This document shows, piece by piece, positions 1-64,000 of a DNA stretch of 64,000 bases. Location: assembly GCA_963765575.1 (NCBI GenBank), contig CAVXWZ010000011.1:704001-768000 (forward strand). Reading direction: 5' to 3'. The translations under genes were made by a program, and so were the position numbers. Each line of letters opens with the position of its first letter. Positions within the stretch are counted from its first letter, which is position 1. Under the pieces are notes generated by a model, which saw only the letters and a program-made list of their open reading frames with translations, was not told the origin of the DNA and did no database searches. The DNA is from an uncultured cyanobacterium (lineage in GTDB: Bacteria; Cyanobacteriota; Cyanobacteriia; PCC-6307; Cyanobiaceae).

Positions 1-297
1 GATGGCGGTGATCGCCGTCCAGGGAAGCTGCCAGCCACGCCGCAACCACCAGCCGCACCAGGCGGGATGGCCCACGCGGATGCCGGCGGCATCGAGCTCC
101 ACCTGCTCACTGGTGAGCGCCAGCACCAGCGCCAGCCCCAGGGGCACGGACGCCCAGAGCACGGCCCGCAGGCCGCTGGGGGCCTGCCAGGGCAGGGGCA
201 GCACCAGGGCCAGGTAGAGGCCGATCAGGGTGCAGCGGATCAGCGGCGCCATCGGATGGCGACGGCTGGGGCCTGAATCGGGGCTGGCGGACGGCAT
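1..297 (-). CDS. Hypothetical membrane protein, runs off window edge
   Basis: Hand translation from ATG 297: MPSASPDSGPSRRHPMAPLIRCTLIGLYLALVLPLPWQAPSGLRAVLWASVPLGLALVLALTSEQVELDAAGIRVGHPAWCGWWLRRGWQLPW...; two hydrophobic segments, open to base 1. Confidence 0.7.
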   Translation of the reverse strand, partial: MPSASPDSGPSRRHPMAPLIRCTLIGLYLALVLPLPWQAPSGLRAVLWASVPLGLALVLALTSEQVELDAAGIRVGHPAWCGWWLRRGWQLPWTAITAI

Positions 298-307
298 CGC
301 CTGGGCC

Positions 308-604
308 TCAGCGGTCCTCGGGGGAACCGGGCAGTGGTTCGATCTGCTCGGAGGGGCGATACAGGCCGCCGAACACCTCCCCCTCCCGGCCCTTCCAGAA
401 TTCGCCCAGGCGCATCAGATCGCCGTGGGCTTCCTGCAGCCGCTCCAGATACTCCTGGGGATCCATGGCACCTTTGGCCTCCTTGAGCTTGGCGAGGCGC
501 AGCATCTGCAGCATCCAGGGCTTGCTCAGTTCACCGCGCTGCTCCAGGTAGCGGGCCAGCTCCGCAGCGCTCGGTTGGGCGGGGGAGGGCGAGCTGCTTG
601 GCAT
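308..604 (-). CDS. Conserved hypothetical protein (98 aa)
   Basis: Only the C-terminal part of track ORF 308..1651 is protein-like (MPSSSPSPAQPSAAELARYLEQRGELSKPWMLQMLRL...); ATG at 604, directly downstream of crtH. Confidence 0.75.
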   Translation of the reverse strand: MPSSSPSPAQPSAAELARYLEQRGELSKPWMLQMLRLAKLKEAKGAMDPQEYLERLQEAHGDLMRLGEFWKGREGEVFGGLYRPSEQIEPLPGSPEDR

Positions 605-675
605 CTGGGGATGGCGGCCGTGGTGGTCCACGTTATGAAGGCCGCCGGGCGTCACGTGGACCCGCGCCGCAGGCC

Positions 676-2269
676 TCAGGCCGGCAGCTGCCAGGGGTTG
701 AGGCCCAGGTCGGCACCGATGCGGTGGGCGCAGGCGAAGCCGCTGAAGGCCACGGCGTTGAGGCCCTGGCCGGGGAAGCAGGAATCGCCCACGCAGTAGA
801 GATCCCTCACCCCGGTGCGGTTGAAGGGCATCGGCAGCAGGCCCGGCAGGCGCAGGGCGGGGATCGGTCCGTAGCTGCCGCCGGCGCGGCCCAGGAAGCG
901 GCGGTGGCTGCGGGGCGTGCCCACCTCCCGGTGGCGAATGCCCTCCTTCAGCCCCGGCAGAATCGCCTCCAGCCGCCCGATCAGGCGCTCGGCATCGGCG
1001 GCCTTCTTGGCGGCGTAGGCACTGGGGCTGAGCCCCTGCCAGTGCGCCATCGAGCTGGGCGTGAAGCTGTGCAGGATGTGCTGTCCAGCCGGAGCCAGGG
1101 AGGGATCCAGCAGGGTGGGCATCGACACGAACACCACCCCCTGCTCGGCCTCCATCTCGGCCCAGGCGTCGAGCAGCAGGTGGTGGCAGTGGAAGCCTTC
1201 CGGCACCACGGCGGCGTCGATGCCCAGGTGCAGGGAGAGAAAGGAGGGCGAGGGGCTGTAGCGCCGCCGCCAGGTGGTTTCGGCCTTGGGGGTGTGGGCG
1301 GCGTCCACCAGCGGGCGGGCAACGGTGCCAGGGCTGCCGGCGTTGCCGGCGAAGGTGTCCCAGCGGGTGGCGTTGCTCACCACCCGCCGGGCGTGGATGG
1401 TCTCGCCGCCGGCCAGCCTCACCCCCACGGCCCGGGCCGCCCCCGCTTCGCCCTCGATCAGCACCTCCACCGCGCGGGCTCCGTAGCGGATCGCCCCGCC
1501 GAGGGCCTCCAGGCCGGCCACCAGCTTGCGGGCGATCACACCCACACCGCCCTTGGGGTAATTGATGCCGCCGGCGTGCCGGTCGGAGAACACCATGCCG
1601 GCGTTGATCATCGGCGTGCGCTCCGCCGGCATCACCGACCAGCAGAAGCACTCCATGTCGATGAACTTCAGCAGTGCCTCATCGCGGATGTGCCGGCGCG
1701 CCACATCGCCCACGTTCACCGGCAGCCAGCGGGCCAGGCCCAGGCAGGCCAGGGGTGCCTTGAAGAACACCTTGGCCAGGTAGGCGGGATCCTCGAGCGA
1801 CAGCAGCGGCATCGCATCGAGGCAGCGGAACACCTGCCAGCAGGTGTCATAGAAGGCGCGAATCCCCTCGCGCTTCGTGGGGGAAGAGGGCGGTGAGATC
1901 GGCGATGAAGGTGCCGTAGTCACGGTCCACCGCCACCGTCAGACCATCGGGCAGGTGGTACTGCAGCTGGGCGGGGTCGGGCACCGTCTCGCAGTGCTGG
2001 CCCACATCGGCGAGGGCGCGGGTGAGCAGGTTGGTGTGGCCCTTCTCGCCGAAGCCGAAGATCATCGAGGCGCCCACATCGAAGGTGTAGCCCTGGCGCT
2101 GGAAGCTGCCGCCGCTGCCACCCGGGATCAGGTAGCGCTCCAGCACCAGCACCTTCGCCCCCTTGGCGGCCAGCTGGCTGGCGGTGACCAGGCCGCCGAT
2201 GCCGGCGCCGATCACGATCACATCCCAGGGGGCTTCGGGCACGTCGCCGCAATCAGGAGGGCGCAGCAA
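676..2269 (-). CDS. crtH: Carotenoid isomerase CrtH, split by a one-base frameshift near 1864-1870
   Basis: ORF 1847..2269 has the FAD motif DVIVIGAGIGG and FDVGASMIFGFG; ORF 676..1923 continues GIRAFYDTCWQVF...TPMINAGMVFSDRHAGGINYPKGG...YCVGDSCFPGQGLNAVAFSG; removing one base joins them. Confidence 0.9.
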
Positions 2270-2284
2270 ACCTAGGGGCTGGGC

Positions 2285-3249
2285 TCAGTTGGGGAGCTCC
2301 ACCAGGGTGGTGGGCGGCACGTCGGTGGGATCTTGAGGGCCCATCGGCAGCAGCCGCAACCTGCCGCCCGCCGCGGCCTGGGCCACGCCGTAGGGGATAT
2401 CGAAGTTGTTGAGGATGTGGAACAGCCTGGCCACGGCCGCGTGGGCATTGGGTGCCGGAGCGGCCAGGTGGGTGAAGTAGGCCATGCGCACAAAGCGCGA
2501 GGGCGGCGTGTAATCCCCCGGCAGGCCCAGACCGCCGGCGCCCATGCCAAGCGACTTCACGGTGAGACTGCCGGCCTTGGGGGCGCTGAGGGTGCGCGGC
2601 TTGGGATTGGTGTTGCTGGTGCTGAGGTAGTTGCTGAGGTTGGTGGTGTGCCACTCAAAAGTGGGGGAATTGGTGAGCACCCGCACCGGATTGTCGTGGG
2701 CCACCAGACGGCCGCCGCGGGGCGCGATCACGAGGCTTTTACCGCTGGCGTCCTGAATTTTGAAGTGCGCATCCGGCACGATTCCGAGCATGTCCAGCAC
2801 CTCCTCCACCGTGGCGAAGTTGGCCAGGATCCAGGTGCTCACCTGTCCTGGCGCCAGGGTGCTCGTCTGAACCGCCTTGTCCTCAGGGGTGGACTGGGCG
2901 TAGCCAGGGAAATAGAACACCCCCACATTCAGCCCCTTCTCGTTGAGGCCATCGAGGATCATGTCGGTGTTGGTGGCCGCCGTGGCGCCCACAAAGCCGT
3001 AGCGGGAGCGAAAGCGCAGCCCCGCCCCCTGGGTGCTGTTGCCGGTGAAGGAGCTTCCAGCTGGCCAGATCGCCAGTTGCGAGTCGACAGGCTGACCGAA
3101 CTCCAGCGTGCGACCCACAACCACGCTGCCGTCAGTGGCGGTGAGTGCCCCGCCGGTGCAGGCCTGGGCGGCGGGGGCCAGGCCCGTGGCCTCGACGAGG
3201 CCACGACCGTGGCGGCCACAAGACCGGTGAACAGACGGGGCTGGAGCAT
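2285..3249 (-). pseudogene. Degraded choloylglycine hydrolase / penicillin V acylase family (Ntn hydrolase) gene
   Basis: Mature-type start AQA-CTGGAL...GRTLEF, DGLNEKGL, LTNSPTFEWH, LPGDYTPPSRF, NNFDIP; signal-peptide-like MLQPRLFTGLVAATVVAS is in a different frame; apparent internal deletions. Confidence 0.7.
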
Positions 3250-3298
3250 GGCAGGGCTGGTTGGAGTGCTGCTTCACAGCTAGCCAGAGCGACCCGAT

Positions 3299-4666
<1,368 letters not shown>

Positions 4667-4673
4667 TGCAACC

Positions 4674-4796
4674 TCAGGCGCGGGCGCGCTTGAGCATCAG
4701 TTGCAGTTGGCCCACGGCAGCCCGGCCGATGTGGAACACGGCCCAGGAGGCGGCCAGAAGGATCGGAGCGGCAACCAGCACCAGCCGGAGGTCCAT
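4674..4796 (-). CDS. psbY: Photosystem II protein Y (40 aa; below ORF-track cutoff)
   Basis: Hand translation [40 protein letters not shown]. Confidence 0.92.
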
Positions 4797-4869
4797 GGGA
4801 GTGCGGTGAAAGGTGGCGTGATTCTACGGACAGCCCTGCTGTTGCGGTGCTGCTCGACGTGGTTGGCAA

Positions 4870-5418
4870 TCACTGCGGTGCAAAACCGGGCTCGCTGCTG
4901 CGGCCGGCATGGGCCATGGCCAGCTGCCGATAACGACGGGCATGGTCGCGCTGGCCGGCGATGGCCTCGGCACTGAGCTCCCGCCTGACCTGGGCCGGCG
5001 TCCCCATCACCAGGGCGCCAGGGGGCACGTCGCGGGTCACCACCGAGCCGGCCGCCACCAGGGCCCCGGCCCCCACGGTGACCCCATTCAGCACCACGGC
5101 GCCGATGCCGATCAGGCAGCCGTCCTCCAGGGTGGCGCCATGCACCACGGCGCGATGGCCGATGGTCACATCGGCACCGATCAGCACCGGTTGGCCGGGA
5201 TCGCCGTGCAGCACGGAGCCGTCCTGCACGTTGCTGCCCGTGCCGATCACGATCGGGCAGACATCGCCACGGGCCACGGCCGTGGGCCACAGGCTGGCGC
5301 CGGCCTCGAGGCGCACATCGCCGATCAGCACCGCCGATTCAGCCACCCAGGCATCGGCATGCACCTGGGGTTCGGGCCAGGGGGCGGCGGGCCTGCCGGC
5401 GGACGGCGCAGGGCACAT
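4870..5418 (-). CDS. Gamma carbonic anhydrase family (hexapeptide repeat) protein
   Basis: [30 protein letters not shown] left-handed beta-helix motifs. Confidence 0.9.
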
Positions 5419-5521
5419 GGCGGGGGCTGCAGGGGCGGCTGGTGGCCTTCCATCCTCCCCCCGTGCCCGGGTTGGAACCGCAGCCTCCGGGTGATACGGT
5501 CAGTCGGTGCCTGATGGGTGC

Positions 5522-5593
5522 GGGTCGCTAGCTCAGCGGTAGAGCACTCGGCTTTTAACCGATTGGTCCTGAGTTCGAATCTCAGGCGACCCA
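5522..5593 (+). tRNA. tRNA-Lys(TTT)
   Basis: GGGTCGC acceptor stem pairs with GCGACCC; D arm AGCTCAGCGGTAGAGC; anticodon loop CT-TTT-AA; T loop GTTCGAAT. Confidence 0.96.
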
Positions 5594-5652
5594 TTCCAGT
5601 CGCCTCAGCGGCAGGGAGTTGCTCCGCGGCAACGGTGGCCGCAGCGAGCTCC

Positions 5653-5945
5653 ATGCGCATCGGGGTCGAGCACCGCACCGCTTGCCACGCCAGCGAGCCG
5701 GTGCGGTTCGGACCCCACACCCTGCGCCTGCGACCCCGTGGCCAGCCTGCAGCTGGACCCCCTGGATGCCGAGGGCAACCGGCTCCCGCGCCTCTGGTTT
5801 GAGGGATCATGCGAGCGGCTCGCGATCATGTCGCGGTTTGCGGTCCAGATCCCTGCGTCGCGCAACGGCACCTGCATGCCTGGCCGGAGGTGGATCTCGG
5901 TGGATCTGGCGGGGCTGGGCGGACAGGGCTTCGACCCCACCCGCG
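5653..5945 (+). pseudogene. Remnant of a transglutaminase-like gene
   Basis: Fragments in several frames: MRIGVEHRT...PVRFGPHTLRLRPR (bacterial transglutaminase N-terminus), LDAEGN..RLWFEG, then LHAWPEV and GFDPT (catalytic His/Asp region); central domain absent. Confidence 0.65.
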
Positions 5946-5946
5946 C

Positions 5947-7041
5947 TCAGCCCAGCCGCCGCAGGGTGAGCGGGCCGAGCGGATGCTCGGCGTGGGGGTA
6001 GGGGCTGTGGTGGTGCCCCTGGTGCTGGCCGCTCTGATGGCCGGGCGGCAAGGGCACCCCATCGGGCTGGCAGGCGCCGGTGCACTCGCGCTCGCAGAGG
6101 GTGCAGGGCTCATTGAGGCCCTCCACGTGGTGGTGATGGCTGTGCTGGGGCGCTCCCACCTCCTGCTCGAAGCCCAGCACCTGGGCCCGGTATTTGCACA
6201 GGGAACAATTCATCGCCGTGTCGCCGCGGATCGCCTCCTCCAGCCGTTCGCGGAAGGTGTCGATCACCAGCGGATGGTCGTTGAGATAACCGGCCTTGAG
6301 AAACTGCACCTCGGGATGGTCGGCGGCCACCCGGTCGGTGTGCTGGTGGATTCGGCTCACCAGCACACCGGAAAAGAGGAAATAGGGGAACACCACAATG
6401 CGCCGGAAGCCGAGCCGCACCACGTGACGCAGGCCAGGCTCCACCAGCGGAAAGGTCACCCCCGAGTACACCGTTTCGCCCCAGCCGAAGCCGAAACCCT
6501 CCACCAGCATGCGCATCACCTTGGTGACATTGGAGTTGGCGTCGGGGTCGGAGGAGCCCCGACCCACCACCACCAGCAGGGTGTCGCTGAGGGGCACCGC
6601 GGGGCCAGCAGCATCGCCGGCGCTGATCGCGTCGCGCACCCGGGCCCCGGCGGCCTGGATCATCTTGCGGTCGATCCCCAGTTCGCGGCCGTACTGAATC
6701 TGCAGGCCGGTTTCGCTTGCGTAGGTGTTCAACACCGAGGGGATGTCGTTCTTGGCATGGCCGGCGGCGAAGAGCATGGCCGGCACGGCCAGCACCCGGC
6801 TCACCCCCCGCTGGCGCAGCCGATCGAGGCCATCGCGGAGGATCGGGCGGGCGAATTCCAGGTAGCCATGCTCCACCGGCACCTCCGGCAGGGAGCGGCG
6901 CAGGCCCTGGGCCAGACGTGCGAATTCCGCGCAGGCCTGGCGGTTGCGGCTGCCGTGGCCGCAGATCATCACGCCCAGGCCCTCCATGGTGCTGAAATCA
7001 ACTGGCGGGGTTGATGCCGGGGTCGCCGTGGGGCTGTGCAT
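5947..7041 (-). CDS. cbiX: Sirohydrochlorin cobaltochelatase CbiX
   Basis: CGHGSR, GYLEFARP, AAGHAKNDIP, GRGSSDPDAN, MNCSLCKYR and His-rich C-terminus; start uncertain (7041 or 6987). Confidence 0.92.
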   Translation of the reverse strand: MHSPTATPASTPPVDFSTMEGLGVMICGHGSRNRQACAEFARLAQGLRRSLPEVPVEHGYLEFARPILRDGLDRLRQRGVSRVLAVPAMLFAAGHAKNDIPSVLNTYASETGLQIQYGRELGIDRKMIQAAGARVRDAISAGDAAGPAVPLSDTLLVVVGRGSSDPDANSNVTKVMRMLVEGFGFGWGETVYSGVTFPLVEPGLRHVVRLGFRRIVVFPYFLFSGVLVSRIHQHTDRVAADHPEVQFLKAGYLNDHPLVIDTFRERLEEAIRGDTAMNCSLCKYRAQVLGFEQEVGAPQHSHHHHVEGLNEPCTLCERECTGACQPDGVPLPPGHQSGQHQGHHHSPYPHAEHPLGPLTLRRLG

Positions 7042-7077
7042 GGGCTCTGCCGGGATCCGCGCCGGGTTCGAGAGGAT

Positions 7078-7228
7078 GGGAATCGGCGAGCGTTCTGGCT
7101 GAGGCGCTGGGCTGATGCCCGGTTCCATCACAGCTGCGGGACAGCGCCGGATTCGGGACGGGCTGGACCCGCGCCACACCGGACTTTCCTCGTTGTCTTC
7201 CGCGGATGATCCGCGGAAACCGATCCCC
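7078..7228 (-). promoter_or_regulatory. Cobalamin riboswitch in the cbiX leader
   Basis: Minus strand reads GGATCGGTTTCCGCGGATCATCCGCGGAAGACAACGAGGAAAGTCCGGTG...AATCCGGCGCTGTCCCGCAGCTGTGA...AGCCAGAACGCTCGCCGATTCC, matching the cobalamin aptamer core and B12 box, just upstream of a B12-pathway gene. Confidence 0.88.
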
Positions 7229-7397
7229 ACCATTGTGCCGTTGCCTGGGGCAACGGCTCCGGGCTGCTTGCACCGCTCCAGTCCTCCGCTGCCGGCAGCG
7301 CGAAAGCTCCGGCTGGATCAGCTCTGCGGCCAGCGCCCGTCACGTTCCGAGACCGTCCAGCCTCGCTGGTTGCACGGGGGGCCCAGGATGGCCCCCG

Positions 7398-8309
7398 ATG
7401 CTGAGCCTCAGCTCTGCCCGCTCCTACACCTTCCTCTCGATCGGGGCGGCCGTGGCCACGATCGTGCTCAAGGTGGCGGCCTGGCGCATCACCGGTTCGG
7501 TGGGGCTGCTCTCCGATGCCCTCGAGTCGGGGGTGAACCTGCTCGCGGCTCTCGGTGCCTTCTTGGCGCTCACCCTGGCGGCCAAGCCCGCCGACCGGAG
7601 CCACCCCTACGGCCACTTCAAGGCGGAGTATTTCTCCAGCGGTCTGGAGAGCGCCCTGATCCTGGTGGCCGCCATCGCCATCCTGGTTGCGGCGGGGGGG
7701 CGCTTGCTGGCGCCCGAGCCGCTCGAACAGCTGGGCGCCGGTCTGGGGCTGTCGCTGGTGGCCAGCGCCATCAATGGTTTGGTGGCCTGGGTTCTGCTGG
7801 GGGCCAGCCGGCGCTTCCACTCGATCACGCTGCGGGCTGATGCCCAGCACCTGCTCACCGACGTGTGGACCTCGTTGGGGGTGGTGGTGGCTGTGGGCCT
7901 GGTGCAGCTCACCGGCCAGACCGTCCTCGATCCCCTGATCGCCATCGTCGTGGCCCTGAACATCGTGGTGATGGGCTGGAAGCTGCTGCGGGAAACGGCC
8001 TCGGGCCTGCTTGATCAGGCCCTGCCGGAGGAGGAGCTGCGCCAGCTGCAGGACCTCCTCGCTGCCCATACCGGCGACGGACTGGCCGTGCATGCCCTGC
8101 GCAGCAGGGTGGCCGGATCACGGCGCTTTGTGGCCTTTCACCTGCTCGTTCCCGGCCATTGGAGCGTCAAGGCGGGCCATGACCTCTGTGAGCGGCTGGA
8201 GCAGCAGATCGGCGCCACCCTGCCGCGCACTGACGTGACCATCCACCTGGAGCCGATCGAGGACCCCCGTTCCTGGCGTGACCACGGCTTCGGCTGGGAT
8301 CCGCCGTGA
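7398..8309 (+). CDS. Cation diffusion facilitator (FieF-like) metal transporter
   Basis: TGSVGLLSDALES, PADRSHPYGHFKAEY, ADAQHLLTD, IHLEP. Confidence 0.92.
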   Translation: MLSLSSARSYTFLSIGAAVATIVLKVAAWRITGSVGLLSDALESGVNLLAALGAFLALTLAAKPADRSHPYGHFKAEYFSSGLESALILVAAIAILVAAGGRLLAPEPLEQLGAGLGLSLVASAINGLVAWVLLGASRRFHSITLRADAQHLLTDVWTSLGVVVAVGLVQLTGQTVLDPLIAIVVALNIVVMGWKLLRETASGLLDQALPEEELRQLQDLLAAHTGDGLAVHALRSRVAGSRRFVAFHLLVPGHWSVKAGHDLCERLEQQIGATLPRTDVTIHLEPIEDPRSWRDHGFGWDPP

Positions 8310-8372
8310 GCGCCGGCCGCTCACCGGCTGGTCTTGGCCGAACGGCCATTCGGTGGGCGGATGGCGATGGGC

Positions 8373-9578
8373 TCAGTCGGTTGTCGGCGCTGTGGAGGCT
8401 GGCGGAGCCCCCCCGTTGATCCCGCCGTTCTCGTTGTCCTGTTCAACGTCACTGCCATCGCGACTGCCATCGCGATGGCCATCTTCTGAGCGCTCGAGCA
8501 GCGGCAGGATCGGTGGGATCAGCCACGGCCAGGAGAGGTCTCCCAGGCCTGCGGGCACCGGTTCTGGCTCCGGGCCCACCACGTCGAAGGAGGTGCGCCT
8601 CACCACCAGGCGGAACTGGCGTGGCGACAGCTTGATGTTGATGAACTCCTGCACGGCACTCACCTGGGTGAAGGTGGGCAGGCGTGGATTTGTGACGCTC
8701 ACCCGGGCGGTGATCACCGGCGGACTGACGTCCCAATCGACCAGCACACTCTCCAGCTCCGAATCGCGGCCCAGGGTGATCGTTTCGTTGCGCAGGCTGC
8801 TGAGGATCAATTCTTCGATGCGCTGGGCCTGAACCTGGCGGCGCGAGACCCCCAGCAGGTTGAGCAGACTGCCCCCCAGGGGAACCACCAGCAGCGCAGT
8901 CAGGGCCATGCTCGTGATCCCCAGCCGGCTGCGCAGCAGCCGACCGCGGAAGGGCCGCTCCAGCACATTCAGCGTCACCATCGCGCCGCTGAGGATGCCG
9001 AGCAGGTTGGTGAGGAACAGCAGAGCGGCGCCGTAGCTCTCCATCCAGAGACCGGCTGCCAGCAGCAGGCCGGTCACGCAGACCGGCGGCATCAGGGCCA
9101 CGGCAATGGCCAGGCCTGCCAGTGCGTTGATGGCCTCCTTGCGCAGCTTGGCGAACATCGCCACCACCCCGGCGGCAAGGGCGATGCCCAGATCGAGCAG
9201 GTTCGGGCTCGTGCGTGCCATCACCTCGCTGCCGAAGCTGGGGAAGGCCACCAGCAGGCCCACGGCCACCGACACGCTCAATCCCAGCCCGACGCCCAGG
9301 GCGAGGGTGCGCAGGGCTGCGAGGAAGTCGTCGAACTGTCCACGCAGAACCTGGAAGGCCATGGCCTGCAGGGGCATGATCCAGGGGGCCACGACCATGG
9401 CGCCGATCACCACAGCAGCGCTGTTGGCCAGCAGCCCCAGGGTGGCGATCAGCGAGGAGCCCAGGGTGAGCACCGCGAACACCTGGCCGAAGTGGGCGTC
9501 CCTGGCGAACTCTTCGCGCAGCACAACCAAGCGGGCTTTGTCGGCCTGCAGGGAGCGATCCGGGGTGTGGCTGCGCAT
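8373..9578 (-). CDS. DUF389-type membrane protein
   Basis: IATLGLLANSAAVVIGAMVVAP, EVMARTSPNLLDL, GLAIAVALMPP. Confidence 0.85.
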   Translation of the reverse strand: MRSHTPDRSLQADKARLVVLREEFARDAHFGQVFAVLTLGSSLIATLGLLANSAAVVIGAMVVAPWIMPLQAMAFQVLRGQFDDFLAALRTLALGVGLGLSVSVAVGLLVAFPSFGSEVMARTSPNLLDLGIALAAGVVAMFAKLRKEAINALAGLAIAVALMPPVCVTGLLLAAGLWMESYGAALLFLTNLLGILSGAMVTLNVLERPFRGRLLRSRLGITSMALTALLVVPLGGSLLNLLGVSRRQVQAQRIEELILSSLRNETITLGRDSELESVLVDWDVSPPVITARVSVTNPRLPTFTQVSAVQEFINIKLSPRQFRLVVRRTSFDVVGPEPEPVPAGLGDLSWPWLIPPILPLLERSEDGHRDGSRDGSDVEQDNENGGINGGAPPASTAPTTD

Positions 9579-9675
9579 CAGCCCGTCCAGGGCCGATGCC
9601 CTGCAGTTCAGCCATGCAGTCTGGAGCCAGCACCGCCCTCAGCCAGAGGTCGGTGCTGGCGGTTCAGTGGCCGGA

Positions 9676-9864
9676 TCAGGCGCGGGGTTTGATGCCCAGC
9701 AGCTCAGCGCCGTACTGCTCACTGAACATGGCCTGGGTCTGCCAGACGGAGAGCAGGGATTTGGCGATGCTGCGCAGCTCCTCGATGTTGTCGCAGGCAT
9801 CGATGGCACGCGAATGCATGGCCACGGTGAACTGGCGGCTGAGGGGGAGGCTGGGGTCGGACAT
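9676..9864 (-). CDS. Small helical protein, NblA-like (62 aa)
   Basis: MSDPSLPLSRQFTVAMHSRAIDACDNIEELRSIAKSLLSVWQTQAMFSEQYGAELLGIKPRA; L-x-L-x-x-Q-F start resembles NblA LSLEQQF; AT-rich leader. Confidence 0.55.
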   Translation of the reverse strand: MSDPSLPLSRQFTVAMHSRAIDACDNIEELRSIAKSLLSVWQTQAMFSEQYGAELLGIKPRA

Positions 9865-9934
9865 GAACAAGTGTGTTGGGACGTATTGAGAAATGTAACG
9901 AGCCCACGGAGCTGGCGTGGCGGCTCGCCGGTGC

Positions 9935-10429
9935 GGACGTCCGACCCACTGCTTGATCCAGTAGATCCAGCCGAACACCTTCTCGATGTCGCCGCCGATG
10001 CTGTTCTGGTGCCCACCGCTTGGGTGATGCGGCGCTCGACGATCAGGGCAGTGCTGGATGGGCATTCGACGTCCTGGCCAGCAGAGCGTCGGGATCGGTG
10101 GTGGAGCGTGTTGAGCAGTGGTTTCACCTCGGGGGTGCCCATCAGCTTCTGGAGAAACTGGCCCGCGACCTGCTCAGTCAGGAGCCCGGCACGGTTCTTG
10201 CTGAGCGTGGTGGGATGCCAGATCGGATCGTCCGGGCGCCGGCCGACAAACCAGCGGAACAGCAGGTTGGCGTGCAGCTGCTCGGGCGGCAGCGGACGCT
10301 CGATGGGATCTGCTCGTCGATCGAAACGCAGGAGAACAGATCGCCGCTGCGCACCTGTTGACCAAGCATCTCAGCTGGGCGGTTGCCCCGTTAGCGCAGG
10401 GGCGGCAGGGTTTTTCAGCGAACTCCTAG
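9935..10429 (-). mobile_element. Degenerate IS5-family element (transposase fragments plus one terminal end)
   Basis: End sequence CTAGGAGTTCGCTGAAAAACCC at 10429-10408; fragments MLGQQVRSGDLFSCVSIDEQIP, EQLHANLLFRWFVG..PDDPIWHPTTLSKNR...EVKPLL, ALIVERRITQAVGT, IEKVFGWI..IKQW in shifting frames. Confidence 0.85.
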
Positions 10430-10438
10430 GTTCAGGCG

Positions 10439-12652
10439 GTGGACCAGCGTGATTTCCCGGCGTCGATCCAGCCGCGGGCACTGGACCTGCTGGCGCAGCT
10501 GAGCACGGCCGAAAAACTGGCCATGTTGTCGGGCGAGACGCCCTTCTGGGCGGGGCTGATCGACATCGCCACCCGCGACGCCTCCCACCGCCATCCCTGG
10601 CCCGCCGCTGCTCTGCCTCGCCTTGGCCTGCCGGGCCTGCGCTTCGTCGATGGCCCCAGGGGGGTGTGCCTGGAGGGAGGGGCCACCACCTTCCCGGTGC
10701 CGATCGCCCGCGGCGCCTGCTGGGATCCGCAGCTGGAGGAGCGCATCGGCGAGGCCATCGCCAGGGAGGCGCGCTCCTTCGGTGCCAACTGGGTGGCCGC
10801 GGTGTGCGTGAACCTGCTGCGCCACCCCGGCTGGGGCAGGGCCCAGGAGACCTACGGCGAGGATCCCGTGCACGTGGGGGCGCTCGGGGCGGCGATGACC
10901 CTCGGCCTGCAGCGCCACGCACTCGCCTGCGTCAAGCACTTCGCCCTCAACTCGATCGACAGCTCCCGTTTCCTGGTGGATGTGCGGGCCACCGCGCGGG
11001 TGCTGCAGGAGCTCTATCTGCCCCAGTTCCGCGACTGTGTGGAGGCCGGCGCGGCTTCGGTGATGAGTGCCTACAACCGGGTGAATGGCATCTGGTGCGG
11101 TGAGCATCCCCAGCTGCTGAACGGCATCCTCAAGGGCCGCTGGGGCTTCGAGGGGTTCGTGGTCACCGATTTCATCTTCGGGGTGCGTGACGGCGTTGCC
11201 GCCCTGCTGGCGGGGCAGGACCTGGAGATGCCCTTCCCGATGGTGTTCGCGGGTGTGCTCGAGGAGGCGCTGGCGGATGGCCGCCTGCCGATGGCCCGGG
11301 TGGACGACGCCGTGCTGCGCTTGCTGCGGGCGCAACTGGCCCTGCAGGCGGGCGAGGATTCCTCCTCGCTCCGCCAGCGCCGCGAGTCCGGTCCCGCACG
11401 GATCAGCGGGCACCGCGAGCTGGCACGTGAGGCCGCCACCAAGGCGATCGTGCTGCTGCGCAACGAGGGGGGGGCGCTCCCCTTCAGCGGCCTGCGCTCC
11501 CTGGCTGTGGTGGGGCGGCTGGCGGCGGTGGCCAATCTGGGCGATCGCGGCTCCTCCGACACGCGTCCGCTTCCGGGTTCGGTGGTGACTCCTCTGGCGG
11601 GCCTGCGTGCTGCCGCCCCCCAGCTGGAGATCCGTCAGGGCAGGGGTGACGATCCGCCGGCCGCCGCCGCGGCCGCCGCCGGCTGTGACGCGGCCGTCGT
11701 GGTGGTGGGACTGGACTGGCGCCTGGAAGGGGAGCACATCCATCCGGGCGACATCGCCCCGATCCTGCGCCACATACCCCCACCCGACTGGCTGCGGCGC
11801 CGGGGCGGGCGCCACCTCTGGAAGCCGGTGGCTGAGCTCATCGCCTGGATCACCAGCCATGCCTCGCCGCGCCAGGGGGGCGACTTCGGCTCCGGAGATC
11901 GCACTGATCTGCGTCTGCCGGCTCGCCAGGTGGCCCTGATCCGGGCGGTGGCGGCCGCCAACCCCCGCACGGTGGTGGTGCTGATGGGAGGCGGCGGCGT
12001 GCTGATGGAGGAATGGCGGCAGGCGGTGCCGGGGATCCTGCTGCTCTGGTATCCGGGAGAGCAGGGCGGGCATGCCCTGGCCGACGTGCTTCTCGGCCGG
12101 GTGTCACCATCGGGGCGGCTGCCCTTCAGCCTGCCCACCAGCACGGACCATCTGCCCCCGTTCCATCCCCGGGCGCTGCAGGTCACCTATGACCTCTGGC
12201 ACGGCTATCGGCGCCTGGGGCGCGAGGGCCATCGCGCCGCCTATCCCTTCGGTTTCGGTCTCTCCTACAGCCGGATCGAGATCTCCGATGTGGCGGCGAC
12301 GGAGCCCCCCGCGGTCGCAGACCCTGCCCAGGCGATGGAGGTGAGCGTGGCTGTGCGCAACCACGGGCCGATGGGGGCCGCCGAGGTGGTGCAGGTCTAC
12401 CTGGAGGCACCCGGGCTGCGGGTCGAGCGTCCGTCGCGCACGTTGGTGGGTTTCCAGCGCCTGGAGCTGGCCGCCGGAGACTGCCGCCGCCTCACGCTGG
12501 CGATCCCGCTGCGGCGGCTGGCCTGCTTCGATGAGACCCGTGACGGCTTCATGCTCGAACCCGGTGATCACCGCCTGGTGGTGGCCCGCCATGCCGAGGA
12601 TCCGGGACTGGCGGTGACGCTGCGGCTGGAGGAGCGCTGGCTTGGGCCCTGA
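10439..12652 (+). CDS. Glycoside hydrolase family 3 beta-glucosidase
   Basis: DGPRG, WGRAQETYGEDP, CVKHFALN, VMSAYN, VVTDF, YPFGFGLSY, Fn3-like C-terminus. Confidence 0.93.
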   Translation: MDQRDFPASIQPRALDLLAQLSTAEKLAMLSGETPFWAGLIDIATRDASHRHPWPAAALPRLGLPGLRFVDGPRGVCLEGGATTFPVPIARGACWDPQLEERIGEAIAREARSFGANWVAAVCVNLLRHPGWGRAQETYGEDPVHVGALGAAMTLGLQRHALACVKHFALNSIDSSRFLVDVRATARVLQELYLPQFRDCVEAGAASVMSAYNRVNGIWCGEHPQLLNGILKGRWGFEGFVVTDFIFGVRDGVAALLAGQDLEMPFPMVFAGVLEEALADGRLPMARVDDAVLRLLRAQLALQAGEDSSSLRQRRESGPARISGHRELAREAATKAIVLLRNEGGALPFSGLRSLAVVGRLAAVANLGDRGSSDTRPLPGSVVTPLAGLRAAAPQLEIRQGRGDDPPAAAAAAAGCDAAVVVVGLDWRLEGEHIHPGDIAPILRHIPPPDWLRRRGGRHLWKPVAELIAWITSHASPRQGGDFGSGDRTDLRLPARQVALIRAVAAANPRTVVVLMGGGGVLMEEWRQAVPGILLLWYPGEQGGHALADVLLGRVSPSGRLPFSLPTSTDHLPPFHPRALQVTYDLWHGYRRLGREGHRAAYPFGFGLSYSRIEISDVAATEPPAVADPAQAMEVSVAVRNHGPMGAAEVVQVYLEAPGLRVERPSRTLVGFQRLELAAGDCRRLTLAIPLRRLACFDETRDGFMLEPGDHRLVVARHAEDPGLAVTLRLEERWLGP

Positions 12653-13186
12653 TCAGCTCCTAGCCTTCATCAGGCTCAGCACCAGACGTAGCCGCAGTCG
12701 GTTGTAGCGCTGCAAGAGCAGGCAGGGCAGATTGAAGAGGGTGGAGAAGATCAGGTTGATCAGCACCCCTGCCGGTGGCAGCCACAGGGCTGTGGCCATC
12801 CAGGCGGGCCACAGGGCCCAGTGCACCAGCTCGGCGCGCCGGGTCTCGAGCAACAGACGCTGCAGGGCCAGTGGATCCCGCCGCGCCAGGCTGGCCTTGC
12901 TCACGCCACCGGGCAACGCCGCGCCGGCATCCGGAATCCAGGGTTTCCAGCGCCTGATCCCCAGACGGCTCTGATAGCGGCGCAGCGCCCGTTGCAGCGC
13001 TTGTGCTGGCTGGGTGCCCCCTGACTGACCCAGGAGTCGCTTGGGCTGCCGTTCCAGCAGCTGATCGGGCAGGTGGTTGGCGACCGACCCCACCAGCAGC
13101 GACCAGAGCAGCCACAGGGCGGCGCATCCCAGCACCGCGGACAGCCAGCTCGGAAGCCAGTCCACAAGCCGGGCAGGCAAGGCCAT
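12653..13186 (-). CDS. CrtO-like (glycosyl-4,4'-diaponeurosporenoate acyltransferase family) protein
   Basis: LGIRRWKPWIPD, ETRRAELVHW, NLPCLLLQRYNRLRL; ATG 13186 overlaps the upstream GT2 stop (TGATG). Confidence 0.75.
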   Translation of the reverse strand: MALPARLVDWLPSWLSAVLGCAALWLLWSLLVGSVANHLPDQLLERQPKRLLGQSGGTQPAQALQRALRRYQSRLGIRRWKPWIPDAGAALPGGVSKASLARRDPLALQRLLLETRRAELVHWALWPAWMATALWLPPAGVLINLIFSTLFNLPCLLLQRYNRLRLRLVLSLMKARS

Positions 13187-14280
13187 CAGCGGGTCCTGAA
13201 GGTGCGGCCCTTCCAGCGCACCTGCCCACGCTTGAGGTTGCGGATCGCCTGCAGGAACACCCCCAGGAAAAACAGCACCGGGATCGGAAACAGCAGGTTG
13301 ATCCAGCGGAAGCGTCCGATCCGGCGGGTGATCAGCAGCAACTGCAGGGCGAAAGCCGCATAGATCACAGCGTTGGCAAGGGGACGAGGGTCCCCCATCA
13401 GCGGCCAGCCCAGCAGCGAGGCCGGTAGACACCAGGCCGCCCAGAACAGTCCCGAGAGCCACATCAGCACTCCCAGCATCCAGGGCCAGCGCACCTCGCC
13501 GGCGGCGGCGGCGAAGTTCTTGTTGAAGCCCACCACCAGATCACCCAGACCGCCCGGATACATGCGGTAGGCGAGCAGCTTGCCACCGATGTAGGCACTC
13601 ACCGGCAGCCTCGCAGCCTCGTAGCGATGGCCGAGAAACCAGTCCTCCACCACCTTGTTGGCCACGGCCTCGTGTCCACCGCTGCGCTGGTAGTCAGCCC
13701 GGCTCGTGACCATCGCCGGCCCGAAGGCCACCCCGCAGCCCGGTCCCAGGGGCACAGCCATCAGCCCGACGAGGTTGAACAGCACCGAGAGCTGCTCGTA
13801 GGACTTCACCGTGCGGTGGTAGGGCTGCACCGACACCAGGCCTCCCAGGTTCTGCCAGGCCGCCACCAGGCTCTGCAGGAACTCCGGGGCGGGCTGGGTG
13901 TCGGCATCGAGGAACACCAGCAACTCGGCGCGGCTGGTTTTCACCCCGTGGTGCAGGGCCCAGGTCTTGCCGCACCAGCCCGCCGGCAGTGGCGGTGGCT
14001 GGATCACCTGCACCTGGAGCCCCGGCGCGCCGCCGCGGGCAATGGCGGCGGTGTCGTCGCTGGAGTGGTCGTCAATCACGATCACCTCCAGGGGGCTCAG
14101 GGTCTGCTCCGCCAGGGCCGCCAGCAGATGGGGCAGGCTGGCGGCTTCATTGCGGGCTGGGATCAGCACCGAAACCTGCGGTTCCCCGCTTGTGGCCGTG
14201 AGGGGAAGTGCCGGCATGCGTGCCGCCAGCAGCCAGCCCAGCAGCCAGCGCACCACCACTGAGATGGTGATCAACTCCAT
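13186..14280 (-). CDS. Glycosyltransferase family 2, CrtQ-like
   Basis: VSVLIPARNE, IDDHSSD, PAGWCGKTWA, FLDAD, FGPAM, VVED, YRMYPGG, C-terminal TM helices ending VRWKGR. Confidence 0.88.
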   Translation of the reverse strand: MELITISVVVRWLLGWLLAARMPALPLTATSGEPQVSVLIPARNEAASLPHLLAALAEQTLSPLEVIVIDDHSSDDTAAIARGGAPGLQVQVIQPPPLPAGWCGKTWALHHGVKTSRAELLVFLDADTQPAPEFLQSLVAAWQNLGGLVSVQPYHRTVKSYEQLSVLFNLVGLMAVPLGPGCGVAFGPAMVTSRADYQRSGGHEAVANKVVEDWFLGHRYEAARLPVSAYIGGKLLAYRMYPGGLGDLVVGFNKNFAAAAGEVRWPWMLGVLMWLSGLFWAAWCLPASLLGWPLMGDPRPLANAVIYAAFALQLLLITRRIGRFRWINLLFPIPVLFFLGVFLQAIRNLKRGQVRWKGRTFRTR

Positions 14281-14314
14281 ACATGCCTGCCGACGGTGCT
14301 GGAGCCACTCAACG

Positions 14315-14926
14315 CTATGGCCGCAGCAGTTCCTTGGCCAGCGGCCGGACGGCGGCCGGATCGCGCAGCAGCTGGGGGTGGGTGAGCACCGGGAGCATGG
14401 TCCGGGCGCCCACGGGCAGCACCGCCCGCCAGCCGGGGAGCACCACCAGATCGAGGCCGGAGTAGAAACTGTGGCAGTCGATCCGGCGCAGGCTGTCGAG
14501 ATTGGCGTTCAGCCGGCACAGCAGCGGGCTGCCCCACTTGAGGTCGGCGATGCCCGCAAACAGCCGGCCTGGCCAGGGCTGGGCGGTGAGGGTGCCGTGC
14601 TGGGGGCTGCCCACGCTGAGGAAGCGGCGGGTGCGGCCGTGGCCGCCGCGCAGCTGGATCCAGGCGCGGGCGATCACCCCCCCCATCGAGAACCCCAGCA
14701 GATCGATGGGCTGCTCGATCCCGAAGGCCGCCTCGATGTGGCTGCCCAGGAGCGCGGCCGCCTCCAGCACCGGGGTGGCCCCCAGCCGCAGGGGCAGGGC
14801 GGGGATCAGCAGCGGCTGGCGGCGCTCCCCCAGCTCCCGCTTGAGTCGCTCGAACACGGCCGGGGTGTCGAGCAGCCCATGCACCAGAACCAGGGGTGGG
14901 CCGGAGATGGAACCGGAAATCGCCAC
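14315..14926 (-). CDS. Alpha/beta-hydrolase, lipase/esterase family
   Basis: LVHGL, GFSMG nucleophile elbow, VGSPQHGT; start uncertain (GTG 14926). Confidence 0.88.
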   Translation of the reverse strand: MAISGSISGPPLVLVHGLLDTPAVFERLKRELGERRQPLLIPALPLRLGATPVLEAAALLGSHIEAAFGIEQPIDLLGFSMGGVIARAWIQLRGGHGRTRRFLSVGSPQHGTLTAQPWPGRLFAGIADLKWGSPLLCRLNANLDSLRRIDCHSFYSGLDLVVLPGWRAVLPVGARTMLPVLTHPQLLRDPAAVRPLAKELLRP

Positions 14927-15449
14927 GGGCCGGCGGCGTGCGCCGGGGGAATGAATCTGTTCTAAGGCAGCGGGCCCTTGGCGAAGCCGGCAGCAGGGGG
15001 GCAGGTGGGGGTTCACGTGCTGAACCAGTGGGTGGCGCCGGCCTCCATCAGGGCGATCAGCCCCTCAACCAAGCGGGTGTCGGCAGCGGCGGAGTTGCCC
15101 TGGCGCCGATTCCGGCCGGTGCTGGATGGAGCCTTGGTCCGGGAGCGGCACACACGCCAGCTGAGAAACGCTCCTCACACTTCGTTACATGACGCGCCAG
15201 GCTGGATTCATCGGGCTCCGGCCCCCTGCTCCACGCCGCTCTCGTCCCATGCCCACCTCCATCCTCCTGGAAGCGTTTCTGGCCTTCTTCGCCGCCTCCA
15301 TGGGCCTCTGGCTGCTGCGCCTGTCCCGCCCCTCGCGCCCCGTGCGCTGATCCCCGGTTGCGGACCGGGTCGGCGTGCACGAAACCCCTTCCGTGCTCCG
15401 GCGAGCCGTTCCGGTAACGGACTTTCTGCTTTGTAATTCCTTTGCTGCA

Positions 15450-15992
15450 ATGACAACGTTCCTCTCCAGTTATTTTCTGAGATCCGGTTTTCTGGCCAAT
15501 GCCGGACTACTGATCCTGCGTGTGTGCCTCGGCGCGATGATGATTCACCACGGCCAGGAGAAGCTGGCCAACCCTGAATTCTTCGCGACCAACTATGTGA
15601 TACCGCTGCATCTTCCATTCCCGCTGCTGATGGCTCACCTGGCTGGCTTCGCCGAGATCTTCGGTTCTTGGTGTCTCATCCTGGGCATCTTTTCGCCCCT
15701 GGGCGCCCTTGCCCTGGCCGGAACGATGACCGTGGCGGCTTACCACCACATCCTCACCAGCGGTTTCAACATCTATGTGTTGGAGCTGGTGGTGCTCTAT
15801 CTCGGTGGCAGTACGGCCATCCTGCTGATCGGCCCGGGGCGCTTCTCCTTTGATGCCGGAATCCTCAGCGAACTTCTGATGCCCCGGCCCGCTTCTGTCG
15901 CCCCGCGCTCGGCTGTCAGGCAGGGTCCTGGCGCCCTGCGCGCCGATGCCCTGCGCGCCGATGCCTTCAGCGCTGAACAGCCCCGCCGCTGA
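15450..15992 (+). CDS. DoxX family membrane protein
   Basis: GLLILRVCLGAMMIHHGQEKL, ELVVLY, GPGRFSFD. Confidence 0.88.
   Translation: MTTFLSSYFLRSGFLANAGLLILRVCLGAMMIHHGQEKLANPEFFATNYVIPLHLPFPLLMAHLAGFAEIFGSWCLILGIFSPLGALALAGTMTVAAYHHILTSGFNIYVLELVVLYLGGSTAILLIGPGRFSFDAGILSELLMPRPASVAPRSAVRQGPGALRADALRADAFSAEQPRR
15933..15965 (+). repeat. 15-bp tandem repeat GCCCTGCGCGCCGAT x2 in the DoxX tail
   Basis: Seen directly; encodes ALRAD-ALRAD. Confidence 0.8.
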
Positions 15993-16018
15993 GCGGAGCA
16001 GCTTCCGCCTCGCTGGCT

Positions 16019-16630
16019 TCAGCTGGCGGCGAGCGCTCCAGTCAGCAGCTCCAGCTTGCGCTCCTGGCGGTCCAGGGCTCCCATGAACCAGGCCAGGGAG
16101 AGCCCCACCACCAGCATCCAGGCCAGGGACGTCCAGCCCACCACCCGCCAGGTCGATCCTCCAGTCGCAGCACGATCGTTTCCTGGCGTGGTCTTCTCAG
16201 GCTCCAGGTCCAGCACCAGCCGAAGCACCGCATCGGCAGTGGCCGGCACCTGGGCAGGATCAGCCCGCTCGTCAGGGGCCGACTTCAGCAGGGCATCGCG
16301 ACAGCGCTGCAGCCCGCCCCCGGCCCAGAACAGTCCCCAGGCCCGACGGTCCTGCTGCAGCACCACCCAGCGTTCCGGTCGGGCATCGTGGCGCACCAGT
16401 TGGCAGGCCCGGGCCAGCGACCAGGTGCGCCCCTGGGCCAGGGAGGGGTCGGCCTCGATCAGCAGGCGCCCCTGGGGGTCACGGATGAAACCGCGGGCCA
16501 ACCGCAGGTCGAACACCTCCACGATCTGCACGGCCACCCCCTGGCGGCTCGGGCGCCAGCCAGGGGCCATGAACAGCAGTGCTCCCCGGTGGCGGTGCAT
16601 GCAGTGCTCCACCTGAAGGTTGTCCGCCAT
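16019..16630 (-). CDS. Hypothetical protein with C-terminal membrane anchor
   Basis: 203-aa ORF with hydrophobic VVGWTSLAWMLVVGLSLAWFMG; start uncertain. Confidence 0.55.
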   Translation of the reverse strand: MADNLQVEHCMHRHRGALLFMAPGWRPSRQGVAVQIVEVFDLRLARGFIRDPQGRLLIEADPSLAQGRTWSLARACQLVRHDARPERWVVLQQDRRAWGLFWAGGGLQRCRDALLKSAPDERADPAQVPATADAVLRLVLDLEPEKTTPGNDRAATGGSTWRVVGWTSLAWMLVVGLSLAWFMGALDRQERKLELLTGALAAS

Positions 16631-17067
16631 AGCCCCGAAGGTGGAACGTCGTCAGCTCGCAGCCATCCTGCCCTGCCCCCACCGGTTCACGCCGCTGCGC
16701 CCCATCCATTCGCCTCGCCTGGGCTCTGGCGCGGAGCCGCGTGGGCTCAGAGCTGGGTGACTCCCACCCAGCTGGGTGCCGGCGGCCAGGCACACAGATT
16801 GGTGCCATCGGTTGCCCGCGCTGGTGATCCATAACCGCCTCTGCGCCGCGGAGTGGAAGAGCCTGATCAGAGCTTCCACCCCCAAACCCCCATGCTCCGT
16901 CTCCGTGGTGACCGCCGCAGTCTGCTGGCCGCGTTGGCGGCCGAGTGGGCTGCGCTCCAGCTGCAGCTGCCTCGTCCGAACTGCCGCTCCTCACAGTCCC
17001 TCGGCCGGCCAACTCAATCTCGGTAGGATCGCTGCTCGTTTCCGCCCCCGCGTTCGGCTTCCCCATC

Positions 17068-17316
17068 ATGATCGTGATCAAGGTGACCAATGCCTCCGAC
17101 GTGGTGGCCACCCGGATTGGTCGGTTTCTCGCTGATCTCACCCCCAGTGGGTTTGATCAGGGCAAGGTTGAAGAAGAGCTGATGAAGCAACTCGCCGAGC
17201 AGATGCGCGCCCAGGGCCTGCAGGGAGAAGTGGCGTCAGTGCAGGGCCTGGATCTTCACAACAAGATGATTTCTGTGGGCAACAAAGTGGAAGTGCGTCG
17301 CTACCGCACAATCTGA
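17068..17316 (+). CDS. Small conserved-type hypothetical protein (82 aa)
   Basis: MIVIKVTNASDVVATRIGRFLADLTPSGFDQGKVEEELMKQL...; protein-like composition. Confidence 0.75.
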   Translation: MIVIKVTNASDVVATRIGRFLADLTPSGFDQGKVEEELMKQLAEQMRAQGLQGEVASVQGLDLHNKMISVGNKVEVRRYRTI

Positions 17317-17333
17317 TCTGGTCGCCCACGGAA

Positions 17334-17765
17334 TCAGGACGGCAGCACCAGCTGGTCCCTCTCGGGATGCAGGCGCCGGAAGGCCCGATCCTCCGCCGCC
17401 CTTCGGCAGGTGAGCAGGAACAGCGACATCTCGATGCCGAACGTGGTCTCGAACAGCTCAATCGTGCGGCGGCCCTCCCCCAGGCCACAGCTGGTGATCG
17501 CCTCGCGCAGGCTTTGCCGAGGCTGGTCGGTGATGGTGTGGAACAGGCGGTTGAGGCGGAGGTTGAGCAGCGCTTCAGCCGGGGTCATGCCGCGGGCCTG
17601 ATCGAAACAGAAGTCGAGACAGTCCTCGCTGATGCCCAGATAGCCGGCCACCTGGCTGATCGTGATCGGCTCGCGGTAGTGACGGGCAAAGTAGTGAAGC
17701 GCGCGGCCCACCACCATCAGGCCGGACTGACCGGCCTCCCGACAACCTTGGGGTACGGCTCGCAT
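17334..17765 (-). CDS. Stand-alone AraC-type HTH regulator
   Basis: ALHYFARHYREPITISQVAGYLGISE...F..ARGMTP...LRL pattern. Confidence 0.75.
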   Translation of the reverse strand: MRAVPQGCREAGQSGLMVVGRALHYFARHYREPITISQVAGYLGISEDCLDFCFDQARGMTPAEALLNLRLNRLFHTITDQPRQSLREAITSCGLGEGRRTIELFETTFGIEMSLFLLTCRRAAEDRAFRRLHPERDQLVLPS

Positions 17766-18166
17766 CGCTACCTTCCTGGTGAATCCCTCGGGTGATCGCG
17801 GGGTGTAACGCTTGGGAGTCCAACTCCGGTGGCAAGCCCGGGGTCAACTCCAGCCCTGTCTTAGAGACCGTGACAGCCAGCCACTCCCACCCGCTGTGGA
17901 TTCGGCACAATTCGCACCATCTCGATCCGGCGCTGGGCACGCTCTGCAACCTTGCGCAGCAAAAGCACACGCGCGGGATGAAGTTGTTTTGATCAGGCCG
18001 GTGGCTTCTCCTGTAGGGTGAAATCGATTCAGGACCACTCTTCAGCAGGTTTCTTTCCAGCGGCGCTTTCCCTGACCCGTCCCACGGGTTGATTTCTCCA
18101 CCAGGCCAGCGACTTTCTCCAGGGCGTTCGACGAATCCATACCCCCTTCTCATTTCAGTTCATTTC

Positions 18167-18448
18167 ATGACCATTTACGTGGGCAACCTCTCCTTCGATG
18201 CCGAGGTGGAGGACCTTCAGCACCTGTTCGGTGAATACGGCTCGGTGCGCAAGTGCAGCCTGCCCCTCGATCGCGACACCGGCCGCAAGCGCGGTTTTGC
18301 CTTTGTGGAGTTCGCCGAAGAATCCGACGAACAGAAAGCCATCGACGATCTCCAGGATGTGGAGTGGATGGGCCGCATGATCCGTGTCAACAAGGCTGAG
18401 CCCCGTGGCGGCGGTGGCGGTGGCGGCGGAGCTCGCAAGAGCTGGTGA
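18167..18448 (+). CDS. rbp: RRM RNA-binding protein (cyanobacterial Rbp family)
   Basis: TIYVGNLSF (RNP2), RGFAFVEF (RNP1), Gly-rich tail. Confidence 0.95.
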   Translation: MTIYVGNLSFDAEVEDLQHLFGEYGSVRKCSLPLDRDTGRKRGFAFVEFAEESDEQKAIDDLQDVEWMGRMIRVNKAEPRGGGGGGGGARKSW

Positions 18449-18461
18449 ACCCGGAGCTCGA

Positions 18462-19403
18462 TCAGGGCTGGGGCTGTTCCCGAGCCCGAGCCCTGCTCAG
18501 CAGCGCCTGGCCACTGGGGATGCGCAGATCCGATGCCCATCCCATCTTCTCCAGCAGGCGGATGAACCGATAGGTGGGATCAGGCAGGGTCATGACCTTG
18601 CCATCCCGCACGGTCAGTCCCTGTCGTACCGAGGCCTGGAAGGCATGGTGCAGGTTGTGCCAACCCTCCCCCAGGGTGATCAGTGCCACCCAGCGGTTGT
18701 TGCGGCTTGCGTCGCCGGTCTCGAAGGGTTGCCCTCCCAGCAAATGGGCAACGGAATTCACCGTGGCCACGCCGTGGAACAGCAGCGTGGTGCTCAGGCA
18801 GTAGGCCCCCAGCCACTCCAGCCCTCCCAGCTGCCAGGACAGCCAGGCCAGGGCCAGGGGCGGCACAACATGCAGGCGGTCCATCACCCTCAGAACCGGG
18901 TCGGACTCCACATCGCTGGGAAGTTGGCGAGGGTGGAACCCCTTGCTCAGCAGCCAGCCCGCCTGGGAGTGCCAGGCGCCTCGCCAGCCGCCCACAGGCG
19001 CGAGCGGCGAATGGCTGTCGAGATCGGTGTCCACATGGCGGTGATGCTGCAGGTGGTGGGCCTTCCACCAGCTCGGACCCATCTGGCCTGAGCTGGTGGC
19101 GACCAGGGAACCCAGCCACCACACCAGCCGCGGTGCCCGATAGCTGCCATGGGTCACGAGCCGGTGATAGATGGCGGTGGTGGCCAGCATGCGCAGCAGG
19201 TAGAGGCTGAAAGCCCATAGGGCTGCCGCCGGTCCCAGGCCCGTGAACACCAGCAGCAAGCAGCCCAGATGGGCCAGGATGATGAACACCGGCCCGAGAC
19301 CGTGCAGGAACCGCCGCAAGCGAGGGATGCGGGCTTCTGGGCTCAATCTCCAGTCCCGGGAGTCGCCGGGACGTGGCAGCGTCACGGCCTTGCTGGTCGC
19401 CAT
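18462..19403 (-). CDS. Delta-9 type acyl-lipid desaturase (DesC family)
   Basis: His boxes HRLVTH, HHLQHH, GEGWHNLHH; start uncertain (ATG 19403 preferred). Confidence 0.88.
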   Translation of the reverse strand: MATSKAVTLPRPGDSRDWRLSPEARIPRLRRFLHGLGPVFIILAHLGCLLLVFTGLGPAAALWAFSLYLLRMLATTAIYHRLVTHGSYRAPRLVWWLGSLVATSSGQMGPSWWKAHHLQHHRHVDTDLDSHSPLAPVGGWRGAWHSQAGWLLSKGFHPRQLPSDVESDPVLRVMDRLHVVPPLALAWLSWQLGGLEWLGAYCLSTTLLFHGVATVNSVAHLLGGQPFETGDASRNNRWVALITLGEGWHNLHHAFQASVRQGLTVRDGKVMTLPDPTYRFIRLLEKMGWASDLRIPSGQALLSRARAREQPQP

Positions 19404-19537
19404 GCGACCGCTTTGTTGATCAGGTCGAGTTGTGGGCGTGCTGGCCGGGATCGTTGGCAACGGGCCCGCGGCGCTGCCGCCGGGGGAGGGCTGGGCCGGG
19501 GAGGGTTGAATTGAGTTCGCCAGCGGGAAACTCGACA

Positions 19538-19933
19538 ATGGTTCAGCCTAGGAGTGCAGCCGGTCCGGCGCCGGTGCTTGTGTTTGACGGCGGCTGCCCC
19601 TTCTGCCGCCGGTTTGCCGAGCTCAGCGAACTGCGCGGCGGCATTCCCGATCTGCAGATCCGCGACGGCCGCGCCGACCCTGCCCTGCGGGCGGACCTGG
19701 CGCGGCGGGGCTACCGCCTGGGCAACGGAGCCATGGTGCTGGTGGGTGAGCAGGTGCTGCACGGTGCCGCGGCGATCGAATGGATCTGCGCCCGCATGCA
19801 ACCGAGTTCCCGCTTGCTCGGCCTGCTGGCTCCGCTGCTGGCCACTCCCGCGCGCTCCCGGGGTGTCTATCCCCTGCTGTTGGCCGCCCGTCGACTGGCG
19901 CTGGGGCTCAAGGGTCTGCCGGAGGAGCCATGA
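19538..19933 (+). CDS. DCC1-like thiol-disulfide oxidoreductase (DUF393)
   Basis: VLVFDGGCPFC N-terminal DxxCxxC motif. Confidence 0.85.
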   Translation: MVQPRSAAGPAPVLVFDGGCPFCRRFAELSELRGGIPDLQIRDGRADPALRADLARRGYRLGNGAMVLVGEQVLHGAAAIEWICARMQPSSRLLGLLAPLLATPARSRGVYPLLLAARRLALGLKGLPEEP

Positions 19934-20014
19934 AAAAGGCGGTGGTCAGGCCCGAGAGCCTCGCCACCGCCTCCAAAGGCCCGTCGCACGTCATGGGCGA
20001 CGGCTCTACCGGGA

Positions 20015-22186
20015 TCAGCGGAAGAACAGCAGTTCCTGGTAGGTGGGCAGGGGCCAGACAGCGTCGTCGACCAACATCTCCAAGCCATCAACGGCACCAC
20101 GAAGGGTTTCCATCAGTGGCAGAAGGGTGTTGGCGCAATAGTCCATCTGGGCTTGAACCTCGCCATGGGGAGCGGAGCCGATCGCGGCCTCCAGGGCGTT
20201 GCAGCCCTGTGTCAGCTCCTGGATGAGGCTGGAGATCTTGCCGGCTAGGCCCTTATCGGGGGAGAGGCCAAGTGTTTCCTGGTGATTCAGGGAACTGGAG
20301 AGATCACCAAGGTAAGTCATCACCGCTGGATAGATCTGGGTGCGAGCCATCTGCAGGGCGACCTTGGCTTCCACTTCGATAGCCAGAACGTACTGTTCGG
20401 CATAGACCTCAAAACGGCTCTCCAGCTCCACATCGCTCAAGACCCCTTCGCTGGTGAACAACTCGCGCACATCGGGACGCTTCAAGACCGCAAGTGCTTC
20501 AGCTGTGTTGTGGAGGTTTTCCAGCCCCCTCTCCTCAACAGCCTTGTGGTGCCATTCTTGGGAGTAGCCATCACCCCCAAACACCACATCACCATGCTTC
20601 TGCATAATGCCCTTGAGCACGGCGATTGAGGCCGTTTCAAGGGTTTCACCCGCAGCAATTTTTGCCTCCAGTTCGTCAGAAATGAAACGCAGCGAATCGG
20701 CGAGAACCGTGTTCATCGCCACCAGCGGGCCGGCCACCGACTGGTTGGAGCCGACGGCACGGAATTCGAAGCGGTTGCCGGTGAAGGCAAAGGGTGAGGT
20801 GCGATTGCGATCGCCTGGGTCCTTGGTGAATTCCGGCAGGGTATCGACACCAAGTTGCATCACACCAGCGGCAGCGGAACTGGTGACTTCTCCATTGAGA
20901 ATCTGCCTGTAGACCTCCTCGAGCTGGCTTCCGAGGTACACCGAGATGATCGCCGGTGGGGCTTCGTTGGCACCAAGACGATGGTCATTACCGGCCGTGG
21001 CGACCACGGCCCGCAGCAGGGGACCATAGAGATGCACACCCCGAATCACGGCGCCGCAGAACAGCAGGAACTGCATGTTCTTGTCAGGGGTGTCGCCGGG
21101 GTCGAGCAAGTTCCCCTGGGTGGCATTGCCCACTGACCAGTTGACGTGCTTACCAGAGCCGTTGATGCCCTCAAAGGGCTTTTCATGCAGCAGGCAGTTC
21201 ATGCCGTGCTTGCGGGCCGTGTTCTTCAACAGCGTCATGGTGAGCTGCTGGTGATCGGTGGCCACATTGGCGGCCTCAAAGAACGGAGCCAGCTCAAACT
21301 GTCCGGGAGCGACTTCGTTGTGGCGCGTCTTGGCGGGGATGCCAAGGGTGTACATCTGGCGCTCGACGTCCTGCATGAACACCTGCACCCGCTGGGGAAT
21401 GGCGCCGAAGTAGTGATCGTCGAACTGCTGGCCCTTGGCCGACGGTGCGCCGAACAGGGTGCGGCCCGCCAACAGGAGATCCGGGCGCAGGGAAAAGAAA
21501 GCGCTGTCGACCAGGAAGTATTCCTGCTCGGCCCCACAGCTGGAGTTGACCGGTGCCACCTCCTGATAGCCGATCAGTTTAAGCAACCTCTGGGCTTCGC
21601 GGTTCATCGCCGCGTTGGAGCGCAGCAGCGGCGTTTTCTTGTCAAGCGCTTCGCCTGTCCAGGAGATGAACACCGTGGGGATACAGAAGGTGATCCCGTT
21701 CGGGGTTTCCATCAGGAAGGCGGGACTGGTGATGTCCCATGCGGTGTATCCGCGGGCCTCAAAGGTGGAGCGGATCCCGCCGTTCGGGAAGGAGGAGCCA
21801 TCGGGCTCACCCTGAACCAACACCTTGCCTGTGAACTCGGTGATGGTGGAGCCGTCCCCCTGGACCGAAATGAAGCCGTCGTGCTTCTCGGCAGTGGAGT
21901 TGGTGAGCGGGTAGAAGACGTGGGCGTAGTAAAGAGCTCCGCGGCCTGTCGCCCATTCCTTCATGGCCTGGGCGACCACGTTGGCAACAGAAACGTCAAG
22001 TTTTCCGCCTTCCTTGACCGTCTTTTGAACTGACTTGAAAACTTCCTTCGGCAAGGCGGCCTTCATCTTGGCCAGATCGAAGACATCGTGGGCCCAGAGG
22101 TCCTGCAGGGGGGCGTTTGGAGGCGTTACCGCTGCCGGACGATCCTGAATCGTCTGAAAAGCGGAGACACGCAGCGCGCTGGGCAT
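20015..22186 (-). CDS. glnN: Glutamine synthetase type III
   Basis: 723 aa; [59 protein letters not shown]. Confidence 0.95.
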
Positions 22187-22446
22187 GGGTCAAAAGATTG
22201 ATGCTCAGCCAACACCCAACTCCCTGGCCCGCCTCTTTGTTGCTGCCATTGATACCGGATCGGGGATGCCGGACCGGGATCAGGCCCCTCCAACCAGGGC
22301 ACGGGATGCTCCGGCCAAGGCACGGGATGCCACCGAGGCGGTGTGAGTAGAAATGCTTATGGCCTGCTTTCGGTAGTGGTTCAGGCAGCGCGCGGCCTGC
22401 CACCGGGCCGCATGGTGGTGCGTTGTTTCCACCCCTGTTCAGCGCC

Positions 22447-24888
<2,442 letters not shown>

Positions 24889-24985
24889 GGCCCCCATCGG
24901 ACAGCTCCATCCCCACCCCGCGGCCGGCTGTGCTGCAGGTGGCCCGCCCCGATCCTCAGCACCCCCTCAGCCAGGATGGGCGCTG

Positions 24986-25603
24986 ATGCTGGGGCCAACA
25001 GTGTTCGCAGGTCTGCCAGGCCCCAGGCCGGAGGTGGTGCTGGTCCGTCACGGTGAAACCGCCTGGAGCCGCTCCGGCCAGCACACCGGACGCACCGATG
25101 TTCCCCTCACGCCCCATGGCGAGGAGGTGGCGCGTCGGCTGGCGCCGGCCCTGGCGGGGCGTGACTTCGAGATGGTGCTCTGCAGCCCCCTGCAGCGGGC
25201 GCGGCACAGCTGCGAGCTGGCCGGCCTGGGCGCCCAGGCGCAGATCGAGCCGGATCTGATGGAGTGGGACTATGGCGCCTACGAGGGGCTCACCTCCGCG
25301 GAGATCGCCGCCGAGCGCCCGGACTGGCTGGTGTTCCGCGATGGCTGTCCGGGCGGGGAATCGCCCCAGGCCATCGGCACCCGGGTGGATCGGGTGATCG
25401 AGCGGGTGCGCTCGCTTGATGGCCCGCTGGCCCTGTTCGCCCATGGCCATGTGCTGCGGGTGCTGGGCGCCCGTTGGATCGGTCTGCCGCCCGCCGCTGG
25501 CGCCCATTTCCTGCTGGACACCTCTTCGCTCACGGTTTTGTCGTGGTATCGGGGGGTGCCGGCGATCGGCTGCTGGAACGCAGCCCCGGCGGCAGGCCCC
25601 TGA
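24986..25603 (+). CDS. Histidine phosphatase family protein
   Basis: LVRHGETAWS, SPLQRA, EWDYG, FAHGH. Confidence 0.9.
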   Translation: MLGPTVFAGLPGPRPEVVLVRHGETAWSRSGQHTGRTDVPLTPHGEEVARRLAPALAGRDFEMVLCSPLQRARHSCELAGLGAQAQIEPDLMEWDYGAYEGLTSAEIAAERPDWLVFRDGCPGGESPQAIGTRVDRVIERVRSLDGPLALFAHGHVLRVLGARWIGLPPAAGAHFLLDTSSLTVLSWYRGVPAIGCWNAAPAAGP

Positions 25604-25754
25604 TCCGTCTCCGGCCATCGGCTGCAAACGCTGTGTCAGATCTTCCGCCAGCGAGCTTCCACCGAGCCCACCACAACGCCAACCTTCAGATTGTGGGAGA
25701 TTCCGGCCACCCTGATTCCCTGAGCCTCAGCCTCCGCCAACTCGCTGCCCGCCC

Positions 25755-27675
25755 ATGACCTCCACCCAGACCAACGCCACCTTCCCGATCGATCTGGCCG
25801 CGTACCGGCCCCTGGCCCTCGATCCCGCCCGGCCTGAGCTCAGCCCGGCGGAGCGCGCCGACCTGCAGGCCAACATCCAGCTCTGCCGCGACGCCATCGT
25901 CTTCTTCACCGCCACGGGCGCGGCTCGGGGGGTGGGCGGTCACACCGGCGGTCCCTACGACACGGTGCCGGAGGTGATGCTGCTGGATGGGTTCTTCCGC
26001 GGCGATCCCGATCGCTTCGTGCCGATCGTCTTCGATGAGGCCGGCCATCGGGTGGCCACCCAGTACCTGCTGGCGGTGCTGCACGGCCATCTGCCCGCCG
26101 AGGCGCTGTTGCGCTACCGCGAGGCCCATGCGGGGCTGCCCGGCCACCCGGAACTCGGACTCACCCCCGGGGTGGCCTTCAGCTCGGGTCGGCTGGGCCA
26201 TCTCTGGCCCTTCGTCAACGGCCTGGCCCTGGCCCATCGCGATCGCGTGCTGGTGTGCCTGGGCTCCGATGGCGCCCAGCAGGAAGGCGATGACGCCGAG
26301 GCGGCCCGCTTTGCCGTGGCCCATGGCCTCAACGTCAAGCTCGTGATCGACGACAACGACGTCACCATCGCCGGCCACCCCTCGCAGTACCAGCCCGGCT
26401 ATGAACTGGAGCGCACCCTGGGTGGCCATGGACTCACCACCCTGGCCGGTGACGGCGAAGACCTCGACGATCTCTACCGGCGGCTGCGCCAGGCGATCCT
26501 CAGCGATGGTCCGGTGGCGGTGATCAACCGCCGCCCGATGGCGGTGGGCATCGAGGGCCTCGAAGGCTCCACCCACGGCCACGACGTGATCCCGGTGGAC
26601 AAGGCGATCGCCTATCTCGAGGCGCGAGGCCGCCAGGCGGCGGCAGACCACCTCGGCGCGATCACCAAACCCCACAATCCCACCGGCCGCCGCGGCAGTG
26701 GTGATCGCCTGGAGGCCAACCGCAACGTGTTTGGCGACACGGTGGTGGCGATCCTCAAGGACCTCGACAGCGATGCACGGCGCCGGCGCGTGCTCTGTGT
26801 GGACAGCGATCTGGAGGGCTCCTGCGGCCTGGCCCAGATCCGCAAGGCCTACCCGGAGATCTTCGTGAGCGGCGGGATCATGGAGCGGGCCAATTTCTCC
26901 GCCGCCGCCGGCTTCGGCATGGAGCAGGGCCGCCAAGGAATCTTCGCCACCTTCAGCGCCTTCCTGGAGATGTGCATCTCGGAGATCACCATGGCGCGGC
27001 TCAACGGCGCCAATGTGCTGTCCCATTTCTCCCATGCCGGCATCGACGACATGGCCGACAACACCTGCCATTTCGGCCTCAACAACCTGTTTGCCGACAA
27101 CGGGCTGGAGGAGGGCGACAGCACCCGCCTCTATTTCCCTGCCGACGCCGGCCAGATGCGGGCCTGCGTGCGGGCGGTCTTCGCGGATCCGGGGCTGCGC
27201 TTCGTGTTCTCCACCCGCTCCAAGGTGCCCAATCTGCTGGCTGCCGATGGCTCCGAGCTGCATGGGGATGGCTATGCCTTCCAGCCGGGCCGTGACGAGT
27301 GGGTCCGTCGGGGGAGCGATGGCGTGATCGTGAGCTTCGGCGAAAGCCTCTATCGCTGCCCTCGATGCCGTGGAGCAGCTGCGCGATGAGGGACTGGATG
27401 TGGGCCTGGTGAACAAAGCCACCCTCAACGTGGTGGATGAGGAGATGCTCGCCGAGCTGGGCCGCCAGCCCTTCGTGCTGGTGGTGGAGAGCTTCAATCG
27501 CCGCACCGGCCTGGGCAGCCGCTTCGGCACCTGGCTGCTGGAGCGTGGGCTGACACCCCGCTACGGCCATCTGGGCACCTGGCGTGAGGGCTGCGGCGGC
27601 CTCTGGGAGCAGTTCCCGCACCAGGGCATCGATGCCGCAGGGATCATCAGCCACGTGCGCGGACTGCTGGGCTGA
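25755..27675 (+). CDS. Atypical transketolase-like ThDP enzyme, split by a one-base frameshift at ~27357-27361
   Basis: GGHTGG, LPGHPE, SSGRLGH, GSDGAQQEG...DDND ThDP motif, GIMER, FATFSAF; C-terminal domain continues in ORF 27370..27675. Confidence 0.82.
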
Positions 27676-27774
27676 AGGCCGTTGGCTTCTGTGCGTTAAC
27701 CCTCACCCACTTTGCCTTTAGGCCGCTCTTAGACCAGCCTGGCCAGGATGCGCAAAGGAGCCAGTCGTCTCGCC

Positions 27775-30192
27775 ATGACCTTCACCCTCGAGCCCACTGC
27801 CACAGCGGTCCCGACCCCGGCCAGCAGCGAGGAGCTGCAGAGGATCGACGCCTGGTGGCGGGCCGCCAACTACCTGGCGGTGGGGATGATCTACCTGCGT
27901 GACAACCCGCTGCTGCGCGAACCGCTGCGGCCCGAGCACATCAAGAGCCGGCTGCTGGGGCACTGGGGATCCAGTCCTGGCCAGGCGTTCATCTGGGCGC
28001 ACGCCAACCGGCTGATCCGGCAGCGGGATCTGGACATGATCTACCTCTCGGGTCCTGGCCACGGCGCCCCCGGCGTGCTGGCCCCCACCTATCTCGATGG
28101 CTCCTACAGCGAGATCTATCCGGACAAGTCGCAGGACGCTGTGGGCATGCAGCGGTTCATGAAGCAGTTTTCGTTCCCCGGCCACATCGGCAGCCACTGC
28201 ACCCCGGAAACCCCCGGCTCGATTCACGAGGGCGGTGAACTGGGCTACGTGCTCTCCCACGCCTGCGGGGCGGTGTTCGACAACCCGGAGCTGATCGCCA
28301 TCGCCTGCGTGGGCGACGGCGAGGCCGAAACCGGGCCCCTGGCCACCAGCTGGCACATCAACAAATTTCTCAACCCGATCGGTGACGGCGCCGTGCTGCC
28401 GGTGCTGCACCTCAACGGCTACAAGATCGCCAATCCCACCCTGCTGGCCCGCATCCCCAAGGAGGAGCTGGCCAGCCTGATGCGTGGCTACGGCTGGGAG
28501 CCCCTGTTTGTGGAGGGCCACGAACCCATGGCCATGCACCAGGCCATGGCTGCGGCGATGGATGAGGCCATCGCCAGGATCCAGAGCATCCGCGCCGAGG
28601 CCCGTGCCAGTGGCGAGGCGGTGCGGCCGGCCTGGCCGATGATCGTGCTGCGCTCCCCCAAGGGCTGGACCGGTCCCAAGGCGCTGGGTAATAAGAAGCT
28701 CGAGAATTTCTGGCGCGCCCACCAGGTGCCCCTGGCCGCTCCCCAGAGCGATCCTGTCCAGCTGCAGATGCTGGAGGACTGGATGAAGAGCTACCGGCCC
28801 TGGGAGCTCTTTGATGCTGACGGCACCCTCATCCCTGAGCTCAAGGAGCTCTCGCCGCGGGGGGCCCTGCGGATGGGTTCCAACCCCCACGCCAACGGCG
28901 GCCTGCTGCGCCACAAACTGCACCTGCCGCCGATCGAAACCTATGCCGTGGCCCTGCAGGGACCCGGCCAGAGCGAGGCCGAGAACACCTACCCGTTGGG
29001 GGAGCTGCTGCGCGACGCCATCGGCCTCAATCCAGATTCCCTGCGGGTGTTTGGTCCCGATGAAACGGCCTCCAACCGGCTGCAGGCGATCTATGAGCGC
29101 AGCAAGAAGGTGTGGATGGAAGAGCTCCTGCCCGAAGACATGAACGGCAGCGAGCTGGCCCGCAATGGCCGGGTGGTGGAGATGCTCAGCGAGCACACCC
29201 TGGTGGGGATGATGGAGGGCTATCTGCTCACCGGCCGCTATGGCTTCTTCCACACCTACGAGGCCTTTGCCCATGTGATCGCCTCGATGTTCAACCAGCA
29301 CGCCAAGTGGCTGGAGAGTTGCATCCACCACGCCCCCTGGCGGGCGCCGATCGGCCCCTGGAACTGCCTGATCTCCTCCACGGTGTGGCGCCAGGACCAC
29401 AACGGCTTCACCCACCAGGACCCGGGCTTCATCGACCTGGCCGGCAACAAGAGTGGCGAGGTGGTGCGGGTGTACATGCCGGCTGATGCCAACTGTCTGC
29501 TGGCGGTGGCTGAGGAGGCGCTGGTGGAGAGCAACGTCTGCAACATCATCGTTTCCGATAAGCAGAAACACCTGCAGTATCTTGCCCTCGATCAGGCCCG
29601 CGCCCACGTGGCCAAGGGCATCGGCCTGTGGAGCTGGGCCAGCAACGACGACTGCGGCACGGAGCCCGATGAGCCCGATGTTGTGATGGCCTGCGCCGGC
29701 GACATCCCCACCAAGGAGACCCTGGCGGCGGTGGAAATCCTGCGGCGTGAAACCCCCAATCTCAAGATCCGCGTGCTCAACGTTGTCAAGCTCTTTGCTC
29801 TGACCAACCCGGAGGAACATCCGCACGGCTTGAGTGATCGAGATTTCGACACCCTGTTCACCAAAAACAGGCCGGTGATGTTCAACTTCCATGGTTATCC
29901 TTGGCTGATTCACCGTCTCACCTATCGCCGTACCAACCACGCCAACATCCACGTGCGTGGTTATAAGGAAAAGGGCAACATCAACACGCCCCTGGAGCTG
30001 GCGATGAACAACCAGATTGACCGCTTCAACCTGGTGATTGATGTCATCGACCGGGTGCCTGGCCTGGGCTCAAGGGCGGCGCATATCAAGGAGCGCATGA
30101 AGGAGGAAATCCTCAGCCACCGCGCCTATGCCCATGAGCACGGCATGGACGACCCCACCATCACCCACTGGCGCTGGGGACTTCAGGCCTGA
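27775..30192 (+). CDS. xfp: Phosphoketolase (Xfp/Xpk)
   Basis: [55 protein letters not shown]. Confidence 0.95.
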
Positions 30193-31472
30193 TCCAGGGC
30201 CGCTGTGATCGCGGCGTAGCAGCGCTCGAGCTGCGCGTCGCTCAGGCACAGGGGCGGCAGCAGATACACCACATGCCCCAGGGGCCGCACGTAGACCCCG
30301 GCCTCCAGGCAGTGGTCCTGGATCCGACGCCCCACGGCGCTGAGGTAGCCGGGCTGCTCCACCGCCACATCAAAGGCGGCCACGGTGCCCAGGCAGCGGG
30401 GCCGCCGCACCCGCTGGTGCTTGGCGAGGGCCTCCAGCAACGGCCGGTGGCGGGCCTCGAAGCCCTTGTAGCGCTGGGGGTGGGCGTCCAGCAGGTCGAG
30501 GCTGGCCAGGGCGGCGGCACAGCCCAGCGGGTTGGCGGTGAAACTGTGGCCGTGGAAGAAGGTGGCCTGGGGGTCGTCGCTGATGAATCCCTGATACAGC
30601 CGTTCGCTGGCCAGGGTCACCCCCATGGGCAGAAAGCCACCGGTGAGGCCCTTGGAGAGGGCCATCAGGTCGGGGCGGATGCCAGCGCGGTGGCAGGCGA
30701 ACAGCGCCCCGGTGCGACCGAAGCCGGTCATCACCTCATCGGCGATCAGCAGCGCCCCGGCGGCCCGAACCCGCTCGGCCACGGCCTGCACAAAGGCCGG
30801 CCGCACCATCGCCATGCCGGAGGCCCCCTGGATCAGCGGCTCCAGGATCACCGCCGCGGTGGGGGTCTGCAGGGCAGCCTCCAGCTGGGCCAGGGCGGTG
30901 CGCTCGCGCGCTGCCGGGTCGTGGTCATGCCAGCAGGTGTGGGGCCAGTTCACCCGCGCTACCGCGAACAGCAGCGGCTCATAGGGCTCCGTGAACAAGC
31001 CGCGGGCCCCCACCGCCATCGCCCCCACGGTGTCGCCGTGGTAAGCGCCGCTGAAGGCGATCAGCTGGCTGCGCGGTTCGCCGCGATTGCGCCACCACTG
31101 CCAGGCGATCTTGAGGGCCACCTCCACGGCGGTGGAGCCGTTGTCGGAGAAGAACAGCCGCTCCAGGCCGCTCAGGGCGCTGAGGCGCTCGGCCAGCCGT
31201 TCCGCCGGCTGATGGCTGAAGTTGGCGAAGATCACCTGCTCCAGCTCGCCCGCCTGGCGCGCGATCGCGGCGGCGATGCTGGGCTCGGCGTGGCCGTGCA
31301 GGGTCACCCACCAGCTGCTGATGGCATCGATCAGACGGCGGCCGTCCTCGAGTTCGAGCTCGGCGCCGGCTCCGCGCCGTACCCGCAGCGGCGGCAGGGC
31401 GGTGCGCACCTGGGTGGTGGGATGCCAGAGGTGGGGGTGCCACGCGGCAGGCGGCTGCCCTGGAGAGGTCAC
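30183..31472 (-). CDS. bioA: Adenosylmethionine-8-amino-7-oxononanoate transaminase
   Basis: [68 protein letters not shown]; start approximate. Confidence 0.9.
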
Positions 31473-31619
31473 CGGCGGGCGAAGGCGGGGGATGGACAAG
31501 TCTGCAGGGCCTGGCTGCAGCGGGGCCGGCGGTGAATTTGTGTGAGGGTTGCCGCAGCGGTGGCCATGGCGGGCGGGGGGATCGATACGGTCCGCCCAGA
31601 TGGTGAGCATTCCCCTTTC

Positions 31620-32375
31620 ATGACCCTGCCTCTGCTCGACAGCCGCCCTTCGGCGATCAATGCCCGCGTCGCCAACTTCCTCCCGCCGGTGATGAGACCC
31701 CCCGCCAGGCACCGCGCGTCCCTCGCCGGTGACAGCTCCGCCAGCGCCGAGCTGATCGAGCAGGCCTATCGCCAGATCTTCTTCCATGCCTTCAGCGTGG
31801 ATCGGGATCCGGTGCTGGAGATGCGCCTGCGCAGTGGTCAGATCAGCGTGCGCGGCTTCATCCGCGGCCTGCTGCTCTCCGACAAGTTCCGCGACGACTT
31901 CTACCGCTGCAACAGCAATTACCGGGTGGTGGAGCAGGTGGTGGGTCGGGTTCTCGGCCGCCCCGTCTATGGCCAGCAGGAGAGCATCCGCTGGTCGATC
32001 GTGATCGCTCAGCAGGGCTTGCCGGCCTTCGTGGATGCCCTGCTGGATTCCCCCGAGTACCTCGAGCATTTCGGAGAGGATCAGGTGCCCTTCCAGCGCT
32101 CGCGGGTGCTGGCTGGACGCGGCGTCGGTGAGCGTCCCTTCAACCAGCAGGCCCCCCGCTACGACGCCTACTGGCGCGATGTGATGTCCCGCCGCGCCCC
32201 CGCTGGCGGATCCCCCTGGACCATGGGAACGGCGCGGCCGGCCTGGCTGGCGGGTCAGCCCAGTCCCCGGGTGCGCCAGCTCTGGCAGGGGATCGTCACC
32301 ACCGGTGGTTTCATCGTCACCGGCATTGTGCTCTGGACGGCCTTCGCCATGCTCAGCACCGGCGGCCAGGGCTGA
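31620..32375 (+). CDS. cpcL: Phycobilisome rod linker CpcG family with hydrophobic C-terminus (CpcL type)
   Basis: MTLPLL..N.RV, LIEQAYRQIFFHAF, QISVRGFIRGL, NSNYR, ALLDSPEY; C-terminal TM segment GGFIVTGIVLWTAFAML. Confidence 0.82.
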   Translation: MTLPLLDSRPSAINARVANFLPPVMRPPARHRASLAGDSSASAELIEQAYRQIFFHAFSVDRDPVLEMRLRSGQISVRGFIRGLLLSDKFRDDFYRCNSNYRVVEQVVGRVLGRPVYGQQESIRWSIVIAQQGLPAFVDALLDSPEYLEHFGEDQVPFQRSRVLAGRGVGERPFNQQAPRYDAYWRDVMSRRAPAGGSPWTMGTARPAWLAGQPSPRVRQLWQGIVTTGGFIVTGIVLWTAFAMLSTGGQG

Positions 32376-32420
32376 ACCCAGGCCCTGGGGCCGCCGGGTG
32401 CAGTCCTGCAGAGCCGGGGT

Positions 32421-33068
32421 TCAACTCTGCAGCGATGGAAAGCTGGTGCGCATCCGCTCGCCCAGCTCGGCGGCCACGCGGCTGCGGAAGGGACCAGCGG
32501 CTTCGGCGTCGAGCACGGGATAGGTGCTGTCACTGCCGTGTTCGCCGCGCAGCGGTTTCCAGCTGGTGCGCTCGCGCTGTTTGAGTTCCTCGAGGGGTGC
32601 GTTGAAATCGAACTCCAGATTGCGGTCGTCACTGGCGACGGTGGCGATCAGCTGCTCCCGCAGCGCCACCAGCCCCCGGGCCTTGAGGGTGTCGGGCAGC
32701 CCCAGCACCGGCTGCAGCTCCTCAAGCAGCCGCAGTTCCTCCTCCAGAAGCACTGGCCAGGCCCCCTGCTCGCCATCGGCCAGCCCCTGCTCCTGGGGGC
32801 TGGCCCGCATGGCCTCGAGGTGAAAGGCCAGCCAGCGGTAATGGGATTTTTCCGGCAGGGTCTTCTTCAGAGAGCTCTTGGTCCCACTCGGGCGTTTCGG
32901 CAGCGCCGCCTCGACCTTGCGCAGGAAGGCCCGGTCTTCGGGTTCGAGATTGATCGCTCCCCAGCGGTGGCGGTAATCCCACAGCTCGGCATAGCGGCGC
33001 ACGTCGTCCGCGGCCCAGCCCAAGCCCTGCAGCTCATCGGCTCTGCTGATCTCGTCCTTGGTCACCAC
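32421..33068 (-). CDS. Conserved-type hypothetical protein
   Basis: 215-aa ORF, protein-like (YAELWDYRHRWGAINLEPEDRAFLRK). Confidence 0.75.
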   Translation of the reverse strand: MVTKDEISRADELQGLGWAADDVRRYAELWDYRHRWGAINLEPEDRAFLRKVEAALPKRPSGTKSSLKKTLPEKSHYRWLAFHLEAMRASPQEQGLADGEQGAWPVLLEEELRLLEELQPVLGLPDTLKARGLVALREQLIATVASDDRNLEFDFNAPLEELKQRERTSWKPLRGEHGSDSTYPVLDAEAAGPFRSRVAAELGERMRTSFPSLQS

Positions 33069-33101
33069 AGGCGCCCATGCAGCTCTCAGGCAGCGTAGGG
33101 G

Positions 33102-33740
33102 TCAGCCCATGGCCTGCCCCAGGGCCCCCAGGCCGAACAGCAAGAACAGCCCACCGCTGAGCCGGTAGAGCAGCCGTTCATCCACCCGCTGGCCGATCCA
33201 GCGGCCTGCCCCCACCGCCAGGGCGGTGACCAGGGCATGGCCGGCCAGGGCCCCGGCCACCAGGCCGCCGAAGGCGAAGCTGGGGGCCGTCGCCAGCAGG
33301 ATCGTGGCGAACTGGGTGCGATCCCCCATCTCCGCCACGAACACCAGGCTGAACGCCTCCCAGGTCACCGGCAGCGGGCGGCTGATCGGCCGCTGCCGCT
33401 CGGCTGCGTTCACCGCCAGTTCGGCCTCCTCGGCCTCATCGTGGGCGGCGTCGCCAGGCAGTGCCTGGGCCTCCAGCAGCAGCTTGCCGCCGAAGGCCAG
33501 GAACAGCAGGGCGGCCAGCCAGGGCAGCAGGCGCTCGGGCAGCAGCTCGCGCAGCCCGAAACCCACCCCCAGCGACAGCAGGGTGACGAGGGCGAGGGCG
33601 GCGAAGCTGCCCAGGAACACCCAGCGTCGCTGGTGACGGGCCGCCAGGATCAGCGCCATGAAGAAGGTCTTGTCCCCCAGCTCGGCCAGGGTGATGGCGC
33701 CGAAGCTGGAGCCGAAGGCCGTCAGGGCGGGATCGCTCAC
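33102..33740 (-). CDS. TMEM165/GDT1 (UPF0016) Mn2+/Ca2+ transporter
   Basis: Two signature motifs ELGDKT and EMGDRTQ. Confidence 0.9.
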   Translation of the reverse strand: MSDPALTAFGSSFGAITLAELGDKTFFMALILAARHQRRWVFLGSFAALALVTLLSLGVGFGLRELLPERLLPWLAALLFLAFGGKLLLEAQALPGDAAHDEAEEAELAVNAAERQRPISRPLPVTWEAFSLVFVAEMGDRTQFATILLATAPSFAFGGLVAGALAGHALVTALAVGAGRWIGQRVDERLLYRLSGGLFLLFGLGALGQAMG

Positions 33741-33757
33741 AGATACTCCCCGATTCC

Positions 33758-34204
33758 CTAGCGCACTACCAGCACGGGGCAGCTGCTGCCGAGCAGCACC
33801 CGCTGGGTTTCGCTGCCGATCAGCAGGCCCTCCAGCCCTCGCCGGCCGTGGGAGCCCATCACAATCAGGTCACAGCCCGTGGCGTTGGCCTCCTCAAGAA
33901 TCGCCTTGTGGGGCAGGGGGTGCATCACCGCCGTGTGCTCGGCCCGCACGCCGGCTTTGGCGGCCACGGCGGTGGCCTCCTGCAGGATCGTCTCGGCCCG
34001 CTTGCTCGCTGCCTCCACCAGGGCCTCGATGGTGCTGGCCTCCACCAGTTCACCCACCCCAACCAGGCTGATGGGGTAGTTGTTCTGCACGTGCAGGAAA
34101 CGCACCTGGGCCCCGAGGGCGGCGGCCAGGTTCACGGCCTCCTGGACCGCTCGTCCGGAGATCTCCGAGCCATCGGTGGGAACGAGCAGATGGTGGTAGG
34201 GCAT
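33758..34204 (-). CDS. Universal stress protein
   Basis: LLVPTDGS, DLIVMGSHGRRG...IGSET, CPVLVVR. Confidence 0.93.
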   Translation of the reverse strand: MPYHHLLVPTDGSEISGRAVQEAVNLAAALGAQVRFLHVQNNYPISLVGVGELVEASTIEALVEAASKRAETILQEATAVAAKAGVRAEHTAVMHPLPHKAILEEANATGCDLIVMGSHGRRGLEGLLIGSETQRVLLGSSCPVLVVR

Positions 34205-34283
34205 GGGGGCACGATCGGCAGCTCCGGTTTAATCCACCCGGCGACTTCTGGCACCTGACACCCGGTTTCGCTGCCCAGCTGTT

Positions 34284-36341
34284 TCAGTGCAGCGGCTCGC
34301 TGATCACCAGGATCGGGCCGGCCAGCCGGCGTAGCAGTCGACTGGTGCGATCGCTGGCGGGAATCGGCAGTCCCGCCACCAGCCGGCGCTGGGAGCGCAG
34401 GATCACCAGGTCGTGGCTGCGGCTGGCCGCCACGATGGCGCTCTCCACGCCCTGGTGGCTCTGCAGCACCACCCGCAGTTGCACGGCGCTGGGTCGTGCT
34501 GGCCAGCGCTGCAGTTCCGCCTGCAGCTCCAGGCGCTCCTGCCGGCTCAGGCGCGGGTCATGCAGGTGGAGCAGGGTGATCGTGCCGCCCAGTGCCGTCG
34601 CCAGGCGGTGGGCCAGCTGGAACTGCTCGATCGCCCCGGCGGTGAGGTCCTTGATCGGCACCAGCAGGCTGCGCAGCTGGCTGGGCGGCCGGGGCAGGTG
34701 GGCCACCACCACCGGGCAGGGGGCCTGCCGGCAGGTGGCGTCCACCAGGTCGCCGAACAGCCAGCGCCCCAGGGGGCTGGGGGCGGTCAGGCCCATCAGC
34801 ACCAGGTCACTGGCCTGTTCCACTGCCACCAGGGCGATGCCGCCGGCCACGTCGGGATCCACCCGCAGCAAGCTGCGGCAGGGTGCCTGCCAGGGCTCGG
34901 TGATCGCCTCGGCGCGCTCCAGCAGGCCCCTGGCCTGGGCCAAGGCGCTGGCCAAAGCGGGCAAACTCTGACCTCCCACCTCCGCCTGTCGGGGGGAGAC
35001 CACCGCCAGGGGCAACACCTCCCCTGGCCGGTCGGCCTCACCACCCATCAGCAGGTGGGCCAGTTCCAGCAGGGGGGCTTCGGTGTCGGGATTCGACACC
35101 GGCACCAGCACCCGCAGAGCGCGGCAGGCCAGGGCTGCCTGGCCGCTGTCCGCCCCGCTCGGCCCGGTGGCCTTGGCCCGCCCCAGGCGGGGCATGGCCA
35201 CGGCGGTGAGGTAGGGGCCCAGGGTGGCGGTGATCACCATCATCGCCAGCACGCTGTTGAGCACCATCTCATCCAGCAGGCCGGCCTGGTAGGCCACGAA
35301 GGTGGCCGCCAAGGTGGCCGCCACCTGGGGAATCGACAGCGACCAGAGGGTGAGGATCTGGGGCCCGTTGTAGCCGGAGAGTCGGCCGGTGCCCCAGGCG
35401 GCCAGAAACTTGGCGGCCAGCAGCCCGATGATCAGCAGCAGGGCGAAGGGTGAGCCGATGAGGGTGCCGGCGAAGGTGGGCAGGTTGAGCAGCAGGCCCA
35501 GATCAATGAAGAAGATCGGGATGAACAGGGCGGCCCCCACGAAGATCACCTGCTCCTTCACCCGGCCTTCCGGCAGCACCCCGTTCACCGCCAGGCCGGC
35601 CAGGAAGGCGCCGATGATCTTTTCCACCCCGGCCAGCTCCGCTCCCATGGCGGCCAGGAACAGGGCCATCAGCACCGCCACGAACAGCCGGCTGTCGTTG
35701 TTGACGCTGCGCAGCACCAGGGGCTTGCCCAGGCGACGGATCAGCACCAGCACAAGCGCTCCGAACAGGCCCACGCGCAGGGGCAGAGCCACCAGCTCCG
35801 CCGCCGAGGACTGTCCCTGGTGCAGCCCCATGCACAGAGCCAGCAGCAGCAGCGCCGCCAGGTCGGTGAAGATCGTGCCGCCGATGGCGACCACCACCGA
35901 CTCCTCGCGCATCTCCCCATAGCTGCGCACGATCGGGTAGCCCAGGGGGGTGTGGGAGGAGAGCACCGAGCCCAGCAGCACGCTGCTCAGCAGGGAGTAA
36001 CCAAAGCCCAGCCCGAGCATCAACCCCACCAGCAGCGGCAGGGTGAAGGTGAGCAGCCCGAAGCGCAGGGAGCGCTGCCGGATGCGGGCGAATTCGGCCA
36101 GGTCGATCTCCAGACCGGCGATGAACAGCAGATACACCACGCCCACATCGGAGAGCAGACGCACCACCTCGCTCTCGGCCGTGATCCAGCCAAGGGTGTG
36201 GGGACCGATCAGGACCCCCGCCGCCAGCAGGCCCACCAGATCCGGCAGCCCCAGGCGCTGGATCATGGGTGGTACCAGCACACTCAGCCCCAACAGCAGC
36301 GCAAACACCGCCAGCGGGTTCTCGGCGAGAAAGGTGGACAA
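34284..36341 (-). CDS. Cation:proton antiporter with C-terminal USP-like domains
   Basis: LFIAGLEIDL, GGTIFTD, IIGAFLAGL, FIPIFF; soluble tail VLVPVSNP...DLVLMG. Confidence 0.9.
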   Translation of the reverse strand: MSTFLAENPLAVFALLLGLSVLVPPMIQRLGLPDLVGLLAAGVLIGPHTLGWITAESEVVRLLSDVGVVYLLFIAGLEIDLAEFARIRQRSLRFGLLTFTLPLLVGLMLGLGFGYSLLSSVLLGSVLSSHTPLGYPIVRSYGEMREESVVVAIGGTIFTDLAALLLLALCMGLHQGQSSAAELVALPLRVGLFGALVLVLIRRLGKPLVLRSVNNDSRLFVAVLMALFLAAMGAELAGVEKIIGAFLAGLAVNGVLPEGRVKEQVIFVGAALFIPIFFIDLGLLLNLPTFAGTLIGSPFALLLIIGLLAAKFLAAWGTGRLSGYNGPQILTLWSLSIPQVAATLAATFVAYQAGLLDEMVLNSVLAMMVITATLGPYLTAVAMPRLGRAKATGPSGADSGQAALACRALRVLVPVSNPDTEAPLLELAHLLMGGEADRPGEVLPLAVVSPRQAEVGGQSLPALASALAQARGLLERAEAITEPWQAPCRSLLRVDPDVAGGIALVAVEQASDLVLMGLTAPSPLGRWLFGDLVDATCRQAPCPVVVAHLPRPPSQLRSLLVPIKDLTAGAIEQFQLAHRLATALGGTITLLHLHDPRLSRQERLELQAELQRWPARPSAVQLRVVLQSHQGVESAIVAASRSHDLVILRSQRRLVAGLPIPASDRTSRLLRRLAGPILVISEPLH

Positions 36342-36416
36342 GCGCTGGCCGTGAACGGAGAGAGCAAGCTTGGCGGAGAGGGCCCTTGGCGTCTGTCCGC
36401 TGCGGCGGCGATGGCG

Positions 36417-37073
36417 TCAGTGCCAGCCGGTCCAGCCGGCCAGGTGGGAGGCCGCGGTGGAGCGGGCCAGGGCCCGGGCCGAGGGAAGGGCCGGCTCCAG
36501 GCGGGCGGAGCTGAAGGGCGGCAGGGGCCGCCGACGCAGCCAGGAGCCCCAGCGAAATTCGTGGAAGGGGATCAACGGAGCCGGTTGCACCACCCCCTCC
36601 CGTTTGAGCTTCCACACCAGGCTGCGGTAGGGGTCGTCCTGGAGACCGAGCAGATTGCGGGGCAGCGCCTGGGCCGGCAGGGGGCCCAGCCCGCGGCCGT
36701 CAAAGAGGTAGAGCCAGCCGCGTCGTTGCAGCTCGGCCAGCACGGCACTGCGGTCGTCGGTGTCGAGCTGCAGGGCGATGTAGCCGAAGGCGGTGGCCTC
36801 GGGCATCAGCTCCAGCAGCCCCCGCAGCCGGTGGTGGCGGTCCACCATCCAGTGGGCACCATCGGCGCTGCGCACCAGGGGCACGGGTTTGTTGCCCAGG
36901 TAGGTGCGCCGCTCCCGGCTGTTCTCGATCCGGAAATCGGCCTGACGGCTGCGCACTTCCGCCAGCCCCACGCACAACTGGGTGGGCTGGAGCTCGGCGA
37001 TCGACACTTCCAGCAGGGGCTCCCCTTCGGGCGGCGGCGGCAGGGGCTGGAAGGGGGGAAGGCGTAGGGCCAT
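36417..37073 (-). CDS. ParB-like (ParBc_2 type) protein
   Basis: ELQPTQLCVG, VDRHH, DDPYRSL, PFHEFRWG. Confidence 0.78.
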   Translation of the reverse strand: MALRLPPFQPLPPPPEGEPLLEVSIAELQPTQLCVGLAEVRSRQADFRIENSRERRTYLGNKPVPLVRSADGAHWMVDRHHRLRGLLELMPEATAFGYIALQLDTDDRSAVLAELQRRGWLYLFDGRGLGPLPAQALPRNLLGLQDDPYRSLVWKLKREGVVQPAPLIPFHEFRWGSWLRRRPLPPFSSARLEPALPSARALARSTAASHLAGWTGWH

Positions 37074-37606
37074 GGATCCATCCTCGCTTGCCTGTCGTCC
37101 GGCCGCAGACGCCGTGGTGACAGGGCTGCAGCCCGCGGCCGCGGCTGCCGGTGGCTACGGCCAGACAGCACCTCATCATGTGCAGGACAACACCGCCTGG
37201 AGGCCGCGGCAGGGGTTGTCTGCCCATGGCGACTGGGGTCTCCCGGCCTGTCTCGCCGCGGCTGCGATGGGGCGGACAAGCCTTGGATCAGGTTTGCTGA
37301 TGGTTGCTCGGTTTCCCCATGTCGGCGCGGTTTTCCCCGGTTCCAAGAATGGTTTTCCACAGCCTGGTTGCTGTCCCCTGCGCTGGCGCCGGTGTCTCTG
37401 GGGAAAGCCAGCGGCTGGCCGCCGCTGCCTTGACAGCCCCCCGCCCCGCCTTTGGGGCCCAGCTGCCGCCCGTGGCACTGCCGCCGCAGGCCAGTGACTG
37501 CAACCAGTCTCAGCGATGACAGCGATGATCCCGCCGGTGGCGGGCGGCTTTGACGCGGCCCCCGCCGCTGTGGCGTAGTGGGGCTGACCAGCCGTGCAGA
37601 GCGCCC

Positions 37607-37816
37607 ATGTCCAAGGATTCCAACGAGGGGGCCATCAGCCTCGAGGCCGAGGTGCCCGAGGTGCTGTTCGACGGCATGCGCCAGTTCATCGAGCACCATC
37701 CCCAGTGGGATCAATACCGGCTGATCACCTCGGCGTTGGCCGGATTCCTGTTCCAGCACGGCTGCAAGGACGCCTGTGTTCAGCAGCACTACCTCAACGG
37801 GCTGTTCCTGCGTTGA
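37607..37816 (+). CDS. DUF2811 protein
   Basis: ISLEAEVPEVLFDGMRQFIEHHPQWDQYRLITSALAGFLFQHG. Confidence 0.85.
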   Translation: MSKDSNEGAISLEAEVPEVLFDGMRQFIEHHPQWDQYRLITSALAGFLFQHGCKDACVQQHYLNGLFLR

Positions 37817-37820
37817 AGGC

Positions 37821-37848
37821 AAAAAAAAGCGGGGGAGCCATCCCCCGC
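37821..37848 (-). terminator. Intrinsic terminator downstream of the GMC gene
   Basis: Minus strand GCGGGGGA-TGGC-TCCCCCGC followed by T8. Confidence 0.75.
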
Positions 37849-37948
37849 CCGTGTTCTCCCTTGCCCGACCCGGTTAAAGGTCGCCTCGCCATTGTGCGCA
37901 GCAGCCCAGGCAGGGTTTGTGGCCACCGACACCGGATCGGCCCGGGCG

Positions 37949-39646
37949 TCAGGGAGCGCTGACGACGCTGTTCTGCTCCAGCCGCTGCCCGTTGCCCCGC
38001 CGCAGCCGTTCGGCCGCCGCCGTGCAGGCCCGCCAGGTGATCGCCATCGACGTGAGCGTGGGGCTCTGCCAGCCGGCACTGGGCCAGCAGGCCCCATCCA
38101 CCACCAGCAGGTTGGGCGCCTGCCAGCACTGGTTCCAGGGGTTCACCACCCCGTCTTCGGGGGCAGCGGCCATGGCGGCGCCGCCCAGCTCATGGATGTA
38201 GTAGCCGGGCGGTGGCGCCGTGGGGCTCACCGCATGGCTGGAGCGAATCCAGGGCTCCAGCAGCGGCAGCACGAACAGCTCCTCGATCGGCCGGATCGTC
38301 CCCCCCGCCGCGGCCACCACCGCCGCCATGCGCTGCTGCATGTGCAGCACCATGGCCCGTTCGTTGGCGCCCCAGGCCATGGCGATGTGGGGGCTGGGCA
38401 GGCCCCAGGCGTCGAGGCGGCCGTGATCCAGGCTGACGCGGTTGTCGGGGTGGGGCAGCACCTCGCCATGGCCGATCAGGAAGCCGCTGGCCTCGTGGGG
38501 GCGGCGCCGCAGCGGCCGCGGTGGGTCGAATCGCTGCACCGCCGCCCAGAGGCCGTAGCCGCGCTGGAACCCCTCGGCGCCGGGGCCATCGAGGTTGACG
38601 GTGTTGGGGATGAAGCAGCTACCCGCCCCCGAGAGCTCCGCCGCCTGGGCCGGCGCCTCCCCAGCGGGCATGGAGAAGAAGCGGCTGCTGGAGATGTGAT
38701 CCATCAACTGCCGGCCCAGGCCACCGGAGGAATCCACCAGGCCGCCGCCGCGCTCAGCCTCGCTGGAGTGCAGCAGGATCCGCAGGCTCTCGATCGTGGA
38801 GGCGCAGAGCACCACCAGGGGGGCCTCGAGCAGCTCCCGCGCGCCACTGGCGGCATCCACCGCCACCAGCCCGCGCACCCGGCGCTGGTCGGCGTGCAGC
38901 AGCACATGGCTCACCACCACCTGGCTGCGCAGTTCGGTGCGGCCCGTGGCCAGGGCCCGCGCCAGCGTGCTCCCGGGGCTGGCCGAACGGGGCCAGGCGG
39001 GAGGCCCGTGGCGGTGCCCGTGGGCGGATGGCCGTGGACCCACGCCGCGGGAGTGAATGAAGGGCAGGCCCAGGCCCTCGCGCACCGCCTGGCCCAGCTG
39101 CCGTTCCGCCGGCGTGAAGGGCAGGGGCGGGGCGTAGTGGCCATCGGGCAGCTGGGGCAGGCCATCGGCCTGGCCATGCACCCCCAGCAGCGGCTCCAGG
39201 CGGTCGTAGTAGGGCGCCAGATCGGCGCTGGCGATCGGCCAGGAGGGGCTGCGGCCATCGCGCTCGCCGGCCTTGAATTCGTAGTCGCTCAAGCGCAGGG
39301 TGATGCCACCCCAGGTGAGACTGCGGCCGCCCACCTGGCGGCCCCGGGTCCACAGGAAAGGTTGATCCGGCGGCGTGCTGTAGGGGTTGCGGCGCTCATC
39401 GACGAACAGGTCCGGGTTCTGCTTCCAGAAGCCAGGGTGATGGCCCTGCAGGCGCTGTTTGCCACTGGCCAGGTTGGTGAGCCGACGCAGGCTGTTCAGC
39501 GGTTCGCTGCCGAAGGCCCGGCCGGGTTGCATCTGCGGGCCGGCCTCCAGCACCAGCACCCGCAGACCCGCCTCCGCCAGCACCATGGCCGCCACTCCGC
39601 CGGTGGCGCCAGAGCCCACCACGATCGCGTCCGCTGCTGGGGCCAT
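37949..39646 (-). CDS. GMC family oxidoreductase
   Basis: IVVGSGATGG, GRQVGGRSLTWG, LMDH, IHELGGA, NLLVVDGA, PTLTSMA. Confidence 0.9.
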   Translation of the reverse strand: MAPAADAIVVGSGATGGVAAMVLAEAGLRVLVLEAGPQMQPGRAFGSEPLNSLRRLTNLASGKQRLQGHHPGFWKQNPDLFVDERRNPYSTPPDQPFLWTRGRQVGGRSLTWGGITLRLSDYEFKAGERDGRSPSWPIASADLAPYYDRLEPLLGVHGQADGLPQLPDGHYAPPLPFTPAERQLGQAVREGLGLPFIHSRGVGPRPSAHGHRHGPPAWPRSASPGSTLARALATGRTELRSQVVVSHVLLHADQRRVRGLVAVDAASGARELLEAPLVVLCASTIESLRILLHSSEAERGGGLVDSSGGLGRQLMDHISSSRFFSMPAGEAPAQAAELSGAGSCFIPNTVNLDGPGAEGFQRGYGLWAAVQRFDPPRPLRRRPHEASGFLIGHGEVLPHPDNRVSLDHGRLDAWGLPSPHIAMAWGANERAMVLHMQQRMAAVVAAAGGTIRPIEELFVLPLLEPWIRSSHAVSPTAPPPGYYIHELGGAAMAAAPEDGVVNPWNQCWQAPNLLVVDGACWPSAGWQSPTLTSMAITWRACTAAAERLRRGNGQRLEQNSVVSAP

Positions 39647-39659
39647 GGGGTCAGGCGGT

Positions 39660-40919
39660 TCAGCCGCTGAGGCTGGCATCCAGGCGGATCAGGCTGTGCA
39701 GCAGCACGTTCACCCCCTGTTCGCACTGTTGGGGTGAGGTGAACTCAGCGGCCGAGTGGGACACGCCATCGCGGCTGGGCACGAAGATCATGCCCATGGC
39801 GGTGAGGCGGCCGAGCTCCTGGGCGTCGTGGCTGGCGCGGCTGGGCAGGTGGGTGTAGCTGAGGCCGAGATCGGCGCAGGCCTCGCTGATCACGTCCTGC
39901 ACCCTGGCGTCGGCGGGGCTGGGATCCACCACGAACTGGGGCGTGATGGCTATGCGGGTGCGGCGGGCCACGGCGATGGTCTCGATGCGCCGCTCCAGCT
40001 GGGCCTTCATGTGGTCGATTACGTCGTGGGAGAGATCGCGCATGTCGAGGGTGAACTCCACCCGGCCGGGCACGATGTTGGCGGCGTTGGGCCACACCGT
40101 GAGCTTGCCCACCGTGGCCACCGGATCACCGGGGTAGTGCAGGGCCATGTCCTCGATGGCCAGGATGATCTGGGCGGCGGCGGCGAGGGCGTCGCGGCGC
40201 ATCTCCATGGGGGTGGTGCCGGCATGGTTGGCCTGGCCGCTGACGCTGATGGTGTAGCGCTGCTGGCCCACCACCCCTTCCACCACCCCGATCTGCTTGC
40301 CCACCGCCTCCAGCACGCCACCCTGCTCCACGTGCAGTTCCAGGAAGGCGGCCATCCCCTGGCGGGTGCGGCGGGCGCTCTGGCGTTGGTTCCAATCGCC
40401 ACCGATGCTGGCCAGTCCCTCCTGGATCGGCACCCCGAGGCTGGTGGAGTAGCTGCTGGGGTCGTCGGATCCATGGCCGACCATCGATTTGCAGCCCACC
40501 ATCGTGCTCTCCTCATCGGCGAAGGCGATCACCTCGATGGGGTGCTGCAGGCGCAGCTCGTGCTCGGCCAGTACCCGCACCACCTCAATCCCCCCCAGCA
40601 CCCCCAGGGCACCGTCGTAGAGGCCACCCTCCGGCACCGTGTCGATGTGGGAGCCGGTGGCCAGCACCGGGGCCTCGGGCCTGAGGCCGTCGTAGCGGCC
40701 GATCAGGTTGCCCGCCGCATCGATGCGCACGGCCATGCCGGCCTCCTCCATCCAGCCCTGCACCAGGGCGCGCGCGGCCCGGTCCTCCTCGCTGAAGGCC
40801 AGTCGGCGCACGGCCCCGGACGGCAGCCGGCCGATCTGCCCCAGGTCCGAAAGGCTGCGCGCCAGGCGAGCGCCGTCGGCGGCCAGACCGGTGGGCGGGG
40901 CGGAGAGGAGCTGGCTCAT
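39660..40919 (-). CDS. Zn-dependent M20 amidohydrolase (N-carbamoyl-L-amino acid / allantoate amidohydrolase family)
   Basis: GSHIDTV, GLYDGALGV, DEE, ELHVEQG, GQANHAGTTPM, SHDAQ, SHSAAE. Confidence 0.92.
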   Translation of the reverse strand: MSQLLSAPPTGLAADGARLARSLSDLGQIGRLPSGAVRRLAFSEEDRAARALVQGWMEEAGMAVRIDAAGNLIGRYDGLRPEAPVLATGSHIDTVPEGGLYDGALGVLGGIEVVRVLAEHELRLQHPIEVIAFADEESTMVGCKSMVGHGSDDPSSYSTSLGVPIQEGLASIGGDWNQRQSARRTRQGMAAFLELHVEQGGVLEAVGKQIGVVEGVVGQQRYTISVSGQANHAGTTPMEMRRDALAAAAQIILAIEDMALHYPGDPVATVGKLTVWPNAANIVPGRVEFTLDMRDLSHDVIDHMKAQLERRIETIAVARRTRIAITPQFVVDPSPADARVQDVISEACADLGLSYTHLPSRASHDAQELGRLTAMGMIFVPSRDGVSHSAAEFTSPQQCEQGVNVLLHSLIRLDASLSG

Positions 40920-41100
40920 GGGCGGTGGCGGTTCGGTGCTGAAGGACTGGGCGTGGCCCTGGTGGGGGCGGTCGTCACCACTGGTGGTTTCCCGTCCCGT
41001 TGCGACAATGGTGTGCTCGGTGACAGCCGGGCGCCGCGTGGTGAACAATCATCAGCCCCATTCACTTTGAACGGCGGATCGCCCCGCTGCGCACACCGCG

Positions 41101-41841
41101 ATGACCTTCTCGATCGTGGCCTGGGATGCGTCCACCGGCATGACCGGTGTCGGAGTGGCAACCAAGCATCTGGCGGTGGGCTCACTCGTGCCCCATGCCC
41201 GTGCCGGCGTGGGGGCCGTGGCCACCCAGGCCAACACCAATCCCTACTTCGGTCCCTGGGCGCTGGATCGCCTTGAGCAACTGCAGCACCAGAGTCAGGG
41301 CGAGCAGGGGGCTGACGCGGTGCTCGAATCACTGCTGCGGGACGATCCGGGCCGCGATGGCCGCCAGGTCATGCTCGTGGATGGTCAGGGCCGCAGCGCC
41401 GCCTGGACCGGCGAGGGCTGCGCCGGCATCGCCGCCCATCGCTGCTATCCCGGCTTCGCGGTGGCGGGAAACTTTCTGGGTTCCGACCTGGTGCTGCTGG
41501 CGATGGCCGAGGCCTACATGGCCGCCGAGCGCCAGGGGCTGAGCCTGGAAGAGCGCCTGTTGCTGGCCCTCGAGGCCGGTGAGGCCCACGGCGGCGACCA
41601 CCGCGGCCGCCAGTCGGCAGCCCTGCTGGTGATGCACCAGGAGAGCTACCCCCACGGCGACTTCCGGGTGGACCATCACCCCGAGCCCCTGGTGGCCCTG
41701 CGCGAGATCCTCACCGAGACCGAGCGCGAGTACTACACCGGCTTCCGCGCCGGACTGCCCACCACCCTGGGCTTGGCTCAGCCCGCCACAGCTCACTCCC
41801 CCATGTCTCAGTCAACGGACGACATGCCGATCAGGGCGTAG
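41101..41841 (+). CDS. DUF1028 (Ntn-hydrolase-like) protein
   Basis: MTFSIVA, GVGAVATQA, AVAGN, GGDHRGRQSAAL, RVDHHPEP. Confidence 0.88.
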   Translation: MTFSIVAWDASTGMTGVGVATKHLAVGSLVPHARAGVGAVATQANTNPYFGPWALDRLEQLQHQSQGEQGADAVLESLLRDDPGRDGRQVMLVDGQGRSAAWTGEGCAGIAAHRCYPGFAVAGNFLGSDLVLLAMAEAYMAAERQGLSLEERLLLALEAGEAHGGDHRGRQSAALLVMHQESYPHGDFRVDHHPEPLVALREILTETEREYYTGFRAGLPTTLGLAQPATAHSPMSQSTDDMPIRA

Positions 41842-43877
41842 GCCGGCTTGGCCTGCTCCTCCCGGTGCAGGCGCCAGCCCAGGCGATCGGCCTGCTGCCG
41901 CGCCTGGGCCGGAAGATCGGCGGCGATGAACAGCTTGTGCATGATCTGCACGCAGATCAGGTGGTTGATCACCGCATCGAGCTGCACCCGCTGTGCCGCG
42001 CTGGTGTCGGGATGGTCGTGGCGCTCGAACAGGGCCTGCACCCCAGCTGAATCGAGCAGGCCGGCCTGCTCGATCGCTTTGGGATTGAGGTAGCGGTCGG
42101 CCAGGGTCTGCATGGCTGCCCGCTTCTGGGCATCGGCGTGGGCCGGGGGAGCCATGAACGCGAATTTCTCGCGCCGGTAGAGCACCTCCGGCAGCAGGCC
42201 ACGCATGGCTTCGCGCAGCACGTATTTCTCGGTCTTGCCCTTGATGCGCAGCTCCGGCGGCACCTGCACCGCCACCGCCGCCAGGTGGTGGTCGAGAAAG
42301 GCGGGGCGGGCTTCCATGGCATGGGCCATGTCGACGCGGTCGCCGCCCCAGGTGAGGATCTGGCCCTCCAGCATCGTCTTGATCCACACGTACTGGGCGC
42401 GATCAAGGGCGTGGCGCCCCTCCAGCTGGGATCGATCCAGGGTGGCAGCGATGGCGGCACCGGGGTCGTAGCCGGCGCAGGCGGCGCGGTGCTCCGGCGC
42501 CAGCAGATCGGGCACCAGCGGCGCGCAGGCCAGCCAGGGCTGCAGACAGCTGGGGGTGAAGCCCACCACCTGTTCCAGGGCGGGATCGTGCACCTGTTCC
42601 TCGGCCAGCATCGCCCCCTGCACCAGGGCATTGGCCTGTTGCAGCAACTGCTCCCACTCCTGCCGGTCGGCGGCGGGCAGGTCGCCCAGGCCGTGCAGGA
42701 ACATGTCGCGGCGGAAGGCGGGGTAGCCGCCGAACAGCTCGTCGGAACCCTCCCCCGTCATCACCACCTTGTAGTGGGCACGGTTGACCTCCCGGCTCAT
42801 CAGGAACTTGGCCACCGCCAGGGTGTTGTAGATGCTGCGCTCGGCATGCCAGATGGTGTCTTCCAGGTGGCCGTAGAGCTCATGGCCCGACAGCCGCATC
42901 ACCAGCTGCTGGGCACCCGTGGCCTCGGCCATCTCGGTGGCGATCGGCGTCTCGTCGTAGCGGGCGTCATCGAAGCCGATCGTGAACGCCTTCACCGGGT
43001 TCTGGCTGACCGCCGCCGCCAGCCCCAGGATCGAGCAGGAGTCGATGCCGCCGGACAGGTAGCAGCCCACCGGCACGTCGGCGACCATGCGCACCTCCAC
43101 CGCCTCCAGCAGGGCGGCGCGCACGGCCTCGATGTGGTGGGTTTCGCTGAGGCCGCCATCGCGCTCCCCCTGGCGGGGGAAGTCCACGTCCCAGTAGGTG
43201 CGGTCACTGATCTCGAAGTCGCCATCGCGCCGGCAGACCGTGAGCACGTGGCCAGGCATCAGCTGGTGCACCCCCTCGAAGGCCGTGCTGCCGGGTACCA
43301 CCGTCTGCATCAGCTGGTGGAACAGACCTTGGGAGCTGAAGCGCCGCTGCACGCCCGGGTGGGCAAACAGCACCTTGAGTTCGGAGCCGAACACCAGGCC
43401 CTCGTCGGTGAGGGCCCAGTACTGGGGTTTGACGCCGAAGCGGTCGCGCACCAGCACCAGGGAATCGCTGCGGCGATCGAACAGGGCGAAGGCGAATTCA
43501 CCGCGCAGCAGGGGCAGGGTGGCCTCCAGGCCGCGCTCCTGATAGAGCCGCAGCAGGATCTCCGAATCGCTCTTGCTGCTGAAGCGCACGCCGCGGGCGC
43601 TGAGGTCGGCGCGGATGCGCTGGAAGTCGTAGAACTCGCCGTTGTGGGCCATCAGCAGCTCGCCGTCCTCGGACACGAACGGTTGGCGGGCCCGGTTGGC
43701 GTCCAGGTCGATGATCGACAAGCGGGCATGGCAGAAGCCCACCCCTTGGCCACTGAGGCTGCGCACCCCGAAGCCGTCCGGGCCGCGGTGCACCTGGATC
43801 GCCGCCATGTTCACCAGCAGCTGCTCGTCGATCGGCTGCTCGCTCTGACGCTGGAAGATTCCGCCGATGCCGCACAT
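41808..43877 (-). CDS. Asparagine synthase-like glutamine amidotransferase (AsnB family)
   Basis: MCGI N-terminal Cys, HRGPDG, HARLSIID, HNGEFY, SGGIDS, TGEGSDELFGGY; true substrate uncertain. Confidence 0.9.
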   Translation of the reverse strand: MCGIGGIFQRQSEQPIDEQLLVNMAAIQVHRGPDGFGVRSLSGQGVGFCHARLSIIDLDANRARQPFVSEDGELLMAHNGEFYDFQRIRADLSARGVRFSSKSDSEILLRLYQERGLEATLPLLRGEFAFALFDRRSDSLVLVRDRFGVKPQYWALTDEGLVFGSELKVLFAHPGVQRRFSSQGLFHQLMQTVVPGSTAFEGVHQLMPGHVLTVCRRDGDFEISDRTYWDVDFPRQGERDGGLSETHHIEAVRAALLEAVEVRMVADVPVGCYLSGGIDSCSILGLAAAVSQNPVKAFTIGFDDARYDETPIATEMAEATGAQQLVMRLSGHELYGHLEDTIWHAERSIYNTLAVAKFLMSREVNRAHYKVVMTGEGSDELFGGYPAFRRDMFLHGLGDLPAADRQEWEQLLQQANALVQGAMLAEEQVHDPALEQVVGFTPSCLQPWLACAPLVPDLLAPEHRAACAGYDPGAAIAATLDRSQLEGRHALDRAQYVWIKTMLEGQILTWGGDRVDMAHAMEARPAFLDHHLAAVAVQVPPELRIKGKTEKYVLREAMRGLLPEVLYRREKFAFMAPPAHADAQKRAAMQTLADRYLNPKAIEQAGLLDSAGVQALFERHDHPDTSAAQRVQLDAVINHLICVQIMHKLFIAADLPAQARQQADRLGWRLHREEQAKPAYALIGMSSVD

Positions 43878-43932
43878 AGGCCTGGTTTTCTGGGGGGTCT
43901 GCTGGGTTCGGGTGGGCCGCTGGCTCGGCCGC

Positions 43933-45036
43933 TCAGATGATGTCCATCACCTGATCCATGCGCTCCACCATGCAGGTGAGCAGGGCCATGCGGATGAACA
44001 CCGCGCCGCGGGCCTGGGAGAAATACCAGTTGTGGGCGGTCTCATCCAGGCAGGTGCCCAGTTCGGGGCCGCGGGCCAGGGGGTGCAGCACGATGGCGTC
44101 CTGCCGGTAGGGCAGGTCGGCCGTGAGCTGGAAGCTGCGGCCGTGCACTTCATAGCTGTCACCCACCCAGGCGATGGCATTGATGTAGATCACATCCAAG
44201 TCGGGCACGGCGCCGTGCAGGTCGTCGCTGGTGCTCACCTTCAGTCCGGCCGCCTGCAGTTCCTCCAGCTGGCCCGGATCGAAGTAGCCGTCGAGGGGGG
44301 CGCTGCCGGGATCGTGGAACAGCACCAGTTCCTCCACCATCGCCGGGAACTGGGCCAGGATGCGCAGCAGCGAGCGCACCGTGCGCATGCGGCTGGGGAT
44401 GCCCACCACGCCGATGCGGATGCGCTGGGCGGCGGGCAGCTCCCGCTCCACCAGCTGGGGCCGCCACTTGAAGATCGTGTAGAGATCCGCCATCGCCTGG
44501 GTGGGATGCTCATCGATGCCGTTGCCGGCATTGATGATCGGGATCCGCAGTGACTGGGTCATCTCGTAGATGGCCTCGGCGTGGGTGTCACGCAGCACCA
44601 CACAGTCGCCGTAGTTGTTGAACATCTCGGCCACGTCGCGCAGGGTCTCCCCCTTGGCGATGCCGGTGGTGCTGCGGTCGGTGATCGTGATCGTGTCACC
44701 CCCCAGTCGGTGCCAGGCGCTGTCGAACGAGAGGCGCGTGCGGGTGCTGGGCTCGTAGAAGGCGTTGATCAGGATCTTGCCCCGCAGGGGGCTGTTGTGG
44801 CGCATGTAGCGCTCCGGATTGCTCTCGAACTTCGCCGCCAGGCGAAACAGCTGCAGCAGCGTCACCGCGCTGTATTGGCTGGTGGAGAGCACGTGTTGCT
44901 CGGTGAGCTCACGCAGGGCGTCGCTGTCTTCCCGGATGGCGCGCAGCAGGGCTTGGGGGTGGGCATTGCCGTAGACATCCGGACCCAGGCGGGTGAAGCG
45001 GATGCGGGGCTGGGAGGGCTGCGGGCTGGATGGCAT
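43933..45036 (-). CDS. Aspartate carbamoyltransferase-like protein with divergent acceptor site
   Basis: FYEPSTRTRLSF, KGETL, INAGNG, HPTQAMADL, HPLAR; the usual TRxQxER segment is replaced by YINAIAW; start uncertain. Confidence 0.85.
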   Translation of the reverse strand: MPSSPQPSQPRIRFTRLGPDVYGNAHPQALLRAIREDSDALRELTEQHVLSTSQYSAVTLLQLFRLAAKFESNPERYMRHNSPLRGKILINAFYEPSTRTRLSFDSAWHRLGGDTITITDRSTTGIAKGETLRDVAEMFNNYGDCVVLRDTHAEAIYEMTQSLRIPIINAGNGIDEHPTQAMADLYTIFKWRPQLVERELPAAQRIRIGVVGIPSRMRTVRSLLRILAQFPAMVEELVLFHDPGSAPLDGYFDPGQLEELQAAGLKVSTSDDLHGAVPDLDVIYINAIAWVGDSYEVHGRSFQLTADLPYRQDAIVLHPLARGPELGTCLDETAHNWYFSQARGAVFIRMALLTCMVERMDQVMDII

Positions 45037-45203
45037 GGGCAGGCGGTGGCCTCGGGGGCTGCTCACGGCGTCAACGCCGACGCCACAACCATCTGTAGGT
45101 GGCAGCACCTCAGCTGCCGGCAAGAACTTGCTTTTGTTCACCTAGTGACCCCTTGACGTGGGGTCATTCGGTAGCCGATCACACTGATGCGCTGGCGTGG
45201 CCG

Positions 45204-45371
45204 TCACCACACCTGGCCTTCGCGCCACTCCTTCAGCCAGATCAGCACAATCACCAGGGTGGCCAGCGCCAGGCCGATGATGCTGCCCACCACCAGCAGC
45301 CGGAACAGGGAGGCGGGCAGCAGCCACTCGGTGGCGGCTGGCGTGGCGGACGCTGTGCTGAGCAGGGGCAT
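45204..45371 (-). CDS. Small membrane protein (55 aa; below track cutoff)
   Basis: Hand translation MPLLSTASATPAATEWLLPASLFRLLVVGSIIGLALATLVIVLIWLKEWREGQVW*; one TM helix, GC-rich third codon positions. Confidence 0.65.
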   Translation of the reverse strand: MPLLSTASATPAATEWLLPASLFRLLVVGSIIGLALATLVIVLIWLKEWREGQVW

Positions 45372-45432
45372 GGCGGGCTGGCGCAGGGGGCTGGGGGCAA
45401 AGAAGACGGGGGGAGTGGTTGGCGGCCGGGGG

Positions 45433-46854
45433 TCAGCGGCCTGCGAGCAGGCGCCACTCGAACCGTTCCGGGTTCCAGTGGCTGCCCAGTCCCATCACCG
45501 CCGCCGACACCGCCGCCGACACCAGGGCGGCGCAGTAGGGGGCCACCAGCACATAGGCGAGCAGACCGGTGGTCGAGCCCAGCACCATGGCGGCGGTGGC
45601 CGCCTGGCGGTTGGCCTGGGGCCAGTAGAGCCCCATGGCGATCGGCCAGATGGTGGAGGCCACCAGGGCGCCGGTGAACAGCAGCAGCTGGTACATCGAG
45701 GTGAGGTACTGCCAGGAGAGCACCATCGTCAGCAGCCCCAGGCCCACCACCACCAGCCGTGCCGCCTGGCGGATCTGCCGGTCACTGATGCCGGGCATCA
45801 GCCAGTGGGCCACCACGTCTTCGGCGATCAGATCGGCGCTGGCGGCCAGCAGGGAATCGAGGGTGGAGGTGAGCGAGGCGAAGATGATGATGAACACCAC
45901 GATCGCGCCGCCACTGCCCAGCAGCTGGGCGGTGATCAGCGGAAAGACCATGTTCACCTGGGGCACCTCCAGGTTCTGGGCCAGGGCCATCAGGGCGATG
46001 GCGCCGGTGACGACCGGCACGGCCGTCCAGGCCAGGCCGCCGAGCACGAAGGAGCGGAACACCACCGTGGGCCGGCTGGCGAACACCCGACTCCACCAGA
46101 TGTTGTTGTGGAACACCTCACCCATGCTGAACAGGCCGGTGTTCCAGGCGAACAGCAGGCCGGTCGGAAGCAGCATGTTCAGCCGTGACGGGTGCTCGGC
46201 CGCCAGGGCGTCGTACACCTGATCCACGCTCATCTGGCTGTAGCCCAGCACCGCCACCAGCACCAGCAAGGCCATGATCAGCAACGACTGAATGAAGTCG
46301 GTGCCCACCACCCCGCGCATGCCGCCGAAGAGGGTGTAGATGGTCGACACCCCGATCACGCAGACCATGCCGAGGCGGTAGTCGAAACCGGAGAGGGCCT
46401 GCAGCAGCAGGCCGGCCCCCATCCCCTGGGTGATCAGGAAGCCGAGGGTGTAGGCCATGGTGATCAGCAGGAACACCGCCCAGCACAGCCGGCCGTAGCG
46501 CAGGCGCACGAAGTCGCCGCTGGTGCGGGCCGTGGGCATCAGCCGCTTGATGCGGACCGCCAGCGGGGCGAACAGGAACAGCCCCAGCCCCGCCAGGGCG
46601 TAGCCGAGCATGCCCCACAGGCCCAGGGTGTAGCCCACCTCCGGAGCGGCGAGGGTGGTGTTGCCGGTGACCCAGCTGGCCATCAAGGTGGCCGTGCTCA
46701 GGGCCAGGCCGATGTTGCGGCCGGCGAGCAGGTAGTCGTCGGCATCGCCCTTGCCGCGCCTGCCCCACCACACCCCCAGGGCGATCCAGAGCACTGAAAA
46801 GGCCACCAGCAGAAACCAGGCGATGCCGGCGTCGAGCAGCGGGGCGTCAGTCAT
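45433..46854 (-). CDS. Sodium:solute symporter family transporter (DUR3/PutP-like)
   Basis: DYLLAGRNIG, TLFGGMRGVVGTDFIQ, ASLTSTLDSLLAA; many TM helices. Confidence 0.92.
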   Translation of the reverse strand: MTDAPLLDAGIAWFLLVAFSVLWIALGVWWGRRGKGDADDYLLAGRNIGLALSTATLMASWVTGNTTLAAPEVGYTLGLWGMLGYALAGLGLFLFAPLAVRIKRLMPTARTSGDFVRLRYGRLCWAVFLLITMAYTLGFLITQGMGAGLLLQALSGFDYRLGMVCVIGVSTIYTLFGGMRGVVGTDFIQSLLIMALLVLVAVLGYSQMSVDQVYDALAAEHPSRLNMLLPTGLLFAWNTGLFSMGEVFHNNIWWSRVFASRPTVVFRSFVLGGLAWTAVPVVTGAIALMALAQNLEVPQVNMVFPLITAQLLGSGGAIVVFIIIFASLTSTLDSLLAASADLIAEDVVAHWLMPGISDRQIRQAARLVVVGLGLLTMVLSWQYLTSMYQLLLFTGALVASTIWPIAMGLYWPQANRQAATAAMVLGSTTGLLAYVLVAPYCAALVSAAVSAAVMGLGSHWNPERFEWRLLAGR

Positions 46855-46993
46855 GGCGGGGCGTGCCGATGGGGTCGTCGTAGGGATCGCGGCCGTGCCA
46901 GCGGGCATGGCCGCGGGCGATCATGATCACGGTGGCCAGGGTGACCACGGCGCCGATCGCGAAGATCAGCAGGGCCCGTTGCAGCTCGCTCAT
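46847..46993 (-). CDS. Small membrane protein overlapping the symporter start (48 aa; below track cutoff)
   Basis: Hand translation MSELQRALLIFAIGAVVTLATVIMIARGHARWHGRDPYDDPIGTPRHD*; 8-nt overlap (ATGACTGA) with the symporter. Confidence 0.68.
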   Translation of the reverse strand: MSELQRALLIFAIGAVVTLATVIMIARGHARWHGRDPYDDPIGTPRHD

Positions 46994-47120
46994 GCACGAC
47001 CACTAGCAGGGGGAGGGCGCCTGGGAGCCGTTCTGAAGCGGCCCGCAAGAAACCGGCGCCAATGGCAACCTCAATTCAGGCGGTCGCAAGCCGCCATGAA
47101 TGCGTCATGAACAGGAGCAC

Positions 47121-47157
47121 AAAAAAACCCCGGCAGCAGCGCTGTCGGGGTTTTTTT
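47121..47157. terminator. Bidirectional intrinsic terminator after tRNA-fMet
   Basis: A7-CCCCGGCAGC-loop-GCTGTCGGGG-T7. Confidence 0.88.
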
Positions 47158-47160
47158 CAT

Positions 47161-47237
<77 letters not shown>

Positions 47238-47295
47238 CTGGTGAATGGATCATACCAGCGCGGTGTCCCCCGCTACCGATCGTCCCCGGCCGGCC

Positions 47296-48267
47296 TCAGT
47301 CGAAGCGCAGCTCCCCGAGCACCTCCAGCTTCAGGTGGGGGGCCGGGCTCAGGAAGCGCTGGCGCAGCTCCTCGATGGTCATGGGGGTGAGCCAGTCGAG
47401 CTGCTCCAGCAGGTGCAGAGCCACCGCGTGCTTGGCCCGGGCGGAGCCGTCCTCCACCTTGATCGCCACCCCCATCCCCTCACCCACACGGCTGAGGCAC
47501 TGGATGCCCTCGGCGCCCCCCTTGCTGAGCACCTGGCCGTGGCCCCGGCGCATCAGCTCGGTGTCGAAGTGACCCTCGCCGGCCACCAGGTGGGGGTGGG
47601 CCAGCATTGCCCGGCTGAGGCGCTCCAGGTCGGGCTGCTCGCCGGCACCCAGGTGGGCGAACAGCAGGGCCATCTGGGCCAGGCGCAGGCGCAGGGTGGG
47701 CACGCCGCAGTCATCGCGGGCGGTGACCAGCTCGGCCGCCGGCAGGGCCAGGTATTCGCCCACCCGCTTCAGCAACTCCTGCTGCAGGGGGTGATCCCCC
47801 TGCATGTAGCTCTCGGTGCTCCAGCCCAGGCGGCGGCAGGTGGCCAGGAAGGCCGCGTGTTTGCCGGAGCAGTTGTGCTCCAGGGGGCTGGTCCGCCCCG
47901 CCGGCACCGGACATTGCAGCTGGTCAGCCTCGAGTTCGGCGCTCCAGAGCAGCTTGAAGGCCTCACGGGCGTGCTCCGGCGTGCCGGCATGGGAGGCACA
48001 GGCGATGGCCAGGCCGCGGTCGCCCACCTTGCCCTGGTCGGCGCTGCCACTGGCCACGAACACGGCCGCCTGGAACGGCTTCAGGGCCGAGCGCATGAAG
48101 CTCAGCTGCTGGGGGTCGCCGGCCCGCATCAGCACCCGGCCACGGGCGTCACTGACGGCCGCGTGCACCCGGTGGCGCGACTCGGTGATGCCCTCGCGCA
48201 GCAGGCGCACCTCCAGGGGCGGAATGTCGGTGCGGGTGGCGGCACCGAAGCTGGAGGAGAGGCTCAT
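47296..48267 (-). CDS. L-asparaginase II (Rhizobium-type) family protein
   Basis: RSALKPFQ, ACASHAG, HNCSGKH, DDCG, SKGGAEG, KVEDG. Confidence 0.88.
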   Translation of the reverse strand: MSLSSSFGAATRTDIPPLEVRLLREGITESRHRVHAAVSDARGRVLMRAGDPQQLSFMRSALKPFQAAVFVASGSADQGKVGDRGLAIACASHAGTPEHAREAFKLLWSAELEADQLQCPVPAGRTSPLEHNCSGKHAAFLATCRRLGWSTESYMQGDHPLQQELLKRVGEYLALPAAELVTARDDCGVPTLRLRLAQMALLFAHLGAGEQPDLERLSRAMLAHPHLVAGEGHFDTELMRRGHGQVLSKGGAEGIQCLSRVGEGMGVAIKVEDGSARAKHAVALHLLEQLDWLTPMTIEELRQRFLSPAPHLKLEVLGELRFD

Positions 48268-48289
48268 GGGCAAGGGCTGGGGCTGACGT

Positions 48290-48838
48290 TCACTGAGCCT
48301 GCCAGAGCCTGGCTGTGAGCAGTCCGCAGCTGCCCAGCAGCATCAGCAGGGTGGCGACCGTGATCGCCTGCCGCAGCCGCTTGAGCACCGGTCGCACCTG
48401 ATGGCGGGCCACCAGCAGATCCTGCTGGCGCCAGCTCAGGGGCTTTTCCCACACCTGGCCGTCGTACCACCCGGATTCCTCGTATTCCACCCGCTCGCTC
48501 ACCAGCCGCTGGTGGATGCTGCGCCAGCCCAGCCACTGGCGCAGCAGCATCAGGGTGGGCAGGAGGATGGCGGTAACCGCACCAGCCAGCAGCCACTGCA
48601 GGGGGTGGTGGCGCAGTGCCCAGCTGCCACTGCTCACCAGCACAGTGAGGGGCAGGATCAGCAGCCAGCTCAAGGCCAGGGGCCGCAGCAGGTCGTTGAG
48701 GCTGTGGCGGGGCCAGGCGAAAAACCACGAGTCGCGCAGCTCCTGGTATTGCTGCAGGGGGCGCTGGGGGGGCGGAACGGGGCAGGGCCCGGCCGGGGCG
48801 CCGGGGAAATCGCCGGTGGCGCCGAGGGCGTCGCCCAT
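48290..48838 (-). CDS. CGLD27 / Ycf36 family protein
   Basis: CPVP..QRP, SWFFAWP, VEYEESGWYDGQVWEKP. Confidence 0.9.
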   Translation of the reverse strand: MGDALGATGDFPGAPAGPCPVPPPQRPLQQYQELRDSWFFAWPRHSLNDLLRPLALSWLLILPLTVLVSSGSWALRHHPLQWLLAGAVTAILLPTLMLLRQWLGWRSIHQRLVSERVEYEESGWYDGQVWEKPLSWRQQDLLVARHQVRPVLKRLRQAITVATLLMLLGSCGLLTARLWQAQ

Positions 48839-48841
48839 GGC

Positions 48842-49243
48842 TCAGCTGCTGGTGGCCTGGGCGGAGCCTAGGTAGCGCACCTGCTGGCCGTGGCCCCAGA
48901 ACGCCTCCAGGTCGTAGTACTGGCGCTCCTTGGGCTGGAGCACGTGCACGATCAGCTCGCCGTAGTCGAGCAGCAGCCAGCGCCCTTCCGCCTGGCCCTC
49001 GCGGCGCAGGGGCAGGCGGCCCTCGGCCTCCTCCAGACGGTCCTCCACCGAGCGGGCGATGGCGCGAACCTGGACGTCGGAGAGGCCGCTGCAGATCACG
49101 AACCAGTCGGCCAGGGTGGTCACCTCGTCCACCCGGATCAGGCGGATGTCCACGGCCTTGCGGTCATCGCAGGCCTCGGCCGCCAGGTGGGCCAGGGCTT
49201 CGCTGGCGGGATCGGGGGGGCCGGCGGCAAGAGCATCAGCCAT
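48842..49243 (-). CDS. rsfS: Ribosome silencing factor RsfS (Iojap)
   Basis: DDRKAVDI, ADWFVICSG, WLLLDYG, YYDLEAFW. Confidence 0.92.
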   Translation of the reverse strand: MADALAAGPPDPASEALAHLAAEACDDRKAVDIRLIRVDEVTTLADWFVICSGLSDVQVRAIARSVEDRLEEAEGRLPLRREGQAEGRWLLLDYGELIVHVLQPKERQYYDLEAFWGHGQQVRYLGSAQATSS

Positions 49244-49871
49244 AGACGTTCTCACTGGTGACGGATTCCCGCGATCCCTGCTGTTGGGCCATTTCGGCCC
49301 GGGCCCGGCTGGCGCTCTTGCGCAGTGACTCGAGGCGGTCGTCGTAGTAGGTGCGTTTCTTTTTCTTGCGGGTCTGCTCGGCCAGTTCCTTGAGGGCGCC
49401 GCCGAGGCTCTTGTAGGCGTTGGGCAGGGTGTAACCGAAACGGCAGGCCAGATCGATCGCTCGCTCGTCGGCGGCGATGGCCTCGGCCAGCCGCTTCTCG
49501 GAATTGTTCTTGAGGTAGAGGCGGTAGCCGGCGAAGCCCGACAGCCCCAGGGCCATCAGCAGCAACAGACCGTCCTGCACCCAGAGCTCGCCGATGGCGC
49601 CACCGAGGCCGATGGCCAGGGCCGCCATCTCCCAGCCGTCGCGGGGGACGGCGTCGTTCTGGATGCGGCCCACCTCATGCCAGAAGAGCAGGTTGCGGTG
49701 GTCCAGCGCCAGGGCATCCCATGTCTCGAGATCGACCTGGATCTCAATCTCGTCTCGCCCGATCTCCTCGATCGTCACCAGTGGTGGATCGATTGAGGCC
49801 GCGGCTTCCACGAACACCCAGCTCTGCATTTCCGGCGGCAGCAGCCCCTTGAGGCGCTGGAGTTCGCTCAT
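49236..49871 (-). CDS. DUF3318 protein
   Basis: MSELQRLKGLLPP, LLFWHEVGRIQ, GWEMAALAIGLGG. Confidence 0.85.
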   Translation of the reverse strand: MSELQRLKGLLPPEMQSWVFVEAAASIDPPLVTIEEIGRDEIEIQVDLETWDALALDHRNLLFWHEVGRIQNDAVPRDGWEMAALAIGLGGAIGELWVQDGLLLLMALGLSGFAGYRLYLKNNSEKRLAEAIAADERAIDLACRFGYTLPNAYKSLGGALKELAEQTRKKKKRTYYDDRLESLRKSASRARAEMAQQQGSRESVTSENVYG

Positions 49872-49990
49872 GGATGCGTGGGATACAAGCCAACCCAGGT
49901 TAGCGACACGGATCGGTTCTCCTGAGTCGTCCGCCACCGACCATCGGGGGGGATCGTGTCAGGCTGCCTCGGTTTGGCCCGTTTGAGCCC

Positions 49991-53314
<3,324 letters not shown>

Positions 53315-53340
53315 GGTTTGGTCCCCGCGTCCGTCCTGCC

Positions 53341-54111
53341 TTGACCGCCAGCACTCCCACTGCCGTCACCTCCACAGCTGCCACTCCCGCGGCCATCACG
53401 CCAACCGCCACTGGAGCCGCCGCCCCGGCCAGCCAGGCGGCCCCGACGCCTGGTGGCAGCGACTGCCGGCAGTCCTTCCGCGCCGCCTACGAGAACCGCT
53501 ACACCTGGGATCCCGGCTTCGCTGGCTACCGCGGCCGCTGCCAGTGGGAGCAGCCCGAAGGCCCCGGCCAGCCCGCCCGTCAGCTGGAGGGTCGTTTCCA
53601 GGTGGGGGCCGACCTCAAGGCCCAGGTGGAGGGGATCGAGGATGGCGAGGTGCACAAGGCCGTGGCCTCCCAGCTCTGGGAGGTGGCCATCCACCGGGTG
53701 CGGCGCAGCTTTGAGCAGACCCATGGTGACAACACCTTCACCGCTGGTGACAGCGATGAGGTGGGGATGGAGGTGATCGTGGGTGGCAAGAACGACGGCG
53801 ATCGCTATCGCATCAAGGACGACGTGGTGACGATGGTGTATCGCCATATCCACGGCACCCTGGTGACGATCTTCACCGAGAGCGTCATCCACACTGGCGC
53901 CGGTTACCTCAGCCATTGCTACACCAGCCGCTACACCGATCCGGCCAGCGGCGCCCCCCGTGGCGGGCTGAGCCGCTTCACCGACACCTTTGAGCCCTTG
54001 CTGGAGGGTGGCCCCTGGGTGCTGACGGAGCGCCTGGTGGACACCGAAGCCTGCGGCGACACCCCCGCCGGCCGCCAGGTGTTCAGATTTCTGGATCTTC
54101 AGGCGGGCTGA
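53341..54111 (+). CDS. DUF3386 family protein
   Basis: FRAAYENRYTWDPGFAGY, EVAIHRVRRSFEQTHG; start uncertain. Confidence 0.82.
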   Translation: MTASTPTAVTSTAATPAAITPTATGAAAPASQAAPTPGGSDCRQSFRAAYENRYTWDPGFAGYRGRCQWEQPEGPGQPARQLEGRFQVGADLKAQVEGIEDGEVHKAVASQLWEVAIHRVRRSFEQTHGDNTFTAGDSDEVGMEVIVGGKNDGDRYRIKDDVVTMVYRHIHGTLVTIFTESVIHTGAGYLSHCYTSRYTDPASGAPRGGLSRFTDTFEPLLEGGPWVLTERLVDTEACGDTPAGRQVFRFLDLQAG

Positions 54112-54163
54112 TCACTGCGGCGTTGCCCGGGGGCTTCGCCTGTGACACCATCCACGCACCGCC

Positions 54164-55567
54164 GTGCGTGCAGCCTTGCGTATTCCCTCAGCCCCTGTTG
54201 GCGCCTCCCTGCCACTGGGGCAGTTTTCCACCGGCCTGGAAGACACGATCAAGGCCATCAACGCCCCGATCAACAGTTTCGCCTGGGGCTGGCCCACGGT
54301 GACCCTGATTGCCCTCACCGGCATCGTGATGATGGTGGGATTGGGGTTCATGCCGCTGCGGCGGCTCCCCTATGGGGTGCGCATGATGCTCGGCCATGGC
54401 GGCTCCGTCAAGGACGGTGAGATCTCTCCCTTCCAGGCCCTGATGACATCCCTTTCGGCCACGATCGGCACCGGCAACATCGCCGGTGTCGCCGGTGCCA
54501 TCGCCGTGGGGGGGCCCGGGGCCGTGTTCTGGATGTGGCTGATTGCCATCTTCGGCATCGCCACCAAATACGCCGAGGCGGTGCTGGCGGTGCACTTCCG
54601 TGAGCTCGATCCCCTCGGGAACCATGTGGGCGGCCCGATGTATTACATCCGCAACGGGCTTGGCCCAGGCTGGGCCTGGCTGGGTGGCCTGTTTGCCCTG
54701 TTCGGCATGCTCGCCGGCTTCGGGATCGGCAACGGCGTGCAGTGCTTTGAGGTCTCGAGTGCCCTGGAGACGGTTGGCATCCCACGACTGGCGACCGGAG
54801 TGGTGCTGGGTGTGCTGGTTTTTGGAGTGATCATCGGCGGCATCAGCAGGATTGCCCGGGCCGCATCCGCCATTGTTCCGGCGATGTCCATCCTCTATGT
54901 CTTGGCCTGCCTGCTGATCATCCTCGGCAATTTTGCCGAGATCCCCGGCGCCTTCGCCACGATTTTCGGCAACGCCTTCACCGGCAAGGCTGCGGCAAGC
55001 GGCACCCTGGCCCAGGTGATCCTGATGGGCTTCAAGCGGGGCATCTTTTCCAATGAGGCTGGGCTCGGTAGCGCTCCCATCGCCCACGCCGCTGCCAGTA
55101 CCCGCGATCCGGTGCGTCAGGGCACGGTGGCCATGCTCGGCACCTTCATTGACACGATCATCATCTGCAGCATGACGGCGCTCGTGATCATCATCACCGG
55201 TGCCTATGAAACTGGTGAATCCGGCTCCAATCTCTCGATCACGGCCTTCAACATGGGCATGCCCGGCAGCGGCTGGATGGTCACGCTGGGCCTTGTGGTG
55301 TTCGCCTTCACCACGGTGCTGGGTTGGAGTTTCTACGGCGAACGATGCACCGAGTACCTCTTCGGTGTGAAGGCGATCCTGCCCTTTCGGCTGGTGTGGG
55401 TGGCGGTGGTGGTGATCGGCTCGGTGGCTGGCGATCGGGGGGTTGTCTGGGCCGTTGCCGACACCCTCAACGGCCTGATGGCGATCCCCAACCTGATTGG
55501 CCTGCTGCTGCTCTCAGGAACGGTGTTCCGCCTCACCCGCGCCTATCGCTTCAAGGCATCGGACTGA
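54164..55567 (+). CDS. Alanine/glycine:cation symporter (AGCS family)
   Basis: IGTGNIAGVA, GGPGAVFWMW, GGPMYYI, RGIFSNEAGLGS; start uncertain. Confidence 0.92.
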   Translation: MRAALRIPSAPVGASLPLGQFSTGLEDTIKAINAPINSFAWGWPTVTLIALTGIVMMVGLGFMPLRRLPYGVRMMLGHGGSVKDGEISPFQALMTSLSATIGTGNIAGVAGAIAVGGPGAVFWMWLIAIFGIATKYAEAVLAVHFRELDPLGNHVGGPMYYIRNGLGPGWAWLGGLFALFGMLAGFGIGNGVQCFEVSSALETVGIPRLATGVVLGVLVFGVIIGGISRIARAASAIVPAMSILYVLACLLIILGNFAEIPGAFATIFGNAFTGKAAASGTLAQVILMGFKRGIFSNEAGLGSAPIAHAAASTRDPVRQGTVAMLGTFIDTIIICSMTALVIIITGAYETGESGSNLSITAFNMGMPGSGWMVTLGLVVFAFTTVLGWSFYGERCTEYLFGVKAILPFRLVWVAVVVIGSVAGDRGVVWAVADTLNGLMAIPNLIGLLLLSGTVFRLTRAYRFKASD

Positions 55568-55594
55568 GGCCGGTCGCCGAACCGGGGCTGGCGC

Positions 55595-55861
55595 TCAGGG
55601 CAGGGGAGCGATCTGCTTGAGCATCTCGTTGAGCTGCATGGCCAGCGACTGCCGGCCCACCGCCAGCACCTTGAGGGTGTCCTCATGCATGCGCAGCTGG
55701 GCATCGGCCACCTGCATGCCGCGCACCAGCTCCTTGGCCTCGTCGGGCAGGGAGTTGAGGTCGAAGCGCTTGCCCTCGAAGGTGAGCACGGGCGGCTGCT
55801 GGGAGTTGGCGTCCAAGAGGGGATTCGACAGGGCCCGCTCAGGATACGGAGCCCTGTTCAC
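55595..55861 (-). CDS. Small conserved-type protein (DUF6447-like)
   Basis: PVLTFEGKRFDLNSLPDEAKELV... Confidence 0.75.
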   Translation of the reverse strand: MNRAPYPERALSNPLLDANSQQPPVLTFEGKRFDLNSLPDEAKELVRGMQVADAQLRMHEDTLKVLAVGRQSLAMQLNEMLKQIAPLP

Positions 55862-56186
55862 GCTCCCCCTCCGGCGCCGGGCCGGGCGGCAGCTGGGGCA
55901 GGTCGAGGGCGGGCCGCTTGAACACGAACATCAGCAACCTGCCCACCTGGGGGGCCTCCACCAGCTCCCAGTTCTCCCGCCCGAGGGCGTTGAGAAAGAA
56001 CTGCAGCTGCTCGGCCGGGTGCCGCGGCCGGGCGTCGGCGCCGCGGTATTGCTGGGGAAATTCCCGCTCCAGGAACTCCGCACTGAGGGCTCCGCCCAAA
56101 CGCCGACTGTCGGCCTGGGGCGAGGGCGGCTCCGGTGGCGAGCTGTTGCTGACATCGATGTGGATCACCCGGTAGTCCCAGGCCAT
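55839..56186 (-). CDS. Hypothetical protein (DUF4177-like)
   Basis: MAWDYRVIH...LNALGRENWELV...FVFKRP. Confidence 0.72.
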   Translation of the reverse strand: MAWDYRVIHIDVSNSSPPEPPSPQADSRRLGGALSAEFLEREFPQQYRGADARPRHPAEQLQFFLNALGRENWELVEAPQVGRLLMFVFKRPALDLPQLPPGPAPEGEREQGSVS

Positions 56187-56210
56187 GGCTGTGGTGCACC
56201 CCTAGCGGGA

Positions 56211-57974
56211 TCAGGACTCGATCTGAATGAACTGGCGCCGGCAGAGGTCGCGGTAACGGCCGCCGCTGGCCATCAGCTGATTGTGGCTGCCCTGCTCGAC
56301 GATGCGGCCGCCATCGAGCACAACGATGCGGTCGGCCTGCTGCACCGTGGCCAGGCGGTGGGCGATCACCAGCACGGTGCGTCCGGCCATGGCCTGGCTG
56401 AGGCCCTGTTGCACCGCATCCTCGGCCTCGGCATCGAGGGCGCTGGTGGCCTCATCGAGCAGCAGCAGGGCCGGATCACCCAGCACCGCCCGGGCGATCG
56501 CCAGCCGCTGCAGCTGACCGCCGGAGAAGTTGCGACCCCGCTCCTCCACCCGGCTGGCATAGGCGAGGGGCAGGGCCTCGATGAAGCCATCGGCGTTGGC
56601 CAGGCGGGCCGCGCGGTGAATCTGCTCGGTCTCGGCGGGCCGGCCGAAGGCGATCGCCTCGGCCACCGTGCCGGAGAACACCTGGCTCTGCTGGGGCACC
56701 AAGGCAATGGCGCGGCGCAGGTCGGCGACGCGCAGGTCGGCGAGGTCGCGGCCGTCGAGCAGCACCCGGCCGCGCTGGGCCACGTTGAAGCGCAGCAGCA
56801 GCGAAAACAGGGTGCTCTTGCCGGCTCCCGACGGCCCCACAAGGGCCACCACCTGACCGGGCTGAACGCGCAGATCAAGCTGGTTCAGCACCGGCTGGGC
56901 GGGGTTGTAGCCAAACTGGATCCGCTCCAGCCGCAGTTCGCCGCGCACCGGCCCCAGGCTGCCGGCACCGGCTCTGTCGGGGGGCTCCACCGGCTCCCGC
57001 TCGATCGCCCGCAGGCGCTGCAGCGACGCCTGGCCCTGCTGGAGCTCGTTGAAGTTGGTGGTGAGATGGGAGATGGGATCGATCAGCATCAGCAGCGCCG
57101 CCACATAGCTGCTGAAGCCCTGGGCATCGAGCTGGCCGCTCTGGATGCGCCAGGCCCCGATCAGCAGCACCGTGAGAATGCCGCCGGCCTCCAGGAAGCC
57201 CACCACCGGATGTTGCAGGGCCAGCAGCCGCAGGGTGCGGTAACGGGCCTGGCGGTGCTGGTCCACCTCGGCGTCGAAGCGCCGCTGCAGCCAGGCCTCG
57301 GCGGCGTAGGCCCGCACCAGGGGCAGGCCGGCGATGGCCTCGGCGAGCAGGCCGGCCAGCTCGCTCACCTGGTGCTGGCTGCGCTCGGCAGCCGCCATCA
57401 CCCGGGCCCCAAAGCCACTCACCAGCAGGACCACCAGCGGCGCCAGCAGCAGGGTGGCCAGGGCCAGGGGCCAGTCGAGCCAGAGCATGTAGCCCAGCAC
57501 CGCCAGCAGCTGCAGGGTGCTGGGGGTGGTGTCCTGGATCGTCTTGTAGATCACCTCCCCCACCCGGTCGGCGTCCTCGGTGAGGCGGTAGGTGAGGTCG
57601 CCGGCCGAGAGTTTGTCGAGGGAGGAGAACTCGAGCCGCTGCAGGCGGGCGAAGAGCTGCTGGCGCAGGGTTTTGCTCACGCTCAGCGCCGGCCCTGCCA
57701 GCAGCGTGTCCTGGCCGAACTGGGCCGCCTTCTGCACCAGGAACACCAGCAGGGCCAGCACCACGGCCCGCAGGGTGGCGTCGAGATCGCCGGCGCCGAT
57801 CGCCGGGATCAGCTGGCCAGCCAGGGCCGCCAGCAGGGGCCAGCAGAGCACGTAGATGACGATGCACACGCCACCGGCGGCGAGCCGGCGCCGGTGGGGC
57901 CGCATCAGGGGCCACAGCCTGCGCACGCCGTCCCGCAGGCTGGCGCGGGCAGCAGCCGGTGGAGATGCGAGCAT
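56211..57974 (-). CDS. ABC exporter, fused permease/ATPase (MsbA-like)
   Basis: N-terminal TM domain; GPSGAGKST, FSGGQ, LLLDEATSALD, IAHRL. Confidence 0.93.
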   Translation of the reverse strand: MLASPPAAARASLRDGVRRLWPLMRPHRRRLAAGGVCIVIYVLCWPLLAALAGQLIPAIGAGDLDATLRAVVLALLVFLVQKAAQFGQDTLLAGPALSVSKTLRQQLFARLQRLEFSSLDKLSAGDLTYRLTEDADRVGEVIYKTIQDTTPSTLQLLAVLGYMLWLDWPLALATLLLAPLVVLLVSGFGARVMAAAERSQHQVSELAGLLAEAIAGLPLVRAYAAEAWLQRRFDAEVDQHRQARYRTLRLLALQHPVVGFLEAGGILTVLLIGAWRIQSGQLDAQGFSSYVAALLMLIDPISHLTTNFNELQQGQASLQRLRAIEREPVEPPDRAGAGSLGPVRGELRLERIQFGYNPAQPVLNQLDLRVQPGQVVALVGPSGAGKSTLFSLLLRFNVAQRGRVLLDGRDLADLRVADLRRAIALVPQQSQVFSGTVAEAIAFGRPAETEQIHRAARLANADGFIEALPLAYASRVEERGRNFSGGQLQRLAIARAVLGDPALLLLDEATSALDAEAEDAVQQGLSQAMAGRTVLVIAHRLATVQQADRIVVLDGGRIVEQGSHNQLMASGGRYRDLCRRQFIQIES

Positions 57975-58009
57975 CGCGGCACGCTAGAGGCCGTCGGGTT
58001 CAGCACCCT

Positions 58010-58228
58010 GTGAAGCTCGATCAGTTCCTGAAGTTCCACGGCCTCGTGGCCACCGGCGGCGAGGCCAAGCTGCGCATCCAGCGGGGCGATGTGCGGGTGA
58101 ACGGATCGATCGAGCTGCGCCGTGGCCGCCAACTGGCCCCGGGCGACGCGGTGAGCCTGGACGGCCACGAGCTGCTGGTGCCGCCGCCGGGCGAGGGGAG
58201 CCGACCCGCCGGGCCCTGGCGCGGGTAA
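58010..58228 (+). CDS. S4-domain RNA-binding protein (YaaA/YbcJ-like)
   Basis: GTG start; KLDQFLK...TGGEAK..IQ.G.V.VNG..E.RRGRQL. Confidence 0.88.
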   Translation: MKLDQFLKFHGLVATGGEAKLRIQRGDVRVNGSIELRRGRQLAPGDAVSLDGHELLVPPPGEGSRPAGPWRG

Positions 58229-58292
58229 CCGGAAGCCGCCCAGCAGCTGCGCCGGCAGGCGCGCTGGCGCGGGTGCCTTCCCGTGCCCTCCC

Positions 58293-59567
58293 TTGCCGCC
58301 CCTTGCCCTGCCCCGCCAGTATCGGCAGGACGCCGGCCCGCCGATCGTTTCCCCATCCCGCACCGCTGAAGTCTCAGGCGCCACTGGGGATGTCCAGCCA
58401 GGGCGCCCGAAGGGCTGGCCGCGGCCGTTCAGACCCCTGCTGGCCACCGCCATCGCCACCGCCGCTGCCATCGCCGGCGTGGGCCTTGGTCTCTGGCTCA
58501 ACCGGCCCAGCGATCGGCCCCTGAAGCTCAGCGGCCGGATCGAGGGCTACGAAACCGACATCGGCGCCCGGGTGGGCGGCCGGGTGCAGGAGGCGACGGT
58601 GCGGGAGGGCAACCGGGTGAGCCGCGGCCAGCTGCTGGTGCGCATCGATGACGAGGAGGTGCAGGCACAGCTGCGCGGTGCCCAGGCGCGGCTGGCCGCC
58701 GCCCGCCAGCAGGAGCAGGGGGCGCGCAGCCAGATCGACGTGGTGGAGAGCCAGATCCGCGAATCGGAGCTCAACGTGGCCCAGTCCCGGCAGGACAACG
58801 AGGGCCGCATCTACCAGGCCCAGGCCAATGTGGCCACGGCCCAGGCCCAGCTGGTGCAGGCCCAGGCCCAGTTGAGGCTGGCCAGGGTCACGGCGGAACG
58901 GAGCGAACAGCTCACCCGGGAGGGGGCGACCTCTCTGCAGACCCTCGACCAGGACCGCGCCGCCTACGCATCCGCCCAGGCCACCGTGGCCGCGCTGCGC
59001 AAGCAGGTGGAAGCGACCCGGGGTGCTCTGGCGCTGGCTCGCTCCACCAGCTTGAACCCCTCCATCCGCCAGGCCCAGCTGGCGGCCCTCGAGCAGCAGC
59101 GTCAGCAGGCCCGGGCCGCCCTGCTGGCCGCCCGGGCGGAGGTGGGCAATGCCCTGGCGGCCGAGCAGCAGATCCAGGCCCAGATCGCCTGGCTCACGAT
59201 CCGCTCCCCTCTCGATGGCGTGGTGATCGCCCGCAGCGTCGAGCCTGGAGCCGTTGTCGCCAGCGGCCGCACCCTGCTCACCCTGCTCGATCCGGCCACG
59301 GTGTACATGCGGGGCTTCGTGCCGGAGGGGTCCATCGGCCGGGTGAAGGTGGGGCAGCAGGCCCGGGTGTTTCTCGATTCCGACCCGAAACGGCCCCTGG
59401 CGGCAACGGTGGCGGAGATCGATGCGCAGGCCTCCTTCACACCCGAGAACATCTATTTCCGCGAAGATCGGGTGCGGCAGGTGTTCGGGGTGAAGCTCTC
59501 GATCCTGCAGCCGGCTGGCTTCGCCAAGCCCGGGATGCCAGCTGATGCCGAGATTCTCACCCCCTGA
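58293..59567 (+). CDS. HlyD-family periplasmic adaptor (YbhG-like)
   Basis: TM anchor, LSGRIE, long coiled coil, IRSPLDG, ASFTPEN, KPGMPAD; start uncertain. Confidence 0.9.
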   Translation: MPPLALPRQYRQDAGPPIVSPSRTAEVSGATGDVQPGRPKGWPRPFRPLLATAIATAAAIAGVGLGLWLNRPSDRPLKLSGRIEGYETDIGARVGGRVQEATVREGNRVSRGQLLVRIDDEEVQAQLRGAQARLAAARQQEQGARSQIDVVESQIRESELNVAQSRQDNEGRIYQAQANVATAQAQLVQAQAQLRLARVTAERSEQLTREGATSLQTLDQDRAAYASAQATVAALRKQVEATRGALALARSTSLNPSIRQAQLAALEQQRQQARAALLAARAEVGNALAAEQQIQAQIAWLTIRSPLDGVVIARSVEPGAVVASGRTLLTLLDPATVYMRGFVPEGSIGRVKVGQQARVFLDSDPKRPLAATVAEIDAQASFTPENIYFREDRVRQVFGVKLSILQPAGFAKPGMPADAEILTP

Positions 59568-61473
59568 AGCCGGCTCCGAGCCCGTGCTGCGGGTGGAGGG
59601 GCTGGAGGTGCACTACGGACAGCTCCGGGCGGTGGAGCGGATCGACTTCACGGTGGCGGCCGGGGAGGTGTTCGGCCTGATTGGCCCCGATGGCGCCGGC
59701 AAGACCAGCAGCTTCCATGTGCTCGCTGGGGTGATGGAGGCCAGTGCCGGCCTGGTCCGGGTGCTGGGGCGCCCCCCCCGCCAGGCCCGCTCGCGCATCG
59801 GCTACCTCACCCAGCAGTTTTCCCTCTATCCCGACCTGAGCGTGGCCGAAAATCTGCGCTACGTGGCCGGCCTGCGCCGGGTGCCTCAGGCTGCTTTCCA
59901 GCAGCGCCGCGACACCCTGCTGCGGCGCCTGGATCTGGCCCCCTTCGCCACGCGCCTGGCCGGAAGGCTCTCGGGAGGGATGAAGCAGAAGCTGGCCCTC
60001 TGCTGCGCCCTGATCGATACCCCCGAGCTGCTGCTGCTGGATGAACCCACCACCGGGGTGGATCCGGTGTCGCGCCGGGAGTTCTGGGATGTGCTCGCCT
60101 CCCTGGCCGCCGAAGGGGTGACGATCGTGGTGGCCACCCCCTACCTGGATGAGGCGGAACGCTGCGGCCGCATCGCCATGCTCCAGCAGGGCCGGATCCG
60201 GCGCAGAGGGACACCCGCTGAGCTGAAGCGTGGGCTGGGCCTGGTGCGCCTGGAGCTGCGCTGCACCCGCCTGGCGGAGGCCGAACGGCTGCTGGAGCAG
60301 TCGATGGCCGGAGCCGATGTGCAGACCTTCGGCGATCGGCTCGACGTGCTGGTCGCCGATGCGCAGGCCGGCAGGGCCGCGGTGGAGACACTGTTCCGGG
60401 AGCACGACCTCCCCCTCGAGGGGCTGGGGGTCGGCCCCCCCACCCTGGAGAACGTGTTCGTGAGTCACCTCCGCCAGGAGGTCACCCAGCCCCCCGCGCT
60501 GCCCTATCCGCAAGCCTCCCGGCGCCGGCGGCAGGTGGGGGAGGCGATCACGGCCCGGCGGCTCAGTCGTCGCTTCGGCACGTTTGAGGCCGTGCGCAAT
60601 CTCGATCTGCGGGTGGGCTATGGCGAGATCTTCGGGCTGCTGGGTGCCAACGGGGCCGGCAAGACCACCACGATCAAGATGCTCTGCGGGCTGCTTCCCC
60701 CCAGCTCCGGGGAGGTGATGCTGGCGGGGGAGCGGGGCGATCTGCGCCGTGGTGAGCTGCTGCAGCGCATCGGCTACATGAGCCAGAAATTCACCCTCTA
60801 CGACGATCTTTCGATCCTCCAGAACCTGGAGTTCTACGCCGGGGTGTATGAGGTTCCGCCGGCCCTGCGCGCTGAGCGCATCGCCTGGGTGCTGGCCACC
60901 TGCGGACTGGAAGGCCAGGGGCATCTGCTGACGGGCCAGCTGCCGGGTGGCTGGAAGCAGCGGCTGGCCTTCGGAGCCTCGGTGCTGCACGATCCCCATG
61001 TGCTGTTTCTCGATGAGCCCACCTCCGGGGTCGATCCGCTGGCGCGGCGTCAGTTCTGGCGGCTGATCAACGCCTTCGCCCGCCGCGGCACGGCGATCCT
61101 GGTCACCACCCATTACCTGGAGGAGGCGGAGCAGTGCCAGCGCCTCTGCTTCCTGGTGGCCGGAGAGAACGTGATCGAGGGATCCCCCGGCCAGATCAAG
61201 GCAGCCCAGCCCGGCCAGTTGCTGGAGCTGCAGCTGGCGGCAGGTGTCCAGCAGGACGCCACCGAGCTGCTGCGCCAGCACTTCGAGCCCTGGCGGGTGA
61301 GCCGCTTCGCCGATCGCCTCCATCTGGTGCTGGAGCACGAAGATCCCGGCACAGTGCGGCGGCTGCTGGAATCGGCCGGGATTGCGGTGCAGGGTCTGCG
61401 GGCCATTCCCTTCAGCCTCGAAGACGCCTTCATCGGCACCGTGGAGAGGGCCCGGGCAGGGGTCAGCCCATGA
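59545..61473 (+). CDS. ABC transporter with two ATPase domains (YbhF-like)
   Basis: GPDGAGKT/LSGGMKQK/DEPT and GANGAGKT/LPGGWKQR/DEPT. Confidence 0.92.
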   Translation: MPRFSPPEAGSEPVLRVEGLEVHYGQLRAVERIDFTVAAGEVFGLIGPDGAGKTSSFHVLAGVMEASAGLVRVLGRPPRQARSRIGYLTQQFSLYPDLSVAENLRYVAGLRRVPQAAFQQRRDTLLRRLDLAPFATRLAGRLSGGMKQKLALCCALIDTPELLLLDEPTTGVDPVSRREFWDVLASLAAEGVTIVVATPYLDEAERCGRIAMLQQGRIRRRGTPAELKRGLGLVRLELRCTRLAEAERLLEQSMAGADVQTFGDRLDVLVADAQAGRAAVETLFREHDLPLEGLGVGPPTLENVFVSHLRQEVTQPPALPYPQASRRRRQVGEAITARRLSRRFGTFEAVRNLDLRVGYGEIFGLLGANGAGKTTTIKMLCGLLPPSSGEVMLAGERGDLRRGELLQRIGYMSQKFTLYDDLSILQNLEFYAGVYEVPPALRAERIAWVLATCGLEGQGHLLTGQLPGGWKQRLAFGASVLHDPHVLFLDEPTSGVDPLARRQFWRLINAFARRGTAILVTTHYLEEAEQCQRLCFLVAGENVIEGSPGQIKAAQPGQLLELQLAAGVQQDATELLRQHFEPWRVSRFADRLHLVLEHEDPGTVRRLLESAGIAVQGLRAIPFSLEDAFIGTVERARAGVSP

Positions 61474-62578
61474 GGCGGATCCTCAGCCAATGCCGCAAGG
61501 AACTCCTGCAGTTCAGCCGTGACCGGCTCACCCTGGGGCTGGCCTTCCTGCTGCCGCTGCTCACCTTGCTGATCTTCGGTTTCGCCATCCGGCTGGAAAC
61601 CAAGTTCATCCCGATCGTGGTGCAGGATCTCGATCGCAGCCCCCTCAGCCGCGCCTACACCGACCGCCTGTTCGCCACCAACCAGTTCCATCCGGCCCGC
61701 TGGCCGGGGGGGATCCGGTGCGAATGGCCCTGGACCCGGGGCTGGCCAAGGCGGTGGTGGTGATCCCGCCGGAGTTCAGCCGCCGGATCAAGGCCGCAAA
61801 CCCCGCCAGCGTGCAGGTGCTGGTGGATGGCACCGATGCCAACAACGCCCGGGTGATTCGCAACAGCATCCAGGCCACCACCCGCTTCTTTCTGCGCGAT
61901 GAGGGCCTGATCGACGACGACCAGCCCGTGCGGGCCCTCACCCGGCTGTGGTTCAACCCCGGCCGCAAGGAATCGCTCTACATCGTGCCGGGTGTGTACG
62001 CGGTGGTGCTGTGGATCTTCCCTTCCCTGCTGGCGGCGATCGCGATGGTGCGCGAGAAGGAGATGGGCACGATTGTGCAGGTCTACGCCTCGGGGCTGAA
62101 CGGGGCCGAGTGGCTGCTGGGCAAGGCCCTGGCCTATCTGCTGGTGGGACTGAGCGTGGCGGTGGTGGTGATGGGGGCCGGCAGCCTGATCTTTAGGCTC
62201 GGCTTCGCCGGCGACCCCTCGCCCCTGCTGGTGGGCACCACCGTGTATCTGGCCGCGGCGGTACTTTTCGGGCTGCTGTTGGGGGTGCGCAGCGGCAGTC
62301 AGCAGGCGGCGGTGCAGGGGGTGTCGCTGGTGGGGTTCCTCACGGCCCTGCTGCTTTCGGGCTTCATCTACCCCCTGAGCAACATCCCTTTCCCCCTGTC
62401 GATGGTGTCGGCCCTGGTGCCGGCCCGCTATTTCATCGTGGTGAGCCGTGATGCCTTCGTGCGGGGCAGCGGCTGGAGCGGAGTGGGCTTCGATGTGCTG
62501 ATGATCCTGCTGATCGGAGCGGTGCTCTATCTGCTGGCCCAGCGTTCCCTGGGCGCCATGCAGCTGCGCAGGCCATGA
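61470..62578 (+). CDS. ABC-2 permease (YbhS-like), frameshifted in the G7 run at 61706-61712
   Basis: MRRILSQCRKELLQFSRDR... continues in ORF 61718..62578 (VDGTDAN, REKEMGT, LSGFIYP) if one G is added. Confidence 0.85.
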
Positions 62579-63756
62579 GGATCCCGGATCGCTGGCGTCT
62601 GCTGATGGCGCTTGGGCTGCGCCCGTTGCGGCAATGGCTGCGCACTTTCGCCGCCAGCCGGCTGGCGGCCCTGGTCAGCAAGGAGATCCGGCAGATACTG
62701 GGCGACCGGCAGCTGATCCGCCTGCTGATCATCCCGCCCATCCTGCAGCTGCTGGTGTATGGCTTCGCCCTCAATCCCGATGTACAGAACATCCGCCTCG
62801 GGGTGATGGACTACGCCCAGGTGGCGGCCAGCCGGGAGCTGGTGTCGGCCCTCACCGCCAACCGGGTGTTCCTGGAGGCCGCCAGGCCCACCAGCGAGCG
62901 TGAGCTGGTGGGCCTGGTGGAGCGGGGCGAGCTGGCGGTGGGGATGGTGATCCCGCCGGACTTCCGCCGGCAGCTGGCCACCGGCGCCACGGCCGAGGTG
63001 CAGGTGTTCCTCGATGGGGTGGATGCCAACAGCGCCGGCATCGCCGATGGCTATCTGCGCCAGATCCTCGGTAACTTCCGGCCCGGCGGGGCCTCCACCC
63101 GGGCGCCCCCCTTGCCGGTGCGCACGGAGGTCACGTTTCTGTACAACCCGGGCTTGCGCAGCAGCTGGTTCTTTGTGCCGGGGGTGATGGGGTTGGTGCT
63201 CACCCTGATCGGTTCGCTGGTGTCGGCCGTGATCGTGGTGCGCGAGAAGGACACGGGCACCCTCGAGCAGCTGCTGATGACACCGGCGAGCCCGTGGGAG
63301 ATCCTGCTGGCCAAGATCCTGCCGCTGTTCCTGCTGCTGATGGGGGATCTGCTGCTGGCCCTGAGCCTGGGCCGGCTGGTGTTCGCGCTGCCGTTCCGCG
63401 GCAACCTGCCGCTGTTCCTGCTGCTTTCGGCGCTGTACATCTTCGTGGGCATCAGCATCGGCATCGTGCTGGCCACCGTGTCCCGCACCCAGTCCCAGGT
63501 GATGCTGAGCTCCTTCTTCATCAACCTGCCGATGGTGCAGACCTCCGGCGCCATCGCCCCGATCGACAGCATGCCGCCGTTCTTTCAGGTGCTCTCCATC
63601 GCCAATCCCCTGCGGCATTACATCGCCATTGTGCGGGGGATGATGCTCAAGGGCTTGGGGCTTGAGGCACTCTGGCCCCATGTGCTGGCCCTGCTGCTGA
63701 TCGGGCCCATCCTGTTCACCCTCAGCGTGCGGCGGTTCCGCTCCCAGCTGAGCTGA
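62575..63756 (+). CDS. ABC-2 permease (YbhR-like)
   Basis: KEIRQ..DR, DGVDAN, VVREKDTGTLEQL, PIDSMP. Confidence 0.9.
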   Translation: MRIPDRWRLLMALGLRPLRQWLRTFAASRLAALVSKEIRQILGDRQLIRLLIIPPILQLLVYGFALNPDVQNIRLGVMDYAQVAASRELVSALTANRVFLEAARPTSERELVGLVERGELAVGMVIPPDFRRQLATGATAEVQVFLDGVDANSAGIADGYLRQILGNFRPGGASTRAPPLPVRTEVTFLYNPGLRSSWFFVPGVMGLVLTLIGSLVSAVIVVREKDTGTLEQLLMTPASPWEILLAKILPLFLLLMGDLLLALSLGRLVFALPFRGNLPLFLLLSALYIFVGISIGIVLATVSRTQSQVMLSSFFINLPMVQTSGAIAPIDSMPPFFQVLSIANPLRHYIAIVRGMMLKGLGLEALWPHVLALLLIGPILFTLSVRRFRSQLS

Positions 63757-63761
63757 TCAAG

Positions 63762-63809
63762 AGCGGTGGGCTGAGAAGCGGTGGACGCAGGAGCGGTGGA
63801 CGCAGGAGC
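63762..63809. repeat. 15-bp tandem repeat (AGCGGTGGACGCAGG x2 plus one degenerate unit)
   Basis: Units at 63762, 63777 and 63792. Confidence 0.8.
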
Positions 63810-63963
63810 CAATGGGAGCAGCGATCCCCGCCCCACCCTGATCAGCAGCGTCCCAGCAGCAGGGCGGCCCGGGCCAGAGGCTGCCGGGAGGCGAGCATCG
63901 CGGCACGCGGAGGGCCGTCCGGCGCCCCGTTAGCGTTTGAGGCTGATGAGCAGCAGCAAGGCA

Positions 63964-64000
63964 ATGGTGCGTAGAGCCGTCATCGCGGGCAACTGGAAGA
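63964..64000 (+). CDS. tpiA: Triosephosphate isomerase, 5' fragment at window edge
   Basis: ATG GTG CGT AGA GCC GTC ATC GCG GGC AAC TGG AAG = MVRRAVIAGNWK. Confidence 0.85.
   Translation, partial: MVRRAVIAGNWK

What the first reader, a model, noticed from the sequence alone, without database searches (positions are those of the whole stretch)
39660..46993. Candidate make/import/recycle system for an N-carbamoyl amino-acid amide
Seen: a co-oriented run of 48-aa membrane ORF, SSS symporter, 55-aa membrane ORF, carbamoyltransferase-like gene and AsnB-like gene, followed by DUF1028 and an M20 N-carbamoyl-amino-acid hydrolase, all next to tRNA-fMet. Known: AsnB-family enzymes amidate carboxylates using Gln and ATP (AsnO does this for the osmolyte NAGGN); M20 HyuC-type enzymes remove N-carbamoyl groups; N-carbamoyl-L-glutamine 1-amide is a compatible solute described from Ectothiorhodospira. 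Inference: carbamoylation plus amidation makes such a compound (osmolyte or N store), DUF1028 and the M20 enzyme reverse the two steps, and the symporter recovers it. carB 3 kb away could supply carbamoyl phosphate. I know of no pathway assigned to this gene set.
Basis: partly seen in the sequence, partly recalled or inferred. Interest (0 to 1): 0.85.

Follow-up and report, generated by a model that had tools for sequence, protein, structure and literature searches.

The report
Conserved ureido-amide make, import, recycle island
A seven-gene island found in many marine and salt-lake bacteria probably builds, re-imports and breaks down a small nitrogen-rich carbamoylated, amidated amino acid; the gene block is already in print, but its product has never been measured.

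Summary
Corrections: DUF1028 is on the opposite strand, an asparaginase II gene beside the tRNA was missed, and carB and the GMC oxidoreductase are chromosomal backbone.

The carbamoyltransferase (CT) is a third paralogue beside true pyrB and argF. It keeps the carbamoyl-phosphate and alpha-carboxylate ligands but has lost the aspartate side-chain motif (RxQ to AIA).

In 80 related loci from cyanobacteria and other phyla:
- an AsnB-like gene follows CT in 78;
- the symporter precedes it in 76;
- an M20 carbamoylase is nearby in 60;
- DUF1028 occurs only in cyanobacterial-type loci (33).

Within this genus the seven genes are present or absent as one block just 3' of tRNA-Met. All 14 carriers have a ggpS match. 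Prochlorococcus-type loci carry the four enzymes without any symporter.

Best reading (about 0.55): make, re-import and recycle an N-carbamoyl amino-acid amide, possibly N-carbamoyl-glutamine amide. No product was measured. A published NMR study of a reported carrier found no such solute.

The block is already published as an untested "pseudo-ATCase" synteny block (2013) and as the asnB-pyrB2-pydC cluster (2023). This scan has also flagged it on other genomes. It is interesting but not new as an observation.

The parts
47161..47237 (-). tRNA-Met(CAU), initiator-like. This is a backbone gene whose 3' side is the insertion point of the island.
   Evidence: ARAGORN. The same tRNA sits between asparaginase II and the GMC oxidoreductase in 4 of 4 island-free genomes of the genus that were scanned.
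46994..47160 (-). tRNA terminator hairpin and T-run, followed by a ~120-nt promoter/leader region of the transporter-biosynthesis operon.
   Evidence: Sequence. An alignment of 10 relatives shows the terminator conserved and the rest variable. There is no GTA-N8-TAC box.
46847..46993 (-). 48-aa single-pass membrane protein, a likely accessory subunit of the symporter. It corresponds to the membrane anchor of a 114-235-aa bitopic protein that holds this position in the other phyla (a truncated 65-aa form in one locus).
   Evidence: Its stop overlaps the SSS start. Homologues were recovered in all 19 cyanobacterial loci from which the ORF was extracted. Profile-profile match to the anchor of the upstream proteins of the other phyla: probability 84%, E 7.7e-6, 28 columns.
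45433..46908 (-). Sodium:solute symporter family transporter, 491 aa. Its nearest solved relative is the DUR3 urea symporter.
   Evidence: PF00474, 79 bits. It falls below every NCBIfam equivalog cut-off. PDB DUR3 9j7c, E 6.3e-34. It lies upstream of CT in 76 of 80 loci.
45204..45371 (-). 55-aa single-pass micro-protein with a C-terminal EWRxGxVW motif, predicted to bind the symporter.
   Evidence: Homologous 39-80-aa ORFs lie between the SSS and CT genes in cyanobacteria and other phyla. Complex model ipSAE 0.86 against a best control of 0.00.
43933..45036 (-). Carbamoyltransferase (CT) of the marine 'pseudo-ATCase' group, 367 aa from the ATG. It keeps the carbamoyl-phosphate site and the alpha-carboxylate Arg and has lost the aspartate beta-carboxylate ligands.
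   Evidence: It is a third paralogue beside pyrB and argF.
41808..43877 (-). Long (689-aa) glutamine-hydrolysing AsnB-type amidotransferase. Cys2 and the SGGIDS PP-loop are intact. It is the only full-length asparagine-synthase-family gene found in the genome.
   Evidence: It lies directly downstream of CT in 78 of 80 loci.
41101..41841 (+). DUF1028 Ntn-hydrolase-fold protein starting Met-Thr, a candidate amidase. It is on the opposite strand in this lineage.
   Evidence: PF06267, 221 bits. PDB 2imh, E 2e-25. Found in 33 of 80 loci, all of cyanobacterial type.
39660..40919 (-). M20 hydantoinase/carbamoylase-family amidase, a candidate N-carbamoyl-L-amino-acid hydrolase. The ORF is open up to 41048.
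   Evidence: TIGR01879, 423 bits against a cut-off of 204. ErtE model, 414 bits against 520. PDB 3n5f N-carbamoyl-L-amino acid hydrolase, E 3.7e-96. Start codon.

Best explanation
The seven genes from 39660 to 46993 form one flexible island. It encodes a self-contained cycle for a small ureido-amide compound.

Shown:
- The genes exist and are co-conserved across phyla.
- In this genus they are gained or lost as one block at a tRNA-Met site.

Inferred, step 1 (synthesis, carbamoylation): the pseudo-ATCase (CT) transfers a carbamoyl group from carbamoyl phosphate to the alpha-amino group of an endogenous amino acid. That amino acid has a free alpha-carboxylate and a non-acidic side chain. Glutamine or asparagine are the best guesses.

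Inferred, step 2 (synthesis, amidation): the AsnB-type enzyme uses ATP and glutamine to turn a carboxylate into an amide. It acts either on the carbamoylated product, which would give N-alpha-carbamoyl-glutamine 1-amide, or on aspartate beforehand, which would give N-carbamoyl-asparagine.

Inferred, step 3 (uptake): the DUR3-like symporter, with its two single-pass partners, takes the compound back up or takes it from the water.

Inferred, step 4 (breakdown): DUF1028 (amide hydrolysis) and the M20 enzyme (decarbamoylation) return the amino acid, ammonia and CO2.

Physiological role: a nitrogen-rich compatible solute and/or nitrogen reserve of salt-adapted bacteria.

My odds: compound class 0.55; within that, carbamoyl-glutamine amide about 0.3.
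For: 1. Linkage. An AsnB-like gene lies next to CT in 78 of 80 loci, and the 2 misses have 275 bases or fewer of DNA after CT. The SSS gene lies upstream in 76 of 80. M20 is in the locus in 60 of 80. DUF1028 is in 33 of 80, all of cyanobacterial type.

2. Block behaviour. Thirteen island-free genomes of the genus have asparaginase II and the GMC oxidoreductase directly adjacent, or have another insert between them. The tRNA-Met was confirmed between them in the 4 that were scanned. Carriers have exactly these seven genes between them.

3. CT is an extra enzyme. pyrB (354 bits, cut-off 263) and argF (404 bits, cut-off 306) lie elsewhere. CT scores 188 bits against the ATCase cut-off of 237.

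4. CT active site. Aligned to E. coli ATCase, the equivalents of STRTR, K84, R105, HPTQ and R167 are kept, while R229-x-Q231 is replaced by A-I-A.

5. The AsnB-like enzyme has Cys2 and the PP-loop, so it should be an active glutamine-dependent amidotransferase.

6. The nearest solved relatives fit the proposed chemistry. For M20 it is an L-N-carbamoylase (E 3.7e-96). For the SSS transporter it is a urea symporter.

7. Three Prochlorococcus-type loci carry CT, AsnB-like, M20 and DUF1028 with no symporter. None of the 3 such genomes searched has any PF00474 match, while a Synechococcus control has 2. So the synthetic enzymes do not depend on the importer.

8. Salt association. In the genus, all 14 carriers have a ggpS match (13 over the cut-off, 1 a fragment), against 1 of 15 non-carriers. 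In the family the four-way counts are 69 / 12 / 63 / 257. In one Prochlorococcus-type genome ggpS lies about 380 bp upstream of the cassette on the same strand; it was the only ggpS found in 51 genomes of that genus. In two Synechococcus loci the block lies between methyltransferase genes with an OpuAC-type ABC importer on one side and HAD and amylase-family genes on the other.

9. Complex model of symporter with micro-protein: ipSAE 0.86; best of 3 controls 0.00; partner pLDDT at least 75; runs share at least 78% of contacts. In the tool's calibration this mark was reached by 116 of 157 solved complexes and 2 of 215 mismatched pairs.
Against: - No metabolite was measured here or in any paper I found.
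- R. baltica, named by Barba et al. as a carrier of this CT group, was studied by 1H/13C NMR from 18 to 260% artificial seawater, with and without nitrogen. The authors reported sucrose, glutamate, trehalose and mannosylglucosylglycerate as the main solutes. The words 'amide', 'unknown' and 'unidentified' have 0 occurrences in the main text. I did not check that R. baltica has the whole block.
- This genome already has ggpS and a sucrose-phosphate synthase.
- A solute with four nitrogen atoms is an odd choice for the N-poor waters where Dore et al. find the cluster.
- In 11 of 24 marine cyanobacterial loci the block lies between molybdopterin/MFS genes and urease. That is a nitrogen-assimilation context, not an osmolyte one.
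- The ggpS association rests on only 2-3 independent events on a single-gene tree (sign test p 0.5). One clade lost the island while one of its members kept ggpS.
- Nine non-cyanobacterial loci with 8-10 kb flanks have no M20 gene. Among 16 non-cyanobacterial loci scanned, only 1 had a second amidase next to the block.
- The only characterised pseudo-ATCase, Rxyl_2847, works catabolically.
Confidence: 0.55

Rival explanations
1. Nitrogen scavenging. The symporter imports an exogenous ureido compound. M20 and DUF1028 release its ammonia. The pseudo-ATCase runs phosphorolytically, giving carbamoyl phosphate for pyrimidine or arginine synthesis. This is the 'alternative pyrimidine' idea of Dore et al.
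For: - In 11 of 24 marine cyanobacterial loci the block lies between nitrate-related genes (MoaA, MFS, MobA) and urease genes.
- Dore et al. 2023 place the cluster in warm, N- and P-poor waters and propose recycling of complex nitrogen forms (passages).
- The one characterised pseudo-ATCase, Rxyl_2847, is catabolic: allantoate + Pi gives ureidoglycine + carbamoyl phosphate (passages).
- The transporter's nearest solved relative is a urea symporter.
Against: - The partner most tightly linked to CT is an ATP- and glutamine-consuming amidotransferase (78 of 80 loci). It has no obvious catabolic role.
- Prochlorococcus-type cassettes have all four enzymes but no SSS-family transporter in 0 of 3 genomes searched. 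These genomes are incomplete.
- No GTA-N8-TAC (NtcA-type) box lies upstream in the window or in any of 27 cyanobacterial loci. Degenerate sites were not excluded.
Confidence: 0.2
2. The enzymes make another low-abundance product, such as a signal, an antimetabolite, or a cofactor or secondary-metabolite precursor carrying a ureido group. It is not a bulk solute or store.
For: - No bulk ureido solute was reported in the NMR study of R. baltica.
- The best PDB hit of the AsnB-like enzyme is a hydroxyamidotransferase (7ylz, E 1.7e-43), ahead of AsnB itself.
- OTCase-family enzymes that carbamoylate diamino acids occur in antibiotic pathways (review PMC4581275, passages).
Against: - No NRPS, PKS or tailoring genes are linked in the loci whose flanks were scanned.
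- The block is found at 468 places in a collection with one genome per species. CT is 59-97% identical to the query across the 80 loci kept, which fits primary rather than secondary metabolism.
- Dedicated breakdown enzymes and an importer fit a compound that is held and reused.
Confidence: 0.15
3. Nothing special: an ordinary pyrB and asnB that make carbamoyl-aspartate and asparagine and happen to lie together.
For: - Public records name CT 'aspartate carbamoyltransferase'.
- The AsnB-like protein passes the broad TIGR01536 model (416 bits, cut-off 267).
- It is the only full-length asparagine-synthase-family gene found in the genome.
Against: - The RxQ aspartate motif is replaced by AIA in the family.
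- CT falls below both ATCase equivalog cut-offs.
- A canonical pyrB is present.
- The genes are accessory: 81 of 401 genomes of the family carry CT, and they move as one island with a transporter and hydrolases.
Confidence: 0.03

Closest known systems
Marine 'pseudo-ATCase' synteny block (Barba, Dutoit, Legrain & Labedan 2013, BMC Syst Biol 7:99, PMC4016543; passages read)
   Same: - The same CT family. The HPLA motif and the AIA / AIS / SIA replacement of RxQ given in their Table 1 are seen in alignment A1.
- The same neighbours: a Na+ symporter on one side, an asparagine-synthase-type gene on the other (they call it 'asparaginase'), and usually a HyuC-like amidohydrolase.
- Their carriers include Synechococcus WH 8102, Nitrosococcus oceani, Kangiella and Rhodopirellula.
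   Different: - They proposed no function for this subgroup.
- They did not describe the two small membrane proteins, DUF1028, the island behaviour or any link to salt adaptation.
- Their table numbers this motif set 'pseudo-ATCase 1', while the text calls the marine group 'Subgroup 3'.
[quoted passage not shown] 2023, ISME J, PMC10119275; passages read; supplements not read)
   Same: The same three enzyme genes in Synechococcus and Prochlorococcus. The distribution is patchy, as in my sample (81 of 401 genomes).
   Different: They suggest an alternative pyrimidine biosynthesis and nitrogen recycling. The loss of the aspartate ligands in CT argues against carbamoyl-aspartate synthesis. This window is a high-GC Cyanobium-type genome outside their marine set.
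NAGGN (N-acetylglutaminylglutamine amide) osmolyte system, asnO-ngg (recalled; NCBIfam TIGR03104 is the AsnO model)
   Same: An AsnB-type glutamine-dependent amidotransferase would cap a carboxylate of an N-blocked glutamine derivative, giving an uncharged solute. A MarR-type regulator lies upstream of one non-cyanobacterial locus (L039).
   Different: The N-cap would be carbamoyl, added by an ATCase-family enzyme, rather than acetyl added by Ngg. The AsnB-like protein scores 315 bits against the AsnO cut-off of 570, so it is not AsnO.
Ureidoglycine carbamoyltransferase Rxyl_2847 of Rubrobacter xylanophilus, the only characterised pseudo-ATCase (Barba et al. 2013; review PMC4581275)
   Same: [quoted passage not shown] They keep STRT and HPTQ but lack RxQ.
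   Different: A different subgroup: its motif is H(T/S)LP rather than HPLA. Its neighbours are purine-catabolism genes and a carbamate kinase, and it works catabolically.
Hydantoin-utilisation L-N-carbamoylase (HyuC type; PDB 3n5f)
   Same: The M20 protein aligns over its full length at E 3.7e-96 and passes the hydantoinase/carbamoylase family model.
   Different: No hydantoinase or racemase lies in the island. A fused hydantoinase A/B gene is adjacent in only 2 of 24 marine cyanobacterial loci (L027, L029).

Membership tests
Aspartate carbamoyltransferase (PyrB, EC 2.1.3.2) | Score above the NCBIfam equivalog cut-offs (TIGR00670, NF002032) | tested here: not met
   188.2 bits against 236.95, and 183.4 against 263. 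The genome's real pyrB scores 282.5 and 354.
Aspartate carbamoyltransferase (PyrB, EC 2.1.3.2) | RxQ motif (E. coli R229, Q231) that binds the aspartate beta-carboxylate | tested here: not met
   It aligns to A287-I288-A289. No R or Q occupies these columns in any of the 13 family members aligned.
Aspartate carbamoyltransferase (PyrB, EC 2.1.3.2) | Carbamoyl-phosphate site (STRTR, R105, HPTQ) and alpha-carboxylate Arg (R167) | tested here: met
   S97-T-R-T-R101, R149, H177-P-T-Q180 and R218 are invariant in A1 and align to the E. coli residues.
Marine pseudo-ATCase group (Barba et al. 2013) | HPLA in place of HPLP, and AIA/AIS/SIA in place of RxQ | tested here: met
   H318-P-L-A321 is invariant. 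Columns 287-289 read AIA, with SIA, AIS and AIV variants. Motifs are taken from their Table 1.
Marine pseudo-ATCase group (Barba et al. 2013) | Synteny with a Na+ symporter and an asparagine-synthase-type gene, usually with a HyuC-like amidohydrolase | tested here: met
   Present in the window. Found in 76, 78 and 60 of 80 loci respectively.
Asparagine synthase B (glutamine-hydrolysing) | N-terminal Cys nucleophile, SGGxDS PP-loop, and a score above the TIGR01536 cut-off | tested here: met
   The protein begins MCGIGG and contains SGGIDS. It scores 416.3 bits against 267.1.
Asparagine synthase B (glutamine-hydrolysing) | Aspartate is the acyl substrate | not testable with these tools
   E. coli-type AsnB model NF006949: 266 bits against 499. 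The region between residues 390 and 517 does not align to E. coli AsnB. Substrate specificity needs an assay.
NAGGN amidotransferase AsnO (TIGR03104) | Score above the equivalog cut-off, and an adjacent ngg gene | tested here: not met
   314.7 bits against 570.1. No ngg-type gene lies in the island.
Hydantoinase/carbamoylase-family amidase (M20, TIGR01879) | Score above the family cut-off and a full-length match to solved L-N-carbamoylases | tested here: met
   422.8 bits against 204. PDB 3n5f, E 3.7e-96, over residues 58-456. The substrate was not tested. The ErtE N-carbamyl-L-glutamate model scores 413.7 against 520, which is not met.
DUF1028 (PF06267), Ntn-hydrolase fold | Pfam score above the cut-off and an N-terminal Thr after the initiator Met | tested here: met
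   221 bits against 26.2. The protein begins MTFSIVA and aligns from residue 1 to PDB 2imh. The role of the Thr as nucleophile is recalled for the fold and was not tested.
DUR3-type urea symporters (SSS family) | Closest solved relative is DUR3, and urea is the substrate | tested here: inconclusive
   DUR3 is the best PDB hit (E 6.3e-34), but the best stretch covers only residues 241-454. No NCBIfam equivalog cut-off is reached. The substrate is unknown.

The most novel reading that the evidence does not exclude
[quoted passage not shown] This compatible solute has been known since 1991 from Ectothiorhodospira marismortui, and no paper I could find assigns genes to it. If so, this solute or a close ureido-amide relative would be an overlooked nitrogen-rich solute or nitrogen reserve in hundreds of marine and salt-lake species, including Synechococcus and some Prochlorococcus. 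It would have its own three-part DUR3-like importer.
Probability: 0.28. Interest if true: 0.8.

Novelty: new variant of a known kind. Interest (0 to 1): 0.6.

Why it matters
If the reading holds, it would do four things:
- give genes to an orphan osmolyte;
- define a new substrate class for the ATCase/OTCase family;
- assign a first function to DUF1028;
- add a nitrogen-rich solute or store to the metabolism of globally abundant picocyanobacteria.

That last point bears on marine nitrogen budgets and dissolved organic nitrogen.

The test is cheap: two genes in E. coli plus LC-MS/NMR.

If the reading fails, the block is still one of the more widespread conserved enzyme-transporter cassettes with no tested function. 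It was found at 468 places in a collection with one genome per species.

Tried and rejected
1. carB as part of the system: rejected. carB, DUF3318, CGLD27, asparaginase II, tRNA-Met, the GMC oxidoreductase, the ParB-like gene and the Na+/H+ exchanger keep the same order in 4 island-free genomes.

2. GMC oxidoreductase as an operon member (its start overlaps the M20 stop by 20 nt): rejected. It is present in all 13 island-free genomes examined.

3. Asparaginase II as the missing amidase: rejected as island-linked. It is present in 29 of 29 genomes of the genus, with or without the island.

4. NtcA control: no GTA-N8-TAC box in the 450 nt upstream of the first gene, in the window or in any of 27 cyanobacterial loci. 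Only two loose GT-N10-AC matches were found, both far upstream. Degenerate sites are not excluded.

5. Looking for the cluster in Ectothiorhodospira by name. The 120 best relatives of a Sedimenticola CT and of the window's CT list no Ectothiorhodospira. These are the top 120 of 1419 and of 7238 matches, so this says nothing about absence. I could not test that.

6. A second, non-homologous amidase in other phyla. Flanks of 16 non-cyanobacterial loci show one amidase-signature gene (L045) and one DJ-1/PfpI gene (L044). There is no recurrent partner.

7. Expression: no RNA holder was listed for the stretch. No reads were laid.

8. Salt or nitrogen transcriptome papers that mention these genes: 0 papers held the term sets.

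9. Substrate of the AsnB-like enzyme from sequence: the acyl-substrate region does not align to solved AsnB, so no inference was drawn.

10. Deletion scars. Short M20 3'-end remnants lie next to the GMC gene in L093, L096 and L104, seen as a nucleotide match and weak tblastn hits (E 0.41-1.4). L099 has weak M20 fragments (E 0.004). This suggests loss by deletion in one clade but is weak on its own.

Full report
**1. What is in the window**

The window is part of a 2.7-Mb, roughly 69% G+C picocyanobacterial genome. Its nearest named relatives are Cyanobium-type records.

On the minus strand lie:
- a 48-aa membrane ORF (46847-46993), whose stop overlaps the start of the next gene in an ATGA;
- a sodium:solute symporter (45433-46908);
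- a 55-aa membrane ORF (45204-45371);
- a carbamoyltransferase, called CT below (ATG at 45036, stop at 43933, 367 aa);
- a 689-aa AsnB-type amidotransferase (41808-43877);
- further on, an M20 hydantoinase/carbamoylase-family amidase (39660 to a likely ATG at 40919).

DUF1028 (41101-41841) is on the plus strand. It converges on the AsnB-like gene and diverges from M20.

The tRNA-Met at 47161-47237 has a C1/C72 mismatch and three G-C pairs at the foot of the anticodon stem. From recall, these mark an initiator tRNA.

**2. The carbamoyltransferase is an extra, non-aspartate enzyme**

The genome holds three PF02729 genes. Two are canonical:
- pyrB: NF002032, 354 bits against a cut-off of 263;
- argF: NF001986, 404 bits against 306.

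The CT of the island scores below both ATCase cut-offs: 188 against 237, and 183 against 263.

I aligned it with E. coli ATCase and with 12 relatives from four named genera of cyanobacteria and seven of Gammaproteobacteria. It keeps STRTR, the equivalents of K84 and R105, HPTQ, and the Arg that holds the alpha-carboxylate (R167 equivalent, R218). The R229-x-Q231 pair that holds the aspartate side chain is replaced by A-I-A, and HPLP is replaced by HPLA.

These are the motifs that Barba et al. 2013 list for their 'pseudo-ATCases'. The inference is that the second substrate is an alpha-amino acid with a free carboxylate and a non-acidic side chain.

The AsnB-like protein keeps Cys2 and the SGGIDS loop. 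It is the only full-length asparagine-synthase-family gene found in the genome.

**3. Co-conservation**

A scan of one genome per species found 468 places that encode a CT relative. The best 80 were kept. By tblastn with the window's proteins:

| Gene | Position relative to CT | Loci out of 80 | Notes on the misses |
|---|---|---|---|
| AsnB-like | directly downstream, same strand | 78 | the 2 misses have 0 and 275 bases of DNA after CT |
| Symporter | directly upstream | 76 | 3 Prochlorococcus-type loci, and 1 locus with 98 bases upstream |
| M20 | anywhere in the locus | 60 | 11 of the 20 misses have under 3.2 kb downstream; 9, mostly Idiomarinaceae, have 8-10 kb flanks and no M20 |
| DUF1028 | anywhere in the locus | 33 | all 33 are of cyanobacterial type |

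One of the 33 DUF1028 loci, L036, is labelled Gammaproteobacteria but has Synechococcus-like content.

CT is 59-97% identical to the query across the 80 loci kept, which span several phyla.

**4. A three-part transporter**

In the other phyla an ORF of about 39-55 aa lies between the symporter and CT. It ends in DWK-x-x-x-LW. The window's 55-aa protein ends in EWREGQVW. Twelve further cyanobacterial loci have the same kind of protein, 47-80 aa long.

A complex model of the symporter with this micro-protein gave ipSAE 0.86. The best of 3 controls gave 0.00. The partner's pLDDT was at least 75, and the runs shared at least 78% of contacts. In the tool's calibration this mark was reached by 116 of 157 solved complexes and 2 of 215 mismatched pairs. 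This supports binding but does not show it.

The 48-aa protein matches the C-terminal membrane anchor of a 114-235-aa signal-peptide-bearing protein (truncated to 65 aa in one locus) that holds the same position in the other phyla (profile-profile probability 84%, E 7.7e-6, 28 columns).

The symporter's nearest solved relative is the DUR3 urea symporter (E 6.3e-34).

**5. The seven genes are one flexible island**

CT is found in 81 of 401 genomes sampled from the family. In the genus it is found in 14 of 29, counting this genome.

In 13 island-free genomes of the genus, asparagine II and the GMC oxidoreductase are neighbours (the tRNA-Met was confirmed between them in the 4 scanned). They lie 220-380 bp apart in nine genomes. 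In four, a different insert of 2.3-3.9 kb lies between them. That insert holds a periplasmic-binding-protein gene (Pfam match in one of the two scanned) and a histidine-kinase gene in both scanned.

Carriers have exactly M20, DUF1028, AsnB-like, CT, the micro-protein, the symporter and the 48-aa protein in that gap.

Three island-free genomes form a well-supported clade nested among carriers. They keep a short remnant of the M20 3' end next to the GMC gene. This points to loss by deletion there. On a tree of the flanking asparaginase gene the island needs at least 3 changes of state, and at least 2 on well-supported branches.

**6. Tests that bear on function**

(a) Four enzymes without the importer. 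Prochlorococcus-type loci L083, L085 and L092 carry CT, AsnB-like, M20 and DUF1028 as a tight co-directional unit. Upstream lie transhydrogenase and alpha/beta-hydrolase genes (L083 and L085) or ggpS (L092). None of the 3 such genomes searched has any PF00474 match, while a Synechococcus control has two. These genomes are incomplete (1.2-1.5 Mb assembled). The enzymes therefore seem able to work without the importer. That favours an endogenous make-and-break cycle over pure scavenging.

(b) Salt association in the genus. All 14 carriers have a glucosylglycerol-phosphate synthase match. Thirteen score over the cut-off and one is a contig-end fragment. Only 1 of 15 non-carriers has one.

(c) Salt association in the family sample of 401 genomes:

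| | ggpS present | ggpS absent |
|---|---|---|
| CT present | 69 | 12 |
| CT absent | 63 | 257 |

Seven of the 12 carriers without ggpS belong to the Prochlorococcus-like genus.

(d) Limits of that association. Kin are not independent. On the tree only 2-3 independent contrasts exist. ggpS never goes the opposite way, but the sign test gives p 0.5. One clade lost the island while one of its members kept ggpS.

(e) Physical linkage to ggpS. In one complete 1.66-Mb Prochlorococcus-like genome, ggpS lies about 380 bp upstream of the cassette on the same strand. It was the only ggpS match among 51 genomes of that genus.

(f) Contexts in marine cyanobacterial loci (24 loci):
- 11 loci lie between MoaA/MFS/MobA genes and urease genes, a nitrogen-assimilation neighbourhood.
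- 2 loci lie between two methyltransferase genes with an OpuAC-type ABC importer on one side and HAD and amylase-family genes on the other, an osmolyte neighbourhood.
- 2 loci lie next to a fused hydantoinase A/B gene.

(g) Regulation. No NtcA-type GTA-N8-TAC box lies upstream in the window or in any of 27 loci.

(h) Other osmolyte genes. This genome already has ggpS (737 bits) and a sucrose-phosphate synthase (686 bits).

**7. Evidence against a bulk-osmolyte role**

Barba et al. name Rhodopirellula baltica as a carrier of this CT group. An 800-MHz 1H/13C NMR study examined its solutes from 18 to 260% artificial seawater, with and without nitrogen. [quoted passage not shown] The words 'amide', 'unknown' and 'unidentified' do not occur in the main text (PMC3694870, passages). 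I did not verify that R. baltica has the full block.

Dore et al. find the cluster mainly in warm, nitrogen- and phosphorus-poor waters, and in Red Sea Prochlorococcus. That fits nitrogen economy at least as well as salt.

**8. What is known**

- The gene block is in print as an untested synteny block (Barba et al. 2013).
- It is also in print as the asnB-pyrB2-pydC cluster, proposed to serve alternative pyrimidine synthesis (Dore et al. 2023; supplements not read).
[quoted passage not shown] It is also noted for other purple sulfur bacteria (PMC7824335, passages).
- No paper in the held library links genes to that solute.
- 'Pseudo-ATCase' occurs in one paper only.

This scan has met the same cassette on other genomes (look-alike stretches in 12 windows of 12 genomes; more), and earlier agents reached the same reading. 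Those notes gave me the two papers, which I then read myself. One note says the cluster is in the producer of carbamoyl-glutamine amide. I could not test that.

**9. Verdict**

The make / import / recycle reading is the best-supported one (about 0.55). The specific compound (about 0.3) and the osmolyte-versus-nitrogen-store question stay open.

- the exact island boundaries at the tRNA-Met site;
- the backbone status of carB, the GMC oxidoreductase and asparaginase II;
- the importer-free four-enzyme cassette;
- the ggpS co-distribution and the one case of physical linkage;
- support for the micro-protein as a transporter subunit;
- the NMR counter-evidence.

Noticed in passing
window 47296-48273 (-): An L-asparaginase II family gene (PF06089, 363 bits) lies between tRNA-Met and CGLD27. 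It is core in the genus (29 of 29 genomes) and not linked to the island.
   Followed up: yes
L098:950-4640, L099:950-4900 (also gaps in L094 and L101): In 4 of 13 island-free genomes the same tRNA-Met site holds a different 2.3-3.9-kb insert. In the two scanned it holds a histidine-kinase gene preceded by a ~380-aa ORF, which matches a periplasmic-binding-protein family in L099 only. The site is therefore a hot spot for variable cargo.
   Followed up: partly
L092:9867-16926 (G379): A complete 1.66-Mb, 33.5% G+C Prochlorococcus-like genome has ggpS about 380 bp upstream of the CT, AsnB-like, M20, DUF1028 cassette on the same strand. The surrounding region holds ligase and protease gene fragments. 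It was the only ggpS match among 51 genomes of that genus.
   Followed up: partly
L093, L096, L104 (between tRNA-Met and the GMC gene); window 39660-39720: Three island-free genomes that form one clade keep a 25-55-nt remnant of the M20 3' end next to the GMC oxidoreductase start. This looks like a deletion scar. In the window the M20 stop overlaps the GMC start by 20 nt.
   Followed up: partly
window 34284-36341 (-): A Na+/H+ exchanger fused to a universal-stress-protein domain (685 aa). It is backbone in both carriers and non-carriers.
   Followed up: no
window 36417-37073 (-) and 36806-37822 (-): A ParB-like nuclease domain gene (PF08857, 146 bits) overlaps a 338-aa ORF that has no family match. 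The 338-aa ORF is only 39-61% conserved among close relatives, so one of the two frames may not be a gene.
   Followed up: no
L020:7175-7981 and 6 other marine Synechococcus loci: A class-I glutamine-amidotransferase / peptidase C26-like gene (268 aa) lies between DUF1028 and the urease genes in 7 loci. It could be a further amide hydrolase of the pathway, or it could belong to the urease region.
   Followed up: no
L027:15748-19419, L029:8917-10272: A fused hydantoinase A/B (oxoprolinase-type) gene of 1223 aa lies next to the cassette in two Synechococcus loci.
   Followed up: no
L036: A contig filed under a Gammaproteobacteria MAG carries a Synechococcus-type cassette: the 48-aa gene, DUF1028, and a CT 72% identical to the window's. 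It is probably a binning error.
   Followed up: no
L039:7242-7778: A MarR-family regulator lies directly upstream of the cassette in an Aliikangiella genome, and carB lies about 5 kb upstream in the same locus. This was seen in 1 of 16 non-cyanobacterial loci scanned.
   Followed up: no
window 47075-47097 (-): A direct repeat, TTCATG-N5-TTCATG, lies just after the tRNA terminator in the operon's upstream region. It is not conserved in 9 relatives.
   Followed up: partly
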